DNA from: an uncultured Gallionella sp.
GTDB taxonomy: Bacteria > Pseudomonadota > Gammaproteobacteria > Burkholderiales > Gallionellaceae
Direction: 5' to 3'
DNA length: 64,000 bases
NCBI GenBank assembly: GCA_964623195.1
Contig: CAZURE010000003.1
Location: 19,910-83,909 of the forward strand
Position numbers and translations under genes: made by a program. The notes below the pieces were generated by a model that was given only the letters and a program-made list of their open reading frames with translations, was not told where the DNA came from and did not search any database. Positions 1 through 64,000 of the stretch are shown in pieces; the first letter of the stretch is position 1, and each line of letters begins with the position of its first letter.

Positions 1-185
1 ACGCAGCTTCCATGCCAAAGCTAAAAAAAACAATAGATACAATAGCTTAAGAAAAACCCACTAAAATCCAGGCATAACCTTCTGCACCAACAGCAGGCAC
101 TTAAAAAGTGCCATGCACACAAGCAGTGCATCGGGATATATTTGTTACACTAAGCAATCAGAGATTTTTCCGGGAGGAATGCAAG

Positions 186-437
186 ATGCTGAACCAGAAA
201 TTGTTTGACCAAAAATTCTTTGAAGACATGGCAGGCAAATTAAACGATGCCGTTGCTAACAGTCCTGCGAAAGATTTCGAGCAAAATGCGCGCGCATTAT
301 TGGCACAGGGCTTCGCTAAACTTGATCTGGTGACGCGTGAGGAATTCGACGTACAAACACAAGTGCTAGCGCGTGCGCGTGAACAACTCAGCGCATTGGA
401 AGCACGCATCGCTGAGTTGGAAGCGCAGCGTAAATAA
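186..437 (+). CDS. ubiK: UbiK/YqiC (BMFP) family ubiquinone biosynthesis accessory factor
   Basis: Motif LDLVTREEFDVQTQVLARAREQLSALEARIAELE; sits directly upstream of comM as is typical; ATG at 186 chosen over ORF-track start 108. Confidence 0.85.
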   Translation: MLNQKLFDQKFFEDMAGKLNDAVANSPAKDFEQNARALLAQGFAKLDLVTREEFDVQTQVLARAREQLSALEARIAELEAQRK

Positions 438-438
438 C

Positions 439-1932
439 ATGGGGTTGGCCGTTTTACATAGCCGCGCGCTCTCCGGCATGGAAGCTGCGCTAGTCACCGT
501 CGAGGTGCACATCGCTAACGGCCTGCCCAATTTCACCATCGTCGGCCTGCCTGAAACAGAAGTAAAAGAAAGTAAAGATCGGGTACGCGCCGCTTTACAG
601 AATTGCCAGTTTGAACTGCCTGCACGTCGCATTACCGTCAACCTAGCGCCTGCCGATCTACCCAAAGAAAGCGGACGCTTTGATTTACCGATTGCGCTTG
701 GCATCCTCGCCGCCACCGGACAGATCCCGTCCGACCGACTTGCAGAATACGAATACGCTGGTGAGCTTGCACTGACAGGCGAGTTACGCGCAATACGTGG
801 TGCGCTGGCGATGACTTATCGCGCTGCCGACAGTGGCCGCGCTTTTATCCTGCCGGCTGTGAATGCACACGAAGCTGCACTGGTGGATGACGCAACCGTC
901 TATCCTGCACAATCACTGTTACAAGTTGCCGCACATCTGACTGAACGCGAACCGCTTGCGCGTTTCATTCCAGAGACGGATCCGTCTGCAGCGCTTTACC
1001 CTGACATGCGCGAGGTAAAAGGTCAGTCGCAATCCAAGCGCGCCCTCGAAGTCTCCGCCGCAGGTGGACACAGCATCATCATGTCCGGCCCACCGGGTAC
1101 CGGAAAATCCATGTTAGCCGCACGCCTCCCGGGCATCCTGCCGGAGATGACGCAAGAAGAAGCACTGGAATCTGCTGCGATGCAATCCTTGGGCGGCACA
1201 TTCGATATAGACAAGTGGAAACAACGACCCTATCGCGCCCCGCACCATACTGCGTCGGCGGTGGCGCTAGTGGGCGGCGGCAGCAACCCGCGACCCGGAG
1301 AAATCTCAGTAGCAATGCACGGAATTTTATTTCTGGATGAGCTGCCCGAATTCAACCGTAGCGTACTGGAAGTATTACGAGAACCGCTGGAGAGTGGGCG
1401 CATTACCATCTCACGTGCGGCACGACGCGCCGACTTCAAAGCACAGTTCCAATTGGTCGCCGCGATGAACCCCTGCCCCTGTGGATATCTGGGCCACTTC
1501 AACGGCAAATGTCGCTGCACACCGGATCAAGTGTCCCGCTATCGCGGCAAAATCTCCGGCCCGTTGATGGATCGTATCGATATACAAATCGAAGTGCCTG
1601 CCGTACCGCAGGAAGATTTACTGAAACAGGCCGATGGAGAAACCAGCTCAGCGATCCAGGCCAGAGTGGAAACCGCGCGGCAACACCAGATCACTCGTCA
1701 GAACAAACCCAACGCCCAGCTTAGGGTCAGCGAGATGGATGAATACTGCGCACCGGATGAACAAGGTGAGGCGCTGTTACGACAAGCCATCACTCGGCTC
1801 AATCTTTCTGCTCGCGCTTATCACCGCATCCTCAAAGTAGCACGCACCATCGCTGATCTGGCTGATAGTAAGAATGTGCTTTCAGCGCATATCGCAGAGG
1901 CGGTGCAGTATCGGAGGATGGATATAGCGTAG
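439..1932 (+). CDS. comM: YifB/ComM Mg-chelatase-like AAA+ ATPase
   Basis: N-terminal Lon-like domain (GLPETEVKESKDRVRAAL), Walker A GPPGTGKS, LFLDELPEF, AAMNPCPCG; ATG at 439. Confidence 0.95.
   Translation: MGLAVLHSRALSGMEAALVTVEVHIANGLPNFTIVGLPETEVKESKDRVRAALQNCQFELPARRITVNLAPADLPKESGRFDLPIALGILAATGQIPSDRLAEYEYAGELALTGELRAIRGALAMTYRAADSGRAFILPAVNAHEAALVDDATVYPAQSLLQVAAHLTEREPLARFIPETDPSAALYPDMREVKGQSQSKRALEVSAAGGHSIIMSGPPGTGKSMLAARLPGILPEMTQEEALESAAMQSLGGTFDIDKWKQRPYRAPHHTASAVALVGGGSNPRPGEISVAMHGILFLDELPEFNRSVLEVLREPLESGRITISRAARRADFKAQFQLVAAMNPCPCGYLGHFNGKCRCTPDQVSRYRGKISGPLMDRIDIQIEVPAVPQEDLLKQADGETSSAIQARVETARQHQITRQNKPNAQLRVSEMDEYCAPDEQGEALLRQAITRLNLSARAYHRILKVARTIADLADSKNVLSAHIAEAVQYRRMDIA
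1798..1932 (+). repeat. comM 3' end, copy 1 of a 135-bp direct repeat (attL-like)
   Basis: Codon-by-codon alignment with 2884-3018 gives 114/135 identical nt. Confidence 0.9.
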
Positions 1933-1958
1933 ATAGTAACGCAGCAAGGTGGCCATAT

Positions 1959-2720
1959 TTACACTTCGTAGCCGAACCTTTTCAGCCATGTTCCAGAAAG
2001 TTTATTCAACTTTTCTTGCTGGTCGCTGTCAAAATAGCTGCGCCACTCACCTTCGGCTTTTGAAGTAATATGATTGCTCTGAAATCCGGTTGCTTTACTC
2101 ATGGTTCTGAGCGATCCATCAAAATTCTTAACGGAATGATACTTTGATTGTTGTCCACTGTGCATTGTTGGAGAATTTGCTTCGGCTTTGGGCAAGGCTT
2201 GCAAATTTTTCTGAAAATTGGACTTGTCAAATTTCTGTATGATCTCCCTGCTCTCATTTTCAGAAAGCTTCAAATTCAAAAAATTGCCGACATCTTCCAG
2301 AACTTTGGTGGGATTATTCAATACATCCTCAAAGCGTACGCCTAATGCCTGCGTTCTAAATGCCTGCAGATAATATTCAGTAGAGTCCATCATGCCGGGT
2401 ACAGCACTCAATCCTGCTTCAAAATCAGCATGTGTGAATCGCATGAATGAAAGGCAGGCATCTCTGACATCCCTTACGTTGTTTATAATTTTCAACTCAT
2501 GGTTTGCAGGCAGAGGCTTCCTCAACATGATATGGGTTTTTATGCAATAGACCTCGTTTGTATTGGGCTTGCTTAGAAATGCTTTTTTGAGAATTTCGCT
2601 TTCGTCTACCGGCACCTCAGTGGGTAATACCGTCCAGCCTCTAGTTTCAAAAATTGCACGAGTGATGTTGTAAGTCCACATCGATCCCGCTCTGGGCATT
2701 CCAGCTATAAGTACTATCAT
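1959..2720 (-). CDS. Sulfotransferase-family protein
   Basis: 5'-PSB-like AGMPRAGSMW, IKTH, 3'-PB-like VRDVRDACLS, RFED, C-terminal GEWRSYF...LKRFGY. Confidence 0.8.
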   Translation of the reverse strand: MIVLIAGMPRAGSMWTYNITRAIFETRGWTVLPTEVPVDESEILKKAFLSKPNTNEVYCIKTHIMLRKPLPANHELKIINNVRDVRDACLSFMRFTHADFEAGLSAVPGMMDSTEYYLQAFRTQALGVRFEDVLNNPTKVLEDVGNFLNLKLSENESREIIQKFDKSNFQKNLQALPKAEANSPTMHSGQQSKYHSVKNFDGSLRTMSKATGFQSNHITSKAEGEWRSYFDSDQQEKLNKLSGTWLKRFGYEV

Positions 2721-2883
2721 TTATATTCCTTAATACTGTATACATTGCCAAAACAATTTGGACAGATTGTTAGATCAATTCATGGTATTGACAAACCAGC
2801 TCTTAAACTTAAAAAGTTGTCGCCGTAAAATTGAAATATATTACCACTACTTTTTTTTCTCAAGACACAAAGGCACATACCTG

Positions 2884-3018
2884 CTCAATTTTTCTGCTCG
2901 CGCTCATCACCGCATCCTCAAAGTGGCACGCACCATCACTGATCTGGCCGACAGTAAGGATGTGCTTTCAGGCCATATTGCTGAGGCGGTTCAATACCGC
3001 AGAATGGATACGCTGTAA
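2884..3018 (+). pseudogene. Displaced comM 3' fragment, copy 2 of the direct repeat (attR-like)
   Basis: Encodes [44 protein letters not shown], homologous to the last 44 aa of ComM. Confidence 0.9.
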
Positions 3019-3196
3019 GCGGAAGGACAGCTAAGTTAGGTGACGCTAAAGTGGGGAAAGTCCAGTTAGTAAAAAATCCTTACTTTGATCCACATAAGTA
3101 CTCCCGTCGAAATCCGTCTCTTTCCATTCACCTTTAGTTTTCATGAGTTAAAATATTATCGATCCGGTTGGCTAGACTAATCGCGGCACGAACTCG

Positions 3197-5992
3197 ATGC
3201 TCGGGGAGGGCGCTTTTGTGAAACGGTACAGCATCAGCAATTATGTTATCTGGCTCACGTTGGTGCCATTGCTGGTGGTTGTGTTATTGCTTGAGGCACT
3301 ATTCCTGCATCACCGTTTTGAAGCGATTGACGATACATTGCTTGAGCGCGGCAAACTCATCGCCAGCCAAATTTCTTCGAGTGCGGAATACGGCGTGTTT
3401 TCTAATAACCTGTTGTTTTTGCAAAATATCGCGCAGGACACTTTACAGCAGGTGGATGTACAAGATGTCATTATTCTTGATGCATCATCAAACCCGCTTT
3501 TTGAAACAGTAGCGCTTTCCGTTGAGCCAAATGAAAATGTTGCAGTCGATGCAAACAGCACAATGTCGGTTGCTAGCCCGCTTTGGTCAACACGCATTCA
3601 AAAGATCAAGGAATCCGTCAATTTAAGTAATCCGACACATTTTGGCGAAAAGAGTCTGTGGATATTCCAGCCTATCCTTCCTTTACCAGTGGCATTGGGT
3701 GAGATGGAGATTAACCCGGCTGTTGAGCCAATAGGTTCAGTCATTGTGGAAATGAGTCGCACGCGGACCATTGAGTTGAAGACGAAAATATTATGGATTT
3801 TGGCGGGTATAACCGCCCTATTCCTTGCACTCCCGTTTTTCTTGGCTTATCTGTTCAACCGCAATATCCTTTCGCCCATCAGAAGGCTTAGCAATACCGT
3901 GCAGTCAATTGGTGAAGGGCATTTGGAAACTCGCGCTTCCGCCGGATCGGAGCATATAGATGAGTTGGATAATCTTGTACACGGCGTCAATGATATGGCT
4001 GCAAAGTTGCAGCAGGAGAATGCGATCTTGCATCAGCGCATGGAAGAGGCGGTTCGCATTGCTGCAATCGCCTTTGAATCTCATGAAGGGATGATGATTG
4101 TAGATGCAACCACATGCAAGATCATCCGCATCAATCAGGCATTTACCGATATTTACGGCTACACAGAATTGGATGTCATCGGGGAAACGCCGAGTCGGTT
4201 CAAATCCACTCACCATGACGACAGTTTTTATAAGTCGATTTGGGAAGGCATCAATACTCAGGGATTTTGGCAGGGAGAGATTTGGAATCGCTGCAAAAAT
4301 GGTGAAGTCCATCCGGCTTGGGCAAACTTTACGTCTATACCAAATGAAGGCTTTAAAGGTGAACCAATCTCGTATTACATCGCGACCTATTCTGATATTA
4401 CCGAGCGGCATGAACGCGAAAAAGCACTACAGGCGGAAAGCCTTGCCAAGAGTGAGTTTCTCGCCAACATGAGTCACGAGATCCGCACCCCGATGAACAG
4501 CCTCATTGGTATGACCCGACTTGCGCTCGATGCCTCAATCAGTTTCCAGACGCAAGCTTACCTAGAAAAAATTCAACTCTCTGGCGAGCACCTTATGTGC
4601 ATCCTTAATGACATTCTCGACTTCTCTCAGATTGAGTCTGGAAAGTTGAGAATTGAAATGACCGATCTCAATATCCGTGAGGTGATGGATGATGCCATCA
4701 GTCTGATAGGAAATGCAGTGGATGCAAAGGGGCTCAAACTCAGTATTAAGCTTGAGCCTACTATCCCAATTTACTTATGCGGCGATTCTCTGCGGCTGAA
4801 CCAGATTCTGCTCAACTACATCAATAACGCCGTCAAGTTTACTGAGCGTGGCGAAATCTCTGTCACGGTCAGCGAGGTTGAATCAGGCAATGATTATTCA
4901 TTGCTGCGTTTCGCGGTGCAGGACACCGGCATCGGCATCCAGGCGGAGGACGTTGAACAGTTATTCAAGCCTTTCGAACAGGCCGACACTTCAACCACTC
5001 GAAAGTATGGTGGATCCGGCCTCGGGCTGGTCATCAGTAAACGGTTGGCGAAGTTGATGGGCGGTGAAGTAGGTTTAGAGAGCGAGCTTGGCAAAGGCTC
5101 TACCTTCTGGTTTACCGCGCGGTTGAACAAAAGCACAAGCAAAGCCAAGGGGGAGAGCAAGGTTGCCTTGGCAACTTATAATAAAGAAGCTGTAGCAGAT
5201 GCGCTAAAGGGTGCACACATCCTGCTGGTCGAAGATGATTTGCTCAATCAGGAAGTCGCCGCCACTTTTCTGCAACGTATGGGCGTGAATGTATCCATCG
5301 CCAACAACGGACAGGAAGCGATTGAAGTATTACACCGGGAGCCTTTCGACTGCGTATTGATGGATATCCAAATGCCGGTAATGGATGGTCTCAATGCGGT
5401 TAAGTTAATCCGCAGTGATGCTTCATTGGCGAATTTAAAAGTGATTGCCATGACTGCCAACGCCTCCAACAGTGAACGTGATCATTTTCTTGCATTAGGC
5501 ATGGACGACTTTATCAGCAAACCATTTGACCCAACCACGCTTTACACCACTATTGCAAAATATCTTTCTGCTCGCTCAAAATCAAACGTTACCGATTTCA
5601 TTGCACCTACTCCTGACACTGAAATTAGCAATGGCACGACGTTGGAAGGCAAAGACTGTATGAGTGATGTTCCGATTTTGGTTGAGTTATTTGACAATGA
5701 ACCAAATGAAATCCGGGAATTTATTTCTAAATCCCTCGTGTCATTACGAGAGGATGTAGCCAGAATCGAAGCAGCGATAGCACTTAAAGACATGTCAGAA
5801 GTTAGGGCAATCGCACACCGCATCTATTCTCCAGCACAAATGATCGGGGCGATTGAGTTTGCAGATATATGCAATGTACTTAGGCAAAGCGAAAATTCAG
5901 AAAGAGCGCAACGGTTCGTCAATCAATCCAGTCAACTCCTGCAAGATATGGAGCAGAAATTCGAACAAATGCTAAAACAAGATACTGCATAA
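3197..5992 (+). CDS. Hybrid sensor histidine kinase (2 TM, HAMP, PAS, HisKA, HATPase, REC, Hpt), BarA/GacS-like
   Basis: H-box FLANMSHEIRTPMN, N-box NYINNAVKFT, G-boxes, REC with DIQMPVMDG, Hpt AHRI; start could be the GTG at 3218. Confidence 0.9.
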   Translation: MLGEGAFVKRYSISNYVIWLTLVPLLVVVLLLEALFLHHRFEAIDDTLLERGKLIASQISSSAEYGVFSNNLLFLQNIAQDTLQQVDVQDVIILDASSNPLFETVALSVEPNENVAVDANSTMSVASPLWSTRIQKIKESVNLSNPTHFGEKSLWIFQPILPLPVALGEMEINPAVEPIGSVIVEMSRTRTIELKTKILWILAGITALFLALPFFLAYLFNRNILSPIRRLSNTVQSIGEGHLETRASAGSEHIDELDNLVHGVNDMAAKLQQENAILHQRMEEAVRIAAIAFESHEGMMIVDATTCKIIRINQAFTDIYGYTELDVIGETPSRFKSTHHDDSFYKSIWEGINTQGFWQGEIWNRCKNGEVHPAWANFTSIPNEGFKGEPISYYIATYSDITERHEREKALQAESLAKSEFLANMSHEIRTPMNSLIGMTRLALDASISFQTQAYLEKIQLSGEHLMCILNDILDFSQIESGKLRIEMTDLNIREVMDDAISLIGNAVDAKGLKLSIKLEPTIPIYLCGDSLRLNQILLNYINNAVKFTERGEISVTVSEVESGNDYSLLRFAVQDTGIGIQAEDVEQLFKPFEQADTSTTRKYGGSGLGLVISKRLAKLMGGEVGLESELGKGSTFWFTARLNKSTSKAKGESKVALATYNKEAVADALKGAHILLVEDDLLNQEVAATFLQRMGVNVSIANNGQEAIEVLHREPFDCVLMDIQMPVMDGLNAVKLIRSDASLANLKVIAMTANASNSERDHFLALGMDDFISKPFDPTTLYTTIAKYLSARSKSNVTDFIAPTPDTEISNGTTLEGKDCMSDVPILVELFDNEPNEIREFISKSLVSLREDVARIEAAIALKDMSEVRAIAHRIYSPAQMIGAIEFADICNVLRQSENSERAQRFVNQSSQLLQDMEQKFEQMLKQDTA

Positions 5993-6091
5993 ACCTTAAA
6001 CCTCATTGAAGTTCTTTTATTATCACTATGTTAGTATCGTCATGCATAAATCGATCGCATCATCACAAAGCAAATTCATTTATCAAAGCCT

Positions 6092-6733
6092 ATGAGTATC
6101 CCGACTGCCCAATTGCCGATAAAAGTTCTCATAACGGATGATCATCCGGTGGTTCGCAATGGTTATCGTCGCATGCTGGAAAATGAACCTGATATCTCCG
6201 TGGTTGCGGAAGCAAACGACGGCGAAGCTGGAATCAACATGTACAAGGAATATCAGCCGGACGTGATGATTCTTGATCTAAGCATGCCCGGCATCGGCGG
6301 CTTTGAGGCACTACGTCGAATCAAAGCATTTGATGCTGAAGCGAAAATCTTGGTATTCAGCATACACACCTGTGAAATCAACATTACGCAGGTGTTAGAT
6401 GCAGGCGCATCAGGTTACCTCAACAAGCAATCCCCAATTGAGAATATGGTGACGGCAGTGCGCGAAGTCTCACAGGGTAAAACATATGTTGATTACAATT
6501 ACACTGCGGGCGAACCAAATTCCAAAGACCTTCTGTGTTTGCTGTCCTCGCGTGAATTTCAGATTTTCAAATTTTTAGCTCAAGGATTTGAAGCAACTAA
6601 GATTGCTGAAACACTCTCCATCAGCCCTAAAACTGTCGGTACGCACCAGACCAAAATCATGAGCAAACTGGAGTGCAAGAACTCTGCACAACTTGCCATT
6701 ATTGCCCTTCGCAATCATGTGGTCGAGCCGTAG
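6092..6733 (+). CDS. NarL/LuxR-family response regulator, UvrY/GacA-like
   Basis: DDHPVVRNG, DLSMPGIGG, LuxR HTH LSSREFQIF...ISPKTV. Confidence 0.9.
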   Translation: MSIPTAQLPIKVLITDDHPVVRNGYRRMLENEPDISVVAEANDGEAGINMYKEYQPDVMILDLSMPGIGGFEALRRIKAFDAEAKILVFSIHTCEINITQVLDAGASGYLNKQSPIENMVTAVREVSQGKTYVDYNYTAGEPNSKDLLCLLSSREFQIFKFLAQGFEATKIAETLSISPKTVGTHQTKIMSKLECKNSAQLAIIALRNHVVEP

Positions 6734-6915
6734 ATTCTATATAGATATCCAATTTCTACTGTGTCGGCACATTAATCCATGTTCGCAGGCAATAAGACAA
6801 AGCACAACAAGGGGGATTTTTGGCCGCTAATGCGGCGCATAATCTTCATCGCTATCGACAGGAATTACCGTGGCAACATGGTAAAATCCGTGACTTACTA
6901 TAGCGTCGAATAACC

Positions 6916-9900
6916 ATGAGCTCAAAACCACATTCCATCGAACAATTCCTGCAAAAGCGCATCCTGATTCTCGATGGTGCTACAGGTACCATGATCCAAC
7001 TCTGCAAGCTGGATGAAGTTGACTTTCGCGGTGAGCGCTTTGCAGACTGGCCTCAAGACCTGAAAGGTAATAACGATCTGCTGGTGCTGACCAGACCGGA
7101 TGTAATCACGACCATCCACCACCAGTATCTGGAGGCAGGCGCGGACATCATCGAGACCAATACTTTCGGTGCGAATGCAACCACGTTAAAAGCCTATGGC
7201 ATGGAGGATTTGTGCTATGAGTTGAATGTCGCCGGTGCCCGCCTCGCACGTGAAGCTTGCGACGCCTTCGCCACACCGGATAAGCCGCGCTTTGCCGCTG
7301 GCGTGCTGGGACCCACCGACAAGACCGCCACGATTTCTCCTGATGTGAATGACCCGGCTGCTCGCAACATCACCTTCGACCAACTGGTCGCGGATTATGC
7401 TGAAGCGACACGTGGTTTGATGGACGGCGGCGCAGACCTGTTATTGATCGAGACCATCTTCGACACCTTAAATGCTAAAGCAGCGATCTTCGCCGTGCAG
7501 TCTGTGTTCGAGGAACGCAGCACTTCGCTGCCGATCATGATCTCCGGCACCATCACCGATGCATCGGGCAGAACCCTTACCGGGCAGGTTACTGAGGCGT
7601 TCTACAATTCGTTGGCACATGCCAAACCGCTTTCCATCGGCTTGAACTGCGCGCTGGGCGCGGAAGAGTTGCGTCAATATATCGAAGAGTTATCTCGTGT
7701 CGCCAACTGCCATGTGAGCGCACACCCTAACGCCGGCCTGCCTAACCCGCTGGCAGAGACTGGCTACGATGACACACCTGAAAACATGGCTGGGCAAATC
7801 AAGGAATGGGCAGACAGTGGTTTCCTTAATATTATCGGCGGATGCTGTGGCACTTCGCCTGCGTTCATCAAGGCCATCGCCGATACGGTAAAAGATATCG
7901 CACCACGCAAGATCCCTGACATCGCCATCGAATCTCGCTTGTCTGGACTGGAACCGTTCAACGTCAGTGACAGTTCATTGTTCGTCAATGTCGGCGAGCG
8001 TTGCAATGTCACCGGTTCGGCCAGATTCAAACGCCTGATTTTGGAAGGCAGTTACGAAGAAGCCTTGGAGGTTGCCAAGCAACAGGTGGAAACCGGCGCG
8101 CAGGTGATCGACGTCAACATGGACGAGGCCATGCTGGATGGCGAGGCCGCGATGGTGAAGTTTCTCAACCTGATCGCTTCCGAGCCCGACATCTCAAAAG
8201 TACCGCTGATGATCGACTCTTCGAAATGGGACATCATCGAAGCTGGCTTGAAGTGTGTACAGGGCAAAGCCATCGTCAACTCGATCTCGCTGAAAGAAGG
8301 CGAAGAGAACTTCATCAAATATGCAGGGCTAGTACGACAGTACGGCGCGGCCGCAGTAGTGATGGCCTTCGACGAGCAGGGTCAGGCCGATACCTTCGCG
8401 CGCAAGACCGAGATCTGCAAGCGTAGCTACGATATCTTGGTGAGCAAGGTGGGCTTCCCGCCTGAGGACATCATCTTCGACCCGAACATCTTTGCGATTG
8501 CCACCGGCATCGAAGAGCACAACAACTACGCGGTGGACTTCATCGAAGCAACCGCGTGGATAAGAAAAAATCTAACTTTTGCCAAGGTTAGCGGTGGTGT
8601 GTCTAATGTCTCATTTTCCTTCCGTGGCAACGAGATTGTGCGCGAAGCGATCCACACCGTATTCCTATATCACGCCATCAAGGCGGGCATGAACATGGGC
8701 ATCGTCAACGCCGGACAGCTTGGTGTGTACGAAGAGTTACCAAAGGATTTGCGTGCAGCCGTTGAGGATGTGGTACTGAACCGCGACCCTGATGCGGGTG
8801 AAAAACTGGTCACGCTAGCTGAAAACTTTAAAGGCGGCGGCAAAGCTCAAGTCGAGGACTTGGAGTGGCGAAAAGGCACAGTGCAGGAACGCCTGACCCA
8901 CGCGCTGGTGCGCGGTGTCACCACTTACATCGTGGAGGACACCGAAGAAGCGCGTCTGCAAGCCGAGTTTCCAGTCGAAGTGATCGAAGGTCCGCTGATG
9001 ACCGGCATGAATGTGGTCGGTGATCTGTTCGGCGCAGGCAAGATGTTTTTGCCGCAGGTGGTGAAATCCGCACGTGTAATGAAGCAGGCGGTGGCACATC
9101 TGGTGCCATTCATCGAAGCGGAAAAACTACGCTCCGGCGACAACAAGCCCAAGGGTAAGATCGTCATGGCGACGGTTAAAGGCGACGTGCATGACATCGG
9201 CAAAAACATCGTCACTGTGGTGCTGCAGTGCAACAACTTCGAAGTGGTGAACATGGGCGTGATGGTGCCGTGCCAACAGATATTGGATACAGCTAAAGAA
9301 CACAATGCCGACATCATCGGTCTGTCCGGCCTGATCACACCGTCGCTAGAAGAAATGGCACATGTCGCCAAAGAGATGGAACGGCAGGGATTTAAGATTC
9401 CACTACTGATCGGTGGTGCGACCACATCTCGCGTACATACTGCGGTGAAGATCGAGCCCAACTACCCGAGTGGCACAACGGTGTATGTCGTCGATGCGTC
9501 ACGGGCGGTGGGGGTGTGCAGCAACCTGCTGAGCTCTACACTACGCGATGATTATGTCGCGGGCATCAAAGCTGAATATGCAACCCAGCGTAAGCAGCAC
9601 GAAAACAAGAAGGGTAAGGCCTCATACGTTACGTTGGCCGAGGCGCGTGAGCATGGTCTCAAGACCGATTGGGCCAGCCACGTACCTCCTCAGCCGGCTG
9701 AACTTGGCGTAAAAGAATTGCGGGATTACCCGCTATCCGAGATCGCTAAAAACATAGACTGGTCACCTTTCTTTCAAGCTTGGGAACTAGCAGGGCGCTA
9801 TCCGAAGATTCTGGATGACAAAGTCGTGGGTGAAGAGGCACGCAAACTGTTCGCCGATGCGCAAGCGATGTTGAAAAAAATCATCGATGAAAAGTGGCTC

Positions 9901-10602
9901 ACCGCAAATGGAGTGTATGGTCTATTCCCTGCTAACACGGTAGGCAGTGACGACATCGAAATCTATACCGATGACACCCGCAGCAAGCTAGCAATGACCT
10001 GGCACAACCTGCGTCAGCAAACCAAAAAACTGGCCGCTATCCCCAACTACTGTCTGGCTGACTACATCGCACCAAAAGAAACAGGCGTGCCGGATTATAT
10101 CGGTGGCTTTGCGGTCACCGCAGGTATCGGCATTGATGCGCGCGTAGCTGAATTCGAAAAAGATCATGATGACTACAACGCGATTTTGTTGAAGGCACTG
10201 GCTGACCGCCTCGCCGAAGCGTTCGCCGAACACCTGCATGAAAGAGTACGCAAAGAGTTCTGGGGGTATGCCGCTGATGAAGGCTTGGATAACGATGCCC
10301 TGATCGCCGAAAAGTATCGCGGCATCCGCCCCGCGCCCGGTTATCCTGCTTGCCCTGAACACAGCGAAAAAGCCCCCTTGTTCGAATTGCTGCAAGCCCC
10401 TGACAAGGCAGACATCACCCTCACCGACAGCTATGCGATGCTGCCCACCGCAGCGGTGAGTGGTTTTTACTTCTCGCATCCCGAAGCGAAATATTTTGCC
10501 ACCGGCAAGATAGACAAAGAGCAAGTTGCGGACTACGCCAAGCGCAAAGGCTGGACGGTGGAAGAAGCCGAACGCTGGTTGGCACCGGTGTTGAGTTATT
10601 AA
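6916..10602 (+). CDS. metH: Cobalamin-dependent methionine synthase
   Basis: 1228 aa; GGCCG Zn motif, B12-binding DVHDIGKN, C-terminal [10 protein letters not shown]. Confidence 0.98.
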
Positions 10603-10616
10603 CTTAGAGGGTAGCA

Positions 10617-10886
10617 ATGACTGACATCAAATTCTCTAAACAAGAGCAAGATATCATCACCAATAAAATTCAACTTTATTTTGAAAATGAATTGGACCAA
10701 GAAATCGGGCAATTCGATGCTCAATTCCTTTTAGACTTTTTCACCAAGGAAGTCGGTGTGTATTACTACAATCACGGACTCTATGATGCACAAGCAATGC
10801 TAACGCGTAAGCTAGAGGATGTATCCGAAGCAATACTTGGATTAGAAAAAATTACAGATTCCACAATCACTGGAGAAACTAAATGA
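10617..10886 (+). CDS. DUF2164 family protein
   Basis: [25 protein letters not shown]...[10 protein letters not shown] pattern. Confidence 0.8.
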
Positions 10887-11335
10887 ATCGCACCCCTTTT
10901 TTACCGCTGGCAATAATATTATTCGTCAGTATGTTTTTTACTTCGGCCTGTTCCAATCAGGTCACAACACCCATGGAGGCAAGCAACGTGACTGAACTCA
11001 TCAAAACCGATAACAAAGTAGGCGATGGCCCAACCGCATCAGCAGGACAAAACGTCACCGTTCATTACACCGGCTGGCTATTTGACACATCTGCTGCCGA
11101 CAACAAAGGGGCAAAATTCGACAGCTCACGCGACCGCAATGATCCTTTCGTCTTCCCGCTCGGCGCAGGCCGTGTGATCAAAGGTTGGGATGAAGGCGTA
11201 GCAGGTATGCAAGTAGGCGGACAGCGCACCCTGACGATTCCACCTGAAATGGGTTACGGTGCTCGCGGCGCAGGTAGTGTTATTCCTCCAAATGCGACAT
11301 TGGTATTTGATGTCGAGTTGCTGGGTGTGAACTAA
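10883..11335 (+). CDS. FKBP-type peptidyl-prolyl isomerase (probable lipoprotein)
   Basis: [44 protein letters not shown]; signal ending TSAC. Confidence 0.95.
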
Positions 11336-11399
11336 CGTAAAACGACTGCGGTCGTCACACCTGTTGATGCGCAGCAAATCGTCCTGTTAGGATATTTCC

Positions 11400-11885
11400 A
11401 TGTTTTATGTTGATCTCTTCGCTGCGCTTGGCCACCACAAAGTGGACTACCTGCTAATCGGCGGGTTAGCTGTTTCATTGCATGGTATAGAGCGTGCCAC
11501 GATGGATGTGGATATCACAGTGGCTTTGAATCCGGATAACTTGGCATCATTAATTGATGCCGCAAAGGAACTACAACTCACACCTGTACTGCCTGTCTCA
11601 CTGGAATCACTGTCCAATCTTGAGTTGCTGCGCGAATGGCATGAACAACGGAATCTCAAAGCATTCGCGTTGCGCACCCCTGATTTGGCAGGTGTGACAA
11701 TTGATGTGTTGCTGTTTCCGCCTGTAGATTTCGCTGAAATGCTTACTCGTGTAGAAAAATTCGAGGTTGCTGGCACAGCAATCAATGTCGTCTCGATAGA
11801 CGATCTGATAGCACTCAAACGTGCTGTTGCCCGCCCGATAGATTTGTCTGACATTGAACACCTGCAACGGGTTCAATCAGCATGA
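11400..11885 (+). CDS. Nucleotidyltransferase (DUF6036/AbiEii-like Pol-beta fold)
   Basis: GGLAVSLHGIERATMDVDI motif; C-terminal LIALKRAVARPIDLSDI. Confidence 0.75.
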   Translation: MFYVDLFAALGHHKVDYLLIGGLAVSLHGIERATMDVDITVALNPDNLASLIDAAKELQLTPVLPVSLESLSNLELLREWHEQRNLKAFALRTPDLAGVTIDVLLFPPVDFAEMLTRVEKFEVAGTAINVVSIDDLIALKRAVARPIDLSDIEHLQRVQSA

Positions 11886-12043
11886 CCCAATCATTCAATT
11901 CCGGTGATCGCACTTATTACGTGAGCGATGAACGCTTGCGTGCTTTCAAGGCGCTCACCCCGGAACAGCGGCTACGTTGGGTGGAAGAATTAGCCGCGTT
12001 TTTACGCATGGCGAAAGCCAACAAAGTTATCGAAAAGCGTTAA
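11882..12043 (+). CDS. 53-aa small protein translationally coupled to the nucleotidyltransferase (absent from ORF track)
   Basis: Hand translation MTQSFNSGDRTYYVSDERLRAFKALTPEQRLRWVEELAAFLRMAKANKVIEKR*; ATGA overlap; fills the gap up to mpl. Confidence 0.7.
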   Translation: MTQSFNSGDRTYYVSDERLRAFKALTPEQRLRWVEELAAFLRMAKANKVIEKR

Positions 12044-12051
12044 GACTAGAA

Positions 12052-13395
12052 ATGCACATCCACATCCTAGGCATTTGCGGCACGTTCATGGGCGGCATTG
12101 CTGCCATTGCAAAACAGGCGGGTTATCGCGTGACCGGTTGTGATGCCAACGTCTATCCGCCGATGTCCACGCAGCTTGAGGCGCAGGGCATCGAGTTGAT
12201 CGAAGGCTGGGATATTGAACAACTGAAACTCCAGCCCGATGTATTCGTCATCGGCAACGTGGTGACGCGGGGTAATCCGTTGATGGAGGAGATGCTTAAT
12301 CGCGGCTTGCCCTACGTTTCGGGCCCGCAGTGGTTATCAGAGGTCTTATTGCGCGATAAGTGGGTATTGGGCGTGGCAGGCACGCACGGCAAAACGACGA
12401 CCAGCGCCATGCTGGCTTGGATACTTGAATATGCCGGGCTGAATCCCGGCTTTTTGATTGGTGGCGTGCCTCAAAATTTTGACCTATCTGCTCGTCTGAC
12501 AGACTCCCCCTTCTTCGTCATCGAGGCGGATGAATATGATACGGCTTTCTTCGATAAACGTTCCAAGTTCGTCCACTACCGCCCTCGCACAGTCATTTTG
12601 AATAATCTTGAGTTCGACCATGCCGACGTATTCCCTGACCTTGATGCTATCGAGACGCAGTTCCATCATCTGGTACGCACGGTACCGGGTAATGGATTGA
12701 TTGTCAGCAATGCGCGTGAAACAACGCTGACCAAAGTCATCGAGCGCGGTTGCTGGACGCCAGTGGAGACGTTTAGTTCAAATGATGGCTGGAATATCAA
12801 AGCGCAAGGCCAAGTGACACTCAACGGAATGGAGCAAGGGCTATTGCAGTGGGATTTGATCGGCGAGCACAACCGTATGAATGCACTGGCAGCTTTGGCG
12901 GCCGCGCGTCATGCAGGGGTACCTGTCGCACAGGGACTGGCAGCATTAAGCAAATTCAAAAATGTGAAACGACGTATGGAAGTACGCGGTACGATCAACA
13001 ACATTACCGTTTACGATGATTTTGCACACCACCCTACCGCTATTGAAACCACAGTTACGGGCCTGCGCCAGAAAGTCGGGAGCGCAAGGATTCTGGCAGT
13101 GCTTGAGCCACGCTCAAACACGATGAAACTGGGCGTGATGAAAGAGGCATTGCCTGACAGCCTGAAGGATGCCGATCAAGTATTTTGCTACAGCGCGAAT
13201 CTTGGCTGGGATGCGTCAGAGTCACTTGCCCCGCTTGGCAGCAGAGCTGCGGTGATAGATGACCTTGATACGCTTGTTGCGGCTATTGTGAGTACGGCGA
13301 AGTCAGGTGACCATGTGTTGATCATGAGCAATGGCGGATTCGGTGGTATTCATGAAAAGCTGCTTGAGCATCTGCAGATGGATCACTCGTCCTGA
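12052..13395 (+). CDS. mpl: UDP-MurNAc:L-Ala-gamma-D-Glu-mDAP ligase
   Basis: MHIHILGICGTFMGG, GTHGKTTT, EADEYD, DDFAHHPTAI, MSNGGFGG; ATG at 12052. Confidence 0.96.
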   Translation: MHIHILGICGTFMGGIAAIAKQAGYRVTGCDANVYPPMSTQLEAQGIELIEGWDIEQLKLQPDVFVIGNVVTRGNPLMEEMLNRGLPYVSGPQWLSEVLLRDKWVLGVAGTHGKTTTSAMLAWILEYAGLNPGFLIGGVPQNFDLSARLTDSPFFVIEADEYDTAFFDKRSKFVHYRPRTVILNNLEFDHADVFPDLDAIETQFHHLVRTVPGNGLIVSNARETTLTKVIERGCWTPVETFSSNDGWNIKAQGQVTLNGMEQGLLQWDLIGEHNRMNALAALAAARHAGVPVAQGLAALSKFKNVKRRMEVRGTINNITVYDDFAHHPTAIETTVTGLRQKVGSARILAVLEPRSNTMKLGVMKEALPDSLKDADQVFCYSANLGWDASESLAPLGSRAAVIDDLDTLVAAIVSTAKSGDHVLIMSNGGFGGIHEKLLEHLQMDHSS

Positions 13396-14801
13396 TTATC
13401 TAAATCCAGTTCCTGAATTTTTCGTGTCAGGGTATTACGCCCGATTCCCAGCAACGTTGCAGCTTCGATACGACGCCCACCTGTATGTTGCAGTGCCTGG
13501 GTGATCAGCGTACTTTCAAATTCAGCAGTGAGTTTATCCATGATGCGCTCGTCTCCCCGCTGCAAAGCGCGTGCAGCTTGTCTAGCCAATGCTGAACTCC
13601 AATCACTTTCAGACCTACCACCTTCGGACGCAATACCTTCAGACGATTCACGCCACTCCAAAGGCAAATCAGCCACTTCCACGATCTGCGATGGTGTCAT
13701 CACTGTCAGCCAGTGACACAGATTTTCCAGTTCCCGTACGTTACCCGGAAATTCCTGGATGCCAAGATGTTGCAGCGTCGCTTCTCCGAAACGCTTTTGT
13801 TCGACTTTGAGTTCACGCGAGCTCTTCTGTAGGAAGAATTTTGCCAACAATGGAATATCTTCTCGCCGTTCACGCAAAGGCGGCAGACGTAGCCGAATCA
13901 CGTTCAGACGATGAAACAAGTCTTCACGGAACTGGCCCGCTTTAACGCGTTCGTCCAAATCCTGATGCGTCGCGGTGATGATGCGCACATCGGCCTTGAT
14001 CGGTTGATGGCCGCCGACACGATAAAAGTTGCCGTCAGACAGCACGCGCAATAAACGTGTTTGCAAATCCGCCGGCATATCGCCGATCTCATCGAGAAAC
14101 AGTGTACCGCCCTCAGCCTGCTCGAAGCGTCCGCGACGCATTGCTGCTGCCCCGGTGAAAGCTCCTTTCTCATGCCCGAACAATTCTGACTCAAGCAGGT
14201 CTTTAGGAATCGCCGCCGTATTGATCGCAATGAAGGACTGCTCTGCACGCGGGCTATGGCGGTGCAGCGCACGCGCCACCAGTTCCTTTCCGGTACCTGA
14301 CTCGCCATTAATCAGCACCGTGGCATGAGATTGTGAAAGCCTGCCGATAGCGCGGAATACCTCCTGCATCGCAGGGGCATGTCCGAGAATATCCGTGTCT
14401 GCTTCAACCTTTTCCGCACCACCTGATTTACGTTTGCTTTGCTCGATCGCACGCCGGATTAATTCGAGCGCGTGGTTGATATCGAATGGTTTTGGCATGT
14501 ATTCAAAAGCGCCGCCCTGAAATGCCGAAACAGCACTTTCCAGATCAGAATAAGCCGTCATGATGATGGCAGGGATATTTGGTTGCCCTTCATGTAGCTG
14601 TTCCAAAAAATCCAGACCCGAACTACCCGGCATACGAATGTCACTCACCACAACCTGTGGCGTCTCGCTTTTCAACGCCTGCAAAGCGTCATCAGCACTG
14701 GAAAAGCTTTTGAACTCGATATTCTCACGCGTTAGCGCTTTTTCCAGCACCCAGCGAATAGAGCGATCATCATCAATTATCCATACATTTTTCATGTTCA
14801 C
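13383..14801 (-). CDS. glnG: Nitrogen regulation protein NR(I), NtrC
   Basis: REC, GESGTGKE, ESELFGHEKGAFTGA, Fis-type HTH GIGRNTLTRK. Confidence 0.96.
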   Translation of the reverse strand: MNMKNVWIIDDDRSIRWVLEKALTRENIEFKSFSSADDALQALKSETPQVVVSDIRMPGSSGLDFLEQLHEGQPNIPAIIMTAYSDLESAVSAFQGGAFEYMPKPFDINHALELIRRAIEQSKRKSGGAEKVEADTDILGHAPAMQEVFRAIGRLSQSHATVLINGESGTGKELVARALHRHSPRAEQSFIAINTAAIPKDLLESELFGHEKGAFTGAAAMRRGRFEQAEGGTLFLDEIGDMPADLQTRLLRVLSDGNFYRVGGHQPIKADVRIITATHQDLDERVKAGQFREDLFHRLNVIRLRLPPLRERREDIPLLAKFFLQKSSRELKVEQKRFGEATLQHLGIQEFPGNVRELENLCHWLTVMTPSQIVEVADLPLEWRESSEGIASEGGRSESDWSSALARQAARALQRGDERIMDKLTAEFESTLITQALQHTGGRRIEAATLLGIGRNTLTRKIQELDLDNQDE

Positions 14802-14822
14802 CTCTAATCAGAGCATTAGCAA

Positions 14823-15863
14823 TCAGGGCACCGGAAGCATTACTGTAAAACAGGTGCGCCCCGGCTCACTCTCAAACTCAATCGTGCCATGATGCTGATT
14901 GATAAAATCCTGCGCTAATGTCAGCCCCAGCCCGTGACCATCTGCTCGTCCTGACACTAACGGATAAAATATTTTGTCACTTAATTCGGGCGTTATTCCA
15001 GGGCCTTCGTCGATGATCTGTATCGCCATTGCCAAGCGGTGCCGTTGCTTGATTAACGTCACCTGTCTGGCAATGCGGGTGCGCAAAGTAATCGATCCTT
15101 TTTCTTGCATGGCTTGTGCAGCATTGCGCACAATGTTTAGGATGACTTGTATCAATTGCTCTTTATCTCCCACCAGTTCAGGCAAGCTCGTGTCGTAGTC
15201 ACGCTTGATTATCAAGCTGTCTGGTATCTCTGCCAACACGACACTGCGCACCCGCTCAAGCACTTCATGGATATTCAGTGCACTGCTTTGCGAGCCACTC
15301 TGCGGGGTAAGCAGATTTTCCATTAACGAGCGTAGTCTGTCCGCTTCCTGAATGATGACCTGTGTATATTCTTGCAGCGCGGGCTTTTCCAATTCCTGCT
15401 CAAGTAATTGTGCAGCACCACGTATCCCGCCCAGCGGGTTTTTGATCTCGTGTGCAAGATTGCGCAGCAATAAGCGGCTGGCCTGCGTTTGATCCAGCAT
15501 CTGCTCCTCTCGTGCTAACTTCATCGGTCGGTCGATCGGATATAACTCAAGCAGTAAATAGCTGTTGTCCAATTGCAAAGGCGTCGCCGCACAACGTAAT
15601 TGCAATTTCCCATGTGCTTGCGTACCCAAAGTCAGATCGTGCTCGATATATCTGGCGTCATTGTGTATGGCCTGCTGAATGGCCTTGGTCAGTTGTTCGG
15701 TATGGGTAAAGACCTGTTGCAACTGATGCCCCTGAAGATTTTTTCCGCTGACGTCGAACAGATATTCTGCTGCCGGGTTGAGATAGGAGATGCGTGACTC
15801 ATCGTCCAGCAAGACAACGGCTGTGGCCAGATGCTCTAGGTTCAGTGAAGATAAATCAGGCAT
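14823..15863 (-). CDS. glnL: Nitrogen regulation kinase NR(II), NtrB
   Basis: PAS plus LAHEIKNPLGGIRGAAQLL; directly upstream of ntrC. Confidence 0.95.
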   Translation of the reverse strand: MPDLSSLNLEHLATAVVLLDDESRISYLNPAAEYLFDVSGKNLQGHQLQQVFTHTEQLTKAIQQAIHNDARYIEHDLTLGTQAHGKLQLRCAATPLQLDNSYLLLELYPIDRPMKLAREEQMLDQTQASRLLLRNLAHEIKNPLGGIRGAAQLLEQELEKPALQEYTQVIIQEADRLRSLMENLLTPQSGSQSSALNIHEVLERVRSVVLAEIPDSLIIKRDYDTSLPELVGDKEQLIQVILNIVRNAAQAMQEKGSITLRTRIARQVTLIKQRHRLAMAIQIIDEGPGITPELSDKIFYPLVSGRADGHGLGLTLAQDFINQHHGTIEFESEPGRTCFTVMLPVP

Positions 15864-15875
15864 ATTCTAAGTTGA

Positions 15876-15890
15876 GCAGAAAGCATGCCA
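15876..15890 (-). promoter_or_regulatory. Sigma54 -24/-12 element upstream of ntrB
   Basis: Minus strand TGGCATGCTTTCTGC fits GG-N10-GC. Confidence 0.6.
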
Positions 15891-15903
15891 AGTAAGGTCG
15901 TGG

Positions 15904-16380
15904 TCACTTCAGTTTAGACAACTCTGTTTGTAATGCTGCAATATTCTTTTCGTGTTGCTCAATCAAATCGCTTAAAGCCTTGGTTTTTTTCTCGAACTTT
16001 GCAACATTGCGAAAGATTTTGCCATTGGCATCCTTATATACCTCAGGGCTGGCCTCGCTAAGATCTACTCTGGCTTTTATGAGTAACTTTTGTTCGGTTC
16101 CAAGTTCATCTTCCAATATCCTGCGTCGGATATTGTCACGCTTTTTCTGTGTTTTTCTATCCACTTTCGGAAAACCTTCAGATGCTTTTTTAGCTTTCTT
16201 AGGTTTGGTTTGAGTAGGCGGAGCTGTGGTAGGCAATGGCGGTAAATCTAACTTCTTGGCACCCTTTGCCGGTTCGCTGGAGTAAGTGACATGCCCGTCC
16301 TCATCCACCGCTTTGTATATTTCGGCTTGAACGACAAGTGGCATCGCCAGCAAGGCCATGGATAATATTCGAAGTTTCAT
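15904..16380 (-). CDS. DUF4124 domain exported protein
   Basis: Signal peptide then AEIYKAVDEDGHVTYS; coiled-coil C-terminus; usual position between glnA and ntrB; ATG at 16380. Confidence 0.8.
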   Translation of the reverse strand: MKLRILSMALLAMPLVVQAEIYKAVDEDGHVTYSSEPAKGAKKLDLPPLPTTAPPTQTKPKKAKKASEGFPKVDRKTQKKRDNIRRRILEDELGTEQKLLIKARVDLSEASPEVYKDANGKIFRNVAKFEKKTKALSDLIEQHEKNIAALQTELSKLK

Positions 16381-16451
16381 GGTCGTTTTTTTGAAATACA
16401 TATGTGAAGTATAGGACATGCAACGAGCGACAGACAAATTGCACTCATCGA

Positions 16452-16484
16452 CAAACAAAACGGGGCACTAAGCCCCGTTCTGTT
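16452..16484 (-). terminator. Intrinsic terminator after glnA
   Basis: Minus strand AACGGGGC-TTAGT-GCCCCGTT followed by TTGTTTGT. Confidence 0.75.
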
Positions 16485-16503
16485 ATACCGCGATCAATGA
16501 ACT

Positions 16504-17919
16504 TTAGATGCTGTAATACATATCAAACTCAACCGGATGAGTTGTCATGCGGATGCGGTTCACCTCCCCCATCTTCAACTCAATGAAAGCATCAATGAAG
16601 TCACTGGAGAACACGCCCCCACGAGTCAGGAATTCGCGATCTTTATCCAATGCAGCCAAAGCGTCATCCAGAGATACCGCAACTGTCGGAATCTTTGCAT
16701 CTTCTTCCGGCGGAAGATCATACAAGTTCTTATCAGCCGGATCGCCAGGGTGAATCTTGTTCTGGATGCCATCAAGGCCAGCCATCATCAGCGCTGCAAA
16801 ACACAGATACGGGTTAGCCGTCGGGTCAGGGAAGCGAGTCTCAATACGACGTGCCTTGTCGCTGGCAACGTGAGGGATACGGATAGAAGCTGAACGATTC
16901 TTTGCAGAATAGGCCAGCTTTACCGGAGCCTCAAAGTGAGGAACGAGGCGCTTGTATGAATTTGTACTCGAGTTGCAGAGTGCATTCAATGCCTTGGCAT
17001 GCTTAATAATGCCGCCGATGTAAAACAATGCAGTCTCTGACAGACCCGCATAGCCATTACCTGCGAATGTATTTTTGCCGTCTTTCCAGATCGACTGATG
17101 TACGTGCATACCTGAACCGTTATCACCCACGATAGGCTTAGGCATGAAGGTCGCTGTTTTGCCATACTGGTGTGCGACATTGTGTACGACATACTTAAGC
17201 GCCTGTGTCTGATCTGCACGACGAACCAGTGTGTCGAATTTGGTACCGATCTCACATTGACCTGCGGTAGCGACTTCATGGTGGTGTACTTCAACCTCAA
17301 TACCGATCTCATCCAATGCCAGGCACATTGCGGCGCGAACGTCATTCAGGCTATCGACAGGAGGTACCGGGAAGTAGCCGCCTTTGACTGTAGGACGGTG
17401 ACCGGTGTTACCACCTTCGAATTTTTCACCGGATGCCCATGCGGCTTCTTCGGAATTCACTTTCAACGTGCAGCCGGACATATCGACTGACCAGTTCACA
17501 GAGTCAAACACGAAAAATTCTGGCTCAGGACCGAAGAATACGGTGTCGCCGACGCCAGTTGATTTCAGATAGGCCTCAGCACGTTTTGCAATAGAGCGCG
17601 GGTCGCGATCATATCCTTTGCCATCAGTCGGCTCAACCACATCGCAGGTAACAACCAATGTATTGTCATCCATGAATGGATCAAGATACGCGCTGGTTGG
17701 ATCCGGCATCAACAGCATGTCTGAAGCCTGAATACCTTTCCAGCCGGCAATTGAGGAACCATCAAAAGCATGACCGTCCTCGAATTTATCCGCATCGACA
17801 ACTTTAGCCGGGACACTTACGTGCTGTTCCTTGCCACGGGTATCAGTAAAGCGCAGGTCGACAAACTTCACATCGTTTTCTTTAATCATTTTCAAGACAT
17901 CATCTACTGACATCGACAT
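16504..17919 (-). CDS. glnA: Glutamine synthetase type I
   Basis: [43 protein letters not shown]; AGGAG Shine-Dalgarno. Confidence 0.98.
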
Positions 17920-17975
17920 AGCATTCTCCTAGAGCATCAAAATTGAACAATAAACGTAAAACCGAAATTCATTAC

Positions 17976-17990
17976 GCAGAAAGTGTGCCA
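17976..17990 (-). promoter_or_regulatory. Sigma54 promoter of glnA
   Basis: Minus strand TGGCACACTTTCTGC (GG-N10-GC) about 55 nt upstream of the glnA start. Confidence 0.8.
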
Positions 17991-18054
17991 CACCCTACCC
18001 TGAACGGTTAAGCCACTATTCTGCCACAAGCACTTTGCATTCACATCAAAACTT

Positions 18055-18114
18055 TGCACCAACAATGTGCGCTATGGAATATTTTGCACTAATTGTGTGC
18101 ATAACTTTGGTGCA
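18055..18114. promoter_or_regulatory. Cluster of three NtrC-box-like sites (enhancer)
   Basis: TGCACCAACAATGTGCG (18055-71), TGCACTAATTGTGTGCA (18085-101), TGCATAACTTTGGTGCA (18098-114) versus consensus TGCACC-N5-GGTGCA. Confidence 0.75.
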
Positions 18115-19276
18115 AGTGGATAATCCGAAAGGTTTCATCATCTTGAATCGACTCATTACACTTTATTTGCACTCTATTTGCTTCTTGAACTAACGGATGG
18201 TTGGGTGGCAAATATATTTCAGCTTCAACCTGCCCATCCAGATAATGAAACACCACGCGCAAATCTTCTAGGCTGATACCACCCAAATGCTCTGCAAGCT
18301 GCTTAAGCAACAGTGGGCGAGGGGGAAGGTGTGAGTTTGGCTTTGCCTGTAGATCATCTTCAGGATCGATATGCACCATTACATCCAGAACGTGGTGATT
18401 TTTCAGAACAGCTTGGCGGGCTGATTCAGCAATGAAGTGTCCCTCAGAAACACTGATTGTTGGATCGACCATGATATGTGCATCAACCAATGCATTATCG
18501 GCCATCTTGCGTGTGCGTAACTCATGCAGCCCCCTCACCCCGTGGTTATTGAGCAACGTTTGACGGATGGCGTCAACTTCTTCTTCTTCCAGCCCGGTAT
18601 CAATCAGTTCTGCCATCGACTCCAGCGCCAGCTTGCCGCCCATATGGGCGATCATGACGCCGACAACCGCCGCTGCCAGCAGGTCAAAAAAGGTGAAGCC
18701 AAGCAAGTTGCCTCCGACACCGACAATCACAACAAGTGAAGAAGCTGCATCAGAACGTGCGTGCCATGCATTGGCGATCAACATTTGCGAGCGAACACGC
18801 TTAGCGACGGACAGCATGTAACGAAATAACCCTTCCTTGGCGATCAATGCAAAAAAGGCGATCCCCAATGCATACGGGTTGACCACTTGCATCGCTTCAG
18901 GGTGCTGTAACTTCATTGCGGCGGCCACCAGCAACCCGACACCAAGCACCGCCAGAAAAACGCCGAGAATCAAGGTGGCGGCTGTTTCTATGCGTGCATG
19001 CCCATATGGATGCTCGGCGTCAGCATGTTGATTGCCGTGGCGATTAGCAGCCAGCACCAGCCCGTCTGAAAGCAGGTCGGATAGGGAGTGCAGACCATCC
19101 GCAATCAGTGCTTGCGAATGCGCAAAGAATCCGCCGATGATTTGCATCACTGTCAAAACGACATTGATACCGACACTCACCCAAGTGCTTTTTTGAGCTG
19201 CTGCATACCGTTCGGGATGAGCGGGCTTGAACGATCCTGGGGATTCGTGCGAATCTGAATGATTAATATGGTTCAT
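18089..19276 (-). CDS. Cation diffusion facilitator (FieF-like) transporter with C-terminal extension
   Basis: ADGLHSLSD, HPYGHARIE, HARSDA, LRTRK, VHIDP motifs. Confidence 0.9.
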   Translation of the reverse strand: MNHINHSDSHESPGSFKPAHPERYAAAQKSTWVSVGINVVLTVMQIIGGFFAHSQALIADGLHSLSDLLSDGLVLAANRHGNQHADAEHPYGHARIETAATLILGVFLAVLGVGLLVAAAMKLQHPEAMQVVNPYALGIAFFALIAKEGLFRYMLSVAKRVRSQMLIANAWHARSDAASSLVVIVGVGGNLLGFTFFDLLAAAVVGVMIAHMGGKLALESMAELIDTGLEEEEVDAIRQTLLNNHGVRGLHELRTRKMADNALVDAHIMVDPTISVSEGHFIAESARQAVLKNHHVLDVMVHIDPEDDLQAKPNSHLPPRPLLLKQLAEHLGGISLEDLRVVFHYLDGQVEAEIYLPPNHPLVQEANRVQIKCNESIQDDETFRIIHLHQSYAHN

Positions 19277-19428
19277 ATTGATTGGGTTAATATTGCTTTG
19301 GCGTTATGTGTTTAATCCATATCGCCTCAATGGTTTGATATAAACAGGACAATGTTACATTGTTCTCGTCGTATTCGCCTTACTACCACTATAATTCAGT
19401 CTGTTTAGTCTTTTGAAGAAAGAACATC

Positions 19429-19881
19429 ATGGGAAATATTACCGACATTTTACAAGCTGCCCAAGCTAGAGCTAAAGAACTTAACCTTGAATATTCAGGA
19501 GCACTTCTCCCCTCTGAAGCTTATGAAATACTTCAATCCGCCCCCGGGGCTAAAGTAGTTGATGTCCGCACCCAGGCCGAACTGGACTGGGTGGGCATTG
19601 TGCCGGATGCAGTATCAATCGAATGGGCAAGCTATCCGGGCATGAAACCCAATCAAAACTTTATCGCTCAACTTGAGCAGCAAGTCGATAAAGAGTCATT
19701 GGTCATGTTTCTTTGTCGTAGCGGTGCCAGATCTCATCACGCAGCAATTGCGGCCACAAAAGCTGGTTTCAATGATTGCTACAACATTCTGGAAGGCTTT
19801 GAGGGCGACATGAATGCGGACGGCCAACGCAATGTACTGAATGGCTGGCGAGCAGAAGAGCTGCCGTGGGAACAGAATTAA
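19429..19881 (+). CDS. Rhodanese-like domain protein
   Basis: DVRTQAE, FLCRSGARS, NILEGFEG. Confidence 0.9.
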   Translation: MGNITDILQAAQARAKELNLEYSGALLPSEAYEILQSAPGAKVVDVRTQAELDWVGIVPDAVSIEWASYPGMKPNQNFIAQLEQQVDKESLVMFLCRSGARSHHAAIAATKAGFNDCYNILEGFEGDMNADGQRNVLNGWRAEELPWEQN

Positions 19882-19972
19882 GCGGGCTCAGTAGTTTAAG
19901 TTGAGAGTGCAGACTGCCAGCGAACTTTAGTTCATCCCAGTTTGCCCCGCTTTATTCCGACTTAAACCACTT

Positions 19973-20734
19973 TCAGTAGTCAATCGTCAATGGCGCGTGA
20001 TCCGAGAAGCGCTGCGCTTTATATATGCTTGCTTTTGAGGCTCGCGCAGCAATATCCGGTGTTGTGATTTGATAGTCGATGCGCCAACCGACATCTTTTG
20101 CCCATGCCTGCCCCCGATTGGACCACCAAGTGTATGCCTCCAGCTCCGGATGAACCTTACGGAACACATCCACATATCCGACCTCATCAAACAATGAGGT
20201 CAGCCATGCTCTTTCTTCGGGCAGAAAACCAGAATTCTTCTTGTTACCACGCCAGTTTTTCAAATCCTTTTCTGTATGGGCAATGTTCCAATCGCCGCAC
20301 AAAATAATATCCCGACCACTTTTTTTCAACTCAACAAGATGCGGCATGAATGCATCCAAGAATGCGAATTTAACTGTCTGACGCTCATCACTGCTAGAAC
20401 CGGATGGTAAATAGAGCGATACGACGCTGAGGTTGCCAAACTTCGCTTCCAGATATCGGCCTTCGCAATCGAATTCAGGCATCCCCAATCCTTCAATAAT
20501 CTCATCCGGCTTACGCTTCGAGTATATGCCCACTCCGCTATATCCTTTTTTTTCAGCATAGTGAAAACAACCGTGATAACCCTTAGGGGCATGCATCTCA
20601 GGTGACATATCTGCGGCTTGTGCCTTGAGTTCCTGCATACAAATGATGTCCGCTTTCTGTTTCGGAAGCCATTCAAGAAAGCCCTTTTTGGTGGCGGAGC
20701 GGATACCATTCAGATTGAGCGTGATAATTCGCAT
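19973..20734 (-). CDS. xth: Exodeoxyribonuclease III
   Basis: NLNGIRSA, MQELKA, GDWNIAH, YTWWS, GWRIDY, SDHAPL; ATG at 20734. Confidence 0.95.
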   Translation of the reverse strand: MRIITLNLNGIRSATKKGFLEWLPKQKADIICMQELKAQAADMSPEMHAPKGYHGCFHYAEKKGYSGVGIYSKRKPDEIIEGLGMPEFDCEGRYLEAKFGNLSVVSLYLPSGSSSDERQTVKFAFLDAFMPHLVELKKSGRDIILCGDWNIAHTEKDLKNWRGNKKNSGFLPEERAWLTSLFDEVGYVDVFRKVHPELEAYTWWSNRGQAWAKDVGWRIDYQITTPDIAARASKASIYKAQRFSDHAPLTIDY

Positions 20735-20808
20735 GTAAATTTTTGATCTCGATATTTTGGGCATGCCATTATAATGAAATCAACTTGTACTTACTCAACC
20801 TCTAGCCT

Positions 20809-21456
20809 ATGGTCAATTTCAGACACGATTTCATCAAATTTGCCGTTCAGCACAATGTGCTGCGTTTCGGTGAGTTCGAAACTAAAGCAGGGCGGTTATC
20901 GCCTTATTTCTTTAATGCCGGCCTTTTTAACGATGGCCTGTCACTAAAGGAACTGACACAATTCTATGCTCAGGCAATACTCACCTCTGGCATTGAGTTT
21001 GACTTGTTGTTCGGTCCTGCTTACAAGGGTATTCCATTGGCGGCAGGCACTTCGATAGCATTGGCTGATCAGGGGATCAACATTCCATATAGCTACAATC
21101 GCAAGGAGGCTAAGGATCACGGAGAAGGGGGCATTATTGTAGGCGCCAAACTTGCAGGAAAAGTGCTAATCATTGATGATGTGATATCCGCGGGTACATC
21201 AGTGCGCGAATCTATCGATATCATTCGTTCATCAAACGCTGAGCCTTGTGGCGTTATCATAGCCTTAGATCGAATGGAACGTGGCGAAAGTGTTTTATCG
21301 GCTGCTCAGGAAGTACAACGCAACTTTGGCATACCCGTGCTGTCTATCGCCACATTGGAAGACCTACTTAGCTATTTACAGCATAGTGAGGGGATGGTGA
21401 AAAATCTTACTGCAGTCCAATCATACCGAGAGCATTATGGAGTAAAAAATGACTGA
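20809..21456 (+). CDS. pyrE: Orotate phosphoribosyltransferase
   Basis: GPAYKGIP, RKEAKDHGEGG, IIDDVISAGTS. Confidence 0.97.
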   Translation: MVNFRHDFIKFAVQHNVLRFGEFETKAGRLSPYFFNAGLFNDGLSLKELTQFYAQAILTSGIEFDLLFGPAYKGIPLAAGTSIALADQGINIPYSYNRKEAKDHGEGGIIVGAKLAGKVLIIDDVISAGTSVRESIDIIRSSNAEPCGVIIALDRMERGESVLSAAQEVQRNFGIPVLSIATLEDLLSYLQHSEGMVKNLTAVQSYREHYGVKND

Positions 21457-22126
21457 TACACATACTCATTCCACAAACACTAATAAATTCATCCAAGAAA
21501 TGACGCTTTATCGTCTAGGTTCACTCATGGCGCTTTGTGTCAGCATCACTTTCAGCATGCCTGCAGCTGCAAAGTTGTATAAATGGGTTGATGACAATGG
21601 CACCACACATTACGGCGAAACCATCCCACCGAAGTATGCTAACAAGAATCGCTCTGAGCTCAATAAGTCAGGCCGTATAGTTGAAAGCAGAAAAATTTTT
21701 TCTCCCGAACAGCGCAGAGCAGAGCGAGAAGCAAAGAAAGCAATTGAAGCAAAGAAGCTAGCGGAGAAGCGTACTGCCGAGGAAAAAGCACGCAGAGACA
21801 GGATGCTGGTCGACACTTACAGTAGCGTAGCGGAAATTGATTTAGCGCGTAAAAGAAATTTGCGTCAAATAGAGTTGCGAATCAATAGTCTACTTGCGCG
21901 CATAAAAATCACTAATGAGAATCTGCAGGACTTGCAAGCGGAAGCTGATGGATATGCAAGCAAAAAGCATAAAATTCCACCATCTCTGAAAGAGGACCTG
22001 ATCACCACTGAGGCTAGATTAGAAAAACTCAGAGGTGACCTAACAAAACCTTCCGCAGAAAAAGATGCATTAGAAGCACGCTACGACGACGATGAAAAAC
22101 GTTACAGAGAGCTGACAGGGAAATAA
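21449..22126 (+). CDS. DUF4124 domain exported protein
   Basis: AKLYKWVDDNGTTHYGETIPP plus coiled coil; start uncertain. Confidence 0.8.
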   Translation: MTDTHTHSTNTNKFIQEMTLYRLGSLMALCVSITFSMPAAAKLYKWVDDNGTTHYGETIPPKYANKNRSELNKSGRIVESRKIFSPEQRRAEREAKKAIEAKKLAEKRTAEEKARRDRMLVDTYSSVAEIDLARKRNLRQIELRINSLLARIKITNENLQDLQAEADGYASKKHKIPPSLKEDLITTEARLEKLRGDLTKPSAEKDALEARYDDDEKRYRELTGK

Positions 22127-22129
22127 GAC

Positions 22130-22759
22130 CTAAAGCATTTCGAATTTGGTTGTTGCTGGGTTATAACCTAGCAATTCGCCACGCTCGATATCAAAATACC
22201 AACCATGTAACGCAAGGCGGTTACTCTCAACACCTTCTAGTACCCACGAAAAAGTCATCAAGTTTTTCAATGAAACCAGTATGGCTTGTTGTTCGCAGGC
22301 ACGGAGGCGAGTAGCACTGTCAGCTTGGGAATATCTTTCATCAATCATCTCTCGCGCACCATTCGCAATACCCATCCATTCTGCGATAAAGGAATCCTCA
22401 CTAGAAACCCCTCCATCTAGCAATGCTCTAATGCCGCCACATTGGGCATGACCCAGCACGATGATGTGCTGGACTTTCAGATTCCGTACACCAAATTCAA
22501 GTGCTGCACTAGTGCCGTGAAAGCTGCCCTTATCCTCAGACGGTGGCACCAGATTCGCCACGTTACGCACAACGAACAAATCACCGGGCGCACAATCCAG
22601 AATCAATGCAGGATCAACCCGCGAATCACAACATCCGATGATGAGTGTCGATGGCGTCTGACCATATTGAACCAAATTCTGAAATTGCGGGTTTTCGCCC
22701 GCATAAGAGCGTTCGCGAAATCGTTTGAACCCTTCGATGAATTGCTTAGGCGAACTCAT
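22130..22759 (-). CDS. Beta-class carbonic anhydrase
   Basis: [24 protein letters not shown] Zn ligands; ATG at 22759. Confidence 0.93.
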
Positions 22760-23640
22760 GCGCCAATCAGCTTGACCAATGCCTCTCGGTACTTGTCGGC
22801 AGTCTTTTGCAGGACATCTTGTGGTAAATGCGGCGCAGGTGCCTGTTTGTTCCAGTCCGAAGATGCCAGCCAATCGCGAATGAATTGCTTATCAAAGCTG
22901 GGAGGATTACTGCCCACCTTGTACTGTTCAGCAGGCCAGAAGCGAGAGGAATCAGGGGTTAATGCCTCATCGATCAAATGCAACACACCCTCCTTATCGA
23001 CACCGAATTCAAACTTGGTATCAGCAATGATGATGCCTTTGCTTGCCGCATAATCAGCAGCAGTCGAATATAGTTTGAGCGTTGCAACCCTTACTTCATT
23101 TGCACGTGATTCCCCAAGTAACTCAATCGACTGCGCAAAAGAAATATTCTCGTCATGCTCGCCGACCTCCGCTTTAGTTGAGGGGGTGAATAATGGTTCA
23201 GGCAGTTTCTCCGCTTCCTGTAATCCCGCCGGAAGTGAAATGCCGCAAACCGCACCGCTACGCTGATAATCTTTCCAGCCGGATCCCACCAGATAGCCAC
23301 GCACGATTGCTTCGATAGGCAGTGCCTTGAGCTTTTTGACCACAAAAGCTCTGCCACGTACTTGTTCGCGATCTGCCGCATCAACAACCGTCTCAGGATC
23401 AATGCCTGTCAGATGATTCGGAATCACATGTCCTAGCTTCTCAAACCAGAAGTTCGACAGCGTGGTAAGTACTTCACCTTTACCCGGAACAGGGTCCGGC
23501 AAAATCACATCAAAGGCCGATAGCCTGTCTGTCTGAACGATCAGTAGTTTATCGTCGCCCACTGCATACAAATCACGAACTTTTCCGCGATTTAATAATG
23601 GCAGACTTTTCAAGTCCGATTGCAATAAAGCATCACTCAT
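22756..23640 (-). CDS. purC: SAICAR synthase
   Basis: [36 protein letters not shown]; ATG at 23640. Confidence 0.96.
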
Positions 23641-24076
23641 GGCTTGTGACCCCGAACAATGTAGCAATCTCATGTTGCACATTGCCAGGGGATTGTGGGG
23701 CACGCAATACCTTCAGTGGTTGGCCTTTCGCATCTACCAGCACCAGATCGGTCCGATCCGAGCCACTGGCTGCCATGAATGCCTTGCCTTGCGGGGTATT
23801 GGAATCCGTCAGCAAAAAATCGACCTTGCCTGAATATTGACCACGCAACTTGCCCATGACTTCTTCCGTGTTAATACTTTCGACGGCGTTTTTGTCACGA
23901 ATCAACACGACTGCTGGCTTACCATTACCCAATACCGATAGATCATCGCTAAAACCTTTGGGTAGACTCATGACAGCTATCCCGACAAACAGCAGAACCA
24001 GTGCAATGACTGCAAGCTTGATCCATAGTCCGCGTTTAGAACCAGCGGTATCTTGTTGTTCTTCTGATTGACTCAT
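23633..24076 (-). CDS. Membrane-anchored hypothetical protein, possibly thioredoxin-like fold without CxxC
   Basis: N-terminal TM then GKPAVVLI...KVDFLL...LVLVDAKG beta/alpha pattern. Confidence 0.5.
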
Positions 24077-24096
24077 TTGGTTTTCCTCGCTTAGTG

Positions 24097-24588
24097 CTAC
24101 AGCGTCGGCAAAGTTGTTGCTGCAACTTTCGCTGTCTGTTGCTTTCGGTAGTCTGCCAATTTTTGTGCCACTTGCGCATCCCCGTTTGCCAGCATTGAAA
24201 CAGCAAACAAACCCGCATTTGCCGCACCTGCTTCACCGATCGCAAACGTCGCCACAGGTATACCTTTTGGCATCTGCACAATAGAAAGCAGAGAATCCAT
24301 CCCTTTCAAATACTTTGATGGAATAGGAACTCCCAAAACTGGCAGCGTCGTCTTACCCGCAATCACACCTGCTAGATGGGCTGCGCCACCTGCACCGGCG
24401 ATAAAGCACTGCACGCCCTGCGCCGACATCTCCTTGATGTAGTCGAATAGCAGGTCAGGAGCACGATGTGCAGAAATCACTCTCGCGTCGTATTCAACAC
24501 CAAAGTCTTTTAACTGTTGCGCAGACTGCTTCATGACTTCCCAGTCATTGATACTGCCCATCACAATCGACACGAGTGGCTTACTCAT
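24097..24588 (-). CDS. purE: N5-CAIR mutase
   Basis: SAHRAP, AGAGGAAHLAG, QMPKGIPVAT. Confidence 0.97.
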   Translation of the reverse strand: MSKPLVSIVMGSINDWEVMKQSAQQLKDFGVEYDARVISAHRAPDLLFDYIKEMSAQGVQCFIAGAGGAAHLAGVIAGKTTLPVLGVPIPSKYLKGMDSLLSIVQMPKGIPVATFAIGEAGAANAGLFAVSMLANGDAQVAQKLADYRKQQTAKVAATTLPTL

Positions 24589-24594
24589 GTTTAC

Positions 24595-25593
24595 TTATTC
24601 CTTGTGATAGCCAACCACACGGTCGACTTCATTTTTTGAACCCAAAATCACTGGCACGCGCTGATGAAGACCCTCTGGCTTCAGTTCCATGATGCGCTCA
24701 CGACCGGTAGAGCACACACCACCCGCCTGCTCGACGATGAACGACATAGGATTAGCTTCATACAGCAAGCGCAGTTTGCCCGCCTTGCCTTTCTCTTTGT
24801 TGTCGAACGGATACATAAAGATGCCGCCACGTGTCAGGATGCGATGTACTTCGGCAACCATAGAAGCAACCCAACGCATATTGAAGTTTTTCTCGCGGCC
24901 ACCATCTTTGCCCTTAACGCACTCATCAACATAACGTTGCACTGGCTCTTCCCAGTAGCGCTGGTTAGACATATTAATTGCGAATTCTTGTGTATCTTCT
25001 GGAATCTGCATATTAGGGTTAGTTAGGAAAAATTCACCAACATCACGGTCAAGTGTAAATCCATTCACACCATTACCCGTTGTGAGCACCATCATGGTAT
25101 TCGGACCATAGAGTGCGTAACCTCCGCAAACTTGCTGGGTACCTGGCTGCAAGAAGTCTTCTGCTGTAGGATTCTCCACACCCTCAGGGCAGCGCAAGAT
25201 CGAGAAGATGGTACCTACCGAGATATTCACATCGATATTTGAAGAACCATCCAAAGGATCAAATGTGATCAGATATTTTCCTTTCGGATATTGTGCCGGG
25301 ATTGGATAGATATCATCCATTTCCTCAGAAGCCATCGCCGCTAAGTGACCGCTCCACTCATTGGATTTGATGAACACCTCATTCGTAATGATGTCGAGCT
25401 TCTTTTGCGTCTCGCCCTGCACATTCTCGCTACCGGCACTACCCAGCACACCAATCAGCGCGCCCTTGTTCACATCATGAGCAATCTGTTTACATGCGGA
25501 AATGACATCACTAAGCAAACCAGTGAAATCGCCGCTTGCACCAGACATCGCACGTTGTTCCTCAATGATGAACTGAATCAGACTCTTACTCAT
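24595..25593 (-). CDS. fbp: Fructose-1,6-bisphosphatase class 1
   Basis: [32 protein letters not shown]; ATG at 25593. Confidence 0.96.
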
Positions 25594-25776
25594 GACACTC
25601 CCCTTAGACAAAACTACAAACAAAGATATACCAAAAATTGACCTTCAATTTTACAGCTTTTCGAGCACGTCCTCTATGGTTTTTTACGGAAACACCTGAA
25701 CATTCAGCCCTGACACGGCTTACCCAGAACCAGCCTCAGGGTTAATTTTTACATGCTAAACCAATTTGCTACTTGA

Positions 25777-27108
25777 TTACTGAAGTGCCTGATTGACTTT
25801 GCTCAAGTCAGTTTCGCTTAACGTACCGACTGAAGCTTTCAAGCGAAGTCGACTCATTAAATAGTTATATTGAGCCTGAAACAGCTCTTGGCGTGTCGAA
25901 AAAAGTTGCTGCTGTGCATTCAATACATCCAGGTTGGTCCGAACGCCCACCTGCTGTCCGAGCTTGCTCGCCTCCAGCACACTTTCACTTGAGGCCAACG
26001 CCTGCTGCAATGCCTGAACCTGCGCCATGCCACTTTCAACTCCCAGATACGCCTGTCGTGTCTGAGTTGCTACACTACGTCGCGCATTTTCCAACTCTTG
26101 TGAAGCACGCTCAAAGTTAGCTTCTGCTTCGCGCCATCTTGAATTAACTGATCCGCCCAGATACAAAGGCATATTCAACTGTACACCAATACTTTTATTG
26201 GTAATGTCCGTGCCCACACCAAAATTTCCGCCATTGGAGGAGTTTTTCGAAAAATTTGCTACCAGATCCAGCGTTGGATAATGACCACCAAGATTGCGCG
26301 TCACCTCTTTATCAGCCAGCTCTGCACCAAGCCGGGCAACAACAAGTTGCAGATTATTCGCATGTGCATCCTCAACCCATTTTTCCATATCCGCCGGCTG
26401 TAGTGACTCAGGCTTGAATCCATTACCCAAAGGCTTAAGATCTTGAGGAATCTTATTGATCAGTTGTTGCAAACTGCGTCGCTTAATTTCCAGGCTATTT
26501 CGAGCGGCTAGCTCCTGCGCACCTGTCAGGTCGTACCGTGCCTGCGCTTCCAAAGTATCGGTAATCGTCGCACTTCCGACCTCAAAGTTACGTTTGGCCT
26601 GTTCCAGCTGTTCAGAAATCGCTTTCTTTTGCGCCTCGACAAGCAGCACACTATCTTGTGCAATCAACACATCGAAGTAGGCTTGTGCAACCCGCAGAAT
26701 CAGCTCCTGCTCGGCGATTTTGAATTGGGCTTCGGACTGCGCGACCTGCAACTCAGATTGACTATATACCTGCCAGTTTTGCTGGCGATACAACGGTTGC
26801 ACTAATGTCACACCTATCGCGTTGCTGTTATAGCGATTTGTCCCGCTCGGAAACACGGTTGCACCTTGATATTGCGTGTCGACATCATTAAACGTGCTAT
26901 TCGCATTAAGTGTGACTGAAGGCCTCAATAAAGAACGGCCTTGAGATAACTTTTCTTGTCCGGCTTGTAACGAAGCGCGTGCCGACGCGAAAACAGGATC
27001 GTTCGATTGCGCAGTGTGATAGATGTCCAGCAAATCAACCGCGTTCGCAGTTGAATGAATTGCCAGAAGAGCTGAAAATGCAATGGATAGTGGTGTAAAT
27101 CTTTTCAT
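25777..27108 (-). CDS. tolC: TolC-family outer membrane channel
   Basis: Signal peptide, two OEP repeats, VGVRTNLDVLNAQQQL. Confidence 0.92.
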   Translation of the reverse strand: MKRFTPLSIAFSALLAIHSTANAVDLLDIYHTAQSNDPVFASARASLQAGQEKLSQGRSLLRPSVTLNANSTFNDVDTQYQGATVFPSGTNRYNSNAIGVTLVQPLYRQQNWQVYSQSELQVAQSEAQFKIAEQELILRVAQAYFDVLIAQDSVLLVEAQKKAISEQLEQAKRNFEVGSATITDTLEAQARYDLTGAQELAARNSLEIKRRSLQQLINKIPQDLKPLGNGFKPESLQPADMEKWVEDAHANNLQLVVARLGAELADKEVTRNLGGHYPTLDLVANFSKNSSNGGNFGVGTDITNKSIGVQLNMPLYLGGSVNSRWREAEANFERASQELENARRSVATQTRQAYLGVESGMAQVQALQQALASSESVLEASKLGQQVGVRTNLDVLNAQQQLFSTRQELFQAQYNYLMSRLRLKASVGTLSETDLSKVNQALQ

Positions 27109-27185
27109 GCTGCGCCACCTTCTATATTAGATAATGCTAATGTTACATATTATTTCAGGAAAACGCAATCAACACTACACAATAA

Positions 27186-27842
27186 TCAGAATTCGAATCT
27201 CGGGGGTTGTAAAGCGTTCAGCAGTGGTGCTACGCAAGACTCCATGATGGTGACAGTTTCAAAAGCGTCTTTTGAAACACGTGTGACCAGCTTCGCTTCC
27301 ATGGCTGGCGCATCACCGACGATGGCAAACAATCGCCCACCGACATTCAGGCTGTTCTGGAACGCTTCAGGTAAGACCGGTGTTGAGCCCGTCAATACGA
27401 TCACATCATAGTTTGTACCATTGTCCCATCCCTGTGCCGCATCGCCGACCTCAAGGGTTACGTTCTCATGATGATTTGCAGTCAGCTTTTGCTGAGCAGA
27501 TGCACTTAACTCAGGAACGATCTCGACCGAAGTGACATGACCCGCCAACGCTGACATTAAAGCCGTCAAATAACCACTGCCCGTACCAACCTCCAGCACT
27601 TTATCGCTACGCTTCAATTTGAGTTCCTGCACTGCACGTGCTTCCAACTTGGGATGCCACATCGACACATCATGACCAAGTGAGATTTCCATATCCACAA
27701 AAGCCATTTTTTTGTAAGCGTCAGGCACATAATTTTCACGACGAACCTCTTTGAGCAAATCCAGAATGCGCATCTCCAGCACATCACAAGGGCGAATCTG
27801 CTGCTCTATCATATTGAAGCGTGCTTGTTCCATATTCTGCAT
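27186..27842 (-). CDS. pcm: Protein-L-isoaspartate O-methyltransferase family
   Basis: ARFNMIEQQIRP, VLEVGTGSGY, GGRLFAIVG. Confidence 0.85.
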   Translation of the reverse strand: MQNMEQARFNMIEQQIRPCDVLEMRILDLLKEVRRENYVPDAYKKMAFVDMEISLGHDVSMWHPKLEARAVQELKLKRSDKVLEVGTGSGYLTALMSALAGHVTSVEIVPELSASAQQKLTANHHENVTLEVGDAAQGWDNGTNYDVIVLTGSTPVLPEAFQNSLNVGGRLFAIVGDAPAMEAKLVTRVSKDAFETVTIMESCVAPLLNALQPPRFEF

Positions 27843-27935
27843 TTTCCCTCTCCAGTGTCCCTGAATTATCGCGATAGTTTTCCACGAGTATAACTGTTAG
27901 CGGCCATTCTACTCAATATTCCTGCTCATAACGCC

Positions 27936-30900
27936 CTAGTGTGGCAGTACACGTTGCGTTCTTTTAAAGAGCCTGGTCATGAACTGCACGACGTCGTCCA
28001 CATAGGTGAACACCACCGGAATCACCAGCAAACTCAGGAAAGTCGACGTAATCAGGCCACCTATCACGACGATAGCCATCGGCGAGCGGAAACTGCCGTC
28101 CCCTGTACCAATATCCAGTGCCACCGGCAACATGCCCGCACCCATCGCCATCGTCGTCATCACGATGGGTCGAGCCCGCTTGCTGCACGCATCAAGCAAT
28201 GCCTCGGCGCGGTTCATATCCCGGTCCCGGCGTGACACGATTGCGTATTCCACCAGCAATATAGAATTCTTGGTAGCGATACCCATCAACATGATGATAC
28301 CGATCATGGAAGGCATTGATATCGCCGTATTGGTCAGGAATAGTGCCAGAAATGCACCGGGAATCGATAAGATCAGTGCCCATAATATCGTGGCAGGCTG
28401 CATGAAATCCTTGAACAACAGCACTAGAACCATATAGATACACAACACACCGGTGAACATCGCCAGCCCGAAGCTGGCAAACAACTCTTTCATCATCTCG
28501 GCATCACCGATCGGCGCGACTTCTATTCCTTCCGGCATATTCTTCAGAGATGGCAGAGCAAGCGCGGCGGCTTCAACCTTGCCCAGCGGCTGACCAGCCA
28601 GCTCTACTTCAAAGGCAATATTGCGCTGACGGTCATAACGGTCGATCTGCGCCGGACCGCTTTCCAAACTCATCGATGCCACACTACCCAGTCTGACCGG
28701 CCCATGCGATCCAGGCACTACCAAACGCGACAACAATTCCACATCCTGCCTAGCCTCATCACGCAGCTTGACGATGATAGGTATCTGCCTGTCAGGCAAA
28801 TTCAGTTTGGCAAGTGACTGGTCATAATCTCCGTTGGTCGCCACCCGTAGCGTGTCGGCAATGTCATTGGAAGTCACCCCCATATCAGCGGCACGACCGT
28901 AATCCGGCCGCACGATCACCTCAGGACGTAGAAGGCTTGAGTTCGACACCACATTACCGATGCCTGGGATAGTACGTAACTCCTGACCCACTTTCAGCGC
29001 ATGTTCGTTGAGCAATTCGCCATTTTCACTGGTCAGGACCAGTTGATATTTATCCGATGACGACCCCAGCCCCACTTTGACGCGCACGCCCGGCAACGCT
29101 CTCATCGCCTCGCGTAATTCGTCCTCGATCTGCTGCTTACGCAAGTCTCTTTCTTCGCGTGACTTGAGCTGTATCGACAATGTCGCCTTGCGCGCTTCAG
29201 GTACGCCGCTAGGCTCGAACGCGTTACCGCCTGTTGCCCCGCCACCGATGGCGGTATAAACCAGCGTCACATTCGGGTTACGCATCACGATCTCACGCGC
29301 CTGCTCAGCCAGTGTATAGGTATGTGCCAGCCCATTTCCCGGCGGTAACGTCAGTGAGACCTGAGTTTGTGAGAGATTATCCTTGGGCTGAAAGGCCGTT
29401 GGCAAAGTACCCGCTAAATAGAACGAGCCGAAAAAGAATATCGTGGTCAGTAACAGCGTTTTGATACGGTTGCCCAGACACCATTGCGCCAACTTGAGAT
29501 AGCTTACTATCCATCCGGGGGTCGGATGTTTTTCTCTGGGGCGCAAAAAATGTGCGGACATCATAGGCGTCAGCAAGCGGGCGACCACCAACGAGAACGT
29601 CACGGCTACCGCCGCCGTCCAGCCAAATTGCACGAAGAATTTTCCCGGAATACCGCTCATAAAAGCAGTCGGCAAAAATACCGCCACCAGTGTGAACGTC
29701 GTTGCGATTACCGCCATGCCGATCTCATCCGCAGCTTCCATCGAAGCCTGATAGGGTGACTTGCCCATCTCCAGATGGCGCATAATGTTCTCGATCTCGA
29801 CGATAGCGTCATCCACCAACACGCCGACCACCAGCGACAGTGCCAGCAAAGTCACCACGTTGATCGAAAATCCTAACAAGTAGATCACGGCAAAGGTCGG
29901 GATCACTGCCAACGGTAATGCGGTTGCTGCCACGATGGTGGCGCGCGTATTTCGCAAGAAGAGCATCACCACCAGCACCGCCAATAGCCCGCCTTCAAAA
30001 AGCATTTCCATCGAGCCCTTGTAAGTCTCGTAAACTTGATCGACCGTATTGAACACACGATCAACGGTGATTTCAGGATGAGCAAGTTTCAGCAAATCCA
30101 ATGCCTTCTCGACACCATCTGCCACGGCAACATCACCCGACCCAAGTGAACGAACCACTTCAAAGCCCACCACATCCACACCATCATGCAAAGCTGCCGA
30201 ACGCCGCTCAGCAACGGTATCGCTGACATGTGCCACCTGGTCCAGCCGAACCCGCCTGCCATCGCGCATGCTGAGTTCTATCTTGGAGAGTTCTTGTGCA
30301 GACTGCACCGTCCCTACGGTACGGATCGACTGTTCCATCCCGCCGATATCCGCACGACCACCGGGCGCCTCCTGTTGTATTTTGCGCAACTGTCGGGAAA
30401 CCTCAGACGGGGTCAGATTCATCGCCAGCATCCGGGTCGTATCCAGTTCCACATGTATCTGCCGTGTCACCCCACCGACACGATTGATCGCCCCCACGCC
30501 CTTTACGCCGAGAAGTAGCTTGGTGATGTTATTGTCAACAAACCACGACAATTCTTCCTCACTCATCTGCGGTGCTGAGATGGTGTAAGTCACGATAGGC
30601 TTGCTGCTCATCTCAACCTTGTTGATCACCGGATCCTGCATCTCCTGCGGGAGGTCGCTACGGATACGAGAAACAGCAGAGCGAACGTCCTCAAGTGCCA
30701 GACGTGAGTCCCGCTCAAGGCGAAACTCTGCATTGATGATTGCGCTGCCTTCTTTCACCTGTGCATATATATGCTTCAGACCTTGCGCACTGACCAGCGC
30801 GTTCTCGATCTTGCGTGCCACCTCCGATTCCATCTGATCTGGTGAGGCACCCGGCATCGTCGCCGACACCGTAATCATCGGCAAGTCGATATCAGGGAAC

Positions 30901-31007
30901 ATCTGCAGCTTCATCGCTTTGAAAGCCATGAACCCAAGAAATGTCAGTAGCGCAAAACCGAGAATCGCCGGAATGGGGTTGCGAATCGACCAGGAAGAGA
31001 CATTCAT
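27936..31007 (-). CDS. RND efflux permease (AcrB/MdtB-like)
   Basis: 1023 aa, GVLVDDAIVEIEN, GIATKNSILLVE, RARPIVMT. Confidence 0.95.
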   Translation of the reverse strand: MNVSSWSIRNPIPAILGFALLTFLGFMAFKAMKLQMFPDIDLPMITVSATMPGASPDQMESEVARKIENALVSAQGLKHIYAQVKEGSAIINAEFRLERDSRLALEDVRSAVSRIRSDLPQEMQDPVINKVEMSSKPIVTYTISAPQMSEEELSWFVDNNITKLLLGVKGVGAINRVGGVTRQIHVELDTTRMLAMNLTPSEVSRQLRKIQQEAPGGRADIGGMEQSIRTVGTVQSAQELSKIELSMRDGRRVRLDQVAHVSDTVAERRSAALHDGVDVVGFEVVRSLGSGDVAVADGVEKALDLLKLAHPEITVDRVFNTVDQVYETYKGSMEMLFEGGLLAVLVVMLFLRNTRATIVAATALPLAVIPTFAVIYLLGFSINVVTLLALSLVVGVLVDDAIVEIENIMRHLEMGKSPYQASMEAADEIGMAVIATTFTLVAVFLPTAFMSGIPGKFFVQFGWTAAVAVTFSLVVARLLTPMMSAHFLRPREKHPTPGWIVSYLKLAQWCLGNRIKTLLLTTIFFFGSFYLAGTLPTAFQPKDNLSQTQVSLTLPPGNGLAHTYTLAEQAREIVMRNPNVTLVYTAIGGGATGGNAFEPSGVPEARKATLSIQLKSREERDLRKQQIEDELREAMRALPGVRVKVGLGSSSDKYQLVLTSENGELLNEHALKVGQELRTIPGIGNVVSNSSLLRPEVIVRPDYGRAADMGVTSNDIADTLRVATNGDYDQSLAKLNLPDRQIPIIVKLRDEARQDVELLSRLVVPGSHGPVRLGSVASMSLESGPAQIDRYDRQRNIAFEVELAGQPLGKVEAAALALPSLKNMPEGIEVAPIGDAEMMKELFASFGLAMFTGVLCIYMVLVLLFKDFMQPATILWALILSIPGAFLALFLTNTAISMPSMIGIIMLMGIATKNSILLVEYAIVSRRDRDMNRAEALLDACSKRARPIVMTTMAMGAGMLPVALDIGTGDGSFRSPMAIVVIGGLITSTFLSLLVIPVVFTYVDDVVQFMTRLFKRTQRVLPH

Positions 31008-31008
31008 A

Positions 31009-31938
31009 TCATGAACCTTTTACTAACTGGACGACATCGCCCTCGGTCAAGAATGGCCCACCTGTTTCCACCACCGCTTCTGTCTCTCCCAGATCCGATT
31101 TGATCTCGATACGGTCACCTTTGCGCTGACCTGTCTTCACCACTCTTTCATGTACCTGATTATTCGCGTCCACCACCATCACAAATGCGGCAGTGCCGCG
31201 ACGCATCACCGCTGACTGAGGCAATGAGACCAGCTTACGCCCCCCGCCACTAATGTCGAATTCGCCTCGTGCAAATGCACCCGCGATGATCCCACGACTA
31301 TTCCGTAAGCTGACATAGGCATAGCCATAACGCGTCCGGGGATCGACCGATGGCGAGATCGCACGCACCTTACCTTTTCCCACACGATCTTCACCGATAT
31401 TGACCACCGCCCGCATGCCCTTGCGCAACATCATCAACTCGTCTGCGGTAAGCTCGGCTCGCCACTCCAACTTTCCCTTTCGGATCAGCCGAAACAGCTC
31501 TACTCCCGGCTGCGCCATCGAACCCGCATTAGCATTAGCCGCAGAAATGATGCCATCGTCCGGCGCAAGGATGCGACCCTGCGAAGCACCCATATTGCCC
31601 AGTCCGGCAAAATTATCCAACGTCACCAGCACATCACCTCGCTTTACGGAATCACCGATACTCACTTTTACTTCCGCGATGCGAAGTCCTTGCACCTGTG
31701 CGCTGATGACGGCTTCTTGCCAGGGTACGATGCTGCCGTTCGCGGCCAGACTGCGCGACCAATTCTCTTCTCTCAACATCGTGGTTCGCACCGTCAACGC
31801 CGGGCGGCTGACAACGGGTTGCGCTATGTCCTGCTCTGCCTGACTGTTGCTGGAAGTCCAAACCGTTGCTGCCGCAATAACGATTCCCGACAGCGTCAGG
31901 CCGATGAGTAGCCGTTTGAAATTGATGTCATTACTCAT
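31009..31938 (-). CDS. RND periplasmic adaptor (membrane fusion protein) apparently lacking the alpha-hairpin
   Basis: Lipoyl halves VSIGDSVKRGDVLVTLD and ILAPDDGIIS separated by only ~14 aa; beta-barrel and MP domains present. Confidence 0.85.
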   Translation of the reverse strand: MSNDINFKRLLIGLTLSGIVIAAATVWTSSNSQAEQDIAQPVVSRPALTVRTTMLREENWSRSLAANGSIVPWQEAVISAQVQGLRIAEVKVSIGDSVKRGDVLVTLDNFAGLGNMGASQGRILAPDDGIISAANANAGSMAQPGVELFRLIRKGKLEWRAELTADELMMLRKGMRAVVNIGEDRVGKGKVRAISPSVDPRTRYGYAYVSLRNSRGIIAGAFARGEFDISGGGRKLVSLPQSAVMRRGTAAFVMVVDANNQVHERVVKTGQRKGDRIEIKSDLGETEAVVETGGPFLTEGDVVQLVKGS

Positions 31939-31991
31939 TATTTTTTAATCCTTAAATTCCATGTACTGTTGTGCGCTGTGAATACTATGCT

Positions 31992-32708
31992 TTATTTACT
32001 GCGTTTTAATTTTGCTCGATGTTGGCGCTCTGATTCGACCAACGCCAACGCATATACAACCAACCTACCCACCATTTTTCCTTTAGCCTGCTTGCCCTTA
32101 ACCAAATGCGGCGCCAACTCTTCGACGATTGAACGACCCCCGTGAAAATACACATTGGCTAAACCGACGATACAAAAGGTCAGCCGGTCGATTTCCGCAT
32201 CCTTCTTTTTTAATCCCAGTTCTCGACATAAAAATGCCTGCATCTTTTCGTGATTGGGACGAATCGCCTGCGCCAGCGCAGAGCCCATCACCCCACTGGG
32301 CTCTGCTTCCTCACGTGCATGCAATCGCAGAAACAAATGCATCATCGGATCTTCTTCAGGCGAAGGGGGGAATAACCAATCGTAGAAAGCATACAAAGCC
32401 TCATTCAATGTCGCTTTGTCGATATCCAGTTTTGCAAAGGTATTACATTCATTAAGGAACGGCAGCCGAAACACCCCCCGATACAATTCAGCCTTGTCGC
32501 CAAAGTGATAATGGATCGCCGCCAGATTGACACCGGCACGCCGGGAAATCTCGCGTGTGGTTGCCGCCCGGTAACCGACTTCTGCGAACACCTCGGTAGC
32601 AGCCTGCAACAAGCGCCAGCGGGTCTCTTCCTGTGTACCCGGCTGATGACCGAGCAAACGCTGAGCCATTTGCATCAACGGGCAGGTTATTTCTGATTTC
32701 GCGATCAC
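31992..32708 (-). CDS. TetR-family regulator with CerR/YbiH-type C-terminal domain
   Basis: AATEVFAEVGYRAATTREISRRAGVNLAAIHYHFGDK; start uncertain. Confidence 0.9.
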   Translation of the reverse strand: MIAKSEITCPLMQMAQRLLGHQPGTQEETRWRLLQAATEVFAEVGYRAATTREISRRAGVNLAAIHYHFGDKAELYRGVFRLPFLNECNTFAKLDIDKATLNEALYAFYDWLFPPSPEEDPMMHLFLRLHAREEAEPSGVMGSALAQAIRPNHEKMQAFLCRELGLKKKDAEIDRLTFCIVGLANVYFHGGRSIVEELAPHLVKGKQAKGKMVGRLVVYALALVESERQHRAKLKRSK

Positions 32709-32739
32709 GGCATTTTCCGAATCCTGAGTGGATCACTAC

Positions 32740-32780
32740 ATTAATTCAGTCAATTGATTAAGTCAAATGACTGAATTAAT
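32740..32780. promoter_or_regulatory. Perfect 13-bp inverted repeat, probable TetR operator
   Basis: ATTAATTCAGTCA-N15-TGACTGAATTAAT immediately upstream of the TetR-MFP-RND operon. Confidence 0.7.
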
Positions 32781-32782
32781 AA

Positions 32783-34861
<2,079 letters not shown>

Positions 34862-34879
34862 GCTTTTACTCTCGATGAA

Positions 34880-35089
34880 ATGCTGATGTCATCGCGTACT
34901 TTACCCCCACAACCTGAAGTCTCTGCAGAATGCCCGTGTGTAGGTCACTGTACGACTGCATTGGGCGACGATGTGTGTCGCTGTTGTCTCCGCACACTGG
35001 ATGAGATAACCCACTGGCCGGAGATGAGTGATGAGGAACGGCGGGCTGTAAACTGGCGCATCGCGCTGGAGCGGCAAGCTGCTCCTTGA
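34880..35089 (+). CDS. DUF1289 family small Cys-rich protein
   Basis: CPCVGHCTTALGDDVCRCCLRTLDEITHW. Confidence 0.8.
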   Translation: MLMSSRTLPPQPEVSAECPCVGHCTTALGDDVCRCCLRTLDEITHWPEMSDEERRAVNWRIALERQAAP

Positions 35090-35161
35090 GACGGGTATAA
35101 TCCTCTCCCTCAACTGGCCGATAACGAACTCACTCCTTCAATTTACTGACCCCTATTATTC

Positions 35162-35986
35162 ATGGACATCGCTTTATTATTAAAAGCCGCGATTCTGGGC
35201 ATCGTTGAGGGGCTGACAGAATTTCTGCCCATCTCCTCAACCGGTCACCTGATTATTCTGGGTGACTTGCTGGGCTATAACGACGAGACGAGCAAGGTGT
35301 TCAAGATTGTGATCCAACTCGCGGCTATTCTGGCGGTGTGTTGGGATTACCGTGACAGATTGATAAAAGTAGCCAGCGGGTTGTCCACTCAGCCTGCTGA
35401 ACAGCGTTTCGTGATGAAGTTGTTCGTGGCTTTCCTGCCTGCGGCGGTGTTGGGCTTGATGTTTTATTCGACGATCAAAACGTTGCTATTCAACCCGATT
35501 ACGGTTGCAACGATGTTGATCGTGGGCGGTTTGGTGATCTTATATGTCGAGAAGCGCAATTATCATCCACGCATCAATTCGGTAGATGAGATGAGCTGGA
35601 AGGATGCACTAAAGGTCGGCTTCGCGCAGGCACTGGCAATGATCCCGGGGACTTCCCGCTCGGGAGCAACGATCATGGGTGGATTAATTTTTGGCTTGTC
35701 ACGAAAGACGGCAGCCGAGTTTTCCTTTTTTCTGGCTATCCCGACGATGTTTGCCGCGACTGTCTATGATTTGTATAAAAACTGGACACTGCTTTCGCTA
35801 AGTGATTTGCCTGTGTTTGCAGTTGGATTTATGACTTCTTTTATTGCCGCGATGTGGGCGGTAAAGAGCTTTATTCGATTCATTTCTAATCATACTTTTG
35901 TGGTGTTCGCCTGGTATCGCATCGTGTTTGGTTTTGTCGTATTGGGTTCAGCATATAGCGGTATGGTTGAGTGGTCTGCAGCTTAG
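35162..35986 (+). CDS. uppP: Undecaprenyl-diphosphate phosphatase
   Basis: [32 protein letters not shown]. Confidence 0.96.
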
Positions 35987-36051
35987 TTGCTGAACGTGTT
36001 TCTCAAGGCTTTATAATTAAGCAACAAATTTCAGAATGGAGATAGCAAAGC

Positions 36052-36324
36052 ATGGCAAGAATGGTTAACTGCGTTAAATTGCAACGCGAGGCTGAAGGTC
36101 TGGACCGCCCGATGTACCCAGGTCCGTTAGGTCAGCGCATTTTCGAAAACGTTTCAAAGGAAGCCTGGCAGGAATGGCTCAATTTACAGACGATGATCGT
36201 TAACGAAAATCGTCTCAATCTGGCTGACATTCAGGCTCGTAAGTATCTGGCGGCACAAATGGAAAGCTACTTTTTTGGCGAAGGCGCTCAAATGCCCGAA
36301 GGGTATGTGCCACCTAAAAACTGA
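36052..36324 (+). CDS. yggX: Fe(II)-trafficking/oxidative damage protection protein
   Basis: [10 protein letters not shown]...SKEAWQEW...INENRLNL-like motif, GYVPP. Confidence 0.93.
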
Positions 36325-36347
36325 TCCATCAACTGACTGGGGCGACA

Positions 36348-38414
36348 TTGGCTAAAAAATTTCCTTCGCAACAGTTTCTGAATCGCGAGTTAGGCCAACT
36401 GGAATTCAACCGTCGCGTACTCGCGCAAGCAGAAAACAAGTCGATTCCATTATTGGAGCGGCTCAAGTATCTGTGCATCGTGAGCAGTAATCTCGATGAG
36501 TTTTTCGAGATACGCGTCGCCGGGCTTAAGGAGCAGGTAAAGCTGGGTAGCCTTGCAACCAGTGTGGATGGTATGACTGCCGAGCAGACGCTGCGCCTAG
36601 TGAGACATCAAGCGCATGATCTTATCGATCAGCAGTATAAGTTATTCAATGCGGATATCATCCCCGCACTGGCAGAGACGGGCGTCAAATTTTTACCCCG
36701 TATCCAGTGGGATGAAGCACAGCAAGCATGGGTGAAAGATTATTTCTTACGCGAAGTGATGCCGGTATTAACCCCAATCGGGCTTGACCCCTCTCACCCG
36801 TTTCCTAGAGTGCTGAACAAGAGTTTGAATTTTGCCGTCGAACTGCAGGGCAAGGATGCCTTCGGGCGAAATTCCACCCGCGCTATCGTGCAAGCACCAC
36901 GCGTCGTACCTCGAACAGTTTTGATGCCGCCCGAAGTCAGCGGTTGCGAATATGGTTTCGTTTTCCTTTCTTCTATCCTGCACGCGCACGTCGATGAGCT
37001 GTTTACGGGTATGGAGGTGTTGGGCTGCTATCAGTTCCGCGTGACACGTAACAGTGATCTTTTCGTCGATGAGGAGGAAGCCAAAAATTTACGCATCACC
37101 CTTCAGGGCGAATTGCCCCAACGGCATTTCGGTGATGCTGTAAGGCTAGAGGTTGCTGATAATTGTTCTCCCGTGATTGCCGAGATGCTGCTCAGGGAAT
37201 TCAACCTTGCCACGGGTGATTTGTATCGTGTGAATGGCCCGGTCAATCTGGTGCGTTTAATGGGTATATCCGATCTGGTTGATCGCGAGGATTTAAAGTT
37301 TCCGGTATTTGTTCCCAGTGTGCCCGGCGTACTGCAAAAGAAGGGGGCGGATATGTTCAAGGTTATCCGCAAGAGCGATATTCTTTTGCACCACCCATAC
37401 CAATCTTTCAAACCCGTCATCGACTTTATCCAGCAGGCCTCCAGCGACCCCAACGTCGTTGCGATCAAGCAAACTGTATACCGCACTGGTACTGATTCAG
37501 CGTTAATGAGTGCGTTGATTACTGCTGCTCAACGAGGTAAGGAGGTAACAGTTGTCGTCGAACTGCTTGCCCGTTTCGATGAAGAGGCAAACATCAATTG
37601 GGCGAACCGTCTTGAGGAAGTCGGCGCGCACGTTGTTTATGGTGTGGTCGGGCACAAGACTCACGCCAAGATGCTGATGGTGGTGCGTCGTGAGGGCGGC
37701 AAACTAAAGCGATATGTCCACTTGGGCACTGGTAATTATCATCCCCGTACTGCACGCCTATACACCGACTTCGGACTATTCACTTGCAACGAGCAGGTTT
37801 GCGCGGATGCGAGTGAAGTATTCAGCCAGCTTACCAGTCTGGGCAAGGCTCGCAAATTGAATCATCTGTGGCAATCACCCTTTTCATTACACAGCGAGAC
37901 CATTCGATCCATCAATAATGAGACTCGTTTGGCAAAAGCCGGTAAGAGGGGGCATATCATCGCAAAGATGAATGCTTTACTCGAGCCTGAAACCATCTCG
38001 GCACTTTATGAGGCCTCTCAGGCCGGTGTACGTGTGGACCTGATAGTGCGTGGTGTGTGTGCATTGCGCCCCGGCGTGCCAAAACTGTCCGAGAATATTC
38101 GGGTACGTTCAGTAATCGGTCGTTTCCTTGAACACACGCGAATCTTCTACTTCAGAAACGATCTGAATCATGATGTGTACCTTGCCAGTGCAGACTGGAT
38201 GGACAGGAACTTTTTCCGTCGTATTGAGGTAAGTTTCCCCATTCTTGATAAAAAGCTCAAAAAGCGCGTTCTAGATGAAGGGCTTAAGGTATATCTACAA
38301 GACAACTCCCAAGCGTGGGATATGGACAAGGAAGGGCACTACAAACTTAAAAAGCGTCGCTCCCTGAAAAAGTGCGCCCAGAACGCTTTGCTTCAAAAGT
38401 TCTCTGGTTCCTGA
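36348..38414 (+). CDS. ppk1: Polyphosphate kinase 1
   Basis: SSNLDEFFEIRVAG, LHHPYQSF, KTHAKM, GTGNYH, FLEHTRI, SADWMDRN. Confidence 0.97.
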   Translation: MAKKFPSQQFLNRELGQLEFNRRVLAQAENKSIPLLERLKYLCIVSSNLDEFFEIRVAGLKEQVKLGSLATSVDGMTAEQTLRLVRHQAHDLIDQQYKLFNADIIPALAETGVKFLPRIQWDEAQQAWVKDYFLREVMPVLTPIGLDPSHPFPRVLNKSLNFAVELQGKDAFGRNSTRAIVQAPRVVPRTVLMPPEVSGCEYGFVFLSSILHAHVDELFTGMEVLGCYQFRVTRNSDLFVDEEEAKNLRITLQGELPQRHFGDAVRLEVADNCSPVIAEMLLREFNLATGDLYRVNGPVNLVRLMGISDLVDREDLKFPVFVPSVPGVLQKKGADMFKVIRKSDILLHHPYQSFKPVIDFIQQASSDPNVVAIKQTVYRTGTDSALMSALITAAQRGKEVTVVVELLARFDEEANINWANRLEEVGAHVVYGVVGHKTHAKMLMVVRREGGKLKRYVHLGTGNYHPRTARLYTDFGLFTCNEQVCADASEVFSQLTSLGKARKLNHLWQSPFSLHSETIRSINNETRLAKAGKRGHIIAKMNALLEPETISALYEASQAGVRVDLIVRGVCALRPGVPKLSENIRVRSVIGRFLEHTRIFYFRNDLNHDVYLASADWMDRNFFRRIEVSFPILDKKLKKRVLDEGLKVYLQDNSQAWDMDKEGHYKLKKRRSLKKCAQNALLQKFSGS

Positions 38415-38532
38415 TTACCAATTTACCGCTACCACCTGTTATTTGGGGTCCATTATCCTATGGCAGATAGTATGTTTTTATTACTCAATTGAAACCTTAC
38501 TCTTAATAATGGGAAATCCTCCGGAGTCTTAA

Positions 38533-38552
38533 GAGGCCATTCTCAATATCAG
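38533..38552 (-). promoter_or_regulatory. Possible partial Fur box upstream of the iron permease
   Basis: Minus strand GATATTGAGAATGGC resembles the first 12 nt of GATAATGATAATCATTATC; second half does not match. Confidence 0.3.
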
Positions 38553-38712
38553 CAATAATATCCGATATATCCTTAAGCAATGCTTAGCTACATTCTGTTG
38601 AAAGGTCATCGCCGCCCTCGATTGCGTGGACTTAAGCATCATCGACACATTAAGCTGCATAAAGCCGACTATCAAGGCATTAAAATTGCATGGGTAAGAG
38701 TGTAATTTAGCA

Positions 38713-40767
38713 GTGCAAATGCAGGCCGATGAACTTATGAATATCCAATTCTCTTTGGCCGCTCTGAACCTAGTATCTGTTAGGGAGGCCAAAAAACCAC
38801 AGGGGACACACCAAGTTGTGGCCCTTGGTAAGCTAACCCTCTTATTTCTTGTATTGCTCTTCCCCTCTTTCGCATTCGCGTCAGAGCCAACCCATAGAAC
38901 TGCGCAAACCGCTCTCCACATACTCGACTATATAAGTGTTGACTATGGCGGCATTATTTTCCTTGGAAAGGTCATCAATCAGGCCGAATACAAGGAGCAG
39001 CTTGAGTTTTCCAAGCGATCTATACAGTTGCTTGATGAATTGCCCGATCATCCCCGCAAAGAAAAGCTCGTCGCACAAGCACGGACACTGTCTGATTTGA
39101 TCCGTGATAAATCCGCCTCCGATCTCGTCAGCGAAACCGCTCAGCAGCTACGACAGGAAATCATTACGGCATACCAAGTATCTGTAGCACCCAATAGCAT
39201 TCCCACCCTTAAGGGCACAGCCGAATTATTTGCACAGAATTGTATTAAATGCCATGGCGCAGAAGGACATGGTGATGGCCCTGAAAGCAAAAAGCTAACG
39301 CCACCGCCCGCTAATTTCCACGACAACGCCCGCATGGGCCAACGAAATGTGTATGGCCTTTACAACACAATCACATTAGGTGTTTCAGGTACCGCAATGG
39401 AAAGTCACCCCGAGCTTACTGATGGCGAGCGTTGGTCTCTGGCTTTTTATCTCTCGAATTTGCGCATTCCAGATGACTATATTGAAAGGGGTCGAAAAAG
39501 CTGGGAGGGCAGGTCTTATCGCGGCCCGGCTCCGAGTATGGCCTCCCTGACGAGCCTGACCTCAAATGAAATATTAGTTCGTTATGGCGAGCAAACCAAC
39601 GCCGTATATGCTTATCTGCGCTCCAATCCCAATGCACTGACTGCAATCAAACATTCCACTCTGTTGTTTGCTAGCGAGCAACTGGATCAAGCATTATTTT
39701 TGTACCAGAGAGGCGAACAGTCAAAAGCACTGCGCTACTCCGTCGATGCATATCTTGAGGGCTTTGATCCCATGGAGATTAGTCTGGATAACCTTGACAA
39801 GAATCTCAGACTTGAAATCGAACACGAAATGCGTGAAATAAGGCATTTGATTAGCAAAAACAGTCCTATTTCAATGATTGAGAAAAAGATTACTCATACA
39901 AAAGCGCTTCTCAGACAAGCTGACGAACGGCTACGCGCCGGGAAACTGTCTGTCACCGGTGCCTTTTTCAGCTCATTCTTTGTTTTGCTTCGCGAGGGAA
40001 CAGAGGGAATGCTGATGCTCGCCGCCATCATCGCTTTTGTAGTGCGAAGCGAGCAAAGACAATTGCTTAAATATATCCATGCGGGATGGATTTCCGCGAT
40101 GCTGTTGGGCGCCCTGACTTGGATTGCATCCACATGGTTGATAGAAATTTCCGGGGCACAACGTGAAGTCACTGAGGGTGTCACCGCACTTATTGCCTCT
40201 GTCATGCTGATTTATGTTGGCTTCTGGCTACATGGTAAAACGCACACGAAGTCTTGGGACAAATTTCTGGATGAGCATACAAACATGGTGCTTGAAAGGA
40301 AAACGATATGGCTACTTGCGCTTGCATCCTTTTTTGCGATTTACCGTGAAATATTTGAAAGTGTATTGTTCTATCAAGCCTTGTGGGTACAGGTCAACGA
40401 TACAACCAAGCCCGCGCTATGGAACGGAATATTTGCCGCCTCATTGATTCTAGCTTCAATCGGATGGATGATTTTCAAATTTGGCGTTAGATTACCATTA
40501 GGCTTGCTGTTTGCTGCAACATCGTTATTCCTAGGACTGATGGCAGTTATATTCGCAGGCCAAGGAGTAGCCGCTTTACAGGATGCCAACATTATTACAA
40601 GCGACCCTGTCCACTTTCTTACATTGCCGATGTTGGGTTTCCATCCTACTGTTCAGACTCTACTAGTGCAGATTTCAGTTATCTGCATTCTCGCACTAAG
40701 CTATTTGCTACCCTCTCGTCGTCAATCCAACACTATCCTTGCGCCGGTAGAACATGAGAAAACTTAA
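38713..40767 (+). CDS. Cytochrome c/FTR1 iron permease fusion (PbrT/EfeU-like)
   Basis: CIKCH heme motif; two REGxE-type motifs (LREGTEG, YREIFES); start may be ATG 38734. Confidence 0.9.
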   Translation: MQMQADELMNIQFSLAALNLVSVREAKKPQGTHQVVALGKLTLLFLVLLFPSFAFASEPTHRTAQTALHILDYISVDYGGIIFLGKVINQAEYKEQLEFSKRSIQLLDELPDHPRKEKLVAQARTLSDLIRDKSASDLVSETAQQLRQEIITAYQVSVAPNSIPTLKGTAELFAQNCIKCHGAEGHGDGPESKKLTPPPANFHDNARMGQRNVYGLYNTITLGVSGTAMESHPELTDGERWSLAFYLSNLRIPDDYIERGRKSWEGRSYRGPAPSMASLTSLTSNEILVRYGEQTNAVYAYLRSNPNALTAIKHSTLLFASEQLDQALFLYQRGEQSKALRYSVDAYLEGFDPMEISLDNLDKNLRLEIEHEMREIRHLISKNSPISMIEKKITHTKALLRQADERLRAGKLSVTGAFFSSFFVLLREGTEGMLMLAAIIAFVVRSEQRQLLKYIHAGWISAMLLGALTWIASTWLIEISGAQREVTEGVTALIASVMLIYVGFWLHGKTHTKSWDKFLDEHTNMVLERKTIWLLALASFFAIYREIFESVLFYQALWVQVNDTTKPALWNGIFAASLILASIGWMIFKFGVRLPLGLLFAATSLFLGLMAVIFAGQGVAALQDANIITSDPVHFLTLPMLGFHPTVQTLLVQISVICILALSYLLPSRRQSNTILAPVEHEKT

Positions 40768-40772
40768 CCCCC

Positions 40773-41153
40773 TCATTGGTGTTTTTTCGGTCTACCGGTC
40801 TTAATTTTTTCCAGATCACTGAACACTTTTTTAAGCTGCCCATTGCTCAGTCCACCCAAGACTGTTAACCCTGCACGCAGCACTTCACTTTTCTTTACAT
40901 GCACTTTTGACTTCATACAGATAGCCTTGATCTCAGCAATTTTTTGATATTCGTTTTGCGGCATCGTGAAGCTATCTCGCACCACTTTGCCCTTATTATT
41001 TTTCTTTAATTTTTTCGCTACCGATTTGCCTGTATATTTCCTAGTTTTTTTTTTCGCAGCTGATTTTGCTAAAGCAGGTGATTTTTTTGTTGTCGGCAAT
41101 TTTGTCGGCAATTTTTTCGGTGCTGTGCTCGCAGCTGACTTTTTTGTTGTCAT
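40773..41153 (-). CDS. Lys/Ala-rich basic protein with conserved C-terminal domain
   Basis: K-rich N-terminus, then VVRDSFTMPQNEY...KKSEVLRAGL...KIKTGRPKK. Confidence 0.7.
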   Translation of the reverse strand: MTTKKSAASTAPKKLPTKLPTTKKSPALAKSAAKKKTRKYTGKSVAKKLKKNNKGKVVRDSFTMPQNEYQKIAEIKAICMKSKVHVKKSEVLRAGLTVLGGLSNGQLKKVFSDLEKIKTGRPKKHQ

Positions 41154-41239
41154 ATCGCGCTCTTAGGATTAAAGTGACATAAATAGTGTATACCGTTTAT
41201 TTCTATAATCAAGAAAAAGTGTAATCCTCGGGGGAGCAA

Positions 41240-41686
41240 ATGGATTTGATACTTTGGCGACATGCAGAAGCCGTGGACAGCACGCCTGACCATCAGCGTG
41301 AACTCACCGCTAAAGGCCATAAACAAGCATTTAGAACAGCCGCATTCCTTAAGCAACATTTACCAGAAGCGCATCGTGTTCTGGTCAGTCCAGCGGCACG
41401 AGCTCAACAAACCGCCGCCGCTCTGTCCAGCCCTATTACTTTGGCACCGACTATCTCTCCCGGTGCATCGCCCGACGCTGTACTAAAGGCAGCACGCTGG
41501 CCTGATGAAGGTGGCACCGTGATAATCGTCTGCCATCAGCCTACTCTGGGGGAAGTTGCCGCAAAATTACTGGGAAGCAATCAAAGCTACTTAAGCATCA
41601 AGAAAGGTGCACTATGGTGGTTTACCTTGCGCGAGGGTTCCTCTGCCGCCACCCTGAAGCTGGTCATTGCACCTGACTGTTTGTAG
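41240..41686 (+). CDS. sixA: SixA-family phosphohistidine phosphatase
   Basis: ILWRHAEA, RELTAKG, VSPAARAQQTA, VCHQPTLG. Confidence 0.88.
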   Translation: MDLILWRHAEAVDSTPDHQRELTAKGHKQAFRTAAFLKQHLPEAHRVLVSPAARAQQTAAALSSPITLAPTISPGASPDAVLKAARWPDEGGTVIIVCHQPTLGEVAAKLLGSNQSYLSIKKGALWWFTLREGSSAATLKLVIAPDCL

Positions 41687-41715
41687 GTGCCCTTATGTGC
41701 TGAGAGGAGCAAATC

Positions 41716-42418
41716 ATGTATGAATCTGCGGAGCTCGGACACAAAATAGACAAAGTCACTTACAACTCAGAAGTACCTAAATTACGTGAAGCACTGCTCA
41801 ATGCGCAGTTCAATCTGGCCGAAAAAGCCAAGTTTCCGGTCACCATCCTGATCGGTGGCGTTGACGGGGCAGGTAAGGGCGAAACCGTCAATTTGCTCAA
41901 TGCCTGGATGGACCCACGCCATGGGGGACGCCTCAGATGAAGAACGCGACCGTCCACCGATGTGGCGGTTCTGGCGTCATATCCCCCGCACCGGGAAAGT
42001 AACGATCTTCGATCGCTCATGGTATGGGCGTGTGCTGGTCGAACGCGTTGAAAACTTTTGCTCCGAAGCTGACTGGATGCGTGCCTACGGGGAGATCAAC
42101 GACTTTGAAGAGCAGTTGGTCAAGAATAATACTGTGCTGGTGAAATTCTGGCTCGCCATCACAAAGGATGAGCAACTAAGAAGATTCAAGGAACGGGAAA
42201 AGACCGGCTTCAAGCGTTTCAAAATCACTGATGAAGACTGGCGCAACCGCGACAAATGGGATGAGTATGAACATGCAGTATGCGATATGGTGGACCGCAC
42301 TAGTACCGAAGTCGCATCGTGGACGCTGGTGGAAGCTAACGACAAAAATTACGCCCGCATTAAAATATTGAAGACACTGTGCAAGCAGATAGAAGCAGCG
42401 ATGAAGAAAAAGAAGTAG
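41716..42418 (+). pseudogene. Polyphosphate:AMP phosphotransferase (PPK2 class II), frameshifted and internally deleted
   Basis: Frame 1 41716-41940 = domain-1 start (MYESAELGH...GVDGAGKG...MDPRH); frame 2 from 41921 = GDASDEERDRPPMWRFW joined to domain-2-type FDRSWYGRVLVERVE...EDWRNRDKW. Confidence 0.75.
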
Positions 42419-42476
42419 TACCTGCTTGGTAAATTACCCTATTCATCCGAAGGTGTGTAGCGGCTCACCCCTCCGA

Positions 42477-43562
42477 TCAACGGAATACTTTTCTCATTTC
42501 ATCGCTGAATTCAGGATGACGCAAAAGATACGCTTTCTTTTCTTTCAAGAAGTCTGAGTACTCCATATCAAGCGGTCTAGCATAAGTTGGCGGCTTTGAT
42601 TTATCGAACATGTCCACCAGCATTAGGTTGCCCACTTCAAAATTGAAGTGTTTCGCATCCTGCCATAGTCCTCTTGTTTTCCTCACCGGTCGGGCAAAAA
42701 CATCGTTATATCCAAAAAATTGCCAAGATGGATATTCATCTTCAGATTCACTATCTATGAACTTTTTAATCTGCTTCATCTGCCACCACATGATTCCCTG
42801 ATCCCGACGTAACCCATCCACCTCCATCCAATAGGCATGCCTAGGATAAATAAAGAATACCAATTCAACACCATGCTTTTTTGCTGAGCGAATCATGCGC
42901 TGCAATCCGCTTAAATCAAGCGCTTTTCTGGAGCCGTGGTCTGTGCAAAAAGATGCACGATTCTGCAGATCATGTCGAAAGAATGGAATAGGATTTTTTT
43001 GGCGATTGTAATAAAACATACCCTCTCGGGTATGCGTTGCTTTTTTTTCTTGTTGATTCCTGAGAGTAATCAAGGAATATTCAAGTGCAGAATATGTCAG
43101 CAACAAATCTACTGAATAAAATTCACTAATTGAAGCGTAATCTTTCTCACAATTGCTGATTGGCAAATGGCCGGGGTGCAATCCGACCAGCGCCCGCTTG
43201 ATTTTTGAATGGTTAACCGCATACTCAAAGTCACACTGCACTTCTCCCCAGTGCGCCTTCGCAAATGCAAAGTTCATACTTTTCAAGCGGCCATTTTCCG
43301 TAAAAGATGGATTGGTAGGATCAAACCCGATCTCAGAATAAGAGCTACCCAGAATGATCGCCTCCGGCTGTTCACGCGCTAGCAGCGCCGGTTTGACATC
43401 ATGTGCAAAATCAATATACGCCGGCTTGACTGCATTAAAGTTTTCGATCTCTACCGCGCGGAAATACCAGCCCGGATCGACTATCCAATTGAATACCCCA
43501 ATCGCACTCAATAATGCAAAATATCCGAATGCAAACCTGATGATGAATTGCTTGAATGTCAT
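42477..43562 (-). CDS. Membrane-anchored periplasmic partner of the MBOAT (AlgJ/DltD-like, SGNH-type)
   Basis: N-terminal TM, IILGSSYSEIG, C-terminal DAKH; 8 nt from the MBOAT stop. Confidence 0.55.
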   Translation of the reverse strand: MTFKQFIIRFAFGYFALLSAIGVFNWIVDPGWYFRAVEIENFNAVKPAYIDFAHDVKPALLAREQPEAIILGSSYSEIGFDPTNPSFTENGRLKSMNFAFAKAHWGEVQCDFEYAVNHSKIKRALVGLHPGHLPISNCEKDYASISEFYSVDLLLTYSALEYSLITLRNQQEKKATHTREGMFYYNRQKNPIPFFRHDLQNRASFCTDHGSRKALDLSGLQRMIRSAKKHGVELVFFIYPRHAYWMEVDGLRRDQGIMWWQMKQIKKFIDSESEDEYPSWQFFGYNDVFARPVRKTRGLWQDAKHFNFEVGNLMLVDMFDKSKPPTYARPLDMEYSDFLKEKKAYLLRHPEFSDEMRKVFR

Positions 43563-43569
43563 AACGCTA

Positions 43570-45132
43570 TCAGAACTGGAAATAAATAAATTCAGAAATT
43601 TTAGTGATTGATATCGTGCCATATACAGCACACAATACTGCCGCAATCACTAAAGTATTCGAAGGCCGCCACTTGAACCAACCCGGCTTGAAATCTTTCG
43701 GCATATTGAGACCCGGTTTGAAATCAGCCATGATCTGCTGTGTGTTCGGCATCAGCCAAACCAGCAGCAGCAGACCCCCTATCCAGTAATAAGCTGCACC
43801 CGAAATCGGCACCAGAAAGTTGGTCTTTCCAAAAGCCACACCTTGCTCTGCCAGCCACGGGCCTAATTCCCCCATCCTGAATCGCCAACCCATCGGCAAC
43901 ACAAAACCGTTCATGCCGAACATCGCTTTGAGCATTGCAACAGCAGACGCAAGCGTTTCCGCCCTGAACATCACCCATGCCACGACCACCGAGATAAACG
44001 TCAGAAAGGTTGCGAGTATCCGCATCGGCCATGACAGCGCCTTGGACGGATCCTGCCCCATCAGTCTTCGTAGCAGGTGCCAACCGTGATTGATAACCAG
44101 ATATATGCCGTGCAACCCGCCCCAGATTACAAATGTCCACCCTGCCCCATGCCAGAGTCCACCCAACAGCATGGTCACGCCGAGATTCAGATAACGCCTT
44201 GATGTTCCTTTTCGGTTACCGCCGAGTGGAATATACAGATAATCTCTCAAGAATCTCGACAGCGTCATGTGCCAGCGTCGCCAGAATTCGATGATGTTCA
44301 CCGACTTGTATGGAGAATGAAAATTCAGCGGCAATATCACCCCAAACATCCTCGATAAGCCGATTGCCATATCCGAATAAGCTGAAAAGTCAAAATACAG
44401 TTGCAGGGTATAACCGAGTGCGCCGACCCAGGCCTCGATGAACGTCAGTTCAACATTTGTCGAAGCGTCGAATATCGGCCCCACATACACTGCGACTCCA
44501 TCCGCCAAAACCACTTTTTTGAACAAGCCGATGAAGAATATCGTCAGCCCCACCGCCATGTTTTCATAGCTGAATCGATAGGTAGAAGCCTGCCCGAATT
44601 GCGGCATCATTTCTCTGTGATGAAGGACGGGCCCGGCGATCAGGTGTGGAAAATACGTTACGAATAAGGTGTAGTGTATGAAGTTGTATTCCTTCACCTT
44701 GCCCTGATAGGTATCCACCAGAAAAGCGATCTGGGTAAAGGTGAAAAACGATATCCCCAGCGGCAGGATGATCTCACCCAGAGAAAGATGTGTCTCCGCG
44801 ATGCTGTTGACGCTATCAAGAAAAAAGTTAGCGTATTTGTAATAACCCAACAGAAGCAGATTCGAAATAACTGCCACTGTCAGCAAGCGTTTCTGATATA
44901 CCCGACTCTTCTTTACGCCCGCTTTTGCGATCCATGTACCGAACACATAGTTAAAGATGATCGAGACCAGCAACAAGCCAACATAAGTAATATTCCAGTG
45001 CCCGTAAAAAAACAGTGACGCAGCCGTCAGCCAGCCTGCCGCAACCGCATGGCTGACACGGGCAAGCGAGAAAAATCCTACCAAGGTGATCGGCAGATAT
45101 AGGAAAATAAACAGATAGGAATTAAATAACAC
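43570..45132 (-). CDS. MBOAT O-acyltransferase, AlgI family
   Basis: LPLGISFFTFTQI, FPHLIAGP, FDFSAYSDMAIG, FWRRWHMTLS, GLWHGAGW. Confidence 0.93.
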   Translation of the reverse strand: MLFNSYLFIFLYLPITLVGFFSLARVSHAVAAGWLTAASLFFYGHWNITYVGLLLVSIIFNYVFGTWIAKAGVKKSRVYQKRLLTVAVISNLLLLGYYKYANFFLDSVNSIAETHLSLGEIILPLGISFFTFTQIAFLVDTYQGKVKEYNFIHYTLFVTYFPHLIAGPVLHHREMMPQFGQASTYRFSYENMAVGLTIFFIGLFKKVVLADGVAVYVGPIFDASTNVELTFIEAWVGALGYTLQLYFDFSAYSDMAIGLSRMFGVILPLNFHSPYKSVNIIEFWRRWHMTLSRFLRDYLYIPLGGNRKGTSRRYLNLGVTMLLGGLWHGAGWTFVIWGGLHGIYLVINHGWHLLRRLMGQDPSKALSWPMRILATFLTFISVVVAWVMFRAETLASAVAMLKAMFGMNGFVLPMGWRFRMGELGPWLAEQGVAFGKTNFLVPISGAAYYWIGGLLLLVWLMPNTQQIMADFKPGLNMPKDFKPGWFKWRPSNTLVIAAVLCAVYGTISITKISEFIYFQF

Positions 45133-45152
45133 TCAGTAACCGCCTGATGTAT

Positions 45153-45473
45153 TTACTGAAGCTGATGCGCAGTCTGTACCAGCACGTACGGCTTGACCAC
45201 CACCGCCCATACCATCGCATCTGTCTCTATCCATGTGGTGGCCTGTTCGTCATCAACTTTGCCGATCTTGCCCGCATCCATCCACTCCTGGATGAACTCG
45301 GCATTGTCCTTGGACATCTGGAATGCCACCTCGACCAGATCCAACTCATCACTTACAAAAATAGCCGTGCCACTAGCGAAGAATCGTTGCAATTCCTTCC
45401 ATGCGATTTGTGCGGTTTCCAGGTTAACTTTAGTTCTATACAGGTCTTCGGGGTTGTCATCACTCATACTCAA
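45153..45473 (-). CDS. DUF2288 family protein
   Basis: ETAQIAWKELQRFFASG...WAVVVKPYVLVQ. Confidence 0.8.
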   Translation of the reverse strand: MSMSDDNPEDLYRTKVNLETAQIAWKELQRFFASGTAIFVSDELDLVEVAFQMSKDNAEFIQEWMDAGKIGKVDDEQATTWIETDAMVWAVVVKPYVLVQTAHQLQ

Positions 45474-45484
45474 AACTCTTTCAG

Positions 45485-46024
45485 TTACGTTTTCAAATCC
45501 TTCAGGTAATTATCTTTCAACTGCATGTAATGCTCTGCGGAATACATAAAATATGCGATCTCTTCATCGGTCAGCTTACGCACCGCCTTGGCCGGCCTAC
45601 CCATATACAACATGCCGCTTTCAAGCACCTTGCCCTGCGTCACCATGCTACCCGCACCGATCAACACATGATCCGGGATCACTGCATCATCAAGAATGAT
45701 CGACCCCATGCCGATCAGGCACTCGTTACCTATCGTACAACCATGCAGGATCACCGAATGACCCACTGTTACATAGTCACCGATAATCAGCGGTGAGCCT
45801 GCCGGCTTTTCTGACGTCTTGTGAGAGACATGGCCCACGGAAAGATCCTGCACATTCGACCCCTGTCCGACCACAATGCGATTCACGTCACCGCGCAACA
45901 CCGCATTGCACCACACCGAACTATCGTCACCCAACGTCACATCACCGATCACCTGACTAGAAGGATGAAGATAGGCTAGCTCGCCGATGGTAGGTGAGGT
46001 ATCTATAAATGATGAAACAGCCAT
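45485..46024 (-). CDS. Gamma-carbonic anhydrase family (YrdA-like)
   Basis: LRGDVN, NVQD, TVGHSVILHGC hexapeptide repeats. Confidence 0.9.
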   Translation of the reverse strand: MAVSSFIDTSPTIGELAYLHPSSQVIGDVTLGDDSSVWCNAVLRGDVNRIVVGQGSNVQDLSVGHVSHKTSEKPAGSPLIIGDYVTVGHSVILHGCTIGNECLIGMGSIILDDAVIPDHVLIGAGSMVTQGKVLESGMLYMGRPAKAVRKLTDEEIAYFMYSAEHYMQLKDNYLKDLKT

Positions 46025-46030
46025 TCTTAA

Positions 46031-47065
46031 TTAGCCCTCCAATTTCCATTGAACAGATTCACCTGCCCTCAATGGCACAAGCTGGTGTTCACCGAATCCT
46101 ACCGTTTCAGGCACTTGCCACGCTTCCTTGCGCAACGAGACTGTAGCCGTATTGCGCGGCAGACCGTAGTAATCCGCACCGTAAAAGCTGGCAAAACCTT
46201 CCAACTTGTCGAGCGCACCCGCTGCATCAAAGGCTTCGGCATAAAACTCTATCGCAGCATGGGCGGTATAGCAGCCAGCGCAGCCGCAGGCGTTTTCTTT
46301 GGTGTGTTGCGCATGAGGCGCACTATCCGTGCCGAGAAAAAACTTGGGACTGCCGCTAGTGGCGGCACGCACCAATGCCTCACGATGTAGTTCGCGTTTG
46401 AGCACAGGCAGGCAATAATAATGCGGACGGATACCACCGACCAACATAGCGTTGCGGTTATAGAGCAAGTGATGGGCAGTGATGGTCGCGGCGATATTGT
46501 CCGGTGCTGCAGCGACAAACTCGGCAGCATTTTTAGTGGTGATGTGTTCGAACACCACGCGCAGTTCTGGCAGGTCTTTCAATAACGGTTGCAACACGCG
46601 CTCGATGAACACGGCCTCGCGGTCAAAGATGTCGATGTCCGGGCTGGTCACTTCGCCGTGAACCAGCAGCGGCATGCCGCATGCCTGCATGGCTTCTAAG
46701 GCAGGATAAGTCTTACGAATGTCGGTGACACCGGCATCGGAGTTAGTGGTCGCGCCCGCCGGATACAGCTTTACGGCATGAACGATGCCGCTGGCCTTGG
46801 CCTTTTTTATTTCATCTGCTGTCGTTTTATCTGTAAGGTACAACGTCATCAGTGGCTCGAAGTTCATCCCGTGAGGCAAGGCAGCCAGGATGCGCTCACG
46901 ATAGGCTTGTGCCTGTTCGGTACTGGTTACCGGCGGACGCAGATTGGGCATGATGATGGCGCGGGCGAATTGCCGGGCGGTATCCGGCAGTACGGACGCC
47001 ATCAGCGCATCGTCGCGCAGATGTAGATGCCAGTCATCTGGCCGGGTGATGGTGATGGTGTTCAT
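46031..47065 (-). CDS. pyrC: Dihydroorotase
   Basis: [33 protein letters not shown]; ATG at 47065. Confidence 0.97.
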
Positions 47066-47154
47066 GATAGGTTTAATTTCAGCATGATGACTGTAATCTC
47101 GTAGAAACATTTTCCTGTTATCCTATTTTACAGATATTAACGCGGAGTATTGCG

Positions 47155-47976
47155 ATGGCGATATATGCAGTGGGCGATATTCAGGGTTGCCATACCGAAT
47201 TGGTACAACTACTGGATACTATCCGCTTCGATCCGGCGGCGGATAAACTATGGCTGGTCGGTGATCTGGTCAACCGTGGCCCGGATTCACTGGAAGTGTT
47301 GCGGCTGGTCAAGTCGATGGGGGATAGCGCGATCTCCGTGCTAGGCAACCATGACCTACATCTGCTTGCAGTGGCTGAAGGCGTCGCTAAACCGCACCGT
47401 ACCGACACGCTGGACGCGATACTCAATGCACCGGATCGTGATGAACTATTGAACTGGCTCCGTCACCAGCGCCTGATTTACACCGAAGGTCACTACGTGC
47501 TGGTGCATGCCGGTCTATTGCCGCAATGGAGCGTCAGACAAGCTAGCCGCTTGGCAAATGAAGTTGAAACCGCCTTGCGCGCGGACGAATACACCGACTA
47601 TCTTGCACATATGTACGGCAATTCACCGCATAGCTGGGATGACGAACTGACAGGCTACAAACGTCTGCGCGTGATCACCAATGCCTTCACTAGGTTGCGT
47701 ATCTGTACTCCGCAGGGAGAAATGGATTTCAAATTCAAGAGTGTTTTGAAGAATATCCCCGCAGGCTATCTCCCCTGGTATGAAGCACCCGAACGTAAGA
47801 GCCCAAATGCCACAGTGGTCTTTGGTCACTGGTCGGCACTCGGGCTGATGCTCAAAGACAACGCCATCGCCCTCGACACAGGCTGTCTGTGGGGCGGCCC
47901 GATGACTGCCATCCGACTGGAAGATCGAAAATTGTTTCAAGTTGCCTGCACTAATCCGGTGGCCAAGCACTGGTAA
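47155..47976 (+). CDS. apaH: Symmetrical bis(5'-nucleosyl)-tetraphosphatase
   Basis: VGDIQGC, GDLVNRGP, LGNHDLH, FGHWSAL, DTGCLWG. Confidence 0.95.
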   Translation: MAIYAVGDIQGCHTELVQLLDTIRFDPAADKLWLVGDLVNRGPDSLEVLRLVKSMGDSAISVLGNHDLHLLAVAEGVAKPHRTDTLDAILNAPDRDELLNWLRHQRLIYTEGHYVLVHAGLLPQWSVRQASRLANEVETALRADEYTDYLAHMYGNSPHSWDDELTGYKRLRVITNAFTRLRICTPQGEMDFKFKSVLKNIPAGYLPWYEAPERKSPNATVVFGHWSALGLMLKDNAIALDTGCLWGGPMTAIRLEDRKLFQVACTNPVAKHW

Positions 47977-48002
47977 CCCCCCTAGCGTGTCCCTATACCG
48001 CT

Positions 48003-48881
48003 TTATATCTCTGCCAACAATCTCTGCATCATTCCTTCTGCCTGCCGTGCATAACCACTGCCAAACAAATTAGCGTGATTAAGAATGTGATACAGATTGT
48101 AAAGATGCTTGCGAACAGCATAGCCCTCATCAAGCGGATAAGCATCGTGATAAGCAGCATTGAAATCTCCGGAGTATCCACCAAATAGCTCAGTCATCGC
48201 TAGGTCGCATTCGCGGTCGCCATAATAGGCAGCGGGATCAAAAATGGTCGGCGTGCCATCTCCCAGATAGGCATGGTTGCCGCCCCACAAGTCGCCGTGT
48301 AACAAGGAAGGTTGGGGCATATAGCCCTCAAAAAAGGCAGGCAGCGCAGTTATTAGTTTCTCGCCCAGATGCTGCAGCCCCCCGCCATAGCCGTTTCTTG
48401 CAGCCAGCGTCAATTGAAAACCAAGACGGTGTTCTCGCCAGAAATCTATCCACGATGCTTTCCAGCCATTCGGCTGAGGTGTCGAGCCAATGAAGTTATC
48501 CTGATCGAATCCAAAGCCATTTCCAATGCAACGGTGCAGTGCGGCAAGCTGTTTGCCCAGTAATGTTGCACTACCATGCGAACCGATCTCCAAATGTTCT
48601 AGCACCAAAAAACTCTGCCCGCCCGCCTTGCCATTGGTAACGGGGGAGGGTACAAAAACGGTGTTAGTCGCCGCGATTGCTGCAAGGCCTTCCGCCTCGG
48701 CAACAAACATCTGGTGATGTCGGGAATCATTCAGCTTGACGAAATAGCGCCTGCCGTCGATGCCTTCCAGTCGATATGCGTCATTGATACTGCCACCGCC
48801 TACTGATGATGTGCGGTTTACCGTAAAAGGACATTGCGTCGCATCACTGATGGCGGATGCGACACTGTCCCAGACTGACAT
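48003..48881 (-). CDS. Fructosamine kinase family protein
   Basis: YFVK, GFDQDNFIG, LLHGDLWGGN, FDPAAYYGDRECDLAM. Confidence 0.92.
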   Translation of the reverse strand: MSVWDSVASAISDATQCPFTVNRTSSVGGGSINDAYRLEGIDGRRYFVKLNDSRHHQMFVAEAEGLAAIAATNTVFVPSPVTNGKAGGQSFLVLEHLEIGSHGSATLLGKQLAALHRCIGNGFGFDQDNFIGSTPQPNGWKASWIDFWREHRLGFQLTLAARNGYGGGLQHLGEKLITALPAFFEGYMPQPSLLHGDLWGGNHAYLGDGTPTIFDPAAYYGDRECDLAMTELFGGYSGDFNAAYHDAYPLDEGYAVRKHLYNLYHILNHANLFGSGYARQAEGMMQRLLAEI

Positions 48882-48891
48882 GGATTACGAC

Positions 48892-49830
48892 TTATAGCTG
48901 AATGGAATGACCGAAATGCTTCTGGTACAAATCTGCTAATTCGGCACGGGTATATTTATGGTTCTGTCCGCCACGACTGGCAATTTTGAGCGCTCCCATC
49001 AACGAAGCAAGGCGACCGGTCGCTTCCCAATCCCAGCCACTCTGAATACCGTACATCAAGCCTGAACGATATGCATCACCGCAACCGGTTGGATCGACGA
49101 TAGCTTCCGGCTTGGGTGTTGGAATAACGATTTGCTTGCCACCCGCATAGATCAACGATCCATCGCCACCCAAGGTAACGATCAGTGCATCAACGCGTTG
49201 TGCAAGATCATCCAGTGTCTTCCCGGTTTTGTCCTGCAACATCTTGGCTTCGTAGTCATTCACAGTGACGTAGGTGGCCTGATCAACAAAGGTCAACAGC
49301 TCAGGCCCGGAGAACATCGGCATACCCTGACCCGGATCGAAAATGAAAGGAATATCCAGATCAGCAAATTCAAGCGCATGTTGCATCATGCCTTCGCGGC
49401 CATCCGGCGATACGATTCCGAGTGATACCTCTTTAGCTGCTGCGACATTATTCAGATGAGAATGCCCCATCGCACCCGGATGGAACGCGGTAATCTGATT
49501 ATCATCAAGGTCGGTCGTGATGAAAGCCTGACCGGTGAAGTTATCCGGCACATGCTTAATATGAGACTGGGAGATACCGAGATTATCCAAGCGCGTACCA
49601 TAAGGTGCAAAATCATCGCCCACTGTCGCCATGATTAGCGGACTACCGCCCAGCATCTGCAAATTGTAGGCAATATTACCTGCACAACCACCGTATTCGC
49701 GGCGCATCTCCGGCACTAAAAAAGCGACGTTCAAGATATGTATCTGCTCGGGAAGTATGTGCTTCTTGAATTGATCCTTGAACACCATGATGGTGTCATA
49801 GGCCATAGAGCCGCAAATCAGCGTATTCAT
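48892..49830 (-). CDS. PfkB-family carbohydrate/nucleoside kinase
   Basis: GGCAGNIAY, VDPTGCGDAYRSG. Confidence 0.92.
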   Translation of the reverse strand: MNTLICGSMAYDTIMVFKDQFKKHILPEQIHILNVAFLVPEMRREYGGCAGNIAYNLQMLGGSPLIMATVGDDFAPYGTRLDNLGISQSHIKHVPDNFTGQAFITTDLDDNQITAFHPGAMGHSHLNNVAAAKEVSLGIVSPDGREGMMQHALEFADLDIPFIFDPGQGMPMFSGPELLTFVDQATYVTVNDYEAKMLQDKTGKTLDDLAQRVDALIVTLGGDGSLIYAGGKQIVIPTPKPEAIVDPTGCGDAYRSGLMYGIQSGWDWEATGRLASLMGALKIASRGGQNHKYTRAELADLYQKHFGHSIQL

Positions 49831-49904
49831 TGCAAATCCTTGTATAGATTAAAACCCGCGAATTGTACCATTCCCAAAGTGGGAAGCCGTTGGAAGCAGC
49901 GTCT

Positions 49905-50528
49905 TCATAATGCCCACCCCGCCGTTGCATCATAAGTCCTGATCTCGGCGGCTGTGGCAAATGCTTTTAATGCATCACTGTGTTTACCCTCGCTGCCTGC
50001 GATAGCCGCTTCAGCCTGAGATAATGCTGTAGCATTTGCTATAACTCGATCAACAATCACATCCAGCGTTACCCCTCTAACCGTTGCCTCCATCGCAAGC
50101 ATTGGCGCAAGCGCAGGGCTGTGTGTTGGTGGCGTGGCATTACGTGCTGTGTCATACGCCATCGCCTCTGCACGTTTTAACGACCATCCGGCTGCTTCAT
50201 AAGGTGAAGCATCGTGCACAATTTCGGCGCGTTTGAACTTAGCTATCATCCGCACCTCTTCTAGTGCCTCGGTAAGTGCACTATCTTTATCAGCCGCAAT
50301 CTCAGCAGCAGACATTGCAACTGTATCTTTCGTTCTAGTTACTACGCCATTTGCCAGCATGTCAGTGGTACTGCCTAACATCTTCATCCCGTCAGGCGGA
50401 GGCTGCCCCGATTCATCAACGAATGGATAGACACCAAGCAATGCAAGCTCTGCATCAGTCAGGTTATCTGTTCCGGTCATACTGGCTATTCCGCTCGGCT
50501 TACCAACCGTCACCACCTTCGTGGTCAT
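49905..50528 (-). CDS. Tail fibre assembly chaperone-like protein (DUF4376-like)
   Basis: YEAAGWSLKRAEA...APMLAMEATVRGVTLDVIVDRVIANA pattern; last gene after the fibres. Confidence 0.6.
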   Translation of the reverse strand: MTTKVVTVGKPSGIASMTGTDNLTDAELALLGVYPFVDESGQPPPDGMKMLGSTTDMLANGVVTRTKDTVAMSAAEIAADKDSALTEALEEVRMIAKFKRAEIVHDASPYEAAGWSLKRAEAMAYDTARNATPPTHSPALAPMLAMEATVRGVTLDVIVDRVIANATALSQAEAAIAGSEGKHSDALKAFATAAEIRTYDATAGWAL

Positions 50529-50546
50529 GTTTATATATTTTATAAT

Positions 50547-51203
50547 CTACGCTCCGTATTTAAGCCAAGTATCCTTCACAAAACCGTTCCAATATCTAGT
50601 TGTGCCTAAGAAATAATTTGATAATCCATGCCAATAGACGTAACTCACAACGCTGTTAAGCGTCAGGGATATTTCACCGCCAACGGGAGTTGCGAAGGTG
50701 TTATCAGTGAAAAGTTGTAGATATAGCGTTCCATTCACGCCAACAGTCCTATCTAGCCTTAGCCTGAAATGAACCCATGTCAGGTTGGCTATCGTTAAAG
50801 CTGGTCCAACGTTATATGACCCCGCGTGCTTTTCTAAAAGTCGGATTCTTTTGTAGGTTCTGGCTTCATCAAGTCGCACGCCTAGAAAGTTGGGGTTTTG
50901 TGTCGGTGTGAACTGGCTTGGGCTTGCGCCTATTAGGGCAAACGAAGGCTTGTTACCACCGCCGCTCATATAGAGAGAGGTATGACACGCCCAATTAAGC
51001 GTAGAGATTGACGGGATGTGCTTTGTGCTGGTGTCCTTTCTTACATTATTCATATTGATAGCGCGAATATAATCAACGGTCTCAACAAGCGGATTTCCAG
51101 CTTGCTCAAATATCGTATAAGTGGTGAAGTCCTGCTTCACACCAAGCAGGTTTCCAGAGTCACAAGCGCATCCAGCCGCAGCAGCAGCCCTCTTGTTACT
51201 CAC
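50547..51203 (-). CDS. Hypothetical beta-rich tail-associated protein (possible receptor-binding domain)
   Basis: 218 aa, overlaps the fibre stop codon, AT-richer than flanks; no family recognised. Confidence 0.45.
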   Translation of the reverse strand: MSNKRAAAAAGCACDSGNLLGVKQDFTTYTIFEQAGNPLVETVDYIRAINMNNVRKDTSTKHIPSISTLNWACHTSLYMSGGGNKPSFALIGASPSQFTPTQNPNFLGVRLDEARTYKRIRLLEKHAGSYNVGPALTIANLTWVHFRLRLDRTVGVNGTLYLQLFTDNTFATPVGGEISLTLNSVVSYVYWHGLSNYFLGTTRYWNGFVKDTWLKYGA

Positions 51204-52453
51204 AGCAGCTTCCCGTAGATGTTGCCAAGGTAGTCAACCCAGAACACGAACATATCCACACCAGCGGTTTTTAACGCGGTTCTACCTGTGTTCGCAGCAA
51301 GATAGGCGGCGATGTCAGTTGAGAACGTGCCATCCGGCAAAGACCAATTAACAGGAGTAGCCCAAGTTATAACTTGCGAACCTGCATTTTCAATTTCAAG
51401 TATAAATTCTCCACTCTTCCCCATAGCCGGAAAGTTTGAGAGCGTCAGCGTAAAGCTTCCATTACAAAGAATTCTATATTGAGTCGCTACCGAAAAATCA
51501 ACTGTCTGAGGGTTTAACGAGGAACTACCCAAGTTGACCACTTCCAACTTCACTGTTGATGGTTTATTCAGCACACCCGCCCACTCAACAGCCAATGCCT
51601 CGGCAATCTTGAATGAGACATATCCGGCTGCATTGCCTAGCTGTGTATCGTCCACGACGTGATAAAGCAGGCCGCCATCCAACTCTTTTACCTTGTCGCC
51701 GTTCTGAACTTCTGTTGTTGTGAGTGCAAAACGCGCAGCTTGATTTGCTACCGTCACCAATCTTTCTTGTGCAGCAGCAGGGATTTGGCTCAGCGGGATA
51801 ACACCGCCAACCAAATCAGCCTTTAGATCAAGTGCCCACTGCGTCAGCGTTGAGATCGGTTTATCAGCGTCGGCGGTATTGTCTACGTTGCCCAAGCCCA
51901 CTTGCGCCTTGCTGACCTGATGCGGATTATTCAGATTTTCCAGATGGGTAGTAATGCCCAACTTGTTGGCGACTTCGGCGAGTGTGCGTTTAACCCACCG
52001 CCCGGCAGAGGCCAGCAAAAAATCATCGTCATCGACAGCCAACGAATGCTGTACATATAAAGTACCCAGTCCGGCAGCGATCAGCGATTCTCCGTTCGCC
52101 ATAAAGCCTTCCCAGCTCAACGGCCTCGCACCGGCAGGGACAGACCCGATAAAATCATGGATGACAACACCGCTGGCGATCACGCGGCAGCTATAACGCG
52201 TAGGCGTGTAGCCCTCATCGTTTGCCCACAGCTCGACATCGACTTTGGGGTCAGCGCTCTCATCCCAAAATACGCCATTGACGTCGGTGCATGCCTCCAA
52301 CATTCCGGCGACACGCGCACCATCCGTCCAGACATCTGTCGCACGCCCGGTCTCATCGACCAGCTGAAATATCACTCTGGCATTGGCGACAGGTTTCAGA
52401 TTCAACCCGAGTATCGGGCTGAGCGCGTTATCCAGTTTGCGTTTGGTCGGCAT
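51200..52453 (-). CDS. Second tail fibre/receptor-binding protein
   Basis: Fibre repeat NPHQVSKAQVGLGNVDNTADADKPIS; C-terminal TLSNFP...ITWATPVNW...GVDMFVF domain. Confidence 0.7.
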   Translation of the reverse strand: MPTKRKLDNALSPILGLNLKPVANARVIFQLVDETGRATDVWTDGARVAGMLEACTDVNGVFWDESADPKVDVELWANDEGYTPTRYSCRVIASGVVIHDFIGSVPAGARPLSWEGFMANGESLIAAGLGTLYVQHSLAVDDDDFLLASAGRWVKRTLAEVANKLGITTHLENLNNPHQVSKAQVGLGNVDNTADADKPISTLTQWALDLKADLVGGVIPLSQIPAAAQERLVTVANQAARFALTTTEVQNGDKVKELDGGLLYHVVDDTQLGNAAGYVSFKIAEALAVEWAGVLNKPSTVKLEVVNLGSSSLNPQTVDFSVATQYRILCNGSFTLTLSNFPAMGKSGEFILEIENAGSQVITWATPVNWSLPDGTFSTDIAAYLAANTGRTALKTAGVDMFVFWVDYLGNIYGKLL

Positions 52454-52455
52454 GA

Positions 52456-53163
52456 TCAGTACTTGATGCAGAGCAAGATTTTAAGACCGGCTGCCAGATT
52501 GGCAGTGCCACCCCCGGTGTTGATAGACGTATCTCGCATTTGTATAAATGTGCCGTCACCCGTTTGAGCACCTGTTGCACCAGCGTAAGGGGTTCCATCA
52601 GTTCGCCCTTGAAAGGGATGAACGTGGTTCTTAACCGTACCCGTTGATTGAACACCGACATTGCCATTCGCCTGCAGCAGTGCGTGACCTTCGGGTAGAT
52701 ATGGCAAACCAAATGTGCTTGTTCCATTTCCGATGCCATAGGTCACCCCGATAGCTGCAAACAGGGCGGCATAGGTTGTTCGACTTACATTAGTCGGAAC
52801 AGTTGGTACGACCAGCGAACCGGCAGGGGCAGCAGTCCCTGCATGCATGAATATCTCGCCCGGCTTTTTGCCGTCATCTATTGCCGCATAACGTCCATCT
52901 GCCACCACCTGGGTCAACGCCTGTGAAGAGACAGTCGTATCGATCAAGTCTTGAATCGCGTTGAGCACCTGCGCATTGTTCGCACCATTGAGCGCAACCC
53001 CGGTCGCCTCTATGACGTTTGCCAGTTCTTCTTGAATCGCATTGCACCACTCAGCATTGAACTCGGTCGGGCTGACACCCTGTGCGATATCTCCGTTGCG
53101 AAATCCATCCTTACCTGATCCAAACAGGTTGGGTGATCTATTGGTCGTATCAATTCTGCGCAT
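52456..53163 (-). CDS. Tail fibre protein (Mu gp49-like N-terminus plus tail collar domain)
   Basis: AEWCNAIQEELANVIE; VSRTTYAALFAAIGVTYGIGNGTSTFGLP. Confidence 0.85.
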   Translation of the reverse strand: MRRIDTTNRSPNLFGSGKDGFRNGDIAQGVSPTEFNAEWCNAIQEELANVIEATGVALNGANNAQVLNAIQDLIDTTVSSQALTQVVADGRYAAIDDGKKPGEIFMHAGTAAPAGSLVVPTVPTNVSRTTYAALFAAIGVTYGIGNGTSTFGLPYLPEGHALLQANGNVGVQSTGTVKNHVHPFQGRTDGTPYAGATGAQTGDGTFIQMRDTSINTGGGTANLAAGLKILLCIKY

Positions 53164-53176
53164 TCATTTTCTCCTT

Positions 53177-53767
53177 CTATCGGTAAGCAAATATCACTTC
53201 GGTATCTGCCGGCTTGAATAGCCTGATGGTCTGTTCCAAAACGTCAGATCCCCAAGACGCAAGCGGGCTGTTGCAGTTGCTGTTACAAGTGGCTGAAAAA
53301 TGCCCGCCCGCTAGCGGGACATTAAGTCGCCATACGGCTCTGTCTTCCTCGCTATACAGCGAGTCATTGCAATGATTCAGACAAGTGGCGGGAGCAAATT
53401 CCGTGATCGTGACCGGTGCAAATCCGAGTGCCTCAGCCATTGCGATAAAGTGTCGGCGTGATTGCCCGCCACGCAATGTTGTTTTGGCTCTCAGTGCAGC
53501 CAGTCGCTGCTCTTTACTTAACGCCGAACCATCCGGCGCAACGTCCGACAAGCCGTATTCATATTCCCATTCAGCCAACATCGCCGACACCGTCGCGGGC
53601 ATCACCTCACGCAACAACTGAGCGGCACTGGCCTGAGCTGCATCCAAAGCTGAACCTTCTGCTGCCAGCTCGGCAGATAGCAGCACACCATTCGGATCGT
53701 ATGCCTGTGGTGGTAGCAAGCGCTTGAGTAATTCTGCGTGGCCAGTCATATTGAGAGTCGCCATCAT
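53177..53767 (-). CDS. Baseplate protein, YmfQ/Mu gp48 (DUF2313)-like
   Basis: LLPPQAYD, LAEWEYEYGL, FIAMAEALGF, FKPADT. Confidence 0.85.
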   Translation of the reverse strand: MMATLNMTGHAELLKRLLPPQAYDPNGVLLSAELAAEGSALDAAQASAAQLLREVMPATVSAMLAEWEYEYGLSDVAPDGSALSKEQRLAALRAKTTLRGGQSRRHFIAMAEALGFAPVTITEFAPATCLNHCNDSLYSEEDRAVWRLNVPLAGGHFSATCNSNCNSPLASWGSDVLEQTIRLFKPADTEVIFAYR

Positions 53768-54825
53768 GTCAGTGTCACCACACCCAACACCGCAATCTCG
53801 GAATGCGTCGCATCGACTAACGGTTGTATATTGGCAGTAGGCTCCATGAGCGCGACATCCAACACCCCCGACACACTGGTGATGATGGATTCGAGTTTGG
53901 TCTTTCGCACCACTTCTCCGAGATGGATGCCTGCAAAGAATGTTTCTAATGCTGTGTTGATTGCACTGGTCGCATCTACCAGCGTGGTATCTGATAACGT
54001 CAGCACGCCAGTGATATCAATCGGCATAAATTGAGGTGCCATCACCAGCACATCCGAGCAAGGCGGTCTGCGTGTCTCATCGTCGATATAGGCCGACACA
54101 TCCGCTATCAGTTGTGCCGATGGTAATCCGCCAGCGGCCTCAATCACGATGTCGACCGAACGGGTGTTGCGCCGTTGCGGCAACACATAGGCATCAATCA
54201 CGCCGGGTACTTCCATCGCCCACTTGTAGTAATCGTGCTTTGCACCACCTGATGGCGGCAAACGCAGATCGAACAAATAGCGCGCCAGAAAATCTGCATC
54301 GGACTCGATGTCGGTTCCGCCGCTCATCACGACGATGGCAGCCTTTGAATCTATACCAACAGGCGCAGCAGTCAGGGTTAAAGCTGTGTCTGCTGCTTGA
54401 TTGCCGGACGATCCCGTCTGCGCTGCCTGCGCTGCTATCGTTACCGTCCCGCCCGCACCGATCACATCGGCGGCTGTGGTCACAAAGGTCACGCCGCTGG
54501 TCGTTTTGGCCTCGGTGCCGATAGGCACTGCGCTACCAGTCACGCCGTTAAACTCAATCGTCCCGCTCGCAACCACGGCCGACTTACGCTGCATGCCGCG
54601 CTGACTGGCATGCAGATCAAGGTAATCGCTATCTGCTGTACTGGCCAACACCTGACGCACTAGCCACTGCTGATGCTGGTATAAGCCCTCGATTGCCGCG
54701 CTGACCGCATTGGCGCGCACTGCAAAATCAGAGTCGTCACCGGTATAAGCATCCGGGTTCTGGTTGACGATATCGCGCAGAATATCTTCGCGAATTTGAC
54801 GATAATCTTTCGATGGGAATCCCAT
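53764..54825 (-). CDS. Baseplate J-like protein (Mu gp47)
   Basis: GTDIESDADFLARY, PPSGGAKHDYYKWAMEVPGV. Confidence 0.9.
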   Translation of the reverse strand: MGFPSKDYRQIREDILRDIVNQNPDAYTGDDSDFAVRANAVSAAIEGLYQHQQWLVRQVLASTADSDYLDLHASQRGMQRKSAVVASGTIEFNGVTGSAVPIGTEAKTTSGVTFVTTAADVIGAGGTVTIAAQAAQTGSSGNQAADTALTLTAAPVGIDSKAAIVVMSGGTDIESDADFLARYLFDLRLPPSGGAKHDYYKWAMEVPGVIDAYVLPQRRNTRSVDIVIEAAGGLPSAQLIADVSAYIDDETRRPPCSDVLVMAPQFMPIDITGVLTLSDTTLVDATSAINTALETFFAGIHLGEVVRKTKLESIITSVSGVLDVALMEPTANIQPLVDATHSEIAVLGVVTLT

Positions 54826-54827
54826 TG

Positions 54828-55196
54828 TTAAATCACCTGTACCGGATGTTTGAAAGTTAATGTGTCGCCATTGGCTGCATGTGCCTCGATCAACAGTGCC
54901 AACCTTTTAGCCTGTCGTTCGGTCGATACATTTATTGCGGTAGCACGCCCGTCGGCAATGATGGGCGCGAGTGCCTGCTCGGCATACTGTCCGGCTAGCT
55001 TTGTCACGCTCGCGATGTCTTTTTCGCGAGCCAACTCATGCAAGCGGCTACCCAGTGTCGGGTTCGCCCAGTAGCTACCCAATGGCGTACTCAGACGCAG
55101 ATAGATCGCATTGATCAACCCGCCGGACGGGTCACGCTGCGCAGCACCTGCCAGCAGCTCGTAATCACGGGTATGAGGATTAATTAGTGTGTCCAT
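54828..55196 (-). CDS. Baseplate protein, Mu gp46-like
   Basis: YLRLSTPLGSYWANPTLGSRLHEL...YAEQALAP. Confidence 0.85.
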   Translation of the reverse strand: MDTLINPHTRDYELLAGAAQRDPSGGLINAIYLRLSTPLGSYWANPTLGSRLHELAREKDIASVTKLAGQYAEQALAPIIADGRATAINVSTERQAKRLALLIEAHAANGDTLTFKHPVQVI

Positions 55197-55212
55197 TACA
55201 TCTCCTTGCACA

Positions 55213-55833
55213 TTACATTTGGCCGTTTGCTGCGCCCACGCTGCCGCCGTGCGGATGGGCGTGCGTGTGACCGTTATAGATCGTGCGCATGTCAGCCATG
55301 CTGCCCGTCGTGTCGCTTATGCCCGCTACGCCGCTAGCCGCGACACTCAATGCCGTCAGCACACCACTCGCTGTCACGGTCGGGGAGGTGAGGGTGATGC
55401 CATCGGCTACTACTGTTACTTGCGGTGCGTTGAGTTCGATCAGCTCACTGGCATTGACGCGGAAGGTTTTGGTCTTCACTTCCACGACATTGCCGCGCTT
55501 GAGTACGATGCTGTCGCCCTCATCGGTGTAGAGCGCGGTTTCTCCCGGCGCGAGATTTTTCAACCGATATGAACCGTGCTCGGTGGCGATCACAATGCCA
55601 TGTGTGGTGCGCCCACCCAGCGGCAACACCACACACATCGCCCCGGCGGGCGGGTTGCTGGTGTAACCGTAATGTTGAAAATATTCGGCATCCTGCAACT
55701 GCTCACCTGCCACGCCATCGAGCTGCACCAATTGCACTGCACCCGCAGCCTTTACCAGTGTGAACACGCCTCTAAAGGCTAGGCGGATACCGGCTAACGC
55801 GCGGTGGATACGGGTGTCGATAATCTTAATCAT
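55213..55833 (-). CDS. Baseplate spike (Mu gp45/gpV)
   Basis: YFQHYGYTSNPPAGA, GETALY, C-terminal HTH iron-binding tip. Confidence 0.9.
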   Translation of the reverse strand: MIKIIDTRIHRALAGIRLAFRGVFTLVKAAGAVQLVQLDGVAGEQLQDAEYFQHYGYTSNPPAGAMCVVLPLGGRTTHGIVIATEHGSYRLKNLAPGETALYTDEGDSIVLKRGNVVEVKTKTFRVNASELIELNAPQVTVVADGITLTSPTVTASGVLTALSVAASGVAGISDTTGSMADMRTIYNGHTHAHPHGGSVGAANGQM

Positions 55834-56903
55834 GACTTCCTGCTTGTTTTGTTCACGATCCACTTACCATCTTGTTTTAGCGTCAGCATGGTGCGTGTGC
55901 CGTCAGTGCGGCTGCGGGTGAATTTACGTGCCATCAAAAAATAGATGCCATCGATGCCGTGTGGCTCTGAATCCACGCGAATGCGCTGCCCCGGTTTCCA
56001 TAACAGGCCATCGGCAGGTTGGCCGGGTGCAACGATGCGATGCCCTTGCACTTGGACGGTTAGCGTCAAGCCATTCAAATGACTTTCGTCGATGATCTTT
56101 TGCGCACGATTGCGGCACTCTGCCACGCTGTCGCACGCATCGGTCACGATCTTGGGGCGATGCCATTTGATGTCCTTGTCTTCCACGGTGTCACGCAGCG
56201 CATTCTTTCCTTGCTCTTGCTCAGTGCCATGCGCTTGCCCAAGCACGGTCACTTTTGAATAGCGACCATGCATGGAGATATTTTGTTTCAGGCTGAGCAC
56301 GTTATTGTCTTTGCCATCTCGTTTGATGATTAGCGTCGCCGAAACAGGCACTGTGTAATCCGGCCCGCCAATCACCAGCGTGCCATCCGGCTCGAACCAA
56401 GGCCATAAACCGTTGGCTTCGGCAGCATGAACCAACGCATTCCAAGCGGTATCGCCGGGCTGGATGTTGACCTTCTCACGTATCAGCGTCGCATCGGCAT
56501 CTATTCGCGGCGGCTTGATGCCGAACTCAGTGACCAGCTTGGCGGCGATCTCTTTCAGGCTGACCTGCTTGACACCGAATAGCGGTGCGGAACAATCCAG
56601 CAGGTCGGCGGCTTTATCGCGCCCGGACAAGCTAAAAGTATTATCGTTTTTGCTGACTTGATGATTGATCTCATCCACACGACCCGTCATCACCACATCA
56701 TCATCTACACGTACTTCGACTGACGCACCCGCAGCAACAGCGGGCGGCATTTGGTTTAATGCCATACCCAGCGACACCTGCCAGGCATCGGCAGGGACGA
56801 GCAGATCGCTATCGATCTCATAACTTTGCCAGCGGTCATGCATCTGCCCGCCAATCAATAATTTAACCCTATCAATTTGTGTAGGCTCAACGGGAGTAGG
56901 CAT
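55830..56903 (-). CDS. Baseplate hub (Mu gp44/GpD-like)
   Basis: WQSYEIDSDLLVPADAW, GRDKAADLLDCS, WKPGQRI. Confidence 0.9.
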   Translation of the reverse strand: MPTPVEPTQIDRVKLLIGGQMHDRWQSYEIDSDLLVPADAWQVSLGMALNQMPPAVAAGASVEVRVDDDVVMTGRVDEINHQVSKNDNTFSLSGRDKAADLLDCSAPLFGVKQVSLKEIAAKLVTEFGIKPPRIDADATLIREKVNIQPGDTAWNALVHAAEANGLWPWFEPDGTLVIGGPDYTVPVSATLIIKRDGKDNNVLSLKQNISMHGRYSKVTVLGQAHGTEQEQGKNALRDTVEDKDIKWHRPKIVTDACDSVAECRNRAQKIIDESHLNGLTLTVQVQGHRIVAPGQPADGLLWKPGQRIRVDSEPHGIDGIYFLMARKFTRSRTDGTRTMLTLKQDGKWIVNKTSRKS

Positions 56904-58149
56904 GGAGCGAGTCTCCGGCTTGCACGAAATTCGGCAGGCGCAAGTTATTCAAACGTTGTAGTTCAGATGCGCGGTTGTGATCGCCATAGAACGCATGCGC
57001 GATCAGGCGTAGATTCCCCGGCGTTTTAACCGTGCGCGAAATCAACGGCGGTCGTGCTTCGATGATGGCGCGTGCGGTGGTTTGCAACGCCAGTGCCTGA
57101 TTCTTTAACGGCTCGGTGATGGTGCGGCTTTGCTCTATGCTATAGGTCAAGCGCACCTGTTCGATGGTGGCGTCGATATCAGCGCGTGCGATATTGACGA
57201 TGGCTTCTATCTGTACCGGTGAGCGTGTCGCGGTATCGGCCTCGCTGACCATCATCAAACCCGCAGCATTGGCGAGTGTGACGGTGCTATTCACCACAAT
57301 CGTCACGGCAACAGCAGCACCAGCTTGGTCTTCTGTCGGGGCTGTGCCAGCAGAAATCTGTGAGCTGGCTTCATACTTTTTAAAGATGGCAAAGGCATTG
57401 AGATCATTGCGTATGCTTATCCAGTCCTGCTCAAGTTGTTCGCGCCAGTCGTACACATCCAGCAAGTTATTCACAATGGCAGAAATATCATTACCCCAGG
57501 CACGCGGGTAAGCCAACACATCAAGGCCGGACAAGGTCACGCTGATGCCGGTGGTCAATGCCAGTAGCGGTTGGATCATACTGGCGCGTGTTTGGTCCAG
57601 TGCTGAAAGCGGATTTGCCACACGCAGGCGATCAATGACCGAGCCATGCACTTCGCTTGCTGCCGCACTGGCCTGAGTGCCATGATTTTTGATGTCCTCG
57701 GCTTTTTGTGACGCAACCTCCCGCGAGAAAAATGTTGCTGCGGTAGTGGACTCGACGAATTCGATGGACACGCTGGCTTGATCAAATTTTTCCGCGTCGT
57801 GACGAATCTTATAACTGGCGACCTGCACAAACATCAGCCCGAATACCGGGTGCTGTAACCAGCCGCCTTGAGCCTGTCCTGATCCTGTCGAAGGGACAAC
57901 ACCATTCTGCTCATCTTTTCCAGCTAATGCCGCTTCGAACTCTTGCAGCGCTGACTCGTAATCATCCCCGTAAAAAATCGCCTGTACCGAAATCTTGCGC
58001 GAACGCCGACCCATGTTCTCGACATCCGCTCCATCCACATAAGGGTAGGAATGTTCGACCAAGACATGGTCCGCAGCGTCATCGGTAGAGATGCAATCGA
58101 AAACGATGCCCCTGAAAGATGCGTCCAATAATGTATCTCGCCAACTCAT
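56887..58149 (-). CDS. DNA circularisation/tail protein (Mu gp43-like)
   Basis: LLDASFRGIVF, HSYPYVDGADVENMGR, LQHPVFG, LIAHAFYGDHNRA LysM-like end. Confidence 0.9.
   Translation of the reverse strand: MSWRDTLLDASFRGIVFDCISTDDAADHVLVEHSYPYVDGADVENMGRRSRKISVQAIFYGDDYESALQEFEAALAGKDEQNGVVPSTGSGQAQGGWLQHPVFGLMFVQVASYKIRHDAEKFDQASVSIEFVESTTAATFFSREVASQKAEDIKNHGTQASAAASEVHGSVIDRLRVANPLSALDQTRASMIQPLLALTTGISVTLSGLDVLAYPRAWGNDISAIVNNLLDVYDWREQLEQDWISIRNDLNAFAIFKKYEASSQISAGTAPTEDQAGAAVAVTIVVNSTVTLANAAGLMMVSEADTATRSPVQIEAIVNIARADIDATIEQVRLTYSIEQSRTITEPLKNQALALQTTARAIIEARPPLISRTVKTPGNLRLIAHAFYGDHNRASELQRLNNLRLPNFVQAGDSLHAYSR
57871..57896. repeat. REP-like element fragment in frame within gp43
   Basis: GCCTGTCCTGATCCTGTCGAAGGG, one mismatch from the recalled repeat GCCTGTCCTGAGCCTGTCGAAGG; encodes PSTGSGQA. 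Confidence 0.55.
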
Positions 58150-58151
58150 AG

Positions 58152-58206
58152 TGCGAGATTACGCAAGTGCGAATGCACAGTTAAGACGGAAAGCGTTCCG
58201 GGGGAA
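58152..58206 (-). repeat. Direct repeat copy A with CGGAA-N4-TTCCG dyad; probable late promoter for gp43
   Basis: Shares blocks TGCGAGATTAC, GCGAATG, AGTTAAGACGGAAA, TTCCGGGG with 59121-59177. Confidence 0.8.
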
Positions 58207-58245
58207 ACCTGAGCTTAAGCCGGGGAGTGGCGGCTAGTAATAAAG

Positions 58246-58590
58246 CTAATCGTTCTTAGCGCCGTTCTGTATCCAATGATAGATCGCCCATTTCTTTTCT
58301 TCAGACAGCTTGGACCCTTTAGGCATTCGCTCGGTGGCGACCATGTAATACAGCCGGCTTTCCAAAGGCTTTCCAGCCTTAACAACGTTTTGAATGCTGC
58401 GGTAATCCATCAGGAAAGGGGGGCGGGCGGCGTGGCAATATGAACAAATCTCGCCGAATACGTTTTGGCTAAGCCATGTGTAAGTCGGCTTAACGCTGTG
58501 ATCAACAGCAATATCAGGGGGCGGCTTTAATACCACCGTTTCACACGCTGCGAGTGACAGGCTCAATAGTGAGATAAGCAATAAACGCAT
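58246..58590 (-). CDS. Lipoprotein monoheme c-type cytochrome
   Basis: Lipobox LAAC, CSYCH, distal MPKG, C-terminal HWIQNGA. Confidence 0.8.
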   Translation of the reverse strand: MRLLLISLLSLSLAACETVVLKPPPDIAVDHSVKPTYTWLSQNVFGEICSYCHAARPPFLMDYRSIQNVVKAGKPLESRLYYMVATERMPKGSKLSEEKKWAIYHWIQNGAKND

Positions 58591-58703
58591 AGGCCTATCA
58601 TAATGAAAATCGAACGTTCTTGGGAAAGCTTAATGGCGTCTTGCCGTTATCTAGCTACTGAGTTGCTGCGTTTCTGTCATTGTCGACTTGTTATACTCTC
58701 GCA

Positions 58704-59006
58704 ATGAAGACATTTAATATGGCATCCAATATCTTCCTGGTACTTTTGCTACTCTTTTTATTATTTGCATTCGGATTTTCTCTGGATGATCAAATGGTTC
58801 TGGATGGTCTGATAGGGATTTCTATTGTTCTGTTCGTTATCGCGTATTTAATAGCGTTTGTTCTTAGGATATTTTTTTACCCGTCAGATGAATCTGATTC
58901 ACAGCCATCCGATGCGAAGTGGAATTGGTCACAAGTGGTGATGTGGATAGTCGTGCTCGCCTTAATTTCTTTGCGGATATGGTATGACATATCAAAAGTC
59001 GCCTGA
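58704..59006 (+). CDS. 3-TM small membrane protein, paralog 1 (100 aa)
   Basis: Three hydrophobic segments with an acidic loop; TGTTATACT 6 nt before the ATG. Confidence 0.7.
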   Translation: MKTFNMASNIFLVLLLLFLLFAFGFSLDDQMVLDGLIGISIVLFVIAYLIAFVLRIFFYPSDESDSQPSDAKWNWSQVVMWIVVLALISLRIWYDISKVA

Positions 59007-59120
59007 TTTTTCTCCTAGCATTATTGTAGAAATGACAATTCGTCATTTTCAGAATCGCTACTGACTCGACAATCTTCTTCTATCTCCGAAAGTAGCGATT
59101 CCAAATGCCTATAGAAGTGT

Positions 59121-59177
59121 TGCGAGATTACCCTTAGGCGAATGTGACGTAGTTAAGACGGAAAACATTCCGGGGAA
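59121..59177 (-). repeat. Direct repeat copy B immediately after the tape-measure stop codon
   Basis: Same four conserved blocks and dyad as 58152-58206. Confidence 0.8.
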
Positions 59178-60425
59178 TTATTGGCGAGCAGCGTTGCGTG
59201 TATGCGCTTGATCAACCGATGCAACGATGTTGCCGTTTTGCACCTCGACGACAACCTTGGTGGGTTCTTGCTTGCCGTTAATTAAATCATGTAGATAAAA
59301 ACCTAGTTTCGTTTCTTCGCCGGATACGGCGCTCACCAGCGAATCTATACCATCGCGCACCACAGGGCCAACTACGTCTCGGCCAAACGAAAATGACTCT
59401 TTCAGATAGTCAAGCGAACGCACCTTATTAATTAGCCCCAAAGTTCTGCCACCCTTGCTGGGTTTACCATTGCCTCCCCGCATGGCGGCTTCACGATTTT
59501 TCTCATTGCGTTTTTGTCGTAATGGCTCTCCTTTCGAAAGCATTCCGCTCGGCCAGTTGGTGACAAATACGCTCTGTACATCCATTGAGCCAGCAACGTT
59601 AGCGAACCTCCCCGTCTTACCACCCGATTTTTTCCTGCGGTTTTTGTACAAACTCACCCCAGCTAGGGCCGTGGTCAAACCCCCTATCACGCCCATTTCT
59701 AAGCCAAGCCCGCCTGTCGGTGCAGTATCGTCCGCCGATTTCCCCGGTGAATTGCTAGCGTTAGCGGTGATTTTGTCAGAACTATCGGAGGATGTCAGCT
59801 TATCAACCTGAATTTCTGCCGCCTTGATTTTGCCGAAGTCAGCCTGTTTAGCTTCGGCAAAATCAGTGCTGAGCCGTTTGCTTTTTGCCGTTTGATCTGC
59901 GGAAGCCACCTCGCTGCGGATGATGTCCGAGTTTTCCATCAAGGCTTGAATCAGTTGATTGGTTTCCCGGTTATTAAAGCCTGCCTGACCTGTCTTGAGG
60001 TTATCTTCCAGTCCTTTTGCTTTCATCACATCGACTAACTCCAGCAAACCCTCTACACCGCCTTCGCCGCGAAACTTTCCATCCGGCGCAAATTTTTCGA
60101 CATCGATGTCAAAATTTTTCAACGCTTCTACATATTGTGCGCTGGTGCTATTCACCAGTCCATACTGCATTTTCGCCTTGGCCTGCTCAGGACTATTGGC
60201 GGAGGCAGATTTCTGCAACACCTGTGTCATTGCTCCAGTGAGGTTTAGGCCACGCTCACCTTTTATACCGACCGCTTCCAGGCCAGTTGACTGCGGCTGT
60301 TTGAAGTCACGACGCACCGCACCAAGTCCCTGTGTGCTTTGCTCGTTAAAGCGGCGCATCACTGCCATAGCCTCGGGAGTAGCCTGCACCAGCAGTGTCG
60401 ACGTGTGATTGCGATCATTGTTCAT
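59178..60425 (-). CDS. Short tape-measure protein (415 aa)
   Basis: Position between chaperone and gp43; Mu-type motifs VQSVFVTNWP and KVVVEVQNGNIVASV; GAGGA Shine-Dalgarno. Confidence 0.75.
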   Translation of the reverse strand: MNNDRNHTSTLLVQATPEAMAVMRRFNEQSTQGLGAVRRDFKQPQSTGLEAVGIKGERGLNLTGAMTQVLQKSASANSPEQAKAKMQYGLVNSTSAQYVEALKNFDIDVEKFAPDGKFRGEGGVEGLLELVDVMKAKGLEDNLKTGQAGFNNRETNQLIQALMENSDIIRSEVASADQTAKSKRLSTDFAEAKQADFGKIKAAEIQVDKLTSSDSSDKITANASNSPGKSADDTAPTGGLGLEMGVIGGLTTALAGVSLYKNRRKKSGGKTGRFANVAGSMDVQSVFVTNWPSGMLSKGEPLRQKRNEKNREAAMRGGNGKPSKGGRTLGLINKVRSLDYLKESFSFGRDVVGPVVRDGIDSLVSAVSGEETKLGFYLHDLINGKQEPTKVVVEVQNGNIVASVDQAHTRNAARQ

Positions 60426-60442
60426 TTGCTATACTTCCTCAT

Positions 60443-60811
60443 ATGAATATATATATAACGACGTTCAAGATATTCTTTGTATTTTTGCTTATTCTGATAC
60501 TTTCATATTTCTTTGCAGTGCCACTGGAATATCGATCGTCTCTGGAAGAGAGATTCTCTCTGGAGGATGCAATAGGTGCTATTTCTGTACTGTCTTTTAT
60601 GCTGCTTATATTGTCGTATCTTCTAGCGTTTATTCTGATTTTTGTTTTAAGGGCAATTTCTTCGATGCAATCAGAGCAGTCCGATCAGGAGTCGGAGGAG
60701 TCCTCTGGAAACTATTCGTTTTCGTTGACCGAAACGTTGATACTTTTTGCTATCGTGTCCGTATTAGTTTATCTCGGGGTACCATCAATATGGTCTCTCC
60801 TGACTAAATAG
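60443..60811 (+). CDS. 3-TM small membrane protein, paralog 2 (122 aa)
   Basis: Three hydrophobic segments; FSLED and SYLLAF match paralog 1; TGCTATACT 7 nt before the ATG. Confidence 0.7.
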   Translation: MNIYITTFKIFFVFLLILILSYFFAVPLEYRSSLEERFSLEDAIGAISVLSFMLLILSYLLAFILIFVLRAISSMQSEQSDQESEESSGNYSFSLTETLILFAIVSVLVYLGVPSIWSLLTK

Positions 60812-60947
60812 CTAGCTCTCTTAAAATGATGGCGTTTCGCATCTTCAGAAATACTACTGATGCGACGCTTTCCTTTCGCTTCAACATCCTTGGGGCTGTC
60901 TATTTACAGTATGATGACTGTCACTTTTCATTTGTTATAATTTTCCT

Positions 60948-61196
60948 ATGACATTTAAGATTTTAGTGATATTCCTGCTACTCCTGATCCTCCATCAACT
61001 CGGACTTACTTCGGTGGAATTGATTGGTGCTGGTTTATCGCTGTCAGCCCTGATAGCACTGCCGCAGATGGTGAAGAGCCTGACAGGTTGGTTTTCCTCA
61101 ACGGAGGCATCATGGACTGAGAAAGCAATGCCAATAATTTTCTTATCGGTTGCCGCTTTATTATTTCTTGGCATGGTGTTTTTTTCACCTTCCTGA
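60948..61196 (+). CDS. 3-TM small membrane protein, paralog 3 (82 aa)
   Basis: TFKILVIFLLLLIL versus TFKIFFVFLLILIL of paralog 2; TGTTATAAT 6 nt before the ATG. Confidence 0.7.
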   Translation: MTFKILVIFLLLLILHQLGLTSVELIGAGLSLSALIALPQMVKSLTGWFSSTEASWTEKAMPIIFLSVAALLFLGMVFFSPS

Positions 61197-61415
61197 CTGA
61201 CCCTTCCGCCTAGCCCCCTTGTAATGATGCCGCTTCGCATCCCCAGAGCCACCTCTGACGCGACGCTGTTCTTCCATCTCAGCAGCAACCATTCCTAATA
61301 TCCATAGCCATTGCCCTTCGGTCAGGTCGCAGGCGGGGAGGCCAAAGCAGTGATAAGCTTTTTCAGCATGGCGGTACTTAAATCGTTCAAAGGCGGATTC
61401 TCCGGCGTTTTTTTT
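61185..61415 (-). CDS. -1 frameshift extension of the tail assembly chaperone (GT-type fusion)
   Basis: A-AAA-AAA slippery site at 61409-61415; -1 frame open to TGA at 61185 (KNAGESAFERFKYRHAEKAYHCFGLPACDLTEGQWLWILGM...). Confidence 0.7.
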   Translation of the reverse strand, partial: KKNAGESAFERFKYRHAEKAYHCFGLPACDLTEGQWLWILGMVAAEMEEQRRVRGGSGDAKRHHYKGARRKGQSGR

Positions 61416-61810
61416 ACTGTCTCGACCAGTGCGATGAATTCTTCATCCCCCATCGTCCGTTCGGAGGGCGAGAAGGTTTTTTCGTGTTCGAGATAGGCTT
61501 CGATCAGCGCGGATTTTTCATCACGGGTGATGACTTCACGCAACGCCAGGGCAGAGTCTGCCAGCGGTTTTTTTGTGACCGGGTCTATCATGGCGCGGTA
61601 GAGCAACTGGCTGGCTTTTTCTGATTCAAAGGCTTCGGAAGAGGACAGGCTAAGTTCTACCCCGGCATCTATCATGGCGACTTCGGTGGCGATTTGTGCA
61701 TCGAGATAGTCTTGCTCGGTCAGTACCCGCAGGCCGATCTTCACCCCGTTGAGGGTGGTCTCGCAGGTTGCTGCGCGACCGGCCTTGAGCTTATCGAGTA
61801 AGCTGCTCAT
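61322..61810 (-). CDS. Tail assembly chaperone
   Basis: Between tube and tape measure; ends VKKTP at a slippery site. Confidence 0.8.
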   Translation of the reverse strand: MSSLLDKLKAGRAATCETTLNGVKIGLRVLTEQDYLDAQIATEVAMIDAGVELSLSSSEAFESEKASQLLYRAMIDPVTKKPLADSALALREVITRDEKSALIEAYLEHEKTFSPSERTMGDEEFIALVETVKKTPENPPLNDLSTAMLKKLITALASPPAT

Positions 61811-62178
61811 AGATTAACCTTCCTCAAACAATACAGGCTGATGTCGCGCACCATTTCGCCTTCGAGTTGATAGCGCGAGTTGATGCTGGTGACGTTGCAG
61901 TCTTGAAAGGTGGTGCGCTTGGATGTGTTACCCAGCGGGTAGATGACGATCTGTGCATCCAGCATGGCTTCCCAGTCGTATTCTCCAGACGCAGGGGCGG
62001 GCGCGGTGATTTTCAGCTCGTAGGTTTTCATACCGCTTACGCTGCCTTTGGCGTGGCCGGTGCGGTTCATGGTTTTAACCGCCTTGCGCCCTCCGTTGAC
62101 TGTTTCGTCGAATGACACTACATCGACTTCTTGACCGTTGATCTCGACTACTATTTCGCCGTCGTATTCGATTGACAT
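61807..62178 (-). CDS. Tail tube protein
   Basis: Follows the sheath gene; YDGEIVVEING...KTMNRTGHAKG. Confidence 0.85.
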   Translation of the reverse strand: MSIEYDGEIVVEINGQEVDVVSFDETVNGGRKAVKTMNRTGHAKGSVSGMKTYELKITAPAPASGEYDWEAMLDAQIVIYPLGNTSKRTTFQDCNVTSINSRYQLEGEMVRDISLYCLRKVNL

Positions 62179-62221
62179 GTTTGTTCTCCAGTTGATTTAT
62201 ATTCGAGTTAATTAACGTTTT

Positions 62222-63640
62222 TTACAGCAACAGATCTATGCGTCCGGCAAACACATGCAAGCCGTTCACGACGTCTGTCGGTATCTTGGCATTGAGCCGG
62301 TTGGGGTCTTGCAGATCACGTTCTACGATCAGTCCGTTTTTGTTCGCATCCACGTTTTCGACGACTTCCAATTCCTCAAGTTTGTAGAGCACATCAAGTA
62401 GTTGGTCGCGCACTTTCGGGGCGGTGCGTTGCGATAGTTTCTCGCGCGGGAAGCGCAGGGCGACTCGTTCACGACAGGCTTTGCGCACATAGTCCAGGGT
62501 GCGGATGGTGGTGAGGTCGAGCAGGCTGATGTCGGGGATGGCTTGTGCATCGAGTGTGTAGGTGGTGATAGCTCGCACGATTTGCACTTTTTCTCCCGGC
62601 CCGACTTCGAGCGGGGTGACGCCGTTGTATAGCGCGTTTTCTTGCTCGGTGCGGCTGAGCCTGTCTGCCAATGCCGGGGCGGTAACGCCTTTTAATTCGA
62701 GCAGGTTGAGTGGGCGTGCCGGGTCTTCTTCGCTCGCTACCACTGCGCCATAGGCGGCAGCCAATTCGCAGGGTTGCTCGGGCACTTTGATGTTAGGTGC
62801 ACTGATGCGCCCGGTGTTGATGGATGCTGCCAAAGTGGTCGAGGCGGCAAGTGTGCCAGTGTGACTGTAGATGCCGATTGCACCGCGTTGTTCCAAGGGG
62901 CTGCTGACGTTATCGAGATGGTCGCGCAATGTGGTCAGGCTAGTGGCATCGTTGAATGCTGAGATGATGTTGTCGTGACCTGCGCCGAATACATTGGCGA
63001 GCGGTGTTGCTATGTCCGGGTCGGATGCACCGGATGTCATCGCCACGACGGCGGCAGTGATGCCGTTGGCTGAGCTGGTGGTTTGCAGGCTGATGTTATT
63101 GCCTTGCGTACCTTTGTTTTTTGCGGTCAAGGTGACTACGGCTGCTGTGGCGGCTGCCGTGACCGGGAGATCCGGTTGTAATCCGATTTGTGCAACCAGT
63201 GCATTGGCGATAGCCGTTGCGCTATCCGTTGCGGCAATGGCGATCTGCACCCGCTTGCCTGCCACATTGAGAGTGAATGCGCCGCCAGAAGTGGCCGTGC
63301 CGGTGATGGTGACCGTGCCTTCGGCAGCGATACCGGCACCGGCATCATCCAGCGCGATGGCTTGTAGCGCGAGATAGGGATTCGCCTTGATCGCAGCACG
63401 GCACATCAGGTGCAGTTGTGAGCCGTTGCCAAAGTAGGTGGCGGCCTCGGTGTCGGAGAATATATCCGTCACCACATCTGCGGCTACGCTACCAGCGGCG
63501 ATACGTTGACCGATGATTAAGGTCTTTTGCAGGTTGCCGGGCAAGGTGCGCACCGCTAACTTGGTGTTGAATTCAAAATATTTGCCGGGCTTGCGGATGC
63601 TTGCCGGAATGTTGTCGAAGTCGATATTTGTGCTGGCCAT
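62222..63640 (-). CDS. Contractile tail sheath protein (Mu gpL-like)
   Basis: IRKPGKYFEFN, EEDPARPLN, NGVTPL, DLTTIRTLDYVR, VVNGLHVFA. Confidence 0.95.
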   Translation of the reverse strand: MASTNIDFDNIPASIRKPGKYFEFNTKLAVRTLPGNLQKTLIIGQRIAAGSVAADVVTDIFSDTEAATYFGNGSQLHLMCRAAIKANPYLALQAIALDDAGAGIAAEGTVTITGTATSGGAFTLNVAGKRVQIAIAATDSATAIANALVAQIGLQPDLPVTAAATAAVVTLTAKNKGTQGNNISLQTTSSANGITAAVVAMTSGASDPDIATPLANVFGAGHDNIISAFNDATSLTTLRDHLDNVSSPLEQRGAIGIYSHTGTLAASTTLAASINTGRISAPNIKVPEQPCELAAAYGAVVASEEDPARPLNLLELKGVTAPALADRLSRTEQENALYNGVTPLEVGPGEKVQIVRAITTYTLDAQAIPDISLLDLTTIRTLDYVRKACRERVALRFPREKLSQRTAPKVRDQLLDVLYKLEELEVVENVDANKNGLIVERDLQDPNRLNAKIPTDVVNGLHVFAGRIDLLL

Positions 63641-63807
63641 TATGACTGTCCTTTCTTTTTAGTGATTAGTTCGATCAGGTCACCTTCTGCTTTGCGTCGC
63701 AGGTAGTAGGCGGTGTCCGCTACGTTCACCGCTGCTGCATCGGTGATGTATTCACGCGGATTGTTTTCTTTGGGGACTTTGATTCCCGGTGCGGCTTTGA
63801 CTTTCAT
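63640..63807 (-). CDS. DUF2635/Mu gp38-like small protein (55 aa, absent from ORF track)
   Basis: MKVKAAPGIKVPKENNPREYITD...YYLRRKAEGDL; TAATG overlap with the sheath gene. Confidence 0.85.
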   Translation of the reverse strand: MKVKAAPGIKVPKENNPREYITDAAAVNVADTAYYLRRKAEGDLIELITKKKGQS

Positions 63808-63819
63808 ATCGTTTCCTCT

Positions 63820-64000
63820 TTACTTAAGTGTTAATTCATCTGCGCTATCTACTGAGCCATCGTCCGGTGGCAGGTAATAGTTCAGTCCGATACGCAGCCA
63901 CATCGGATCGCTCAAGTCGATAGGTTCACGCGCCTGTGTCTCGACATATTCCGTGTGAAACTCTCTGGCGAATACCGCTAAGCCTTGCCCACGCAATTTT
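63820..64000 (-). CDS. Partial Mu gp37 (DUF1834)-like tail completion protein, 3' end only
   Basis: ...GLAVFAREFHTEY...WLRIGLNYYLPPDDG...LTLK*. Confidence 0.7.
   Translation of the reverse strand, partial: KLRGQGLAVFAREFHTEYVETQAREPIDLSDPMWLRIGLNYYLPPDDGSVDSADELTLK

Follow-up and report, generated by a model that had tools for sequence, protein, structure and literature searches.

The array described here lies in a 64 kb stretch of DNA (the window) and belongs to a Mu-like myovirus prophage, the host of which is uncultured, iron-oxidising and Gallionellaceae-like. The host chromosome adjoining the prophage encodes an FTR1-cytochrome c fusion. The Mu-type tail operon runs on the minus strand and includes the sheath (62222-63640), the tube (61807-62178), a gp41-like tail chaperone (61322-61810), the tape-measure gene (TMP; 59178-60425, 415 aa) and the gp43 DNA-circulation gene (56887-58149). 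A -1 frameshift at the slippery run A AAA AAA (61404-61417) gives the chaperone an extension (61185..61810, minus strand) with its stop at 61185. The TMP is assigned by its similarity to the best TMP-position genes of related loci (31-37% identity across about 250-270 residues) and by a match to phrog_973 (E=7e-6), and the synteny agrees. Since Mu-type terminase, portal and capsid genes are present upstream of the sheath, the element is a prophage and not a tailocin. This weakens the earlier proposal that the small membrane proteins give self-protection from a tailocin.

Three small ORFs on the plus strand are antisense to the tail operon and bracket the TMP gene; the gp44-48 baseplate genes are also oriented opposite to them. 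ORF1 (58704..59006, 100 aa) lies between the TMP stop and a cytochrome-c-like gene and is called as a gene in metagenome contigs. ORF2 (60443..60811, 122 aa) and the TMP gene diverge from start codons 17 bp apart. ORF3 (60948..61196, 82 aa) runs toward the chaperone frameshift extension and shares 12 nt with the 3' end of the latter. ORF1 and ORF2 belong to a 'long' subfamily and ORF3 to a 'short' one. All three are found as the sequence-only reading had placed them, with three hydrophobic segments per protein and a polar (acidic) loop ahead of the third, and the peptide strings cited there for shared sequence occur in the translations. The predicted topology is likely N-in, with three helices, an acidic periplasmic turn containing GFS[LIM][DE][DA] and the acidic loop before the third helix. 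The AlphaFold2 model is of low confidence (pLDDT 62.7), which is too weak for fold comparison.

Judged from their alignment, ORF1 and ORF2 are clear paralogs. BLASTP with compositional adjustment on gives E=5e-8, and the Smith-Waterman score stands at z=11 against full shuffles. When the shuffling leaves the order of hydrophobic and polar segments intact, the score is still at z=6.5, and 0 of 1000 such shuffles reach the observed score. ORF3 compared directly with ORF1 or ORF2 shows no significance (E about 0.1; z=1.2-2.7). Its membership was judged by pairwise shuffle tests, in which ORF3 scores z=9.6 with B73, z=7.5 with B84b and z=4.8 with B84a, all paralogs from a sister haplotype of the prophage, and B84a in turn scores z=4.1 with ORF1 and z=5.4 with B116. 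Because these intermediates connect ORF3 to ORF1, ORF3 is a family member by transitive homology. Hence, of the claimed three-paralog family beyond composition, the ORF1-ORF2 pair holds directly and ORF3 joins it indirectly.

The eight copies of the family share 14-47% amino-acid identity and are all open frames of 73-122 codons. They lie in T-rich DNA, for which base composition gives an estimated stop chance of about 4.6% per codon and an estimated probability of about 1% that a 100-codon frame stays open. The TM1-turn-TM2-acidic loop-TM3 plan is retained in seven copies, the exception being B84b, which is without the third helix, and the peptide motifs TFKI, GFSxDD and LRI are conserved in the family. 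Sense-strand relics within the same repeat units are decayed and carry stops. Among the paralogs dN/dS is mostly 0.5-0.9 at saturated sites, so that diversifying and relaxed selection are not separable, and the SNPs between near-identical contigs are too few for a selection test on the ORFs. Read from sequence, ORF1-ORF3 are real genes for small inner-membrane proteins.

A phage moron, in the definition of Juhala and Hendrix, is extra DNA that is absent from close relatives, deviates in base composition, has its own promoter and terminator and is expressed from the prophage. The array is extra DNA at its position. The tube-to-TMP distance is 1382 bp and the TMP-to-gp43 distance 1028 bp in the window, against about 500 bp and 0-70 bp in most related loci, and L013, L005 and L006 are without the insert at the corresponding position. 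The base composition is deviant as well, with GC of 0.437-0.458 in the 58-59 and 60-61 kb bins versus 0.53-0.57 in the flanking tail genes. The array makes an untranslated gap in the late mRNA, which should burden the phage and counts against the explanation favoured below.

Each ORF is preceded by a promoter-like element. An extended -10 sequence (TGnTATAcT) is present in all eight family members, including five out of five haplotype-B paralogs, and ends 5-7 nt before an ATG that has no Shine-Dalgarno sequence; therefore, leaderless mRNAs are predicted. On the plus strand of the window the element is TGTTATACT for ORF1 (58689..58697, ending 6 nt before the ATG), TGCTATACT for ORF2 (60427..60435, 7 nt) and TGTTATAAT for ORF3 (60933..60941, 6 nt). 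The ORF3 promoter, including its ATGACT -35 hexamer, matches 10 of 12 consensus positions. The ORF2 -10 element is flanked by the start codon of the TMP gene (60423-60425) on one side and by the Shine-Dalgarno sequence of that gene (AGGAAG, minus strand, 60436-60441) on the other. The relatedness of the promoters claimed earlier is real: CATTTGcTATAcT at 60423 and CATTTGtTATAaT at 60929, ahead of ORF2 and ORF3, are the only matches to CATTTGnTATAnT on either strand of the 64 kb window, and the ORF1 counterpart is aCTTGtTATAcT at 58687. The combination of TGnTA...T ending 5-7 nt before an ATG and an ORF of 50 codons or more is seen only five times in 128 kb of window sequence, and three of these cases are the family. 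We rejected the possibility that the upstream motif is merely the TMP start seen on the opposite strand, since the ORF1, ORF1b and B84a units have the motif without a TMP start. A convincing hairpin with a T-run is found downstream of ORF1 only.

About 75-130 nt on the 3' side of each ORF are likewise repeated. The gap between ORF2 and ORF3 (60812..60931, minus strand; repeat D1, 72%) is a duplication scar, which holds two relics, one from the 3' end of the chaperone extension (..EDAKRHHFKRA..) and one from the 5' end of the TMP (MKSDSHHT..), both closed by stops; the sense frames of the gap contain only these short relics. The scar on the 3' side of ORF1 (59007..59177, minus strand; repeats D5 and D6) holds a relic of the extension 3' end and a copy of the TMP-gp43 junction (59121-59175, matching 58152-58203). 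The presence of decayed chaperone-extension 3' and TMP 5' relics in each unit shows growth by tandem duplication. The unit that was duplicated, repeatedly and in tandem, consists of the 3' end of the chaperone extension, the antisense ORF and the 5' end of the TMP. In our reading one copy was relocated to the TMP-gp43 junction, accompanied by a lipoprotein gene captured from a host. Divergence is very fast in the coding bodies, with the 5' flanks remaining conserved. The claim of an expanding and diversifying array is supported by the surviving duplication-junction relics and by the five copies of the sister haplotype, and the locus offers a concrete route for moron multiplication, namely tandem duplication of a gene junction that leaves datable scars behind. 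A derivation of ORF2 and ORF3 as the antisense of a decayed TMP N-terminus was rejected; the N-terminus of the window TMP is authentic and homologous to that of haplotype B.

The sister haplotype B of the same prophage has five paralogs, and the copy number among contigs is 3, 4 or 5. The four-copy variant (L002) is possibly a chimeric short-read assembly. The TMP of the window has its hydrophobic segment at about residues 235-260 and an internal deletion of about 140 aa relative to the 531-aa TMP of the sister haplotype, and the haplotype-B TMP contains a nonsense codon in five of six contigs. Between haplotypes A and B the flanks are 95-98% identical in nucleotide sequence, whereas the TMPs share 53% and the paralogs 34-35% amino-acid identity. 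The 98 nt upstream of ORF2 and of B116 are 90.8% identical, while the proteins are 34% identical. This supports the view that the array and the TMP travel as one hypervariable module, the co-variation being a single comparison of two haplotypes.

The neighbour of ORF1 is a cytochrome-c-like CxxCH lipoprotein gene (58246..58590, minus strand), which is divergently paired with it as part of a repeated ORF1-type cassette. Copies of the lipoprotein gene pair divergently with three of the eight paralogs (ORF1, ORF1b and B84a), the pair being tandemly repeated, and the remaining five paralogs are without such a partner. The lipoprotein gene shares 79-84% identity with chromosomal genes that lie outside phages and is therefore a host capture. 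No small 3-TM gene is adjacent to these chromosomal homologs. ORF1 arrived jointly with this host-derived gene.

The family appears restricted to one phage lineage. An exhaustive HMM search of 1.84 billion representative proteins yielded one further member (P0004) and no homologs outside this lineage, and neither ORF2 alone nor a three-sequence profile recovered anything beyond the family itself from 5.8 billion clusters. No family in Pfam, PHROGs or NCBIfam is above cut-off for the paralogs. Four paralogs and the lipoprotein have no match in PADLOC-DB at E<=0.1; Rfam gives none at E<=1 over 57900-61900, and the BFVD fold search, with the low-confidence model as the query, none with E below 5. 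The DNA of the region has no match in 50,697 phage records, and tblastn with the paralogs and the lipoprotein found nothing in 80 related loci. The TMP as a query gave no matches in GTDB genomes, where the sheath query succeeded.

The position of the array is similar to that of gene 15 of HK97, which occupies the slot between the chaperone and the TMP and encodes a YebO-like superinfection exclusion protein (Cumby et al. 2012, summarised in PMC3594210) that inserts into the inner membrane and whose block on genome entry depends on the tail region of the incoming phage (PMC3594210). ORF2 and ORF3 are in the same slot, bounded by the stop of the chaperone extension at 61185 and by the start of the TMP at 60425, so the positional parallel with the gp15 moron drawn in the sequence-only reading is borne out (PMC3594210). 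Like the array, HK97 gp15 has a base composition unlike its neighbours, its own promoter and a small inner-membrane product. However, gp15 has one N-terminal helix and belongs to the YebO family, whereas the array proteins have three predicted helices, are negative for YebO and show no sequence similarity to it. Unlike gene 15, the array is antisense, predicted to be leaderless, present in 3-5 diverged copies and located also beyond the other side of the TMP. HK97 is a lambdoid siphovirus, the array phage is a Mu-like myovirus, and the exclusion role of the array is that of a candidate.

Related prophages use the same slot. L009 (Sulfuriferula), L011, L014 and L085 (IMG/VR) have small antisense membrane ORFs between the chaperone extension and the TMP, which resemble the window family in position, orientation, 2-3 hydrophobic helices and a length of 63-101 aa. 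In L009, L011 and L085, the sequences of which were read, about 17-22 bp separate the start codon from that of the TMP, and a similar TGCTAGGCT element is found 6 nt ahead of the ATG in L085. Unlike the window family, these ORFs are single-copy and not detectably related in sequence, and at least that of L011 has a Shine-Dalgarno-like GAGG. The junction of the chaperone and the TMP may be a general site for exclusion genes because several relatives place unrelated small membrane genes there.

Other phage-defence proteins show that the TMP is a common and fast-evolving target. The specificity of P22 SieA, JBD26 Tab and SNIPE, defences that prophages or hosts encode, maps to injection or to the TMP (PMC10883804, PMC10884400, PMC13190303), and T4 Imm binds the TMP (bioRxiv 10.64898/2026.03.06.709160). 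T4 Imm is, like the array products, a small phage-encoded inner-membrane protein; unlike them, it is encoded by a single-copy early gene of a lytic phage that is not beside the TMP gene, and there is no homology, with no match in Pfam or PHROGs and none in BFVD at E<5 (low-confidence model). The architectures of the other three also differ from the array: SieA is larger, Tab is soluble, has 83 residues and targets the assembly of tails, and SNIPE is a nuclease. They have other genomic positions and no homology to the array. Searches for sequence or fold similarity between the paralogs and known exclusion proteins, the fold query being of low confidence, found none.

On our analysis the array proteins are best read as prophage-expressed inner-membrane morons and candidate injection blockers. 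The joint reading, with antisense morons that have their own leaderless promoters, were duplicated in tandem and are candidates for superinfection exclusion at the injection step, is our best explanation, though we put it somewhat below an even chance. According to it, AT-rich extra DNA with its own transcription signals would have been inserted antisense into the late tail operon, and each ORF would have an extended -10 promoter of its own that is active in the lysogen, does not depend on late transcription and yields a leaderless mRNA. The membrane-resident paralogs would hinder the inner-membrane channel formed by the TMP of an incoming phage, and different paralogs may cover different co-circulating TMP alleles. 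A more ambitious version, an expandable repertoire of injection blockers with a conserved leaderless-promoter 'handle', bodies swapped or diversified so that each recognises another TMP allele of the community, and a polyvalent module that tandem duplication of the chaperone-TMP junction builds up and that is inherited with its own TMP, seems to us rather unlikely.

The proteins might instead act in host physiology (envelope, transport or respiration) as products of lysogenic conversion, perhaps together with the cytochrome-c-like lipoprotein. We regard this as unlikely but worth some weight, as the lipoprotein is captured from the host and paired with three of the eight paralogs in a tandemly repeated unit, and the FTR1-cytochrome c fusion is on the nearby chromosome. 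However, five paralogs do without the lipoprotein and its chromosomal homologs do without a 3-TM neighbour; a conflict with phages accounts better than housekeeping physiology for the extreme divergence beside conserved flanks, the varying copy number and the link with a hypervariable TMP. Small hydrophobic proteins antisense to a strongly regulated operon could also be toxin-like or abortive-infection effectors, which would depolarise the membrane once a restraint is lifted. Antisense late transcription is a possible regulator, because with this geometry it would give RNA complementary to the ORFs. This is improbable, given that type I toxins (below about 60 aa, one TM helix, a dedicated antisense sRNA) are typically smaller than these three-helix proteins of 73-122 aa, that no Rfam antitoxin RNA, PADLOC match or partner sensor gene is found, and that an unrestrained toxin under constitutive promoters would be lethal. 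A holin or antiholin that controls the timing of lysis, the alternative raised in the sequence-only reading, fares worst and is very improbable. Class I holins do share three TM helices and a size of about 70-120 aa, and a second Met at codon 6 after Lys gives ORF1, ORF1b and B116 a faintly dual-start-like beginning, but this Met is missing in ORF2, ORF3, B84a and B73. The genes lie outside a lysis cassette, with no endolysin among the neighbours, are antisense to the late genes and come in 3-5 copies; their C-termini are short and not basic, in place of the basic cytoplasmic tail of a holin, and Pfam, PHROGs and NCBIfam give no hit to a holin family.

Two further readings give the proteins little or no role. 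The array may be mainly regulatory DNA, in which multiple constitutive promoters, antisense within the tail operon, would keep leaky late transcription of the lysogen silent through transcriptional interference and the ORFs are secondary. The promoter-like element, rather than the protein, is indeed the best-conserved part of every unit, and the promoter of ORF2 overlaps both the start codon and the ribosome-binding site of the TMP. We nevertheless give this little credence, as open frames and the 3-TM plan are retained in nearly all eight copies next to decaying relics and interference would need no conserved peptide motifs. Alternatively, as the TMP looks damaged (the 140-aa deletion here, the nonsense codon in most haplotype-B contigs), the region could be a decaying prophage locus with neutral duplications and unexpressed or functionless ORFs; B84b with its missing third helix and dN/dS not far below 1 are in line with this. 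Eight diverged copies that stay open against a chance of about 1% per 100 codons beside collapsed relics, and a promoter and start geometry conserved across the copies, make a neutral origin quite improbable.

If entry blocking by the array is true, this would be the first gp15-type defence in Mu-like contractile phages of environmental betaproteobacteria, and moreover an amplified, diversifying and TMP-coupled one. It would also provide a natural set of paired inhibitor and TMP variants for the recognition of an injection channel by small membrane proteins. Whatever the function, the array is a clean case of small membrane genes that are unannotated, restricted to one lineage and inconsistently predicted by gene callers; the calls of ORF3 differ from one caller to another.

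A Mu-like myovirus prophage has its tail module on the - strand of the window's right-hand 14 kb (about 49.9-64 kb). The - strand carries in turn the genes for the sheath (62222-63640), the tube (61807-62178), the gp41-like chaperone (61322-61810), the tape-measure protein (TMP, 59178-60425) and the gp43 DNA-circulation protein (56887-58149); the gp44-gp48 baseplate proteins and fibre genes come last, ending beside the chromosomal pfkB kinase (48892-49830). On a metagenome contig with the identical sheath gene, DUF1804, Portal_Mu, a capsid protein, gp36 and gp37 are found upstream, with a 541-aa ORF without a Pfam match at the large-terminase position. Hence, the element is a prophage and not a tailocin, and the tailocin self-protection proposed in the sequence-only reading loses its basis. 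The chaperone gene has a programmed -1 frameshift site with the slippery run A AAA AAA at 61404-61417 (- strand). The extension frame (61185-61420, - strand) is open down to 61185 and is conserved, being homologous to the extension frames of relatives (..FERFKYRHAEKAY..).

Three small ORFs for three-helix membrane proteins, ORF1 (58704-59006, 100 aa), ORF2 (60443-60811, 122 aa) and ORF3 (60948-61196, 82 aa), all on the + strand, are antisense to the tail genes on both sides of TMP, as had been read earlier. At its stop, ORF3 runs 12 nt into the end of the chaperone extension. The region is rich in AT, with a GC of 0.44-0.46 against 0.53-0.57 in the flanks, and its + strand is skewed towards T. 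Gene callers are inconsistent on ORF3 and on the ORF1 start across contigs of identical sequence. Shared ancestry, claimed for all three, is borne out directly and beyond hydrophobic bias for ORF1 and ORF2 (BLASTP E=5e-8 with compositional adjustment; Smith-Waterman score 6.5 sd over shuffles keeping hydrophobic/polar segments in place, reached by 0 of 1000). ORF3 shows no significant similarity to ORF1 or ORF2 alone in BLASTP or shuffle tests, and is connected via bridging paralogs.

These paralogs come from a sister version of the same prophage. The ORF2 query finds no relative among 5.8 billion protein clusters; a profile search and an HMM search run exhaustively over 1.84 billion representatives return four clusters only, one of them new (P0004, 116 aa). 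It sits on contigs L086-L091 from the same metagenomes, which represent the sister version, haplotype B. Its gp43 and chaperone-extension flanks are 95-98% identical in nucleotide sequence to the window, and its 531-aa TMP has an amino-acid identity of only 53% to the window TMP, which is without about 140 internal residues relative to it. Five antisense paralogs are present on the haplotype B contig L087: ORF1b (706-1065, 119 aa), B84a (1555-1809, 84 aa), B84b (3700-3954, 84 aa), B73 (4224-4445, 73 aa) and B116, which is P0004 (4678-5028). Another contig, L002, shows the window version with an additional unit of lipoprotein and ORF1b, possibly through chimeric assembly. Pairwise tests give a long subfamily (ORF1, ORF1b, ORF2, B116) and a short one (ORF3, B73, B84b). 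B84a links the two, its topology-preserving z scores against members of each lying at 4-8, which makes ORF3 a member of the family.

The eight copies have 14-47% mutual identity and are all still open over 73-122 codons. All except B84b share one layout. A short Lys-containing N-terminus (TFK motif) leads into TM1; a turn bearing GFS[LIM][DE][DA] separates it from TM2, which has LRI at its end, and an acidic loop precedes TM3. AlphaFold2 places helices at 2-25, 28-37, 40-80 and 95-121 with the acidic loop disordered, at a pLDDT of only 62.7. Each repeat unit also holds two gene fragments on the sense strand: some 25 codons from the end of the chaperone extension (..DAKRHH[YF]K..) and 16-30 from the start of TMP (MNNDRNHT.. 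/ MSMDTENT.. / MKSDSHHT..). These sense fragments are cut off by stops in the same duplicated DNA in which the antisense frames are open, an internal control indicating that the antisense frames are kept and the sense ones are not. The dN/dS values among the paralogs, mostly 0.5-0.9, are weak evidence because synonymous sites are saturated.

The repeat unit consists of the extension 3' end, the antisense ORF and the TMP 5' end. Duplication scars in the window (60812-60931 and 59007-59177) and fused TMP-N/extension relics in haplotype B show that the chaperone/TMP junction was tandemly duplicated repeatedly. The TMP/gp43 junction houses the ORF1-type unit, which is paired with a CxxCH lipoprotein gene and has a copy of a 50-bp junction sequence on each side (58152-58203, 59121-59175). 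Identity between paired copies shifts sharply where flank meets ORF. ORF2 and B116 have 90.8% identity over their 98 nt upstream and 34% at the protein level; for ORF1 and ORF1b the values are about 95% over the lipoprotein-and-promoter flank and 35% for the proteins. About 75-130 nt 3' of each window ORF are likewise repeated. Independent short-read metagenome contigs over the region all end within a few bases of about 61392 (L003 at 61374), which fits an assembly graph that breaks where a strain-variable module has its edge.

The lipoprotein (58246-58590, - strand, 114 aa, between TMP and gp43) has a lipobox LAAC, the CxxCH haem-binding motif and a distal MP motif. It matches cytochrome c weakly (Pfam E=0.003; PDB bc1 cytochrome c E=0.009) and the NCBIfam LIC11213 lipoprotein family below cut-off (E=6e-11). 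Its closest homologs (79-84% identity) lie on chromosomes, outside phage contexts, so the phage captured a host gene. In sister contigs the gene is tandemly duplicated, with one copy broken.

The upstream elements quoted earlier prove real and specific in a motif search of the window. An extended -10 element, TG-n-TATA-c/a-T, precedes every paralog and ends 5-7 nt before the ATG, and none of the eight start regions contains a Shine-Dalgarno sequence. Transcription would thus start at or beside the A of the ATG, and the paralog mRNAs would be leaderless. Lambda cI is the textbook precedent for a leaderless mRNA. Over both strands of the window, five copies of the motif lead into an ORF of 50 codons or more, three of which are the paralog family. 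At ORF2 the motif has the TMP start codon on one side and the TMP ribosome-binding site on the other, so the divergent ORF2 and TMP have 17 bp of control region in common. That the motif is merely the TMP start viewed from the opposite strand was rejected, since the ORF1, ORF1b and B84a units carry it without a TMP start. Short hairpins lie 3' of ORF1 (59040-59056, ATGAC..GTCAT), ORF2 (60840-60856, GATGgCG..CGCATC) and ORF3 (61238-61254, GATGC..GCATC); differences between copies preserve the pairing, and a T-run follows at the ORF1 copy only. They may be terminators or may simply be carried over from the extension coding sequence.

In about 60 related loci, tube and TMP are usually about 500 bp apart, and TMP and gp43 0-70 bp. 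A single small antisense ORF with 2-3 hydrophobic helices, unrelated to the window family, lies between the extension stop and TMP in L009 (Sulfuriferula), L011, L014 and the IMG/VR contig L085, with L077 a less certain case; L013, L005 and L006 have no such ORF in this slot. Where the sequence was read (L009, L011, L085), the ORF starts 17-22 bp from the TMP start, and in L085 TGCTAGGCT stands 6 nt before the ATG. Hence, the slot is repeatedly used for small membrane genes. At the TMP/gp43 junction, where the window has the lipoprotein and ORF1 cassette, L014 has another antisense insert (12564-13190) encoding a 208-aa protein with CxxC pairs, so that this junction is an insertion hot spot too.

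We consider it very probable that ORF1-ORF3 belong to a genuine family of morons, confined to this lineage and coding for small inner-membrane proteins, that was amplified in tandem and evolves fast together with TMP. More tentatively, we suggest that their products may be superinfection-exclusion factors acting at the injection step. This reading draws on position, membrane location, predicted independent antisense promoters, hypervariability between conserved flanks, a copy number that varies, and the linked hypervariable TMP. The system that the family would work most like is HK97 gene 15, the first moron described, which occupies the same chaperone/TMP slot and whose product inserts in the inner membrane and blocks genome entry tail-dependently (PMC3594210). 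TMP is also engaged by the small membrane protein T4 Imm (bioRxiv 10.64898/2026.03.06.709160), by Tab (PMC10884400) and by SNIPE (PMC13190303). By Pfam, PHROGs, PADLOC and NCBIfam, the window family is no member of YebO/gp15, of Imm, of any holin family or of any PADLOC system. The holin or antiholin role raised earlier as the alternative fails on these family matches, on genomic context and on C-terminal features.

The state of TMP counts against exclusion. Among the copies compared (window 59178-60425; L087:2061-3683; L088:1254-2849), TMP looks impaired in both haplotypes, by the internal deletion in the window and, in haplotype B, by a premature stop at codon 185 on five of the six contigs, L088 alone being intact. 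The prophage around the locus may thus be decaying. That would fit host-level retention of a protective gene set, but it would fit relaxed constraint as well. New in this locus are the antisense orientation of the array, the conserved extended -10 'handle' from which leaderless mRNAs are predicted, the 3-5 diverged copies flanking TMP on both sides with readable duplication scars, and the presence of such an array in a Mu-like myovirus whose host is an environmental iron oxidiser.

The host is an uncultured Gallionellaceae-like betaproteobacterium. The chromosomal fructosamine kinase has at most 76% identity to counterparts in Gallionella MAGs, and the sheath 81% to that of one Gallionella MAG. 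A chromosomal 684-aa protein (38713-40767, + strand) joins a cytochrome c domain to an FTR1 iron permease domain, which fits an iron-oxidising host. The late operon of this phage holds several antisense morons, as the head-gene region on L182 also carries antisense inserts: a 196-aa ACP phosphodiesterase-family protein (L182:3861-4451) and an 80-aa ORF (L182:5469-5711).
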